A stretch of 32,000 bases of DNA from Cylindrospermopsis raciborskii Cr2010 (GTDB lineage Bacteria; Cyanobacteriota; Cyanobacteriia; Cyanobacteriales; Nostocaceae), in the NCBI RefSeq assembly GCF_003367075.2, contig NZ_CP065936.1:2400001-2432000 (forward strand). The letters are read 5' to 3'. Each line of letters begins with the position of its first letter. The first letter of the stretch is position 1. Below are positions 1 to 32,000 of this stretch, one piece after another. The notes under the pieces were generated by a model. It made no database searches, was not told where the DNA came from, and saw only the letters and a program-made list of their open reading frames with translations. Position numbers and translations under genes: made by a program.

Positions 1-2240
1 TAGCTGTTGAACTGTGTCACTTTTCCGATGTGGATAAGGAAGGAGGAGCTAGTGATTGGGGAAAACGACCTCTGTGTGAAAAACAACTAAAGTATGCTGC
101 TATGGATACGGTTTACCTCGCTGCTGTTCATCGTCGGTTAATGGAATTATCCGATCCTGATGCTGTCAGTAGTATTTTTAATAACAATTTTGATAATACT
201 ACCCCCAATATCCTTCATGATATGGCAAACCCTGAATCAGAAAATTCTTCTTTGACTCCCACCAAACTAAGATTGGCTTTTGAGTGTCCTCGGATATTTT
301 ATCTTAATCATCGTTTTAATAATAAATCTTTGTTTATTCCGGAAGGTTTGATTGGTGGTATTGGTAATGTTTTTCATAAATTGGCAGATGAATTTATCGA
401 TTTATTGCTGAATGATGCCGAACTTACAACTCTATTTAATCCCCATCCTAACGAAATAAATTTGCAAGAGGTGGTGTTAGCGCTTCAGCAGTCATTTTAT
501 AAAATTGTCTTTTTTCCCTATTCTCAAACCCAGGAAGAGAGCAAGTCTTTGGTATTACATCAAGTTTGGCTAGGATTAACAGGATTAATTAAAAAGTTCA
601 CTGAGTTATTGATTAGCAATCGAAATTATTGCCATGCCAACTTACTTATTGCTAATACTTTTATGAGGGAGGATCGCGTTTTAGAACATGATTTTAATTT
701 ACCAAATGGTAAAAGACAACTGATAAGAGGTAAATGTGATTGTTTGGTATTTGATTTTGCAACCAACCGGTTTTCTGTGATAGAGTTTAAAACTTATCAA
801 CCAATAGATACATCAGCACAAGTGGCTCAGGTCGCCCTGTATAGCTATATATTATCTGAGAGAAAAAAAGTACCTGTTAATGTTGCTGTTTATTGCGTTC
901 TACCTGAATTCAAGGAGTATAAATATACTGCCGAAGAGTTAGAAAATAATATTCACCAAGTCATACCTCATAAATTATTACAAATGCAAAATTGGTTGAC
1001 CTGGGAACCTCCCCAACCCAATCCACCTCCTATGACATCCCAGTCTCACTTATGTCAAATTTGCCCCGAAAAACAAAAGTGTCAGACTTTTTTTGCTCCC
1101 GACTTTGACAACTATTTTAATAACTGGGAGTTTAATCATCAGGATTCCCCAAATATTGAGGGTAAGAATTCCCCCCAAACAAGTAAAACTCAGAAAAATA
1201 ATCCCTTTAATCCCGATCAAATTGGGTTAGATTTGGTGAACACTTTGAAATCCTTTGGTATTGGTGTGGAGTATCAAGGTGCTATAGTAGGTCCGGCATT
1301 TGTAAGAGTGAAATTAAAACCTAATTTGGGTGTTAAAGTGAATTCTTTATTGAAATTATCTGATGATTTACGGGTGCAATTGGGACTAGAATGCCCACCC
1401 TTAATTGCATCACAAGCTGGCTATGTAAGTGTTGATTTACCCCGCAAAGACCGAGAAATTGCCAGATTTGAAGATTATATGCAAAAGAATTTTTTATCTG
1501 CGACTGCTAAGTTAAAAATTGCCCTTGGATTGAATATTGATGGGAAGTTAGTAGAAGCTGATTTGTCTGATCCTAATACCTGTCATTTTTTAGTTGGTGG
1601 AACCACCGGAAGTGGCAAAAGTGAGTTTTTAAGATCCTTGCTCCTAAGTTTGCTCTATCGACATTCTCCTGAACACTTGAAAATTGTTTTAGTAGACCCT
1701 AAAAGAGTCACTTTTCCTGAGTTTGAAACAATTCCCTGGTTGTATTCACCAGTCGTAAAAAATAGCGATCGCGCCATAGAGTTAATGAGTGAGTTAGTAG
1801 CAGAGATGGAATCCCGATACCAAAAATTTGAGCTGGCTAAATGTGCCAACATAACAGTTTATAATCAAAACTGTGCCCAGGTTTTACCACGTATAGTTTG
1901 TATATTTGATGAATATGCGGATTTCATGATAGAGAAAGAGACCCGAACTGCTTTAGAGCAGAGTATTAAACGTTTAGGAGCAATGGCAAGAGCAGCGGGA
2001 ATACATCTAATTATTGCCACCCAGCGTCCAGAAGCTACTGTGGTTACTCCTATCATTCGTTCCAACCTTCCTGGAAGAATTGCTCTGCGCACTTCAAGTG
2101 CTGCGGACTCCCAAATTATTTTAGGGGGAAAGATATCACAAGCAGCGGACTTATTGGGTAAGGGGGATTTGGTTTATCTAGTTGGGTCTGAATTACAAAG
2201 AATCCAGAGTTTGTTCGCTGAAAAAATTCAGTTTTCTTGA
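1..2240 (+). CDS. 5'-truncated multidomain protein: end of a DEDDy 3'-5' exonuclease domain, a Cas4/RecB-like PD-(D/E)xK Fe-S nuclease, and an FtsK/SpoIIIE-type ATPase with no TM region and no gamma domain
   Basis: The frame of ORF 30..2240 stays open back to nt 3 (..AVELCHFSDV..), so the gene starts upstream of the window. aa 1-45 carry SDWGKRPL..QLKYAAMDTVYL, the ExoIII Y-x3-D motif of RNase D-like exonucleases. aa ~80-355 carry C86 (ECPRIFYL), D237 (GKCDCLVFD), E252-F-K254, Q268-x3-Y272, then C342-x2-C345-x5-C351. aa ~400-736 carry the FtsK alpha/beta motor (GPAFVRVKLKP), Walker A GGTTGSGKS (nt 1596-1622), Walker B VCIFDEYAD and IIATQRP. The protein ends right after GKGDLVYL, with no winged-helix gamma domain. 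Confidence 0.8.
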   Translation, partial: AVELCHFSDVDKEGGASDWGKRPLCEKQLKYAAMDTVYLAAVHRRLMELSDPDAVSSIFNNNFDNTTPNILHDMANPESENSSLTPTKLRLAFECPRIFYLNHRFNNKSLFIPEGLIGGIGNVFHKLADEFIDLLLNDAELTTLFNPHPNEINLQEVVLALQQSFYKIVFFPYSQTQEESKSLVLHQVWLGLTGLIKKFTELLISNRNYCHANLLIANTFMREDRVLEHDFNLPNGKRQLIRGKCDCLVFDFATNRFSVIEFKTYQPIDTSAQVAQVALYSYILSERKKVPVNVAVYCVLPEFKEYKYTAEELENNIHQVIPHKLLQMQNWLTWEPPQPNPPPMTSQSHLCQICPEKQKCQTFFAPDFDNYFNNWEFNHQDSPNIEGKNSPQTSKTQKNNPFNPDQIGLDLVNTLKSFGIGVEYQGAIVGPAFVRVKLKPNLGVKVNSLLKLSDDLRVQLGLECPPLIASQAGYVSVDLPRKDREIARFEDYMQKNFLSATAKLKIALGLNIDGKLVEADLSDPNTCHFLVGGTTGSGKSEFLRSLLLSLLYRHSPEHLKIVLVDPKRVTFPEFETIPWLYSPVVKNSDRAIELMSELVAEMESRYQKFELAKCANITVYNQNCAQVLPRIVCIFDEYADFMIEKETRTALEQSIKRLGAMARAAGIHLIIATQRPEATVVTPIIRSNLPGRIALRTSSAADSQIILGGKISQAADLLGKGDLVYLVGSELQRIQSLFAEKIQFS

Positions 2241-2280
2241 CCACTATTCATTATCTATTGAAACCTTTAAACAGAAAATT

Positions 2281-3189
2281 ATGAATACCTGGCTAAAAAA
2301 ATATCCTTTAATGACGCTGATTACCATCTCAATTTTATGTATTAACATGGAATCAGCGGTTTCCATTTCATCCCCCATGGGACTTGTTGTTCAAGCTACT
2401 CAACCAATAGCATTAGATTGGTTAAACAAGGGGTTAAAAGCTATTTCAGAGGGTAAAGTACAAGACGCAATTATAGCTTTTCGTCAAGCAGCACAATTAG
2501 ATCCAGCTCTAGCCCCCGCTCATTATAATCTAGGTTTAGCACTGCGACAAACTGGCAAATTACAACCAGCAGCAGACGCATTCTATCAAGCCACCCAAGC
2601 TGATCCCCAATTTGCATCAGCTTTTGCTAATTTAGGCGGGGCATTATTAGAAGGAAATAATTTACCATTGGCAATCGATTATTTAAAAACTGCTTTACAA
2701 TTAGACCCAAAGTTGGGTTTTGCCCACTATAATTTGGGATTAGCAAGACAACTGCAAAAAGATTGGCAACAGGCGATCGCCTCTTTTCAACAGGCAATAA
2801 TATATAGTCCAAATTCTGCAGAGCCAGTTTACCATTTGGGGAATTGTTATTTACAACAAGGGAAATTAGAATTGGCAAAATCAACATTTATTAAGGCTAT
2901 AAGTTTAAATTCTAACTATACAGAGGCTCATTATAATTTGGGTTTAATTTTGTTCGAGCAAGGACAACTACAAGATTCATTATCAGCATTTAGAAAAGCT
3001 GCTCAGACAAATTATAATTATCCCAATGCTTATTACGGAGCGGGATTAGTATTTGTACAACTTAAACAATATGAACAAGCAATAAAAGTAATAAAATATG
3101 CAAGAGATATATACCAAAAACAAGGCAATATGGCATGGGCAAATAATGCGGAGAAACTGTTGACACAAATACGAAATCTTAGAAGATAA
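2281..3189 (+). CDS. TPR-repeat protein with N-terminal signal/anchor sequence
   Basis: ORF 2182..3189. The preferred start is ATG 2281 (MNTWLKKYPLMTLITISILC..), which gives a hydrophobic N-terminus. The body is about 8 tandem 34-aa TPR units with recurring AHYNLGLA / A..F..A..LDP signatures. Confidence 0.8.
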   Translation: MNTWLKKYPLMTLITISILCINMESAVSISSPMGLVVQATQPIALDWLNKGLKAISEGKVQDAIIAFRQAAQLDPALAPAHYNLGLALRQTGKLQPAADAFYQATQADPQFASAFANLGGALLEGNNLPLAIDYLKTALQLDPKLGFAHYNLGLARQLQKDWQQAIASFQQAIIYSPNSAEPVYHLGNCYLQQGKLELAKSTFIKAISLNSNYTEAHYNLGLILFEQGQLQDSLSAFRKAAQTNYNYPNAYYGAGLVFVQLKQYEQAIKVIKYARDIYQKQGNMAWANNAEKLLTQIRNLRR

Positions 3190-3446
3190 GTGGGTGAGTG
3201 GAATTAGACATGAACGTAGGTTGAACCCAACGCCCCCATGAGTTACCGCTAACCCATCCTATAAATAATCGTGCCTCCCTACTTAATTGCCCACCAGTAA
3301 ATTTCCCAATTCCTAATTACCAATAAACCATCATCTACCCCGATGTCAAAGGATAAATTATAGATAGAATAAATAAAAAGCTAGTTTTTAAAAACCGAGT
3401 AATTGTTATCAGTATACTAGCTAAGTACCACCAAAATGTTAAAATC

Positions 3447-3995
3447 ATGAAAAAACGATTCAAGAGTAGATTTTTATTTGCTGGTCGCTGGCTAGATAGA
3501 CAAATAATAGTCAGGAATATGGAAGCTTTTCAAGATCTGATTGTCATGGTATTGTGTTTAGCTTTATTTGCAGTTATGTTAATCCAATTATGGGGTATAA
3601 TTATTGCTATTACTAAATTCATAGGCTATAAGGAATTGACATCAAAAATACTATTTGTATTAATCCTAGTAGAATTATTTAGACTACTAATAGTTTATCT
3701 ACAGGAGCATAGTATTTCCGTAGGTGTAGCTGTGGAAGTAGCCATAGTTTCCGTGTTGAGAGAAGTGGTAGTGCATGGTGCCCTAGATATTTCGGGAGTG
3801 CAGACAGCAGCAATTTGTGGTTTATTATTTATCCTGGGTGGACTGCTTCTGGTTTGTGCTAAAACTCCTCACATGGACTGCATAAGTGCAAATACCAAAT
3901 ATTGTCCACTTGTGGGTCAAGAAAACCAGCAAATGCCAAATGGATTCGATTATTTAGAAGAGGAAGATGAAAATTTGAACAACAGCATCATTTAG
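3447..3995 (+). CDS. PsiE-like (phosphate-starvation-inducible E family) membrane protein
   Basis: 182-aa ORF with about 4 hydrophobic helices. The core LILVELFRLLIVYLQEH...VEVAIVSVLREVV resembles the PsiE family as I recall it. It has an acidic C-terminal tail. The family call comes from motif memory only. Confidence 0.5.
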   Translation: MKKRFKSRFLFAGRWLDRQIIVRNMEAFQDLIVMVLCLALFAVMLIQLWGIIIAITKFIGYKELTSKILFVLILVELFRLLIVYLQEHSISVGVAVEVAIVSVLREVVVHGALDISGVQTAAICGLLFILGGLLLVCAKTPHMDCISANTKYCPLVGQENQQMPNGFDYLEEEDENLNNSII

Positions 3996-4115
3996 AGGTC
4001 TTCTATCTAAAGGTAGTATAATCGAGTATTGTTTTTCCTCTCTTGGAGAGATGCAACCCAGAGAAAAATTAAGTATTTATGGAGTAAATGCACTCAGCAA
4101 AAGGAATCAAAACTG

Positions 4116-4355
4116 ATGACTACTACTAAGACAAAAATCCAAGAACCAATTAGCAATTTAGAATACGATTTTATCACCGTCTTACACAATAAAGCTGCAG
4201 CGGTTCAAGCTTATGAACAATATATTAAAGATGCACAAGAGGTAAATTCCCAACCCTGCGTGGAACTATTTGAAAAATTACGTCAATCAGAAATTGATGA
4301 AGCTCATGAAATTCGCCAGCATCTGCAACAGGTAATGGTAAAGGGAAAAATGTAG
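4116..4355 (+). CDS. small helical hypothetical protein (79 aa)
   Basis: ORF 4029..4355. ATG 4116 (MTTTKTKIQEP..) is preferred because the upstream 29 codons look non-coding and overlap a short CTCTCttgGAGAG hairpin (4039-4051). The composition is helical and charged. No family was recognised. Confidence 0.55.
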   Translation: MTTTKTKIQEPISNLEYDFITVLHNKAAAVQAYEQYIKDAQEVNSQPCVELFEKLRQSEIDEAHEIRQHLQQVMVKGKM

Positions 4356-4384
4356 GTTTTTAAAAACATACCTTACCTCAATCA

Positions 4385-4415
4385 CTCCCTATGGGTGTCA
4401 GACACCCATAGGGAG
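4385..4415. terminator. perfect 15-bp-arm palindromic hairpin between convergent genes (possible bidirectional terminator or RNA-stability element)
   Basis: CTCCCTATGGGTGTC (4385-4399), a, GACACCCATAGGGAG (4401-4415). It lies between the stop at 4355 (+) and the stop at 4422 (-). There is no clean U-run directly after it on either strand, so it is not a textbook intrinsic terminator. Confidence 0.45.
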
Positions 4416-4421
4416 ATTGTG

Positions 4422-6233
4422 TTATTGTAATAACTGTTCCATTTGATGCTGACTCCATAACTTTTGGTATAGTCCAGGTTGTTCTACCAAATCCGAATGT
4501 TTACCAATTTGCACAATTTCACCCTTTTCCATAACCATAATCCTATCAGCACTAGCAGCAGCAGCAAGTTGATGGGTGATGAAAATTACAGTTTTCCGTT
4601 TTTTACCTTGGGAAAGGTTTTGCAGAATCTGGGTAGCTGTTTCATTATCCACACTAGAAAGAGCATCATCTAAAATTAATACCGGAGCATCAACTAACAT
4701 GGCTCTAGCTAAAGCAGTACGTTGTCTTTGACCTCCTGACAGGGTGATTCCCCTTTCACCTACCAGGGTGTCATATTGTTGGGGAAAGTTATTAATTTCT
4801 GCTGCTATGTGAACTAGATTAGCAACACTTTCCACTCTTTCTTGTTCAAACCTCCCCCTAAGTCTATTCTTGGCTAAATTGGCAGCACTACCTAATTCTT
4901 CTTGTTCAGTTACAAGGTCACCATAGGAGATATTATTCCTAATACTAGTGCTGAACAAAAAACTATCTTGTGGTACATAGGCAATTGCAGCTCGCAAATC
5001 ATTTAATGATATTTTTGTAATGTCCCAACCATCTAAGAATAATTGTCCTTCTCCAATATCTAGCAACCTAGGTAAAGCATTGGCTAGAGTTGATTTACCA
5101 GAGCCAATTGCTCCTACAACTGCGATCATTTCCCCTGGGTTAATATTAAAGTTAACGCCTGTCAACGCAGAAATCCGACTACCTGGATAGGCATAACTAA
5201 AATTATTAGCTGTGATTGCTCCCTTAACCTTATTAATATCTAAGGAAATTGCTTCTGGCACATCTTGAATTTGAGGAGTGACACTGAAAATAGATTCTAG
5301 TCTATCAATGCTAACTTCACCCCTTTGGTAAGCAGTAATTGTAAAACCTAGTAGCGCAGTAGGAAAAACTAATCGTTCCACATAAATCAGGAGAGCTAAA
5401 AAATCTCCCACGGACAAATTCCCGGAAGATATGCGCATTGTCCCTAACCAAATAATGATCAAAGAACTGATATTTGCTAGTCCACCAATCATGGGAAACA
5501 GGGTGCTTCTAGTTTTAGCCAGTGTTAAATTCGCTTTTAATAAAGCCTGGTTTTTATTTTGGAAGGCCCGACGTTCATTTTCCTCTTGAGCATAGATCTT
5601 AATTAATGAAATCCCGCTCATATCCTCCTGAATTAATTCACTTATATCCGAAAGTTTTTCCTGTACTGCTGCTTGTTCTTGACGGAGGCGATCGCTAAAA
5701 GTATGCACTAAAAATAACATTACCGGATAAACAACCAAAGCTGCTAGGGTCAACTCTATGTTAATCGATAGCATGATTGGTATGGTCATAGAATAGGCAA
5801 ATACAGTATTTACCAGGCTTAATACTGCAAACCCTAGAAGTCGGCGGATGTTTTCCACATCGCTGGTGGTGCGAGTAATCAAATCCCCGGGTGGGTTAAT
5901 AGAAAAGTAAGCGGGTTCTAGCTTGAGTAAATGTTCAAAAATCCGTTGTTTTAGTTCAAATTCTACCTGACGACCAACACCAAAAATCCAGATGCGGGAG
6001 GCCATACGCATCATCCACATGGCGGAACTGAGCAGAATAATAACTACCGCATAATATAGAATTTGCTTAAAACTAAAAGTAGTAGATAAGGTAGCAACAC
6101 CAGAGCGAATAAGCAGAGGGATATAAACTCCTAAGCCATTGACAGACAACAGAGCAATAACGCCCAATAATGTTTCTTTCCAATGGGGACGCAAGTAGTT
6201 ACCAAGTTGAGCAAGTCTTCGAGATTTCACCAT
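4422..6233 (-). CDS. ABC exporter, fused permease/ATPase (MsbA/multidrug-type)
   Basis: 603 aa. The N-terminal half is a 6-helix exporter domain. The NBD carries Walker A GAIGSGKST, signature LSGGQRQR and Walker B VLILDDALS. The NBD also contains an internal 20-aa duplication, described in findings. Confidence 0.9.
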   Translation of the reverse strand: MVKSRRLAQLGNYLRPHWKETLLGVIALLSVNGLGVYIPLLIRSGVATLSTTFSFKQILYYAVVIILLSSAMWMMRMASRIWIFGVGRQVEFELKQRIFEHLLKLEPAYFSINPPGDLITRTTSDVENIRRLLGFAVLSLVNTVFAYSMTIPIMLSINIELTLAALVVYPVMLFLVHTFSDRLRQEQAAVQEKLSDISELIQEDMSGISLIKIYAQEENERRAFQNKNQALLKANLTLAKTRSTLFPMIGGLANISSLIIIWLGTMRISSGNLSVGDFLALLIYVERLVFPTALLGFTITAYQRGEVSIDRLESIFSVTPQIQDVPEAISLDINKVKGAITANNFSYAYPGSRISALTGVNFNINPGEMIAVVGAIGSGKSTLANALPRLLDIGEGQLFLDGWDITKISLNDLRAAIAYVPQDSFLFSTSIRNNISYGDLVTEQEELGSAANLAKNRLRGRFEQERVESVANLVHIAAEINNFPQQYDTLVGERGITLSGGQRQRTALARAMLVDAPVLILDDALSSVDNETATQILQNLSQGKKRKTVIFITHQLAAAASADRIMVMEKGEIVQIGKHSDLVEQPGLYQKLWSQHQMEQLLQ

Positions 6234-6392
6234 TATTTTTATCTTTAATACCTATAGTAGCACCATATAGGTGGGGGCGGGGGAGTTTACCAGGTTGAGA
6301 GAGCTCTACTAACTAAGCAAGTATCTCCCAAATAACTCCCCAGTTCCACAGCGGTAGAGTGTCAAACCTGCCAACTTTTTAATCTTTGCAGA

Positions 6393-7022
6393 TTAAGAGC
6401 GTCCACGCAAGAAAACATAAATTTGATTCAGATAACTTTCCCAAACCTGGGTGGTGAGTTGTAGAGTTTCCGCACTTGGCACAAAATCTTCTACCCTGAG
6501 TCCTCTATTACTAATTGCTTGAGGGGTTTGTAACAAATAGGATGGGATGTTAACACCAGCACTATTTAATATACCACCACTCACTACATCAGATGTAATA
6601 TTGCTGCTTATTCCTAGTGGCAAGGATGCTACTAATACGGGAGGAGGTAGTATAGTAGCAATAGGGGTTCTGACTAAAAAGTAGGCAATAGCAGGGGTAC
6701 TAGAAAATAGTAAAATAGCTAATGACCATCCTAACAGATATCCTCCAGGTTTTTCTATACCACCTCCCTTGATTTTTTGAGCGGCGATAATTAACAGCAA
6801 AGCTGATGCTCCCAATGGTTTGAGGGGAAAAGAAATAAATCGCCACAGAGAAGCAACTACAGGTTCACCTGGGTTGAAAAATGCCAAAGCCAACACGGAA
6901 ATTATTAACCCCACTACAATTCTACCAACAAAGTTAACCGTGGGGTAGAATTTTTGGAACAGGGAGTAGGCAATAACCCCAATTAATAGCCATAGTAAAA
7001 CCCGGCTTAATAATTGAAACAT
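6393..7022 (-). CDS. hypothetical integral membrane protein
   Basis: 209-aa ORF with several hydrophobic helices (LLWLLIGVIAYSLF, VVGLIISVLALAFF, ALLLIIAAQ, WSLAILLFSS). No family was recognised. Confidence 0.6.
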   Translation of the reverse strand: MFQLLSRVLLWLLIGVIAYSLFQKFYPTVNFVGRIVVGLIISVLALAFFNPGEPVVASLWRFISFPLKPLGASALLLIIAAQKIKGGGIEKPGGYLLGWSLAILLFSSTPAIAYFLVRTPIATILPPPVLVASLPLGISSNITSDVVSGGILNSAGVNIPSYLLQTPQAISNRGLRVEDFVPSAETLQLTTQVWESYLNQIYVFLRGRS

Positions 7023-7257
7023 AAATAAATCAACTCTCTATTTTTTTGCACAGCTAGTCTGGAGAATTACATATAGCATTAGCCCAGGATAGTGGCCCAG
7101 GTGGCCAGAAAATTCATCTCAGAGTCAAAAGCCTAAATAACTTTTTACTCCCAAATCCAAACTTTTGCCACAAATGGGTTTATTTTACCGTCAAACCGTA
7201 ATCTCCCAGCTACTCATAAACCTAAATGCAGCACAAATCACAAATTAGGAGCAAATT

Positions 7258-8265
7258 ATGTCTATTTTCCCAATTTCAAAACCCACAGTTTTAGTCACAG
7301 GTGGAGCAGGTTATATAGGTTCCCATGCGGTCAAAGCCCTATTACAAGATGGTTATCATGTCCTTATTCTGGATAATCTGGTCTATGGTCACCGGGATCT
7401 AGTCGAACAGGTATTACAGGTAGAACTCATTCAAGGAGATATACAAGATATCCCCCTCTTAAATTCCATATTTCAACGGTATCAAGTGGAAGTTGTTATG
7501 CATTTCTCAGCATACGCCTACGTAGGTGAGTCAGTTACTGATCCAGCCAAGTATTATCGTAATAATGTAGTAGCCACTTTAAGTCTTTTAGAAGCCATGC
7601 TGGGAGCTGGTATTTACAAGTTTGTTTTTTCTTCCACCTGTGCTACCTACGGAGTCCCCCAGTTTATTCCCCTGACGGAAGAACATCCCCAGCATCCGAT
7701 TAATCCCTATGGAGCTACTAAACTTATGGTAGAGCGGATACTCTCGGATTTTGATATTGCATACGGGTTAAAATACGTATCTTTCCGTTACTTTAACGCT
7801 GCTGGTGCTGATCCTAGTGGGATTTTGGGGGAAGACCATAACCCAGAAACCCATTTAATCCCACTAGTATTGCAAACCGCCTTGGGTAAAAGGTCTTCAA
7901 TTTCGATTTTTGGCACTGATTATCCCACTCCCGATGGCACTTGTATTCGTGATTATATTCACGTCACTGACCTAGCAATTGCCCATATTTTGGGTCTGGA
8001 ATACCTGCTGCAGGGGGGTACTAGCACAGTTTTTAACTTGGGTAATGGCAACGGTTTTTCCGTCAAAGAAGTCATTGCTGCTGCAAAGGAAGTTACAGGT
8101 AACAATATACCCATTACTGAGTGCGATCGCCGTCCCGGGGATCCGCCTATTCTCATTGGTAGCAGTGAGAAAGCCAGGAAAATACTAGGTTGGCAACCGG
8201 TATACCCTCATATCAACGAGATAGTTTCCCATGCTTGGAAGTGGCATCAGAAAAGACATGGGTAG
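7258..8265 (+). CDS. galE: UDP-glucose 4-epimerase
   Basis: 335 aa. It has the N-terminal Rossmann motif VTGGAGYIGSH, the SDR catalytic YGATK and NAAGADPSG..GEDH, typical of GalE. AGGAG lies 7 nt before the ATG. Confidence 0.9.
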   Translation: MSIFPISKPTVLVTGGAGYIGSHAVKALLQDGYHVLILDNLVYGHRDLVEQVLQVELIQGDIQDIPLLNSIFQRYQVEVVMHFSAYAYVGESVTDPAKYYRNNVVATLSLLEAMLGAGIYKFVFSSTCATYGVPQFIPLTEEHPQHPINPYGATKLMVERILSDFDIAYGLKYVSFRYFNAAGADPSGILGEDHNPETHLIPLVLQTALGKRSSISIFGTDYPTPDGTCIRDYIHVTDLAIAHILGLEYLLQGGTSTVFNLGNGNGFSVKEVIAAAKEVTGNNIPITECDRRPGDPPILIGSSEKARKILGWQPVYPHINEIVSHAWKWHQKRHG

Positions 8266-8274
8266 AATTAAGTG

Positions 8275-8667
8275 TTAACTAATTACAGCAATGCATTCAA
8301 TTTCTACTAATACATCTTTAGGCAACCGAGAAACCTGTACACAGGCGCGTGCGGGAGCAGAGTCAGTTGAAAAATAGCGAGCATAAACCGCATTCATAGC
8401 GGCAAAATCTTGCATATCAGACAAAAACACACTAGTTTTCACCACATCGTTAAAGGTGGCACCTGCTTGAGTGAGAATAGCCTCAAGATTGGTCATTACC
8501 TGTTCCGTTTGTTTAGTGATATCAGTGGTATGAACCACATCTCCTAAAACTGGGTCTATGGCTATTTGTCCAGCTACGAACACCATCTTCCCAGTGGCTA
8601 CAATGGCTTGATTATAAGGACCAACCGGTGCGGGTGCTTTCTCAGTACGAATAACTTGACGGGCCAT
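8275..8667 (-). CDS. ridA: RidA/YjgF/UK114-family reactive-intermediate deaminase
   Basis: The ORF runs 8275..8787. The family-typical N-terminus starts at ATG 8667 ([22 protein letters not shown]..), and the C-terminus [22 protein letters not shown] is also typical. The upstream 40 codons look like a non-coding extension. Confidence 0.85.
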
Positions 8668-8852
8668 AAAAATATCTTTTGCTGGATCCCCTATAATATA
8701 CCTGATTACCTGAAACCAGTCAACAGAATTCCTAGCAACTATCTCCAGTCGGTTGAAAACTTTCCGGTGGGTTTCGATGGAGCTCAACGTTTAGTCTTGA
8801 ACTTACGTTAAAAGGCTCAAAGCTTATAAAAGAGTTAAATCAAAATTTATCT

Positions 8853-9869
8853 ATGCTACCTACAAAAAGCTATTTACAACTTACTCCTGATTTACGAATT
8901 TGCCGCATTTTAAATGGAATGTGGCAGGTTTCTGGCGGACACGGACGCATTGTGCCAAAAAACGCTTTAAGTGCTATGTTCAAATATGTTGATGCTGGTT
9001 TTACTACCTGGGATCTGGCAGATCACTATGGCCCAGCAGAGGATTTAATCGGGGAGTTCCGTCGTCAGTTAATAGCACAGCGCGGAGAGTTAGCAGCTAA
9101 TAATATTCAAACCTTCACCAAATGGGTTCCCCGCCCTGTTAACATGACTAAGGGAATCGTTGAAGAAAATATTAATATTTCCTTAAAAAGGATGGATGTG
9201 CCATCTTTGGACCTAATGCAGTTTCATTGGTGGGAATATGGCAATTCTAACTATTTAAATGCCCTAAAATATATGGTAGAGTTACAAGCCCAGGGCAAAA
9301 TTAAACACTTAGCTTTGACTAACTTCGATACGGAACACTTGCAAATCATTACCCAAGCTGGCATAAGAATTGTTTCCAATCAAGTGCAATATTCTCTAGT
9401 TGATAGAAGACCAGAAGTGAATATGATTAAATTTTGTGAAGCACACAATATTAAGTTATTGACCTATGGTACTATTTGCGGTGGTTTTTTATCCGAAAAA
9501 TATTTGGGACAGTCAGAACCTCGCAGTTTTGATTTAAATACCATTAGCTTAAAAAAGTACAAAAACATGATTGATGCTTGGGGTGGATGGCAATTGTTCC
9601 AGTCCCTACTTACTACTCTTAAACAAATAGCAGACAAGCATCAAGCTAGTATTGCTAATGTGGCTATCAATTATATTCTAAAACAGCCAGCAGTAGCAGG
9701 TGTAATCGTAGGTGCAAGGCTGGGAATTAGCGAACACATAGCAGATAATCAGCGGGTTTTTGAGTTTGATTTGGATGATGAAGATATCAAAATCATCAAT
9801 AGGGTTTGCCAACAATCACGAGATTTGTATCAGGTCATAGGGGACTGTGGTGATGAGTACAGGAGATGA
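8853..9869 (+). CDS. aldo/keto reductase family oxidoreductase
   Basis: 338 aa. WDLADHYGPAE (catalytic D/Y region), IKHLALTNFD and NQVQYSL are typical AKR segments. Confidence 0.85.
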   Translation: MLPTKSYLQLTPDLRICRILNGMWQVSGGHGRIVPKNALSAMFKYVDAGFTTWDLADHYGPAEDLIGEFRRQLIAQRGELAANNIQTFTKWVPRPVNMTKGIVEENINISLKRMDVPSLDLMQFHWWEYGNSNYLNALKYMVELQAQGKIKHLALTNFDTEHLQIITQAGIRIVSNQVQYSLVDRRPEVNMIKFCEAHNIKLLTYGTICGGFLSEKYLGQSEPRSFDLNTISLKKYKNMIDAWGGWQLFQSLLTTLKQIADKHQASIANVAINYILKQPAVAGVIVGARLGISEHIADNQRVFEFDLDDEDIKIINRVCQQSRDLYQVIGDCGDEYRR

Positions 9870-9878
9870 GGAGAAGAT

Positions 9879-10112
9879 TTATGAGAAAATTTCCCATGCT
9901 TGTGCTACCAGCTGGCTCAGCCATCTTCTTTGTTGGCGGTCTAACATGGGATCCTCTTCCAGAACTTGAGCAGTTAAATCTTCTAGGGACTGCCCTTGGG
10001 CGCGACCTAACTGGACTAATCCTGCAATGGCGGCAGCTACTAACTCTTCATCAACGGGTTGTTGTCGTAGGGCGACGATTTCTTGAGGACTCTGTGGGAT
10101 AGGATAATTCAT
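9879..10112 (-). CDS. small acidic helical hypothetical protein (77 aa)
   Basis: Two nearly co-extensive ORFs exist on opposite strands. The minus-strand product (MNYPIPQSPQEIVALRQQPVDEELVAAAIAGL..) looks like a soluble helical protein. The plus-strand product is Arg-rich and irregular. The strand choice is a judgement call. Confidence 0.5.
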   Translation of the reverse strand: MNYPIPQSPQEIVALRQQPVDEELVAAAIAGLVQLGRAQGQSLEDLTAQVLEEDPMLDRQQRRWLSQLVAQAWEIFS

Positions 10113-10197
10113 GGCGCGAATTTAGGATAAATTTTTTAGGTAAGTTTAGGTACGTTTACAACAACATCACAAAAACATTGGGAGATATCACTAGAAA

Positions 10198-12270
10198 ATG
10201 AAAGAGCTTCTTTACTTAGAAATTCCCACCAGCGATAGTGGTGCTGTCCGGGACTGGCTACAAACAGAGTTTGTTCCGGGAGATGGAGAAAAATTACTAA
10301 CTCCACAAGGAGTTCGCGTGGTAAATGAGGAGTTATCTATTGAAAAACATTTAGCTACGGAACTCTCGATTTTTGTTTGGTCTGTACAGCGAACAACATA
10401 CTTGAAGGTGTTTCGTTGGGGAGATAAACCATTTAGAAGAGAAGGTTTAGTTTTACAACGCTTAACTATGGGTATTCGGAGCCGCTTTCCCCACCAATAC
10501 CCCGATCCCCCAAAGATTGACCCCCAAAGGTCAATTTTTACAGAATTAGAACCCTATTATCCTCTAACTGTCAAGTATTTTCAGAAAATTCCCAATGGGG
10601 AATATGATCTTAAACGTGTTTACTGGTGGGAGCAACGTTGGCGCGAAGGTGTCAAAAGTCCTCAGCAACCCCGTCAAGTAGTTTTTGACCACCAAACAAC
10701 CTCATCAGAAAACTCATCTGGCCCAATCTATGACCTAATCTATATCGGTGGCGCTTTGGGTTCAATCCATGCTGCAGTTATGGCTAGATTGGGTTATAAG
10801 GTGCTACTGATTGAAAGATTACCTTTTGGCAGAATGAATAGGGAATGGAATATTTCTCGGGATGAAATTCAAAGTCTAATCAATCTAAACTTACTTACAA
10901 ATGAAGAAGTAGAAACTATTATTGCTAGAGAGTATAAAGATGGTTTTAATAAGTTTTTTGATGCCAATAATCCATCTGACTTGCAAGCACCTGTATTACA
11001 CACACCTACGGTTCTGAATGTGGCTCTGGATGCTGAGATATTATTAACCCTGTGTGGACAAAAACTGCGAGATGCTGGTGGTGATATTTGGGATGAAACA
11101 GAATTTGTGCGAGCAGATGTCACTAGTTCACAAGTTAGTGTAACTGTCAAGAGTATAACTACAGGAAATGAGAAACTAGTAGGGGGTAGATTACTCATAG
11201 ATGCTATGGGTACTGCTTCTCCTATAGCTTGGCAATTAAATGGTGGTAGAGCTTTTGATAGTGTGTGTCCTACAGTGGGTGCTATTATAGAGAAGGGATT
11301 CGCTCCTGGAGTGTGGGACTCCCAGTATGGGGATGTTTTGTATAGTCATGGGGATATTTCTAGGGGAAGACAGTTAATTTGGGAGTTGTTTCCAGGAAAG
11401 GGGGAAGAACTGACAATTTATCTATTTCACTATCATCAGGTAAATGGTAAAAATCCCGGTTCTCTTTTGGAAATGTATGAGGACTTTTTTGCAATTTTAC
11501 CAGAATACCGCCGTTGTGACCTGGATAACCTGGTGTGGAAAAAGGCTACTTTTGGCTATATACCCGGGCATTTTAGTACCAGTAGTAGAGATCGCAAGGT
11601 GGCTTTTAACCGAGTAATTGCCATTGGTGATTCCGCTTCTTTACAATCTCCTTTAGTATTTACTGGTTTCGGTTCTCTGGTTCGCAACCTGGACCGTTTA
11701 ACGACTCTGTTGAATACTGCTTTAAAACATAATTTACTGAGTTTCACACATCTAAATAGAATTCGTGCCTACCAAAGTAACGTTTCTGTAACTTGGTTAT
11801 TCTCTAAAGGAATGATGGTTCCCACGGGGAAATTTATTCCTCCCCAAAGGGTAAATGCTATGCTCAATACCTTCTTTGGTTTGCTGGTAGATGAACCTTT
11901 ACAGGTAGTGGACAATTTTATTAAAGACCGCTGTGACTGGTTAACCTTTAATCGTCTAGCGATAAAAGCTGCTAGCAAAAATCCTGCTTTACTGATTTGG
12001 ATTTGGCAAATGGCGGGTTTTCAGGATCTAGTTAAATGGTTGGGCAATTATTTTAATTTTGGTGTTCATGCTCTGGTAAGCGCTTTGCTGGGAACCTGGT
12101 TCTCCCCATTCCTCCAATGGAATCAGTCCTGGTTGGAACCTAATTATCCCGCACTTTGGCTACAATTATTGGAAATTAATTATGCCATTACCATTGGGAG
12201 GCGTGTTAACACTCGATTTGTCACTTCCATTTCTTCAGATTTGTCTGTAGGTAAGTTTAGGAAGAGTTAA
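10198..12270 (+). CDS. FAD-dependent oxidoreductase, CruA/CruP-like (lycopene cyclase-type flavoprotein family)
   Basis: 690 aa. A dinucleotide-binding motif YDLIYIGGALGSIHAAVMARLGYKVLLIE starts at about aa 188, after an N-terminal extension of about 180 aa. GDSASLQSP is a late FAD motif. The C-terminus is hydrophobic. The size and layout match my memory of cyanobacterial CruA/CruP. The specific subfamily is not certain. Confidence 0.5.
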   Translation: MKELLYLEIPTSDSGAVRDWLQTEFVPGDGEKLLTPQGVRVVNEELSIEKHLATELSIFVWSVQRTTYLKVFRWGDKPFRREGLVLQRLTMGIRSRFPHQYPDPPKIDPQRSIFTELEPYYPLTVKYFQKIPNGEYDLKRVYWWEQRWREGVKSPQQPRQVVFDHQTTSSENSSGPIYDLIYIGGALGSIHAAVMARLGYKVLLIERLPFGRMNREWNISRDEIQSLINLNLLTNEEVETIIAREYKDGFNKFFDANNPSDLQAPVLHTPTVLNVALDAEILLTLCGQKLRDAGGDIWDETEFVRADVTSSQVSVTVKSITTGNEKLVGGRLLIDAMGTASPIAWQLNGGRAFDSVCPTVGAIIEKGFAPGVWDSQYGDVLYSHGDISRGRQLIWELFPGKGEELTIYLFHYHQVNGKNPGSLLEMYEDFFAILPEYRRCDLDNLVWKKATFGYIPGHFSTSSRDRKVAFNRVIAIGDSASLQSPLVFTGFGSLVRNLDRLTTLLNTALKHNLLSFTHLNRIRAYQSNVSVTWLFSKGMMVPTGKFIPPQRVNAMLNTFFGLLVDEPLQVVDNFIKDRCDWLTFNRLAIKAASKNPALLIWIWQMAGFQDLVKWLGNYFNFGVHALVSALLGTWFSPFLQWNQSWLEPNYPALWLQLLEINYAITIGRRVNTRFVTSISSDLSVGKFRKS

Positions 12271-13469
12271 CGAGCGTCTTGATTTTGAGACTGAGGTGGG
12301 AAATTTGGCAGCTCTACTGCTGCTAAGGTTTTTCTCACTTTCACCGTTCGACCAGGGTAAATCAAAGGTGAAGGTGATTTCTCTTCTGAATCTTGCTCTA
12401 AAGGTTCTACAGGGGAGAAGTTATTAGACGAATTATTAATTTTATTAATTGACCATTGTAGATCGTAATTATTTTGTTGGTCACTGGTGTTCATGTTGAT
12501 GGTATTTATGGGACAATCAGATAACAAGTTCACTTTGGGTAAATTATTTATATCTTTTGAACTTTCTGAAGTCATGGTTGGTCTAGGTTCATTTTCCTCT
12601 GGATTTGAGTCTATGATATTGGTCTCCTTGGTATTATTTGTCCGATTTGTATTTGATATATCTGACACATCGGGATTAGAAGCAAAAAACACGGACAGAA
12701 TATCTTCCAATCTCTGATCTACATGGGAAGTCTCTTCGGGGACATCCATTGTGTTTTCTGTGGGTTGGTTAAATTCTGAGTCTACATAGTCCATTGCTGA
12801 CCAAGGTCTAATGGGTTCCCTGTGTGATAATAAAGACTGCACTTTTTTATAAAATCTGCTGTCCTCCGTATTTACATCTAAATAACAAGCATTATCATCT
12901 ATTTCTTGATCGCTAGAAGCAGGATTATCTAAACACTTTTCCAAAGCAGCTTTAAACTGTAGGGTTTGACGCTGTTGTCTTAAAAGTCGCATACCTAATT
13001 CACGACAGGTATTTTCTGACTGTAGTAACTGTTGAGATTGTTCACTACATTTAGTTTGTAGAAGGGTACATTCTCTTTCTAGTTGGGCGATTCTTTGTTG
13101 ATTTATTTGCGATTCTGCTTTATGGGTTTCAATAAACATCTCCTGACTTTCCATATTTTGCAAAGCAGTTTCCAATTGCTGGGAAAGGGACTGTATTCGC
13201 TCTTGAGCAGCTGTTATCTCCTGATTCTGCTGATTTAACATGGATTCGCTGACGCTAGAGCGTTTTTTTTGCCACTGTAGAATTTTTTCCGCTTCCCCTA
13301 ATTCCTTGTTTAACTTCTCCAATTTTCTACATAAATCATTGTTAACATTTTTTAGTTCTTGATTTAAGGTTACTAACTGTTGTATTTCTGAATCTACCAT
13401 GACTTGTTTCTCTCTGTATAATTGTAAAATAATAGAAAGGTTATGGGAGCCATACCGGGTTAAATCCAT
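12267..13469 (-). CDS. coiled-coil protein with long Asn/Ser/Asp/Glu/Pro-rich disordered C-terminal half
   Basis: 400-aa ORF. aa ~25-180 are heptad-like and Q/E/L-rich (QQLVTLNQELKNVNNDL..ERECTLLQTKCSEQSQQLL). The remainder is low complexity. Start ATG 13469 overlaps the upstream gene by 29 nt. The alternative start ATG 13400 (MVDSEIQQ..) sits right at the coiled-coil onset. Confidence 0.65.
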   Translation of the reverse strand: MDLTRYGSHNLSIILQLYREKQVMVDSEIQQLVTLNQELKNVNNDLCRKLEKLNKELGEAEKILQWQKKRSSVSESMLNQQNQEITAAQERIQSLSQQLETALQNMESQEMFIETHKAESQINQQRIAQLERECTLLQTKCSEQSQQLLQSENTCRELGMRLLRQQRQTLQFKAALEKCLDNPASSDQEIDDNACYLDVNTEDSRFYKKVQSLLSHREPIRPWSAMDYVDSEFNQPTENTMDVPEETSHVDQRLEDILSVFFASNPDVSDISNTNRTNNTKETNIIDSNPEENEPRPTMTSESSKDINNLPKVNLLSDCPINTINMNTSDQQNNYDLQWSINKINNSSNNFSPVEPLEQDSEEKSPSPLIYPGRTVKVRKTLAAVELPNFPPQSQNQDAR

Positions 13470-14952
13470 CCATAGGAAGTGTTTCCGGTTTAATCAGAGA
13501 CTTGCCTTGATCTTCAGCAATCGGTACTAGGGGCATAAACCATAGACTACTTTTGGCGATCGCCTCTCCATCATTGGTTTTCAAGATACTAGGTGGTAAG
13601 GAAAGGGAGTTATTACTTACAGGTACAATTTGGTCAAACAAAACTGCTAAACCATCGGGAGCTAGGCTCATTTGTACATTTCTTTGTCCTAATGGTAACA
13701 TTAAAATTGGTTTATACTTTTTTGTATCCAGATTGATCGCCACCAGGTAAGGTTGTTCCACATATTTGTCTTGTGATACTAAACTAGTTAATAAGCAGTA
13801 GAGAGTGGGTGAGGAAGGATCAAAACTGCAGTAAAGTATGGATCCTGAGGTTTTTAGTAATGGTTTCTGAACTCCTTGATTGGTAACCAAGAATAAATCT
13901 CTAGTATAATCGCTATTAAATTTTACCATAGCAGCTTGGGAACCATCTTTAGAAAAGGCTTGTACCAAACCAAACTGAGGTAAAAAGTCCAATGGTTTAC
14001 TTGTATCTCCTGCTAGGGATAAAATCGCAGTTCCTTGTCCTTGGGCAACTGCTACTGCTTTGCTATCCGGTGTAATGATAAAGTCACCTGCTGGTTTACC
14101 TTCTAAGCGTTTTAGTGTTACTTTTCCATTGGAATCTAGGTTATCCAGGGATGAATACCATAGTCCAAAATCTCCAGGATTATCTTTTTTACCTCTTTGA
14201 ACCACAATAGTTTCCCCGTCAGGGGACAAGTCAAACTTGAGGTTTTGATACTCTTGACTGTCCAACATTAAACCCAGTTTACCTGCTGGTTCTGATTTTT
14301 GTTCTTGTCCATTAACTATTCCTGTAGTCACTGTATAAATTTTCGCCGACAGTAAATCTGGATTATTACTTGCACGAGCGGAAAACAGGATTTTATCCCC
14401 TATAGGAAATGGCTCAAAGTCCATAACAATTAAATCCCTGGGGGTAAGTATGGTTTTCTGCTCTTGGGTTAAGTTATAAAGAACCAACCTACCATATTCC
14501 TGGGGACTTGCACCAATATAGACTAACGCACGATTGCGAGTAGAGAAACTACCCGTAAAAGATTTGATTAGTCTATTGCTATTCTGACTGCGGGAAAATT
14601 TGTCCTTGGCTTTATTTAACGAAACTTGATAATTTGTGCCATAGGGAGCTGGTGTTAATAGTGTGTAGACCATCCTTTTCCCCGCCCAGCTGATTTTACC
14701 AGCTAGTGGTGGGGTAATTTGCAAATTATCCTCCACACTTTTAGCATCCATGGGACGACTAAAGACCAGACTAAATGCAGTATCTTCAGCACCAATCTGT
14801 CGATCTTGCCAACTAAAACTGCGCACAGTGGGTTTTACACCATCCCCCTGAGCAATAGTTATTCCAATCAACAAACCTAACACTAATATCAGGGCGATCG
14901 CCGCACGATCTAGTTGTGAAACAGACAAAATAGATTTATAGGTTTTAGTCAT
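13441..14952 (-). CDS. N-terminally anchored periplasmic protein with Ig-like domain and TolB-like beta-propeller region
   Basis: ORF 13441..14988. The preferred start is ATG 14952 (MTKTYKSILSVSQLDRAAIALILVLGLLIGI = TM/signal anchor). Next comes FSLVFSRPMD..SVEDNLQITPPLAG..W, an SbsA-type Ig-like pattern. After that are repeated LSPDG/ITPDS/FSKDG/LAPDG blades typical of TolB/WD40-like propellers. Confidence 0.6.
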   Translation of the reverse strand: MTKTYKSILSVSQLDRAAIALILVLGLLIGITIAQGDGVKPTVRSFSWQDRQIGAEDTAFSLVFSRPMDAKSVEDNLQITPPLAGKISWAGKRMVYTLLTPAPYGTNYQVSLNKAKDKFSRSQNSNRLIKSFTGSFSTRNRALVYIGASPQEYGRLVLYNLTQEQKTILTPRDLIVMDFEPFPIGDKILFSARASNNPDLLSAKIYTVTTGIVNGQEQKSEPAGKLGLMLDSQEYQNLKFDLSPDGETIVVQRGKKDNPGDFGLWYSSLDNLDSNGKVTLKRLEGKPAGDFIITPDSKAVAVAQGQGTAILSLAGDTSKPLDFLPQFGLVQAFSKDGSQAAMVKFNSDYTRDLFLVTNQGVQKPLLKTSGSILYCSFDPSSPTLYCLLTSLVSQDKYVEQPYLVAINLDTKKYKPILMLPLGQRNVQMSLAPDGLAVLFDQIVPVSNNSLSLPPSILKTNDGEAIAKSSLWFMPLVPIAEDQGKSLIKPETLPMDGFNPVWLP

Positions 14953-15041
14953 CGGTAGAAATGGAAAATAATTCCTGTACAAATGCAAACAAATCTAAAC
15001 AAGTCTCGGGTTAATTAACATATTTTAGTCACCTAATACAC

Positions 15042-15818
15042 CTAATAACTGTAAGGATTTTTGGGCTGGGGAATTTTGCGGATAGAATTAGCCTTAATAG
15101 TGAGTCGGCGTTTACCAGCAATATTGGCCGTGATCATTTGTCCTTCCACTTCTAACCAGGTATCTGGGGGATATTGGTCGCGATTAGTGGGGAGTTGGAC
15201 AGGTAATCCAGCGGGATAAACGTCCGCAGCACAACAAGTAATCACAAACCTAGCTAAGATAAGATGGTCCAGATTGAGTTCCTGGGAGTGAATCACAAAC
15301 CCTTGAACTTTGACCTTCTGTCCAGTATAAGCGTCCGGTTCTGGATAGACATTGAGTATTCTTACCCAATCTATTAGAGTTCGCTCTTCTGGACGGGTAT
15401 TAGCGCGAAAGGACTGGGGTTGAGTCCGTGTTGCTCCTAGTATTTCCGTAACTTCTCGATTCAGTGCTGTTTGGGAAGCAAAGACTTGAGGACTAATAAT
15501 AAATCCTAAAACCGCAGCAACTAATAGCAAGCTGCTACTCCACCCAGGGGGAAACACATTAATATGTTGTTCACCACTGGTGATTTGATCGGGAGGAATT
15601 TTGTGCCAAAGTTGCAAACTTTTACAAAAACTCATGGTCAGTAAACCAATAGCAGCTACAATAACTAACCAAAAGAAATCAGGGTGAATTAAGAGATTCA
15701 GTTTATTGGTTAGCCAGTACTTCAAGATTAGCACTCCCCAAGCAGCAATGGCTACTACCTCTAACCAAGGGAGTAAATGATTAGGCGTTTGGGATTTAGC
15801 ATTTCGTAGTGAAGTCAT
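15042..15818 (-). CDS. TIGR03943/DUF1980-family membrane protein (partner of COG0701 permease)
   Basis: 258 aa. It has two or three N-terminal TM helices. The C-terminal domain carries the FVITCCAADV double-Cys segment. It sits 24 nt downstream of a COG0701 permease, which is the conserved pairing. Confidence 0.65.
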   Translation of the reverse strand: MTSLRNAKSQTPNHLLPWLEVVAIAAWGVLILKYWLTNKLNLLIHPDFFWLVIVAAIGLLTMSFCKSLQLWHKIPPDQITSGEQHINVFPPGWSSSLLLVAAVLGFIISPQVFASQTALNREVTEILGATRTQPQSFRANTRPEERTLIDWVRILNVYPEPDAYTGQKVKVQGFVIHSQELNLDHLILARFVITCCAADVYPAGLPVQLPTNRDQYPPDTWLEVEGQMITANIAGKRRLTIKANSIRKIPQPKNPYSY

Positions 15819-15842
15819 ACACGTAAAATCACAGCATTTAAG

Positions 15843-16889
15843 CTACATGATGTGGAGATTTAAAAACAAGGTAAATAAAAGTGTCAATTGACCTGCTAAG
15901 GCAAATAAATAAAACAGAGCTTTTGGTTTGAAAACAGATAACATTAATCCCACACCCTTAATGTCAATCATTGGACCGAAGACAAGAAAGGCTAATAAAG
16001 ATCCACTAGTAAAAGTTGAAGCGAAGGAGAGGGCAAAAAAGGAGTCAACCGTGGAACAAATTGATACCACTGTAGCTAGTAACAACATGGTAAGAATTGA
16101 ACTAATTGGCCCCGCACCCAAACTGAGAATCACATCTCGGGGGGCTAATACTTGAATAGCTGCTGCTATGGCACTACCTAGTACCATTATGGCTCCTAAT
16201 TCTCGGAGTTCCTGGATAGCATTATCTAAAACCAGGCCCAGTTTCCCAATTAAAGTTCTGTTGGGTGTTTTTACAACTGTTTGAGAAAAATTTCCACTTA
16301 ACCTGGTGGATATACCTGCTTTACCACCGAGGATATAGGTTCCCGATTGCAAAAGGGGACTGGGGGTTGTAACCTGTTCTTGTAATTGTGGGGTTTTTGG
16401 TTCTGTCTGTGCTGGGGGGTTAAATTTCAAATAGCGGGCAATCTGGGGTTGCAGGTAAGGAGTAATATCCTTTTGAAAGCTGAACACAAAGCCAATAATA
16501 GTAGCAATTGATAAGGATAAAACCACTCTTAAAACTACTATTTCCGGTTGATCCCTAAATGCAGTCCACGTTGCCCAAATCACAATTGGGTTGATAGTTG
16601 GTGCTGCTAGCAAAAAACCAATAGCAACCGACGTGGGCACTCCTTGCATTAGTAATCGTCTAGCTACTGGTACGTTACCACACTCGCAAACTGGAAATAA
16701 AAAGCCAATCATGCTGCCAAACAAAGCTCCCAGGAAGGGATTTTTAGGCATTATATCTACAAGTTTGCGCTCTTCAACGAAAAACAACAACAAGCTAGAA
16801 AATAAAACACCTAAAAGCAAAAAAGGCATTGCCTCGACCAGCAGACTTAGAAATAGAGTAAAACCATTATTTAATTGACTTATCATCAT
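15843..16889 (-). CDS. COG0701/DUF318 family permease (ArsP-like)
   Basis: 348 aa and polytopic. It has the characteristic FPVCECGNVPVARRL motif and a second half related to the first, repeating the membrane topology. Confidence 0.75.
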   Translation of the reverse strand: MMISQLNNGFTLFLSLLVEAMPFLLLGVLFSSLLLFFVEERKLVDIMPKNPFLGALFGSMIGFLFPVCECGNVPVARRLLMQGVPTSVAIGFLLAAPTINPIVIWATWTAFRDQPEIVVLRVVLSLSIATIIGFVFSFQKDITPYLQPQIARYLKFNPPAQTEPKTPQLQEQVTTPSPLLQSGTYILGGKAGISTRLSGNFSQTVVKTPNRTLIGKLGLVLDNAIQELRELGAIMVLGSAIAAAIQVLAPRDVILSLGAGPISSILTMLLLATVVSICSTVDSFFALSFASTFTSGSLLAFLVFGPMIDIKGVGLMLSVFKPKALFYLFALAGQLTLLFTLFLNLHIM

Positions 16890-16997
16890 TTCGTCTTAGT
16901 CAAAAGCGATTTGGTAACTTTAGGTTATACCCAGTTATTCTATCTAAATATTGGTCAAATCGGGAATGGGGATCAGGGGAGATTCCCCCTGATAGAA

Positions 16998-18041
16998 TTA
17001 GAGAAACCAACCGTAGGAATGTAAGCCTTTACCCAACAGATTTACGCCTAAATAGCAGGTCCAAACCACTAAAAAACCACCAGCTGCTAAAATTGCTGGT
17101 TTTCTTCCTTGCCAACCACGGGTAATTCTGGCGTGAAGATAAGCAGCAAAAACCAACCAGGTAATTAGGGCCCAAGTTTCTTTTGGATCCCAACTCCAAT
17201 AGGAACCCCACGCCTCATTGGCCCAAACGCCACCAGCAATAATACCTATTGTTAGTAAGGGAAAACCAAGACCAATTACCCGATAGCTAATATTGTCCAA
17301 GGTTTCCGCTAGGGTCAGACGTTGGGGAGAAAGGGTTGTAACTGGTGATATATGGTCAGCTTTCACCACTTCTAAAACTGCTGTACTATATCCATTACCA
17401 TTTTGATTGCTTTCTACCCGGGCAAAACCATTCTTTTCTCCTCCAGAACCTTCCATCATTAATTCCTGGGATTTGAGCAGTTTATAACCATTGGTACGAT
17501 AACCACCATTACCTACCGAACTACCCTGTAATTCAATATTTTGACCCTGGGTGACAATTAAAAAGGCGATCGCCAGTAAAGAACCTACCATTAAAGCTGA
17601 ATAGCTTAACATCATCACACTGACGTGCATCATTAGCCAGTTAGACTTAAGAGCTGGTACTAGTGGTTCTGAATTTTGCATTTGCGATGGTAGGGTGAGG
17701 GTAGCAAAAGCGGTAATACCCATGGCTACGGGAGCAGTTACTACGCCTACCAATCTGCTACGACTAGTATATTCGGCAATTAAATGAATAGCAGTAATTC
17801 CCCAGGTGAGAAAAAATAGGGATTCATAAAGATTACTCAAAGGGAAATAACCCGCCTCCATCCATCTTGCTGTTAATAGAACAGCAATGGACAAATTGGC
17901 AATGGCCATTCCAGCGGTTCCCAGTGCTGCGGTGATGGAAAAACTAGGAAAAGCTGTCCCCACCCAATATATCAGCATGGTACAGAACAAAATAGCAAAG
18001 GAAGCATTATCTAGCCAATTCTGGAGTACAACCAGATTCAT
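16998..18041 (-). CDS. ccsA: cytochrome c biogenesis protein CcsA (system II heme handling)
   Basis: 347 aa and polytopic. It has the WWD-type motif [23 protein letters not shown] and the conserved His in LHARI. Confidence 0.9.
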
Positions 18042-18093
18042 AAAAAGTTCTCCGGTATCTACAACCTACTCAAGTCCACTCGTGCATCAGAAA

Positions 18094-18714
18094 TCAAAAG
18101 TCTGCGGGGGATACTACAGTTTCACCTAAGTATTTAGTTAGATAGGGTGAGAAAACCTCATAGATTAAGGTTAAAGGTTTTCCATGATGCCAAAACAAGT
18201 AGTGGCGACCCCAAAAAGGTCCTGGTTGCCCAAAACCTAACTGTAGCGCATCCGAGTAACCGCAATAAATTCCTCGAATGTCCCTATACAATTCCGTACG
18301 AATTCTTGCTAAACTTGCCCAAATTGGTAGAGAGCGGTTTTGCAAAAATTCATCCACATGACTGGCCTCCCACCAAGATGTAGCATAACCCAATCTTTGA
18401 CCGGATGATGTCTTTAGCCATACCTGTCGTCGTAATCTTGGGCCTGGTAAGGTTTCAATTAAATTGGGAGCCTGATCTAAATCCATGCCCACAAATGACA
18501 TATCAATTACATCCACTTCTATTGGCTCACAGGTGAGTAATTGCAGGTGTTTAGTGGGGGAACCATCACCCAATAATAATAACTGCCATGGGGGAGCTAA
18601 TTGGGTGTGTGGTAGTCCTCCTTGAATTTCTTCTTCCTCACCTTGCCAAATGGGTTGAAGAGGATGCCAGCTGGTTGGCAACTTGTTGGTTGGGGGAGCA
18701 AAAGTGGTAGTCAA
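18094..18714 (-). CDS. ubiC: chorismate lyase-like protein (DUF98/UbiC family)
   Basis: 206 aa. LLLGDGSPTKHLQLLT and RRQVWL...SWW match the cyanobacterial chorismate pyruvate-lyase family as I recall it. The only available start is TTG at 18714, immediately preceded by an in-frame TAA, with AAGG 5-8 nt upstream. Confidence 0.6.
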   Translation of the reverse strand: MTTTFAPPTNKLPTSWHPLQPIWQGEEEEIQGGLPHTQLAPPWQLLLLGDGSPTKHLQLLTCEPIEVDVIDMSFVGMDLDQAPNLIETLPGPRLRRQVWLKTSSGQRLGYATSWWEASHVDEFLQNRSLPIWASLARIRTELYRDIRGIYCGYSDALQLGFGQPGPFWGRHYLFWHHGKPLTLIYEVFSPYLTKYLGETVVSPADF

Positions 18715-18744
18715 TTAATACCTTAGCCAAAAAAAAGTATGAAA

Positions 18745-18772
18745 AGGAAGGGTTGATAAGGAAGGGTTGATA
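18745..18772. repeat. perfect tandem duplication of a 14-mer (AGGAAGGGTTGATA x2)
   Basis: The sequence at 18745-18758 equals that at 18759-18772. It lies in the divergent region between the ubiC-like gene (31-58 nt upstream of its TTG start; reads TATCAACCCTTCCT x2 on that strand) and vapD. Confidence 0.9.
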
Positions 18773-18947
18773 TGGTAGAGTTATGGTCTTGCAAAACGAA
18801 AACTCAAAAACTACACACAGCCCATGTTAGAGATCATAACACTATTATGTTATCATGGTAGGGCAATGCACTGGTGTGGATAGACATCAGTCAACGCCGT
18901 ATCACACCGAGGTAATGTACTTCAAAAATTTTTTAATCAAAATCGAC

Positions 18948-18962
18948 TATAATAGCTATAAT
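18948..18962 (+). promoter_or_regulatory. two consensus -10 hexamers (TATAAT agc TATAAT) upstream of vapD
   Basis: TATAAT at 18948-18953 and at 18957-18962, 35-49 nt before ATG 18997. No good -35 element is present. Such hexamers can also arise by chance in an AT-rich spacer. Confidence 0.3.
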
Positions 18963-18996
18963 GCTACGTTGAAATCATGATTGATTGGAGGTCAGT

Positions 18997-19377
18997 ATGC
19001 TTACCCAGACTCCTCAAAAGAGAGTAGTTAATAGTGTAGTTACTCAGCAACAAAAAGAGAAAAGGCCTGAAGGAGGAAGAATGTACGCTATTGCCTTTGA
19101 CATGGATATTGAGTCACTCAAGCTTAACTACGGAGATCCCTACAATAACGCCTATAGTGAGATTGGTAGGGTGTTGCAAAGGAACGGATTTACTCGCCAG
19201 CAAGGTAGTGTCTATTTTGGCAACGAAAATATTAACGCAGTTACGTGCGTTCTTGCTGCAATCGAGGTATCAAAGTCGCTTCCTTGGTTTGCTACATCTG
19301 TAAGGGATATTCGTATGCTTAGAATTGAAGAACTAAATGATCTAATGCCAGCCGTTCAACAAGGTGGAATAGCATAA
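18997..19377 (+). CDS. vapD: VapD-family (virulence-associated protein D, Cas2-like fold) endoribonuclease
   Basis: MYAIAFDMDIESLKLNYGDPYNNAYSEIGRVLQRNGFTRQQGSVYFG...WFATSVRDIRMLRIEE is closely similar in pattern to Helicobacter/Haemophilus VapD (MYA[IL]AFDL...QGSVY...VRDIR). There are two in-frame starts, each with a strong SD. The first is GGAGG 18987-18991 with ATG 18997. The second is AGGAGG 19071-19076 with ATG 19081, and this start matches the canonical VapD N-terminus. Confidence 0.85.
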   Translation: MLTQTPQKRVVNSVVTQQQKEKRPEGGRMYAIAFDMDIESLKLNYGDPYNNAYSEIGRVLQRNGFTRQQGSVYFGNENINAVTCVLAAIEVSKSLPWFATSVRDIRMLRIEELNDLMPAVQQGGIA

Positions 19378-19399
19378 CAAATCACTGTTGTATTTAAAA

Positions 19400-19472
19400 T
19401 GGAGTTAAGCGGAATCGAACCGCTGACCTCTTCAATGCCATTGAAGCGCTCTACCAATTGAGCTATAACCCC
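19400..19472 (-). tRNA. tRNA-Ala (anticodon GGC)
   Basis: The reverse complement folds as a cloverleaf. The acceptor stem is GGGGTTA/TAACTCC and contains the G3:U70 alanine identity pair. The D-arm is GCTCAATTGGTAGAGC. The anticodon stem is CTTCA/TGAAG with loop AT-GGC-AT. The T-arm is AGCGG-TTCGATT-CCGCT and the discriminator base is A. The gene is 73 nt and CCA is not encoded. Confidence 0.9.
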
Positions 19473-19486
19473 TCAACTATTCTTGG

Positions 19487-19515
19487 ATGTTACCTTGTCT
19501 TGCTCAAGATGTCAA
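19487..19515 (-). promoter_or_regulatory. sigma70-type promoter for tRNA-Ala
   Basis: On the minus strand: TTGACA (19515-19510), a 17-nt spacer, then TAACAT (19492-19487), ending 14 nt upstream of tRNA position 1. Confidence 0.5.
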
Positions 19516-19606
19516 GCAGATTTTCTAAAAAAGCTGTGTTAGAAACACCGGTTTTATCCCAACTTTTCGATAAAATAAACATCTGTACCTTTGGTGTAAA
19601 ACAGAC

Positions 19607-21943
19607 ATGAGTACCAGTCCCTTTTCTTCCCAAGAAATCGCCTCCCAAGGCATTAAACCAGATGAATATGCTGACATAGTGCGTCGTCTAGGTCGTCACC
19701 CCAATAAGGCTGAATTGGGAATGTTTGGAGTGATGTGGTCCGAACACTGCTGCTATAAAAATTCCCGCCCGTTGCTCAAACAGTTCCCCACTACTGGACC
19801 ACGCATTCTGGTGGGACCTGGCGAAAATGCTGGTGTGGTAGACTTGGGACAGGGACTGCAATTAGCATTTAAGATAGAGTCCCATAATCACCCCTCTGCT
19901 GTGGAACCTTTTCAGGGTGCTGCTACCGGTGTAGGTGGTATATTAAGGGATATATTTACCATGGGGGCGCGTCCCATTGGAATATTAAATTCCCTCCGGT
20001 TTGGCAATTTAGAGGATCCAAAAACCCAAAGATTATTTACGGGTGTGGTGTCGGGTATAGCCCATTATGGGAATTGTGTAGGTGTTCCCACTGTGGGGGG
20101 TGAAGTTTATTTTGATTCAGCCTATTCAGGAAATCCTCTAGTTAATGTTATGGCTTTGGGATTAATGGAAACACCCACCATAGTTAAATCTGGGGCAGCA
20201 GGAATAGGGAACCCAGTTCTATACGTTGGTTCTACCACTGGGCGAGATGGTATGGGTGGTGCTAGTTTTGCCAGCGCTGAATTAACCGATGAGTCCATGG
20301 ATAACCGTCCCGCAGTGCAGGTGGGCGACCCATTTCTGGAAAAGTCTTTAATTGAGGCATGTTTAGAAGCATTCAAGACAGGAGCGGTAGTAGCTGCTCA
20401 GGATATGGGCGCTGCAGGGATTACTTGCTCTACTTCGGAAATGGCTGCTAAGGGTGGTGTAGGTATTCAGTTTGACTTAGATAAGGTTCCGGCTCGAGAG
20501 TTAGGAATGATACCTTATGAGTACCTGCTTTCCGAATCTCAGGAAAGGATGTTATTTGTGTCCCAGAAGGGGAGAGAGCAGGAGTTAATTGATATTTTCC
20601 AGCGTTGGGGACTCCATGCAGTAGTTGCAGGGGAGGTAATTAGTGAGCCAGTGGTGAGAATTTTATTTCAGGGGGAAGTAGCAGCATCCATTCCAGCAAA
20701 GGCTTTGGCTGAAAATACTCCTTTGTATGAAAGGAAACTATTGTCGGAACCTCCAGAATATGTAAAACTAGCTTGGGAGTGGACTTCAGCCAAGTTACCA
20801 ACTTGCGATGTCAGGGGAATTGAGGTACAGGGAGAGTTTTTAAGTTGGCAAGATATTCTCTTGAAATTACTCAATACGCCTACTATTGCTTCTAAGAGTT
20901 GGGTATATCGTCAATATGATCATCAAGTCCAAAATAATACTGTATTGTTACCTGGTGGTGCGGATGCAGCAGTGCTGCGATTACGTCCCTTATCAGAATC
21001 CACGGTCACCCATTGGGAATCTGGGGTGGCGGCTACGGTAGATTGTAATTCGCGCTATGTGTATCTTGATCCTTATGAAGGTGCTAAGGCAGTGGTGGCT
21101 GAAGCAGCGCGGAATCTTAGTTGTGTAGGTGCACAACCGTTAGCAGTGACTGATAACCTGAATTTTGGCAGTCCAGAAAAGGAAGTAGGTTATTGGCAGT
21201 TGGCTTATGCTTGTAAAGGAATTAGTGAAGGATGTAGGGAGCTGGGAACTCCTGTAACGGGTGGTAATGTTTCTTTATATAATGAGACCTTTGATGCACA
21301 GGGAAATCCTCAGGCAATTTACCCTACTCCGGTAGTGGGAATGGTTGGTTTAATTGAGGATTTACAAAAAATCTGTGGTCAGGGTTGGCAAAATGTAGGT
21401 GATGGAATTTATCTGTTAGGTTTACCAGTTTCCGTGAAGTTGGAGTTGGGTGGATCGGAATATTTAGCAGTTATTCATCACACTGTTGCTGGTAAACCAC
21501 CAAAAATTGATTTTGCCCTGGAACGGGATGTGCAACAGGTCTGTCGTTATGGTATTAGTCACAAATGGGTTAGTTCTGCCCATGATAGTGCTGAAGGTGG
21601 TCTGATAGTCGCTTTGGCAGAATGCTGTTTGAGTGGAAATTTAGGAGCATCCATTAATTTGGGTATTTCTTCTAATGAGGAATGTCGCTTTGATGAAGTG
21701 CTTTTTGGTGAAGGTGGGGCCCGAATCCTAGTTTCCGTACCCGGAACCTATCAACAAGTTTGGGAGTCCTATTTACAAACACACCTAGGGAATAATTGGC
21801 AAAAGTTGGGTTCGGTTGTCAATTTATCATCTGGGTTGACTGTTTCTACCCTTGATGACTATGAGGTAATGGGTATGGATATTCCTCAAATGGGCAATGT
21901 TTATCATCAGGCGATCGCCCAGCGACTGGCTTTTTATGAGTGA
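19607..21943 (+). CDS. purL: phosphoribosylformylglycinamidine synthase subunit PurL (FGAM synthase II)
   Basis: 778 aa. MWSEHCSYK-type motif ([12 protein letters not shown]), [29 protein letters not shown] and the duplicated AIR-synthase-like halves are diagnostic. Confidence 0.95.
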
Positions 21944-22134
21944 AGTAACTAACAATTTATTTTTTATCCTTGACCGATTTGCGATACTCTGATAGTGAAT
22001 GGTTAAGTTTTAATTAAGAATGAATAAGGATAGCAAAAGTTCGACATTTATTTCTAGATCAATAACTACCTAACCATTCTCTAACCCACCCGTATTTTCT
22101 AATATTTAGTGACTCACCAGGAGCAAAAACCAGC

Positions 22135-23625
22135 ATGATTCCCCAGCATCCTACCACTTTTGATCTAACCATGAACAGTTCTGAAAACCTCTGTGACAAA
22201 CCGGAAGAAGCCTGTGGTGTTTTTGGTATATATGCCCCGGAACAGGATGTGGCAAAAATGACCTATTTTGGATTATATGCGCTGCAACATAGAGGACAAG
22301 AATCCGCTGGTATTGCTACATTTGAAGGACCTTATGTACATCAACATAAGGATATGGGTTTGGTTTCTCAGGTATTTAGCGAGGCGATTTTAGAGCAATT
22401 ACCAGGTAATATGGCAGTTGGTCATACTCGTTACTCCACCACCGGTTCTAGTCGTAAGGTGAATGCTCAACCAGCATTGGTGGAAACTCGTTTAGGAACC
22501 CTGGCATTGGCTCACAATGGTAATTTGGTGAATACCATGCAATTACGGGAAGAATTGCTCAAAACCAACTTACACCTGGTGACAAGTACGGATTCAGAAA
22601 TGATAGCCCATGCGATCGCTGAGGAGGTAAATACTGGTGAGGGATGGTTGGAAGCTGCAACTCATGCATTCCACCGATGTCAAGGCGCATTTAGTTTAGT
22701 AATTGGAACACCGGATGGAATTATGGGAGCAAGGGATCCCCATGGGATTCGTCCCCTGGTGATTGGCAAATTGGATAGTGAGCCAATACGCTATGTTTTG
22801 GCCTCAGAAACCTGTGCTTTAGATATTATTGGTGCGGAATATATAAGGGACGTGGAACCGGGAGAGTTGGTTTGGATTACAGAAACGGGTCTAGCATCTT
22901 TATTTTGGAATCCCCAACCCCAGCGCAAATTATGTATCTTTGAAATGATCTACTTTGCCCGTCCAGATAGTTTAATGCACAATGAGACGTTGTATAGTTA
23001 TAGAATGCGACTGGGAAGAAATTTAGCGCAGGAGTCTCCGATAGATGCTGATATAGTCTTTGGTGTACCCGATTCTGGTATACCTGCTGCTATAGGGTTT
23101 TCCCAAAAATCAGGTATAGTATATGGCGAGGGACTAATTAAAAATCGTTACGTCGGTAGAACATTTATTCAACCCACTCAGAGTATGCGAGAGGCGGGGA
23201 TAAAAGTAAAGTTGAACCCGCTCAAGGATGTGTTATGGGGAAAAAGAGTAGTAATAATTGATGATTCTATTGTCAGGGGAACTACTAGTCGCAAACTGGT
23301 GAAAGCACTGCGGGAAGCAGGCGCTAGGGAAGTGCACATGAGGATATCTTCTCCACCGGTGACTCACCCTTGTTTCTATGGAATAGATACGGATACACAG
23401 GAGCAGCTTATTGCAGCTACAAAATCGGTTAGTGAGATAGCTACACATTTAGAGGTGGATACTCTCGCTTATTTAAGTTGGGAGGGAATGTTAGCCGCCA
23501 CTGGGGAAGATACAAATGGGTTCTGTTCTGCTTGTTTTACGGGTGATTATCCTGTAGCGATTCCTCAACAGATGAAGAGTTCTAAGTTAATACTAGAGAA
23601 GACTAACCAATACGCTGTTTTATAG
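22135..23625 (+). CDS. purF: amidophosphoribosyltransferase
   Basis: 496 aa. It has a propeptide followed by the Ntn catalytic Cys (EEACGVFGIYAP), the PRPP loop VVIIDDSIVRGTTS and Fe-S cysteines (CFYGID, CSACFTGDYP). The start could instead be the internal ATG at Met13. Confidence 0.95.
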   Translation: MIPQHPTTFDLTMNSSENLCDKPEEACGVFGIYAPEQDVAKMTYFGLYALQHRGQESAGIATFEGPYVHQHKDMGLVSQVFSEAILEQLPGNMAVGHTRYSTTGSSRKVNAQPALVETRLGTLALAHNGNLVNTMQLREELLKTNLHLVTSTDSEMIAHAIAEEVNTGEGWLEAATHAFHRCQGAFSLVIGTPDGIMGARDPHGIRPLVIGKLDSEPIRYVLASETCALDIIGAEYIRDVEPGELVWITETGLASLFWNPQPQRKLCIFEMIYFARPDSLMHNETLYSYRMRLGRNLAQESPIDADIVFGVPDSGIPAAIGFSQKSGIVYGEGLIKNRYVGRTFIQPTQSMREAGIKVKLNPLKDVLWGKRVVIIDDSIVRGTTSRKLVKALREAGAREVHMRISSPPVTHPCFYGIDTDTQEQLIAATKSVSEIATHLEVDTLAYLSWEGMLAATGEDTNGFCSACFTGDYPVAIPQQMKSSKLILEKTNQYAVL

Positions 23626-23639
23626 CTTTGGTAGTAGGA

Positions 23640-23662
23640 GGTAAAGGTGGGTCACTTTTACC
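23640..23662 (+). terminator. stem-loop 15 nt downstream of purF stop (weak terminator candidate)
   Basis: GGTAAAGGTG (23640-23649), ggt, CACTTTTACC (23653-23662). This is a 10-bp stem with one G:U pair. No U-run follows it. Confidence 0.25.
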
Positions 23663-23791
23663 CGTCAACTCTGTATATGGCGTTTTAGATAAAGCTATAT
23701 ATACATAACGTCTCTTGAATAACGATTATTATTAAGTTATGATTAGGGATTAGATAACAACTTGAGTTGATAATCCGCAACACCTCCCAAT

Positions 23792-25036
23792 TTGAACACC
23801 TCCTTGACCAACATGAAACTCCCTCTTTTTTCGTTCAATTATCATCCAATGGATCAAACCAACTGGCCACGAAAAATCTGGAAGAAATTTTCCCCTTGGC
23901 TATGCTTAATTTCCCTATTGACAGTGGTACTCATACACTCAGTACCAAGTGTAACCGCTCAAATGTCTCGCGAAGAAATTCGGGGTGTTTGGGTAACAAG
24001 TAACGATTTAAATGTTTTCAAGGATCGTGCCCAAGTTAAAGATGCTGTGACGAAATTGCGGCGGCTTAATTTTAATACAATTTACCCGGTGGTGTGGAAT
24101 TCAGGTTATGTTATGTATCCTAGCAATGTAGCTAAGAGCTTGGATATTCAACCCTTTGTATTTCGCGGATCCGATGGTCATGATATTTTAGCAGATATTA
24201 TTAATCAGGCCCATAGTCAAAATCTACTGGCAATACCCTGGTTTGAATTTGGATTTATGACCCCCAATACTGGAGAGCTGGCGTTAAATAAGCCAGATTG
24301 GCTCACTAAAACGCGAGATGGTGCTGTAGTTTCCATGAGTGCTGCTGGTGAAGTATCTTGGTTAAATCCCTTTCATCCCCAGGTGCAAAAATTTATTATT
24401 GATCTGCTGGTGGAGCTGACTAACAATTATGATATTGATGGTATTCAGTTTGATGACCACACTAGTTTACCCCATGAATTTGGCTATGATGATTATACCG
24501 TAAACTTGTATAAGCAAGAAACGGGTAAAAATCCCCCAGCTAATTCTCAAGATCCAGAATGGGTAGCATGGCGAGCCAATAAAATCACGGAATTCATGGT
24601 GAGGTTGAACCATACTATCAAGCAAATTAAACCAAAACTCATATTTTCGGTTTCACCAAATTACTACAATCATGCTTATAGGTTTCAGTTACAAGATTGG
24701 TTGAATTGGGTAAGACTGAATATTGTGGATGAGTTAGTTATGCAGGTTTATCGTTCTGATTTGGAAAGTTTTACCTCTAAAATTGCCCGGGATGAAATAC
24801 AAGAAGTGCGCCAAATTATTCCTACTGGAATTGGCATTATGGCCGGTTTGAGAACTAGTCCTGTTCCTATGCAACAAATTACTAAACAGGTCAGAACTGT
24901 GCAAAGGGAAGAGTTAGGTATAGTTTTCTTTTATTATGAAACTTTGTGGAATCGCTCTCCTGAAACTTTGGAACAACGCTTGGAAGGATTTAGAAATTTC
25001 TTTCCCTATCCATCTGTAAGAGTTGCAGCTGAATGA
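23792..25036 (+). CDS. glycoside hydrolase-like family 10 (GHL10/DUF187, YngK-like) secreted protein
   Basis: 414-aa ORF. The signal-like segment is WLCLISLLTVVLIHSVPSVTAQ. A likely true start is ATG 23849 (MDQTNWPRKIWKKF..). IRGVWVTS...FNTIYPVVWNSGYVMYPS and DGIQFDDH match the GHL10 TIM-barrel family. Confidence 0.75.
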   Translation: MNTSLTNMKLPLFSFNYHPMDQTNWPRKIWKKFSPWLCLISLLTVVLIHSVPSVTAQMSREEIRGVWVTSNDLNVFKDRAQVKDAVTKLRRLNFNTIYPVVWNSGYVMYPSNVAKSLDIQPFVFRGSDGHDILADIINQAHSQNLLAIPWFEFGFMTPNTGELALNKPDWLTKTRDGAVVSMSAAGEVSWLNPFHPQVQKFIIDLLVELTNNYDIDGIQFDDHTSLPHEFGYDDYTVNLYKQETGKNPPANSQDPEWVAWRANKITEFMVRLNHTIKQIKPKLIFSVSPNYYNHAYRFQLQDWLNWVRLNIVDELVMQVYRSDLESFTSKIARDEIQEVRQIIPTGIGIMAGLRTSPVPMQQITKQVRTVQREELGIVFFYYETLWNRSPETLEQRLEGFRNFFPYPSVRVAAE

Positions 25037-25099
25037 TCAACTTGCTGGATTGTTGGTATTTCCAATGCTAACAATCCACCCCTATCTATAGTTCTTAAA

Positions 25100-26263
25100 C
25101 TAATCAAATCGCCCCATCAGTAAAATTTCCTTAGCTGCGCGATCGCACACTCCAACCGAACCCAAACATTGACGCATTTCTTGATAATCTAATAAGGTTT
25201 TTTCTCTTTTCTCACTATTTAATAATAATTCCATCGCTGCTTTGGTAATATTATCCGCTGTAGCTTGTTCCTGTAATAGCTCAGGTACAATTTCTCGCAT
25301 AAGAACTAAATTCACGGGGGAAGCAAAGGGAATGGAACCTTTGAGAATCTTTCTACCTACCCAAGCAGTGAAAGGATTAAGACTATAAACAACTACTTGA
25401 GGAACATTGGCCAGGGCCAATTCTAAATTGGCCGTCCCCGATTTAGTAATTGCTAAGTCAGCAGCAGCAAAAATTTCCCTCTGATTCCCAGAAAATATTC
25501 TGGCCTTTAACCCATATTCCCTAATTGCTCTGGTAATTTTTCCCCGAAATTTTTCTAAAGATAAGGGTATAAGAAAACTTACTTTTGATAGTTGGGATTG
25601 TATATTTTTCCCAGCTTGAAAAATTGCAGGTAGTAAGTATTTTAACTCTTGATGACGAGAAGCAGGCAAAAGAGCGATCGCCAATTCTTGCTCCTTAATA
25701 CCCAATATTTTTCTGGCACTTTCACGACTGGGTGTGTTCGCCATTTTATCTACTAAGGGATGGCCCACCCAATGAACATTAGCTCCGTTTTCCCCATAAT
25801 ATCTCGCCTCTTGGGGAAAAATTGCCAACAACTTATGAGTAAAACTAACGATTTTCTTAGTTCTATCTAAACTCATTGACCATACCCATTCCTGGGGAGC
25901 AATATAATATACTATGGGAACTTGGGGAAAATGCTGCTGCATATAACTACCAATTCCCATATTTGGTGTCATGTAGTCAATCAACACTGTTATATCCGGA
26001 GGATTTTTTTTTAAATAGGCGATCGCCTGTCTTTGCACCCTAATAGTTGGTATAATATATGGCAATGCCTCAACAATTCCCATGGAACCAATACCACTAG
26101 TATCTCCCAAAACTCTCGCCCCAGCTTTAGCCATTTGGGATCCACCTAGTGCTACTATCTCTAATGGCAAGCCCAAAGTAGCAGCTTGATTTTTCAGTGC
26201 TGTAATTAACATAGCACCCTGTAAATCTCCCGAAACTTCCCCAGTACTGATAAATACTCGCAT
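25100..26263 (-). CDS. lpxB: lipid-A-disaccharide synthase
   Basis: 387 aa. The N-terminus MRVFISTGEVSGDLQGA and the later ITKSGTANLE segment are typical of LpxB. It is the last gene of the lpxC-fabZ-lpxA-lpxB block. Confidence 0.9.
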   Translation of the reverse strand: MRVFISTGEVSGDLQGAMLITALKNQAATLGLPLEIVALGGSQMAKAGARVLGDTSGIGSMGIVEALPYIIPTIRVQRQAIAYLKKNPPDITVLIDYMTPNMGIGSYMQQHFPQVPIVYYIAPQEWVWSMSLDRTKKIVSFTHKLLAIFPQEARYYGENGANVHWVGHPLVDKMANTPSRESARKILGIKEQELAIALLPASRHQELKYLLPAIFQAGKNIQSQLSKVSFLIPLSLEKFRGKITRAIREYGLKARIFSGNQREIFAAADLAITKSGTANLELALANVPQVVVYSLNPFTAWVGRKILKGSIPFASPVNLVLMREIVPELLQEQATADNITKAAMELLLNSEKREKTLLDYQEMRQCLGSVGVCDRAAKEILLMGRFD

Positions 26264-26317
26264 GAACTTTAGATTTTAAATGAGGTAGACATTCTAGGTG
26301 CTCTGGCATTTCAGCCA

Positions 26318-26370
26318 AATGATGAGTACTTATTAAAGTTTATGAATATAAGTAAACTCATCATTCATAA
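26318..26370. repeat. imperfect long inverted repeat with a nested second inverted repeat in the lpxA-lpxB spacer
   Basis: Pair A is AATGATGAGTACTTAT (26318-26333) with ATAAGTAAACTCATCATT (26348-26365): 10 bp, a 2-nt bulge, then 6 bp. Pair B is TTATGAAT (26340-26347, inside loop A) with ATTCATAA (26363-26370, overlapping the end of arm A). Confidence 0.7.
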
Positions 26371-26396
26371 TTTGTCAAGACTAGCTAAATAGCGAA

Positions 26397-27221
26397 TCAC
26401 AACTCATTATTGTCACTACCTTTGGTGGCACTTTTCCCTGGAATCAACCCCCTTCTTCCTGGCATTTGTGAAAGTAGCAAGAAACGACGTAAATGTTTTA
26501 GCTGTGATGTATCCCCCAATAGTTCCAACTCAGATAAAGCATCCTTAAACAACACATTAGAGCAGTAGAGAATACGAAAAGCCTTTTTCAGTAGTTGAAA
26601 CTCATTCATCGGCATTCCTGACCGCTTTAATCCCACCAGATTGAGTGATCGGATGCGGGATGGATTTCCCTCCACTAACATATAGGGAGGAACATCCCGA
26701 TCAATACGTGTCATACCTCCAATCATGGACATACCACCAATGTGGACAAATTGGTGCACACCCAAAACCCCACTAAGTCTAGCTCGGGACTCAATATGTA
26801 CATGACCAGCCAAAGCTACAGAGTTAGCAATAATAACTGAGTCTTCAATTATACAATTGTGACCCACATGGACGTAAGCCATTAGCAGATTACCATTACC
26901 AATAACGGTGGCTTCACCATGACCGGTAGCCCTGTTAATAGTCACATACTCACGAATGGCATTATTATCACCAATCTTAACCCAAGATAGTTCCCCCACA
27001 TATTTCAGGTCTTGGGGTTCCATACCGATTACAGCGCCTGGAAAAATGTGATTTCCCGATCCAATTTTACATGGTCCTTCCACCACCGCATGGGCACCAA
27101 TAACGGTTTCTGGTCCGACTTGAACATTCGCTCCAATCACAGCATAGGCACCTACTTGCACCGTTGAGTGGAGTTCCGCGTTAGGATGTATTACAGCAGT
27201 TGGATGAATAAGTGTCTTCAA
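26397..27221 (-). CDS. lpxA: acyl-ACP--UDP-N-acetylglucosamine O-acyltransferase
   Basis: 274 aa. It has the left-handed beta-helix hexapeptide repeats (IHPTAVIHPNAELHSTVQVGAYAVIGANVQVG..) and the LpxA C-terminal helical domain. The start is TTG at 27221. There is no in-frame ATG upstream before a stop at 27344. GGAG lies about 10 nt upstream. Confidence 0.9.
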   Translation of the reverse strand: MKTLIHPTAVIHPNAELHSTVQVGAYAVIGANVQVGPETVIGAHAVVEGPCKIGSGNHIFPGAVIGMEPQDLKYVGELSWVKIGDNNAIREYVTINRATGHGEATVIGNGNLLMAYVHVGHNCIIEDSVIIANSVALAGHVHIESRARLSGVLGVHQFVHIGGMSMIGGMTRIDRDVPPYMLVEGNPSRIRSLNLVGLKRSGMPMNEFQLLKKAFRILYCSNVLFKDALSELELLGDTSQLKHLRRFLLLSQMPGRRGLIPGKSATKGSDNNEL

Positions 27222-27406
27222 GGGTGACTCTCCAGAACTGGTTTCATAGAAAAAGTGTCGGGCAAAATAAGTGATGTGTGAGGAAGGCGAATTTGAGATG
27301 TGAATGAGATTTGAAATTAGGGAGCAGGGATGACAAAATATTTATTAATTAGAATGATGCACTTCACGGCTGCATCTAAATACGCAGGTTTTTATCTATC
27401 CGAATT

Positions 27407-27922
27407 TTAACTAATTAAAGAAAACATTAGTTCTCCCTCGGCGGCGAGATTTCCGTCAACTTCAGCTCGACCCTGCATTTTTCCAAACCGACGTTGTTTG
27501 ACAGATAACAGTTCCACAGTCATAATTAATTGGTCACCGGGTACCACCTGACGACGAAACCGCACTTTGTCAATACCTACAAATACAAATAGTCCTTCGG
27601 GCATATTAGGCATTTGACTCATAACAACCCCTCCAACTTGAGCCATAGCTTCCACGATTAGAACCCCTGGCATTAGGGAACGTCCGGGAAAATGTCCCTG
27701 GAACTGAGGCTCGTTAAAAGTAACATTTTTGATACCTACAGCTAACTTTCCCGGAATATAGTCAACTATTTTGTCTACTAGTAAAAACGGGTAGCGATGG
27801 GGTATTAGTTGCTGAATCTCTTCTATGGTGAAAGTTGTTTTAGTTGCTGATGTATTAGTGGTTTGGTCTTCTCCTTGAGATGTAGTCACTTGGATAAAAT
27901 TGGTTTGGCTGAGGGTTGACAT
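27407..27922 (-). CDS. fabZ: 3-hydroxyacyl-ACP dehydratase
   Basis: The ORF runs to TTG 27928. ATG 27922 (MSTLSQ..) is preferred. The hotdog-fold active-site region is [12 protein letters not shown]...[22 protein letters not shown]. It has an N-terminal extension of about 35 aa. Confidence 0.9.
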
Positions 27923-28013
27923 TGGCAATGGATTTGATTGAGATGTGGGAAGCTAAATTAGCCTAGATAATAGCGTATAATCTTAAAGTTTACTTAATTT
28001 TTAGCACAACTTT

Positions 28014-28841
28014 TCAGACACTTTCTAAAATTTTGCGTGCTAACTGGATATGGAGGTGATGACTAGCTTTGTAGGCTAGAAAGTGGCCCTTGGGAAACTG
28101 TCCTAATAGGCTGATATCACCTACCAGATCGAGGATTTTATGTCTGACTGGTTCATTTATAAACCTTAATGGTGGATTTACCCAGCCATCCATTCCGCAA
28201 ACCAGGGCGTTTTCTAGACTACCACCTTTGATTAAACCAGATTTTTGCAAGTGTTCAATTTGATGTAATAGGCCAAAGGTTCGAGCTGGGGCAATTTCGG
28301 TGACAAAGGAATGGCAAAGGACAACACTGTGCCATTGATTGCCAATTGCTGGCACGTCAAAATCAATTCCGTAGCTAAAACGTGTATCCTCTCCGGGTAG
28401 GACACAGACAAATGCGTCCTTTTCATAAACGTAGATAGGTTCCTTAATTACTATGGCTAAATATTCATTACTAACAGGTTGTGAAGTTATTCCTACAGCA
28501 GCAATACTATTAGTCCATACTTGGGCAGAACCATCTAAAAGGGGCACTTCGGATCCGTCAATTTCAATCCGGGCATTATCTACACCCATAGCAGCCAGGG
28601 ATGCTAGTAAATGCTCTACTGTGCGTACATGGGCATTTCCCGTGCCTAATTCAGTAGAGAGAAGAGTTTGATTAACTGCGGCGATTTCAGCGGGAATAAT
28701 TGGCAAATCAGGTAAATCTACCCTTACAAAGTAGCGTTTGCTCCCGATGGGAGCTGGTAGTATTCGCACGGTACTATTTACACCACTATGAAGTCCCACA
28801 CCCGTTTGGCAAATTTCAGCAGCTAAAGTATGTTGGTGCAT
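28014..28841 (-). CDS. lpxC: UDP-3-O-acyl-N-acetylglucosamine deacetylase
   Basis: 275 aa. GVGLHSG, TVEHLLAAL-type ([16 protein letters not shown]) and HKILDLVGD motifs are present. This is the short cyanobacterial form. Confidence 0.9.
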
Positions 28842-28869
28842 TTGTAAACGCCAGATAAATTCCAGTTAG

Positions 28870-30783
28870 TTATGATAGGATCAAATTATCCCTTAGAACC
28901 GCTCCAGATGATTGACTGATGGATGGTGTGGGGGTGGGAACCGGGGATTTTTTTTCTCGCTTGGGCCAGAATCCTAAAAATCCGGCCGCCAAAACTACAG
29001 CCAACAAAATTAATAGCTGTATGGGGATTTTGCGGTTATGATCCTTACTATATGGATTTTCAGGAATCACCCGAGTTGATTGGGGGAAATAATTTACATC
29101 CCTTGCTTGGGAATTACTACCCGTTATATTCACTGTTTTACTGAAACTAATGGGCGGAATTTTTGCCTCTAGCACTGTATTGGGCTCTTGATATTGAACT
29201 TGATAATGTAACAGAGCAATAGTGACATTATCATGCCCATTCTTAGTATTGGCAATTTCTACCAGTCGAGACGCCGTAGTTTCTAAATTAGACTCCCCGC
29301 GCAAAACAGGTAGAATTTCGGTTTCCCAGTAGTCTTCTACCCGATCAAAATCCGTCAGTCCATCGGAACTGAGGAGAAAAATACCATCCTCATCTAGAAT
29401 AAACCGCTCACAGGTGGGAGAGAGTAAAGCGCTATTACCCATACCCAATGCCTGAATTAAGGAACCTGAACCACGATGTTGTATGGCTTCACGGTAAGTA
29501 GCATAACCTAAACGCACCTCACGAGAAGCCACATCATCATCCAGAGTCACTTGATAACAACCATGATGGGTAATCCAATAAGCACGACTGTCTCCCACAT
29601 GGGTAATGTACATCTGATGAGCAATGGGTATGGCCATGACTAGGGTGGTTCCCATTCTCTGACGACCTTGACGGTGATCAATATCGTTCTGCTGGCTGAT
29701 CTTATCGTTTGCTAGTGCTACTCCTTGTTCTAACATTTGGACAACTGTTGATAAATCTCTATAGTTGTCTGCACTTTCCTGGATTGTTAATATTTCCTCT
29801 ACTTGTGGTACAATGGTTTTTACTGCTAAATCGGATGCTACATTTCCCCCCTCATGTCCACCAATACCATCACAAACAATAGCTAAACCATCCTTGGGGG
29901 AAGATGGACTAACTACAATGCCTGGAGGCGGATAGCAGGAGTCCTCGTTTCTTTGACGACTTGGACCTGGATCTGTTTGAGTCAAAATCTTTGTGTCAAT
30001 GCTTGAAGTGTTTTTTTGCAACTTATCTATTTGTGATAGCGCTTGGTCCAAAGTTATAGTTAAATGTTCAGACGAACTAATTTCTTCTTTAATCAAAGAT
30101 TCACAAACTTGCTCGAGCAAGTCCACTAAGCATGGTTGAGCATTTGCTAAAAGTTGTTGCCAATTTTTCCCTAACTGTGACAGGTTTATCGGTAATCTGT
30201 CACTGCGTAATTCCAGGAGTTTAACTAAACCCCCTTGTACTCTAATTAAGTCCCAGCTTAACAAACTACTAGCAACCCCTTGCTCGTACAAGGGTTGCCA
30301 CAGTTTCGCCATTTGCCACAACCAATTGATTTGTCGTATAGAAGAAGCTTTACCCCAAGCTGTGATTAGGTCACTCCATAAATGTACTCGCTGGTTTTTG
30401 TTATCATGGATTAGGGGTATGGCTTCTAAAAGTATTGTATTGGTTCTAGGTTCTTGTTCAGTTATAGAAAGAACCCCATAAATCTGTGGTACGTGCAGGC
30501 GGTAAGGGATGAGTTTTAGATAGGGTTTTATTTGATCTAAATAAACTAACTCAGGTGCTTGGGGTGGTAATCCAGGTTTGAGGTCCAAAATTATCGACCT
30601 CTCAATGATTACATAACGGTCTCCCACAATTTCACCCGGATTACCCAGATCATGGACCCCCACCGTCCACAGATAACGCTTAGGCAAGGGTGTGGAGCAT
30701 CTCTGACAAAACCTGTGGTTTAGAGGATTGGGGGCTTGACAATATTCGTTTGGGCAGAAAAGCATTGCTACTTCATTTTCCAT
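28870..30783 (-). CDS. zinc-ribbon / unknown domain / PP2C Ser-Thr phosphatase / C-terminal TM anchor protein
   Basis: 637 aa. The N-terminus has a 4-Cys ribbon (CPNEYC-x12-CQRC). A region of about 240 aa with no family I recognise follows. The PP2C core carries RQRNEDS, AIVCDGIGGHEGG, HVGDSRAY, LLSSDGLTD and GHDNVTIALL. A single TM helix (IQLLILLAVVLAAGFLGFW) lies near the C-terminus. The stop is only 28 nt before the lpxC ATG. Confidence 0.8.
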   Translation of the reverse strand: MENEVAMLFCPNEYCQAPNPLNHRFCQRCSTPLPKRYLWTVGVHDLGNPGEIVGDRYVIIERSIILDLKPGLPPQAPELVYLDQIKPYLKLIPYRLHVPQIYGVLSITEQEPRTNTILLEAIPLIHDNKNQRVHLWSDLITAWGKASSIRQINWLWQMAKLWQPLYEQGVASSLLSWDLIRVQGGLVKLLELRSDRLPINLSQLGKNWQQLLANAQPCLVDLLEQVCESLIKEEISSSEHLTITLDQALSQIDKLQKNTSSIDTKILTQTDPGPSRQRNEDSCYPPPGIVVSPSSPKDGLAIVCDGIGGHEGGNVASDLAVKTIVPQVEEILTIQESADNYRDLSTVVQMLEQGVALANDKISQQNDIDHRQGRQRMGTTLVMAIPIAHQMYITHVGDSRAYWITHHGCYQVTLDDDVASREVRLGYATYREAIQHRGSGSLIQALGMGNSALLSPTCERFILDEDGIFLLSSDGLTDFDRVEDYWETEILPVLRGESNLETTASRLVEIANTKNGHDNVTIALLHYQVQYQEPNTVLEAKIPPISFSKTVNITGSNSQARDVNYFPQSTRVIPENPYSKDHNRKIPIQLLILLAVVLAAGFLGFWPKREKKSPVPTPTPSISQSSGAVLRDNLILS

Positions 30784-30948
30784 ATTTCTCGCACCAAGCA
30801 GCGACTAGCAATTATTCAAGAGTATGGTTAGGAGATGTTACACCCAACTTTTTAGAGCCTGGTTTTACCAGAGCCCTAATTTTGTTGATGGGTTAGAAAC
30901 TTTCATTTACCTTAACTCATCAACCATGAATGGAAGCAAATTTTTATC

Positions 30949-31305
30949 TCATGGATTGTCATTCGCTGCAACTTGGGGTAGTCCCATGCTGTAGTTGGTG
31001 ACGCGAGCAGCAAGATTGTAGCTAATCTCACCTTTTTGTAACAGCGATCGCACAAAATGCTCTAAATCTGAACCAATCCGACGTAAATTATAGTCTGTTA
31101 GGTCTACACCTTCTGAAGATTCTACAATTTCATCAAATTTACGATATACTTTCTGTAGTGCATCTTCGCTCCAGTTAAATTCGTTATCTGGATCAACGTC
31201 TAAAGTAAGAACCTGGTTACTAGGGACTAATTCCTCTTGGTTTATTTCCGCCGCAAAAATGCGGATATGACGGGTTGTGGACTTGAGCAGTATTGGGTTA
31301 TCCAT
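30949..31305 (-). CDS. ndhM: NAD(P)H-quinone oxidoreductase (NDH-1) subunit M
   Basis: 118 aa. LLKSTTRHIRIFAAE..LTLDVDPDNEF.W.EDALQKVYRKFDE..DLTDYNLRRIGSDLEHFVRSLLQKGEISYNL matches the cyanobacterial NdhM pattern. Confidence 0.85.
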   Translation of the reverse strand: MDNPILLKSTTRHIRIFAAEINQEELVPSNQVLTLDVDPDNEFNWSEDALQKVYRKFDEIVESSEGVDLTDYNLRRIGSDLEHFVRSLLQKGEISYNLAARVTNYSMGLPQVAANDNP

Positions 31306-31927
31306 AATTAGGTCTAGGATTTTGGTTAATCACACTGCAATTATTTTAACTGCTGTGCCCGATCTTAATTGTTTGGATTTGCCAAATAGATTGATTAACA
31401 GAATCGGTAGGACTTCGCTTATATATATCAAATATTGCTAGGTTTGATGTTACTTTTATTACAAATTTTAATACATGTACCAAATGACACTGATTTTGTT
31501 TAATAAAACTGTTCTTAGACATCAAATTGTATTACCTGTATAGACTTTAAAAAATGAATTTAAATATAATTACTAGTTGATAAAGTGATATATTTTCCCA
31601 GTATTGACGTTTGGGTAAAGTTGTTGTACAAACTTTTAAAAAGGTAGGATGAGTTCTTGCAGAACCTAAATTATGTAGAACTTAAAAATCCCATCATGCT
31701 TTACTACTTCAACATACAACACTACACAAGGAGGGGTAAAATTGGAACAGTTAAAAGCGATTTTTCATCACTATGGAGGGCGGAATGGAAAAGAAATTTA
31801 GCGGATGAGTAAACTAAAATTACCTCTTCGCTGTGTTTGAGAAAATATAAAGATTTTTTTGGTGGATATTTTGGCTCCCCACCTGTATGAACACCGTTTC
31901 TAACCCAGTAAAGGAATCCTCACAACT

Positions 31928-32000
31928 ATGAACTCCAAAGCATTACCACGCCAGGTCAATAATCTCGAAGTCGGTGTTTATGAATGTGAAATTCACCTTA
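31928..32000 (+). CDS. 5' end of an unidentified gene (runs off the window)
   Basis: ATG 31928 is the first start after the in-frame stop at 31901-31903. AAAGGAA lies 11-18 nt upstream. 24 codons remain open to the window edge (MNSKALPRQVNNLEVGVYECEIHL). This is too short to identify. Confidence 0.35.
   Translation, partial: MNSKALPRQVNNLEVGVYECEIHL

What the first reader, a model, noticed from the sequence alone, without database searches (positions are those of the whole stretch)
1..2240. Single polypeptide fusing a DEDDy exonuclease, a Cas4-like Fe-S nuclease and a stripped-down FtsK motor
Seen in the sequence:
- One uninterrupted frame, open to the window edge, carries three modules in order.
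- Module 1 is the ExoIII Y-x3-D end of an RNase D-like 3'-5' exonuclease.
- Module 2 is a PD-(D/E)xK nuclease with D237, E252-x-K254 and Q-x3-Y. It also has one N-terminal Cys (C86) plus C342-X2-C345-X5-C351.
- Module 3 is a complete FtsK/SpoIIIE alpha-beta ATPase with Walker A/B and IIATQRP.

Established knowledge:
- The 1+3 cysteine pattern with CX2CX5C is the Fe-S signature of Cas4/AddB-type nucleases.
- Division or segregation FtsK proteins carry N-terminal TM helices and a C-terminal KOPS-reading gamma domain. Both are absent here.

Inference:
- A hexameric dsDNA pump is covalently tied to two nucleases of opposite polarity.
- This is conceptually like HerA-NurA, or like the ATPase+nuclease modules of anti-phage systems.
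- It could be a DNA-end resection, foreign-DNA destruction or DNA-uptake processing machine rather than a cell-division protein.
- I do not recognise this three-domain architecture as a described family.
Basis: partly seen in the sequence, partly recalled or inferred. Interest (0 to 1): 0.8.

Follow-up and report, generated by a model that had tools for sequence, protein, structure and literature searches.

The report
Nuclease-armed FtsK DNA pump, orphaned
This cyanobacterial gene really does fuse two DNA-cutting domains to an FtsK-type DNA pump, but it belongs to a class of predicted anti-plasmid/anti-phage "DNA capture" systems described by comparative genomics in 2024, and here it has lost its two usual partner genes.

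Summary
Frame 3 is open from the window edge to the stop at 2238-2240. The full protein (P0001, 873 aa) has four modules:
- a complete DEDDy 3'-5' exonuclease;
- a Cas4/AddB-like PD-(D/E)xK nuclease with the C...CX2CX5C cysteines;
- an FtsK alpha domain;
- an FtsK motor, with no membrane anchor and no gamma domain.

Every catalytic residue is invariant in 82 Nostocales orthologues.

The architecture is not undescribed. It fits the "Orc/CDC6-coupled HerA/FtsK capture systems" of PMC10853773 (NAR 2024). That paper explicitly mentions an FtsK-alpha-bearing motor, an active restriction-fold nuclease and an optional fused 3'-5' exonuclease. These systems are predicted to destroy invading DNA and have never been tested.

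In 78 of 78 informative relatives the gene ends a three-gene operon: a ~280-aa probable wHTH protein, a ~700-aa Orc/Cdc6-like AAA+ ATPase, then the fusion. The same cassette sits on a Pseudanabaena conjugative plasmid and in a non-cyanobacterial MAG.

The window's lineage is the exception. The gene stands alone (recR upstream, TPR gene downstream) among housekeeping genes, yet remains under purifying selection (dN/dS 0.17).

Verdict: a new member of a known, computationally predicted kind. The database name "cell division protein FtsK" is misleading. Interest is moderate.

The parts
1..2240 (+). 3' 2.2 kb of the exo-nuclease-FtsK fusion gene. Codons read from nt 3, the stop is at 2238-2240, and the first 128 codons lie upstream of the window.
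   Evidence: The gene on L001 (5141-7762) differs from the window by 2 nt in the overlap.
3..158 (+). C-terminal end of the DEDDy 3'-5' exonuclease domain. The ExoIII motif YAAMD is at 93-107.
   Evidence: Pfam DNA_pol_A_exo1. Full-length P0001 matches rnd TIGR01388 at 3e-16 and NrnC/Rrp6/RNase D chains in the PDB. D26, E28, D91, Y159 and D163 are invariant in 82 orthologues.
231..1103 (+). Cas4/AddB-like PD-(D/E)xK nuclease domain.
   Evidence: Pfam PDDEXK_1 at 3e-11. The AF2 model has pLDDT 87.5. Foldseek PDB top hits are the Cas4-family ACE1, AdnA (AdnAB complex), AddB, Dna2, RecE and Cas4.
285..287 (+). First Fe-S cysteine (CPR motif).
   Evidence: C-P-R is invariant in alignment A6 across distant members.
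738..842 (+). Nuclease catalytic core: D (738-740), E-x-K (783-791) and Q-x3-Y (828-842).
   Evidence: D374, E389, K391, Q404 and Y408 (P0001 numbering) are invariant in 82 Nostocales sequences.
1053..1082 (+). CX2CX5C cysteine triad (CQICPEKQKC).
   Evidence: It is invariant in all family members aligned.
1107..1202 (+). N/Q/P-rich disordered linker between the nuclease and the FtsK alpha domain.
   Evidence: AF2 pLDDT is below 50 for model residues 294-325. Its length varies between orthologues.
1185..1442 (+). FtsK alpha domain.
   Evidence: Pfam PF17854 at 9e-9.
1473..2237 (+). FtsK/SpoIIIE beta (RecA-like) motor. Walker A is at 1596-1622, the Walker B DE within 1899-1916, and IIATQRP at 2010-2030. 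The protein ends about 30 residues after the motor, so there is no gamma domain.
   Evidence: Pfam PF01580 at 4e-45. The closest solved chains are P. aeruginosa and E. coli FtsK, at 172 and 151 bits.
2281..3189 (+). Downstream TPR-repeat protein (302 aa). It is a neighbour only and is not conserved next to the fusion gene in other genomes.

Best explanation
Proposal: the gene encodes the effector subunit of an Orc/CDC6-coupled HerA/FtsK 'capture' system.

Shown:
- One polypeptide carries a DEDDy 3'-5' exonuclease, a Cas4/AddB-type PD-(D/E)xK nuclease with four Fe-S-type cysteines, and an FtsK alpha/beta dsDNA-translocase module.
- It lacks the membrane anchor and the KOPS-reading gamma domain.
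- All active sites are conserved.
- In almost all relatives the gene is co-operonic with an Orc/Cdc6-like AAA+ ATPase and a ~280-aa probable multi-wHTH protein.

Inferred mechanism:
- The motor forms a hexameric ring on duplex DNA.
- The wHTH and Orc/Cdc6-like partners choose or license the target.
- ATP-driven pumping reels the DNA through the ring.
- The tethered Cas4-like nuclease nicks or degrades 5' or single-stranded ends while the DEDDy domain trims 3' ends.
- The captured molecule (plasmid, conjugating or phage DNA) is thereby destroyed processively.

In this window's lineage the gene has been separated from its partners. The upstream gene is recR and the surrounding region is housekeeping. 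The gene is still kept intact by selection. It therefore either works with partners encoded elsewhere or retains a partner-independent activity.
For: Domains and motifs:
-.
- Structural test of the nuclease domain: pLDDT 87.5, with top PDB matches in the Cas4 family, AdnAB, AddB and Dna2.

Operon:
- In 78 of 78 GTDB loci with upstream sequence the order is small protein, then ATPase, then fusion. Gaps are mostly under 40 bp or the genes overlap.

The ATPase partner:
- Pfam AAA_16, and BrxC_BrxD above its gathering score.
- Its AF2 model matches archaeal and eukaryotic Cdc6/Orc1 (2qby_B, 1fnn_A, 7jgr_G; probability 1.0).
- An extra alpha/beta domain and a C-terminal winged helix follow the AAA+ core.

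The cassette also occurs elsewhere:
- On a Pseudanabaena conjugative plasmid next to IS21 and a SWIM/DEAD helicase pair.
- In a MAG with planctomycete-type neighbour genes.

Literature:
- PMC10853773 section 22 describes exactly this combination, including the FtsK-alpha-bearing motor and the optional fused 3'-5' exonuclease. It predicts interception of invader DNA.
- PMC12839542 repeats the theme.

Other:
- The motor hits PADLOC defence models SspH (220 bits) and mad8.
- The orphan copy is under purifying selection. dN/dS is 0.165 against the 90%-identical orphan P0002, and 0.12-0.18 in each catalytic domain.
Against: - No experiment exists for any member.
- Within Nostocales the gene tree follows the species tree and the operon appears fixed. 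That is atypical of mobile defence islands.
- The window region is housekeeping (purL, purF, lpxB).
- Neither partner matches PADLOC models convincingly.
- The partners are absent from the window and from the 5 kb upstream recovered on L001.
- I could not confirm from the paper's figure or supplement that its examples include this cyanobacterial protein or a Cas4-type REase.
Confidence: 0.55

Rival explanations
1. Domesticated housekeeping role. In polyploid, filamentous cyanobacteria the system clears or processes the cell's own DNA. Examples would be chromosome copies or plasmids trapped by the closing septum, or control of genome copy number. It would stand in for the missing canonical FtsK.
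For: - Inheritance is vertical and the operon was present in all 78 Nostocales-type loci examined.
- A ParA/MinD-like ATPase lies immediately downstream in 57 of 81 loci.
- The motor is closest to bona fide cellular FtsK.
- The review PMC7766704 lists only HerA/YjgR-type proteins and the plasmid-borne All7666 as cyanobacterial 'FtsK'.
- All7666 is a different paralogue on a conjugative plasmid.
- The window context is housekeeping.
Against: - There is no membrane or divisome-targeting domain, and no gamma domain for directional loading.
- Two active nucleases on a segregation motor would be hazardous to the chromosome.
- The same cassette sits on a conjugative plasmid and in an unrelated phylum.
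- The ParA gene is absent from those cassettes and from 24 of the 81 loci.
Confidence: 0.2
2. A double-strand-break end-resection or recombination-repair enzyme, analogous to AddAB/AdnAB, in which an FtsK motor replaces the SF1 helicases.
For: - The nuclease domain is structurally closest to AdnA, AddB, Dna2 and Cas4-family nucleases.
- In this strain the divergently transcribed upstream gene is recR.
Against: - The recR adjacency is unique to this lineage. Only 1 of 80 other loci has recR within the fetched flanks, and not adjacent.
- FtsK motors translocate on duplex DNA without unwinding it, so they would not by themselves produce a 3' tail. This rests on established knowledge of FtsK.
- The conserved partners are an Orc/Cdc6-like ATPase and a wHTH protein, not recombination proteins.
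Confidence: 0.1
3. A function serving a mobile element itself, such as processing or transfer of plasmid or ICE DNA, later fixed in Nostocales chromosomes.
For: - The cassette is on the conjugative plasmid pPSE7367.01.
- FtsK/TraB-type motors drive dsDNA conjugation in actinomycetes (NCBIfam TraB hit).
- Cylindrospermopsis phages encode a motor 41% identical.
Against: - No relaxase, integrase or replication gene is consistently linked in the 81 loci.
- A transfer motor with active exo- and endonuclease domains would degrade its own cargo.
- No close relative of P0001 was found on viral contigs.
- No phage record in GenBank carries the nuclease-FtsK fusion; phage matches cover the motor only.
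Confidence: 0.08
4. It is the ordinary cell-division and chromosome-dimer-resolution FtsK, as the database annotations say.
For: - Sources name it 'DNA translocase FtsK' or 'cell division protein FtsK'.
- The motor domain is FtsK-like.
Against: - There is no 4TM anchor, no long linker and no gamma (KOPS/XerD-activating) domain.
- The NCBIfam FtsK equivalog scores 157 bits against a cut-off of 1566.
- Two nuclease domains replace the N-terminal half.
Confidence: 0.03

Closest known systems
Orc/CDC6-coupled HerA/FtsK 'capture' systems (Aravind laboratory, NAR 2024, PMC10853773; restated in PMC12839542)
   Same: - FtsK motor with an FtsK-alpha domain.
- An active restriction-endonuclease-fold nuclease.
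- An optional 3'-5' exonuclease fused to the FtsK component.
- Operon partners that are an Orc/Cdc6-like AAA+ ATPase with a C-terminal wHTH and a separate wHTH-rich protein.
- Occurrence on mobile DNA in some taxa.
   Different: - Here the gene is orphaned from both partners.
- In Nostocales the system looks vertically inherited rather than mobile.
- The nuclease is of the Cas4/AddB Fe-S type, which that paper does not name.
- The inactive REase insert in the ATPase could not be verified.
- The class itself has never been tested experimentally.
DndFGH / SspFGH restriction modules (DndH/SspH)
   Same: - A nuclease and an FtsK/HerA-type motor in one polypeptide, working with an NTPase subunit and a multi-wHTH subunit.
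- The motor scores 220 bits against the C-terminus of the PADLOC SspH model.
   Different: - DndH/SspH are ~1600-1800 aa with inactive helicase, TRD and methylase-like domains that are absent here.
- The partners do not match the DndF/G or SspF/G models.
- There is no phosphorothioate modification module nearby.
Cellular FtsK/SpoIIIE
   Same: - Alpha and beta motor domains.
- Walker A/B motifs and the IIATQRP motif.
- The closest solved structures are 2IUU and 2IUS.
   Different: - No 4TM anchor and no gamma domain.
- The N-terminal half is two nucleases.
Cas4 / AddB / AdnAB / Dna2 Fe-S nucleases, including the cyanobacterial Argonaute-associated Cas4-family ACE1 (9iac, 9iab)
   Same: - PD-(D/E)xK core with Q-x3-Y.
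- One N-terminal cysteine plus a C-terminal CX2CX5C.
- These are the top structural matches.
   Different: - It scores below the Cas4 equivalog cut-off (31 bits against 65).
- An extra helical insert lowers the TM-score to about 0.48.
- No cas genes or SF1 helicase are present; the domain is fused to an FtsK motor.
HerA-NurA
   Same: Concept only: a hexameric FtsK/HerA-superfamily DNA pump coupled to a nuclease.
   Different: - The motor belongs to the FtsK clade (DUF87/HerA scores 21.6 bits, below its cut-off).
- The nucleases are DEDDy and PD-(D/E)xK, not NurA.
- They are fused to the motor rather than being a separate subunit.

Membership tests
Orc/CDC6-coupled HerA/FtsK capture system (PMC10853773) | HerA/FtsK-class ATPase, in one subset preceded by an FtsK-alpha domain | tested here: met
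   Pfam FtsK_alpha at 9e-9 and FtsK_SpoIIIE at 4e-45. Walker A/B, Q802 and R803 are invariant.
Orc/CDC6-coupled HerA/FtsK capture system (PMC10853773) | Active REase-fold endonuclease | tested here: met
   PDDEXK_1 at 3e-11. D, ExK and QxxxY are invariant in 82 sequences. Foldseek places the domain with Cas4, AddB, AdnA and Dna2. Whether this is one of the paper's two REase families was not verifiable.
Orc/CDC6-coupled HerA/FtsK capture system (PMC10853773) | 3'-5' exonuclease fused to the FtsK component (optional feature) | tested here: met
   P0001 residues 1-180: DNA_pol_A_exo1, and rnd at 3e-16. The DEDDy residues are invariant.
Orc/CDC6-coupled HerA/FtsK capture system (PMC10853773) | Orc/CDC6-family AAA+ ATPase encoded in the same neighbourhood | tested here: not met
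   It is absent from the window and from L001-L003 by tblastn, and absent next to the 90%-identical P0002. It is present immediately upstream in 78 of 78 other loci, with Cdc6/Orc1 fold matches. The family as a whole therefore meets the feature, but this locus does not.
Orc/CDC6-coupled HerA/FtsK capture system (PMC10853773) | Inactive REase domain inserted between the AAA+ core and the C-terminal wHTH of the ATPase | tested here: inconclusive
Orc/CDC6-coupled HerA/FtsK capture system (PMC10853773) | [quoted passage not shown] | tested here: inconclusive
   A ~280-aa protein is encoded upstream in 74 loci. It gives only weak wHTH hits, with E-values of 0.007-0.15, and a weak internal repeat (hhalign P = 0.003). 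It is absent at this locus.
Orc/CDC6-coupled HerA/FtsK capture system (PMC10853773) | Mobile or patchy distribution, and an anti-invader function | not testable with these tools
   The picture is mixed. The cassette is on a conjugative plasmid and in another phylum, but it is vertical and apparently fixed in Nostocales. The function is untested anywhere.
Cell-division FtsK/SpoIIIE | N-terminal 4-TM membrane anchor | tested here: not met
   There is no PF13491 hit. The maximum 19-residue hydropathy is 1.07. Canonical FtsKs carry PF13491.
Cell-division FtsK/SpoIIIE | C-terminal gamma (KOPS/XerD) winged-helix domain | tested here: not met
   There is no PF09397 hit. The protein ends about 30 residues after the motor.
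Cell-division FtsK/SpoIIIE | Score at or above the NCBIfam FtsK equivalog cut-off | tested here: not met
   157 bits against a cut-off of 1566.
CRISPR-associated Cas4 | PD-(D/E)xK core plus 1+3 cysteines (CX2CX5C) | tested here: met
CRISPR-associated Cas4 | Equivalog score, and linkage to cas1/cas2 | tested here: not met
   TIGR00372 scores 31 bits against a cut-off of 65. No cas genes appear among the neighbours examined.
AddAB/AdnAB/RecBCD helicase-nucleases | SF1 helicase motor coupled to the nuclease | tested here: not met
   The only NTPase domain is FtsK-type.
HerA-NurA | HerA-clade ATPase plus a NurA nuclease | tested here: not met
   DUF87/HerA scores 21.6 bits, below its 23.2 cut-off, and the HerA equivalog has E = 0.1. 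No NurA domain is present.
DndFGH/SspFGH | DndH/SspH multidomain core, with DndF/G or SspF/G partners | tested here: not met
   Only the C-terminal ~330 positions of the SspH model match. The partners give no DndF/G or SspF/G hits even at E <= 10.

The most novel reading that the evidence does not exclude
In heterocyst-forming and related filamentous cyanobacteria, a formerly mobile FtsK 'capture' defence cassette may have been domesticated into a core, vertically inherited function. One possibility is disposal of DNA caught at the septum, or policing of genome and plasmid copies in polyploid cells, with the linked ParA-like ATPase taking part. The orphan copy in this lineage would then show that the nuclease-pump works without its Orc/Cdc6 and wHTH partners.
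Probability: 0.15. Interest if true: 0.7.

Novelty: new member of a known kind. Interest (0 to 1): 0.42.

Why it matters
- Genome annotation and cyanobacterial cell-division reviews list this family as 'FtsK'. That is misleading, because the protein lacks the features that define the division protein and carries two active-looking nucleases.
- It is a clean, widely conserved example of a predicted but untested immune or DNA-disposal strategy: a ring translocase that reels DNA into tethered nucleases.
- Nostocales offer genetically tractable hosts, such as Anabaena PCC 7120 and its relatives, in which to test it.
- The orphaned but still selected copy in this window is a natural experiment on whether the effector can act without its sensor partners.

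Tried and rejected
- **Iyer et al. 2004 (FtsK-HerA superfamily):** I tried it by DOI and by PMC id, but it is not held. My recollection that it already noted nuclease-fused cyanobacterial FtsKs could not be checked.
- **recR linkage:** rejected. Only 1 of 80 other loci has recR within the flanks, and not adjacent.
- **Metagenome scan with an alignment of distant PD-(D/E)xK-FtsK proteins:** wasted. The tool chose the generic motor motif G[IF]HL..ATQ and returned ordinary FtsKs.
- **Viral-contig scans:**
  - The nuclease-domain alignment had no searchable block.
  - P0001 itself found nothing.
  - GenBank phages match the motor only.
- **All7666 as the orthologue:** rejected. It is the 'putative FtsK' used in Anabaena two-hybrid studies, but only its motor matches (37%) and it lies on the conjugative plasmid pCC7120beta.
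- **PADLOC scans of the two partner proteins:** no defence-system model at E <= 0.01 for the Dolichospermum pair. Other orthologues of the ATPase gave only weak hits to BrxD, SngB, PtuA and mad8.
- **hhalign of the ATPase middle domain against the PD-(D/E)xK alignment:** no signal.
- **Taxonomy of the 50%-identity representatives:** the cluster look-up gave almost no names; one representative is from Myxococcota.
- **Supplement of PMC10853773:** it holds no searchable list of accessions.
Full report
**1. Observation**

The + strand frame starting at nt 3 is open from the window edge to TAA at 2238-2240, giving 745 codons. The other two frames are full of stops.

Pfam finds four domains in order:
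- the last ~45 residues of a DNA_pol_A_exo1 3'-5' exonuclease;
- PDDEXK_1 (E 3e-11);
- FtsK_alpha (9e-9);
- FtsK_SpoIIIE (4e-45).

NCBIfam adds sub-threshold matches to RNase D and Cas4, and a partial match to FtsK at 157 bits against a cut-off of 1566.

All of them check out at the nucleotide level.

**2. The missing N-terminus**

A protein search returned P0001 (873 aa). It is encoded on three Logan contigs and differs from the window by 2 nt in the overlap. It supplies ExoI (DTE) and ExoII (HNADFD) in the same frame. The exonuclease is therefore part of the same polypeptide and is complete. Full-length P0001 matches rnd at 3e-16 and matches NrnC, diDNase, Rrp6 and RNase D chains in the PDB.

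The upstream gene is a divergently transcribed recR. Downstream is a TPR protein.

**3. Quality of the domain calls**

*Nuclease domain.* An AlphaFold2 model of this domain (window nt 228-1202, 35-sequence alignment) has mean pLDDT 87.5 and pTM 0.82. Its best PDB matches by Foldseek are as follows:
- the cyanobacterial Argonaute-associated Cas4-family enzyme ACE1 (9iac, 9iab);
- AdnA (AdnAB complex), AddB, Dna2, RecE, Cas4, Exo5 and MGME1.

Probability is 1.0 and the TM-score is about 0.48. This is the Cas4/AddB group, most of whose members carry an Fe-S cluster, so the 'Cas4-like' call holds at fold level.

*Motor.* The motor is closest to authentic P. aeruginosa and E. coli FtsK (172 and 151 bits).

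*Missing FtsK features.* Canonical FtsKs seen carry the 4TM (PF13491) and gamma (PF09397) domains. No hit to either is found here, and hydropathy never approaches a TM helix.

*Conservation.* In an alignment of 82 Nostocales orthologues the following are all invariant:
- the DEDDy residues;
- D374, E389-x-K391 and Q404-x3-Y408;
- C479, C482 and C488;
- Walker A (K667, S668), Walker B (D764, E765), Q802 and R803.

The N-terminal C-P-R cysteine is invariant even among distant members.

**4. Distribution and context**

*Presence.* A scan of one genome per GTDB species found 305 relatives. The best 80 are Nostocales plus a few other filamentous cyanobacteria such as Microseira. All of them match the query end to end.

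*Operon.* I clustered all ORFs in these loci. In every one of the 78 loci with upstream sequence, the fusion gene is preceded on the same strand by a ~700-aa P-loop protein. The gap is usually under 40 bp, or the genes overlap. In 74 loci a ~280-aa protein comes before that. A ParA/MinD-like ATPase follows in 57 loci.

*Cassette outside Nostocales.* The three-gene cassette recurs with an exonuclease-less PD-(D/E)xK-FtsK protein in two other places:
- on the conjugative plasmid pPSE7367.01 of Pseudanabaena, next to IS21 and a SWIM/DEAD helicase pair;
- in a MAG whose neighbouring genes carry planctomycete-type domains.

*Family size.* A full-library HMMER search with the nuclease part found only 119 clusters at 50% identity. 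They include:
- many 650-720-aa PD-(D/E)xK-FtsK proteins without the exonuclease, one of them from Myxococcota;
- stand-alone ~300-aa nucleases.

**5. The partners**

*The ~700-aa protein.*
- It hits AAA_16, and in one orthologue BrxC_BrxD above its gathering score.
- Its AF2 model has pLDDT 76 and shows an AAA+ module at 40-380, a disordered linker, an alpha/beta domain at 418-600 and a C-terminal winged helix at 631-697.
- Foldseek matches archaeal and eukaryotic Cdc6/Orc1 with probability 1.0.

*The ~280-aa protein.*
- It gives only weak wHTH hits.
- It shows a weak internal repeat.
- By eye it looks like three wHTH units. This is inference only.

**6. What is known**

PMC10853773 (NAR 2024) describes 'HerA/FtsK capture systems'. 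In these, an Orc/CDC6 AAA+ ATPase carrying an inactive REase before its C-terminal wHTH is combined with:
- an active REase;
- a HerA/FtsK ATPase;
- wHTH domains.

The paper adds three details that fit this family:
[quoted passage not shown] '

The authors predict that the motor intercepts invader DNA and feeds it to the nuclease. PMC12839542 restates this. I found no experimental work.

The family in this window fits that description point by point. Two things remain unverified: the inactive REase insert, and whether the paper's examples include this cyanobacterial lineage or a Cas4-type nuclease.

Cyanobacterial cell-division literature does not list this protein. The 'putative FtsK' used there is All7666, a distinct paralogue on a conjugative plasmid.

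**7. What is unusual here**

The window's lineage is the only one among those examined in which the gene stands alone.
- No partner is detectable in the 32-kb window or on L001-L003.
- The 90%-identical Sphaerospermopsis MAG copy (P0002) is likewise alone, behind an ArsR-type HTH gene.
- In the sister Cylindrospermopsis clade the operon is split by an inserted AAA_15/21 ATPase gene and a DUF3368 gene.
- These two clades sit on a longer branch of a tree that is otherwise species-like.
- The orphan is nevertheless under purifying selection. dN/dS is 0.165 overall and 0.12-0.18 in each catalytic domain.
- The rest of the window is ordinary chromosome: an ABC transporter, purL, purF, lpxB and a cytochrome c assembly gene.

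**8. Interpretation**

The best-supported reading is that this is the effector subunit of a capture-type system.
- *Shown:* the domain content, the conservation, the operon and the Orc/Cdc6-like partner.
- *Inferred:* hexamer formation, processive reeling of duplex DNA, the division of labour between the 5'/ssDNA-acting Cas4-like nuclease and the 3'-5' exonuclease, target choice by the partners, and the anti-invader purpose.

Fixed, vertical inheritance in Nostocales and the frequent ParA neighbour keep a domesticated housekeeping role alive as the main rival. End-resection repair and a role serving a mobile element are less likely. The annotated 'cell division FtsK' identity fails its defining features.

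**9. Verdict**

- Novelty: a new member of a computationally described, experimentally untested kind, with an unusual orphan context.
- Interest is moderate.

Noticed in passing
L086 3564-5391 (Cylindrospermopsis raciborskii CENA303); the same arrangement is on L087: Two extra genes are inserted between the Orc/Cdc6-like ATPase and the fusion gene, splitting the operon. One encodes a 444-aa SMC_N/AAA_15/AAA_21 ATPase with a UPF0175 hit. The other encodes a 166-aa DUF3368 protein. They look like a toxin-antitoxin or abortive-infection-type pair.
   Followed up: no
L004 10907-11791 and the equivalent position in 57 of 81 loci: A 294-aa ParA/MinD-family ATPase lies immediately downstream of the fusion gene in most Nostocales (AAA_31 at 3e-37; ParA_partition at 4e-21). 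It is absent from the Pseudanabaena plasmid cassette and the planctomycete-like cassette. Whether it is a functional partner is unknown.
   Followed up: partly
phage records OQ625504.1 44950-45939 and MH636380.1 44017-45006: Two Cylindrospermopsis phages encode an FtsK motor 40.8% identical to this protein's motor. That is slightly closer than the plasmid and bacterial FtsKs (33-39%). It may bear on the idea that capture systems mimic invader motors.
   Followed up: no
L173 3251-5428 (Nostoc PCC 7120 plasmid pCC7120beta, All7666 = WP_010993994.1): The protein treated as 'putative FtsK' in Anabaena two-hybrid and divisome papers is encoded on a plasmid typed as conjugative. It shares only the motor with the chromosomal nuclease-FtsK family, and the review table omits that family.
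   Followed up: partly
P0133 and P0146 (distant full-length homologues): In the family alignment some distant exo-nuclease-FtsK representatives have substitutions at the PD-(D/E)xK catalytic positions (D to N or P, K to Q) while keeping the three C-terminal cysteines. These may be nuclease-dead variants, or the result of alignment error.
   Followed up: no
P0138 (1049 aa) and P0144 (1121 aa): Two representatives carry 200-300 extra residues between the exonuclease and the PD-(D/E)xK domain. P0123 and P0147 have a ~200-aa N-terminal region that does not match the exonuclease. The N-terminal module of the family therefore appears to be exchangeable.
   Followed up: no
P0148 (2519 aa, 38 matched stretches) and P0178 (749 aa, 11 stretches): Two proteins match query residues ~199-240 of the window fragment many times over. 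The segment searches detect no nuclease or FtsK domain in them. This is probably a repeat or low-complexity artefact, and it remains unexplained.
   Followed up: no
window 12267-13469 (-) and 13441-14988 (-): Two adjacent, slightly overlapping ORFs of 400 and 515 aa have no Pfam hit at E <= 1e-5. They sit upstream of a DUF1980/ArsP-type permease pair at 15042-16889 (-).
   Followed up: no
window 10198-12270 (+): A 690-aa ORF has only a sub-threshold FAD_oxidored match (22.5 bits against a cut-off of 27). I checked it because its length resembles the missing ATPase partner, but it is unrelated.
   Followed up: yes
window 19400-19472 (-): This is the single tRNA gene and the only Rfam match in the window. 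It lies between a 130-aa ORF and purL.
   Followed up: no
L084 1298-5435 (Pseudanabaena plasmid): A SWIM zinc-finger protein and a 1060-aa DEAD/DEAH helicase are encoded divergently just upstream of the plasmid copy of the cassette, next to an IS21 element. This may be another conflict-system pair.
   Followed up: no
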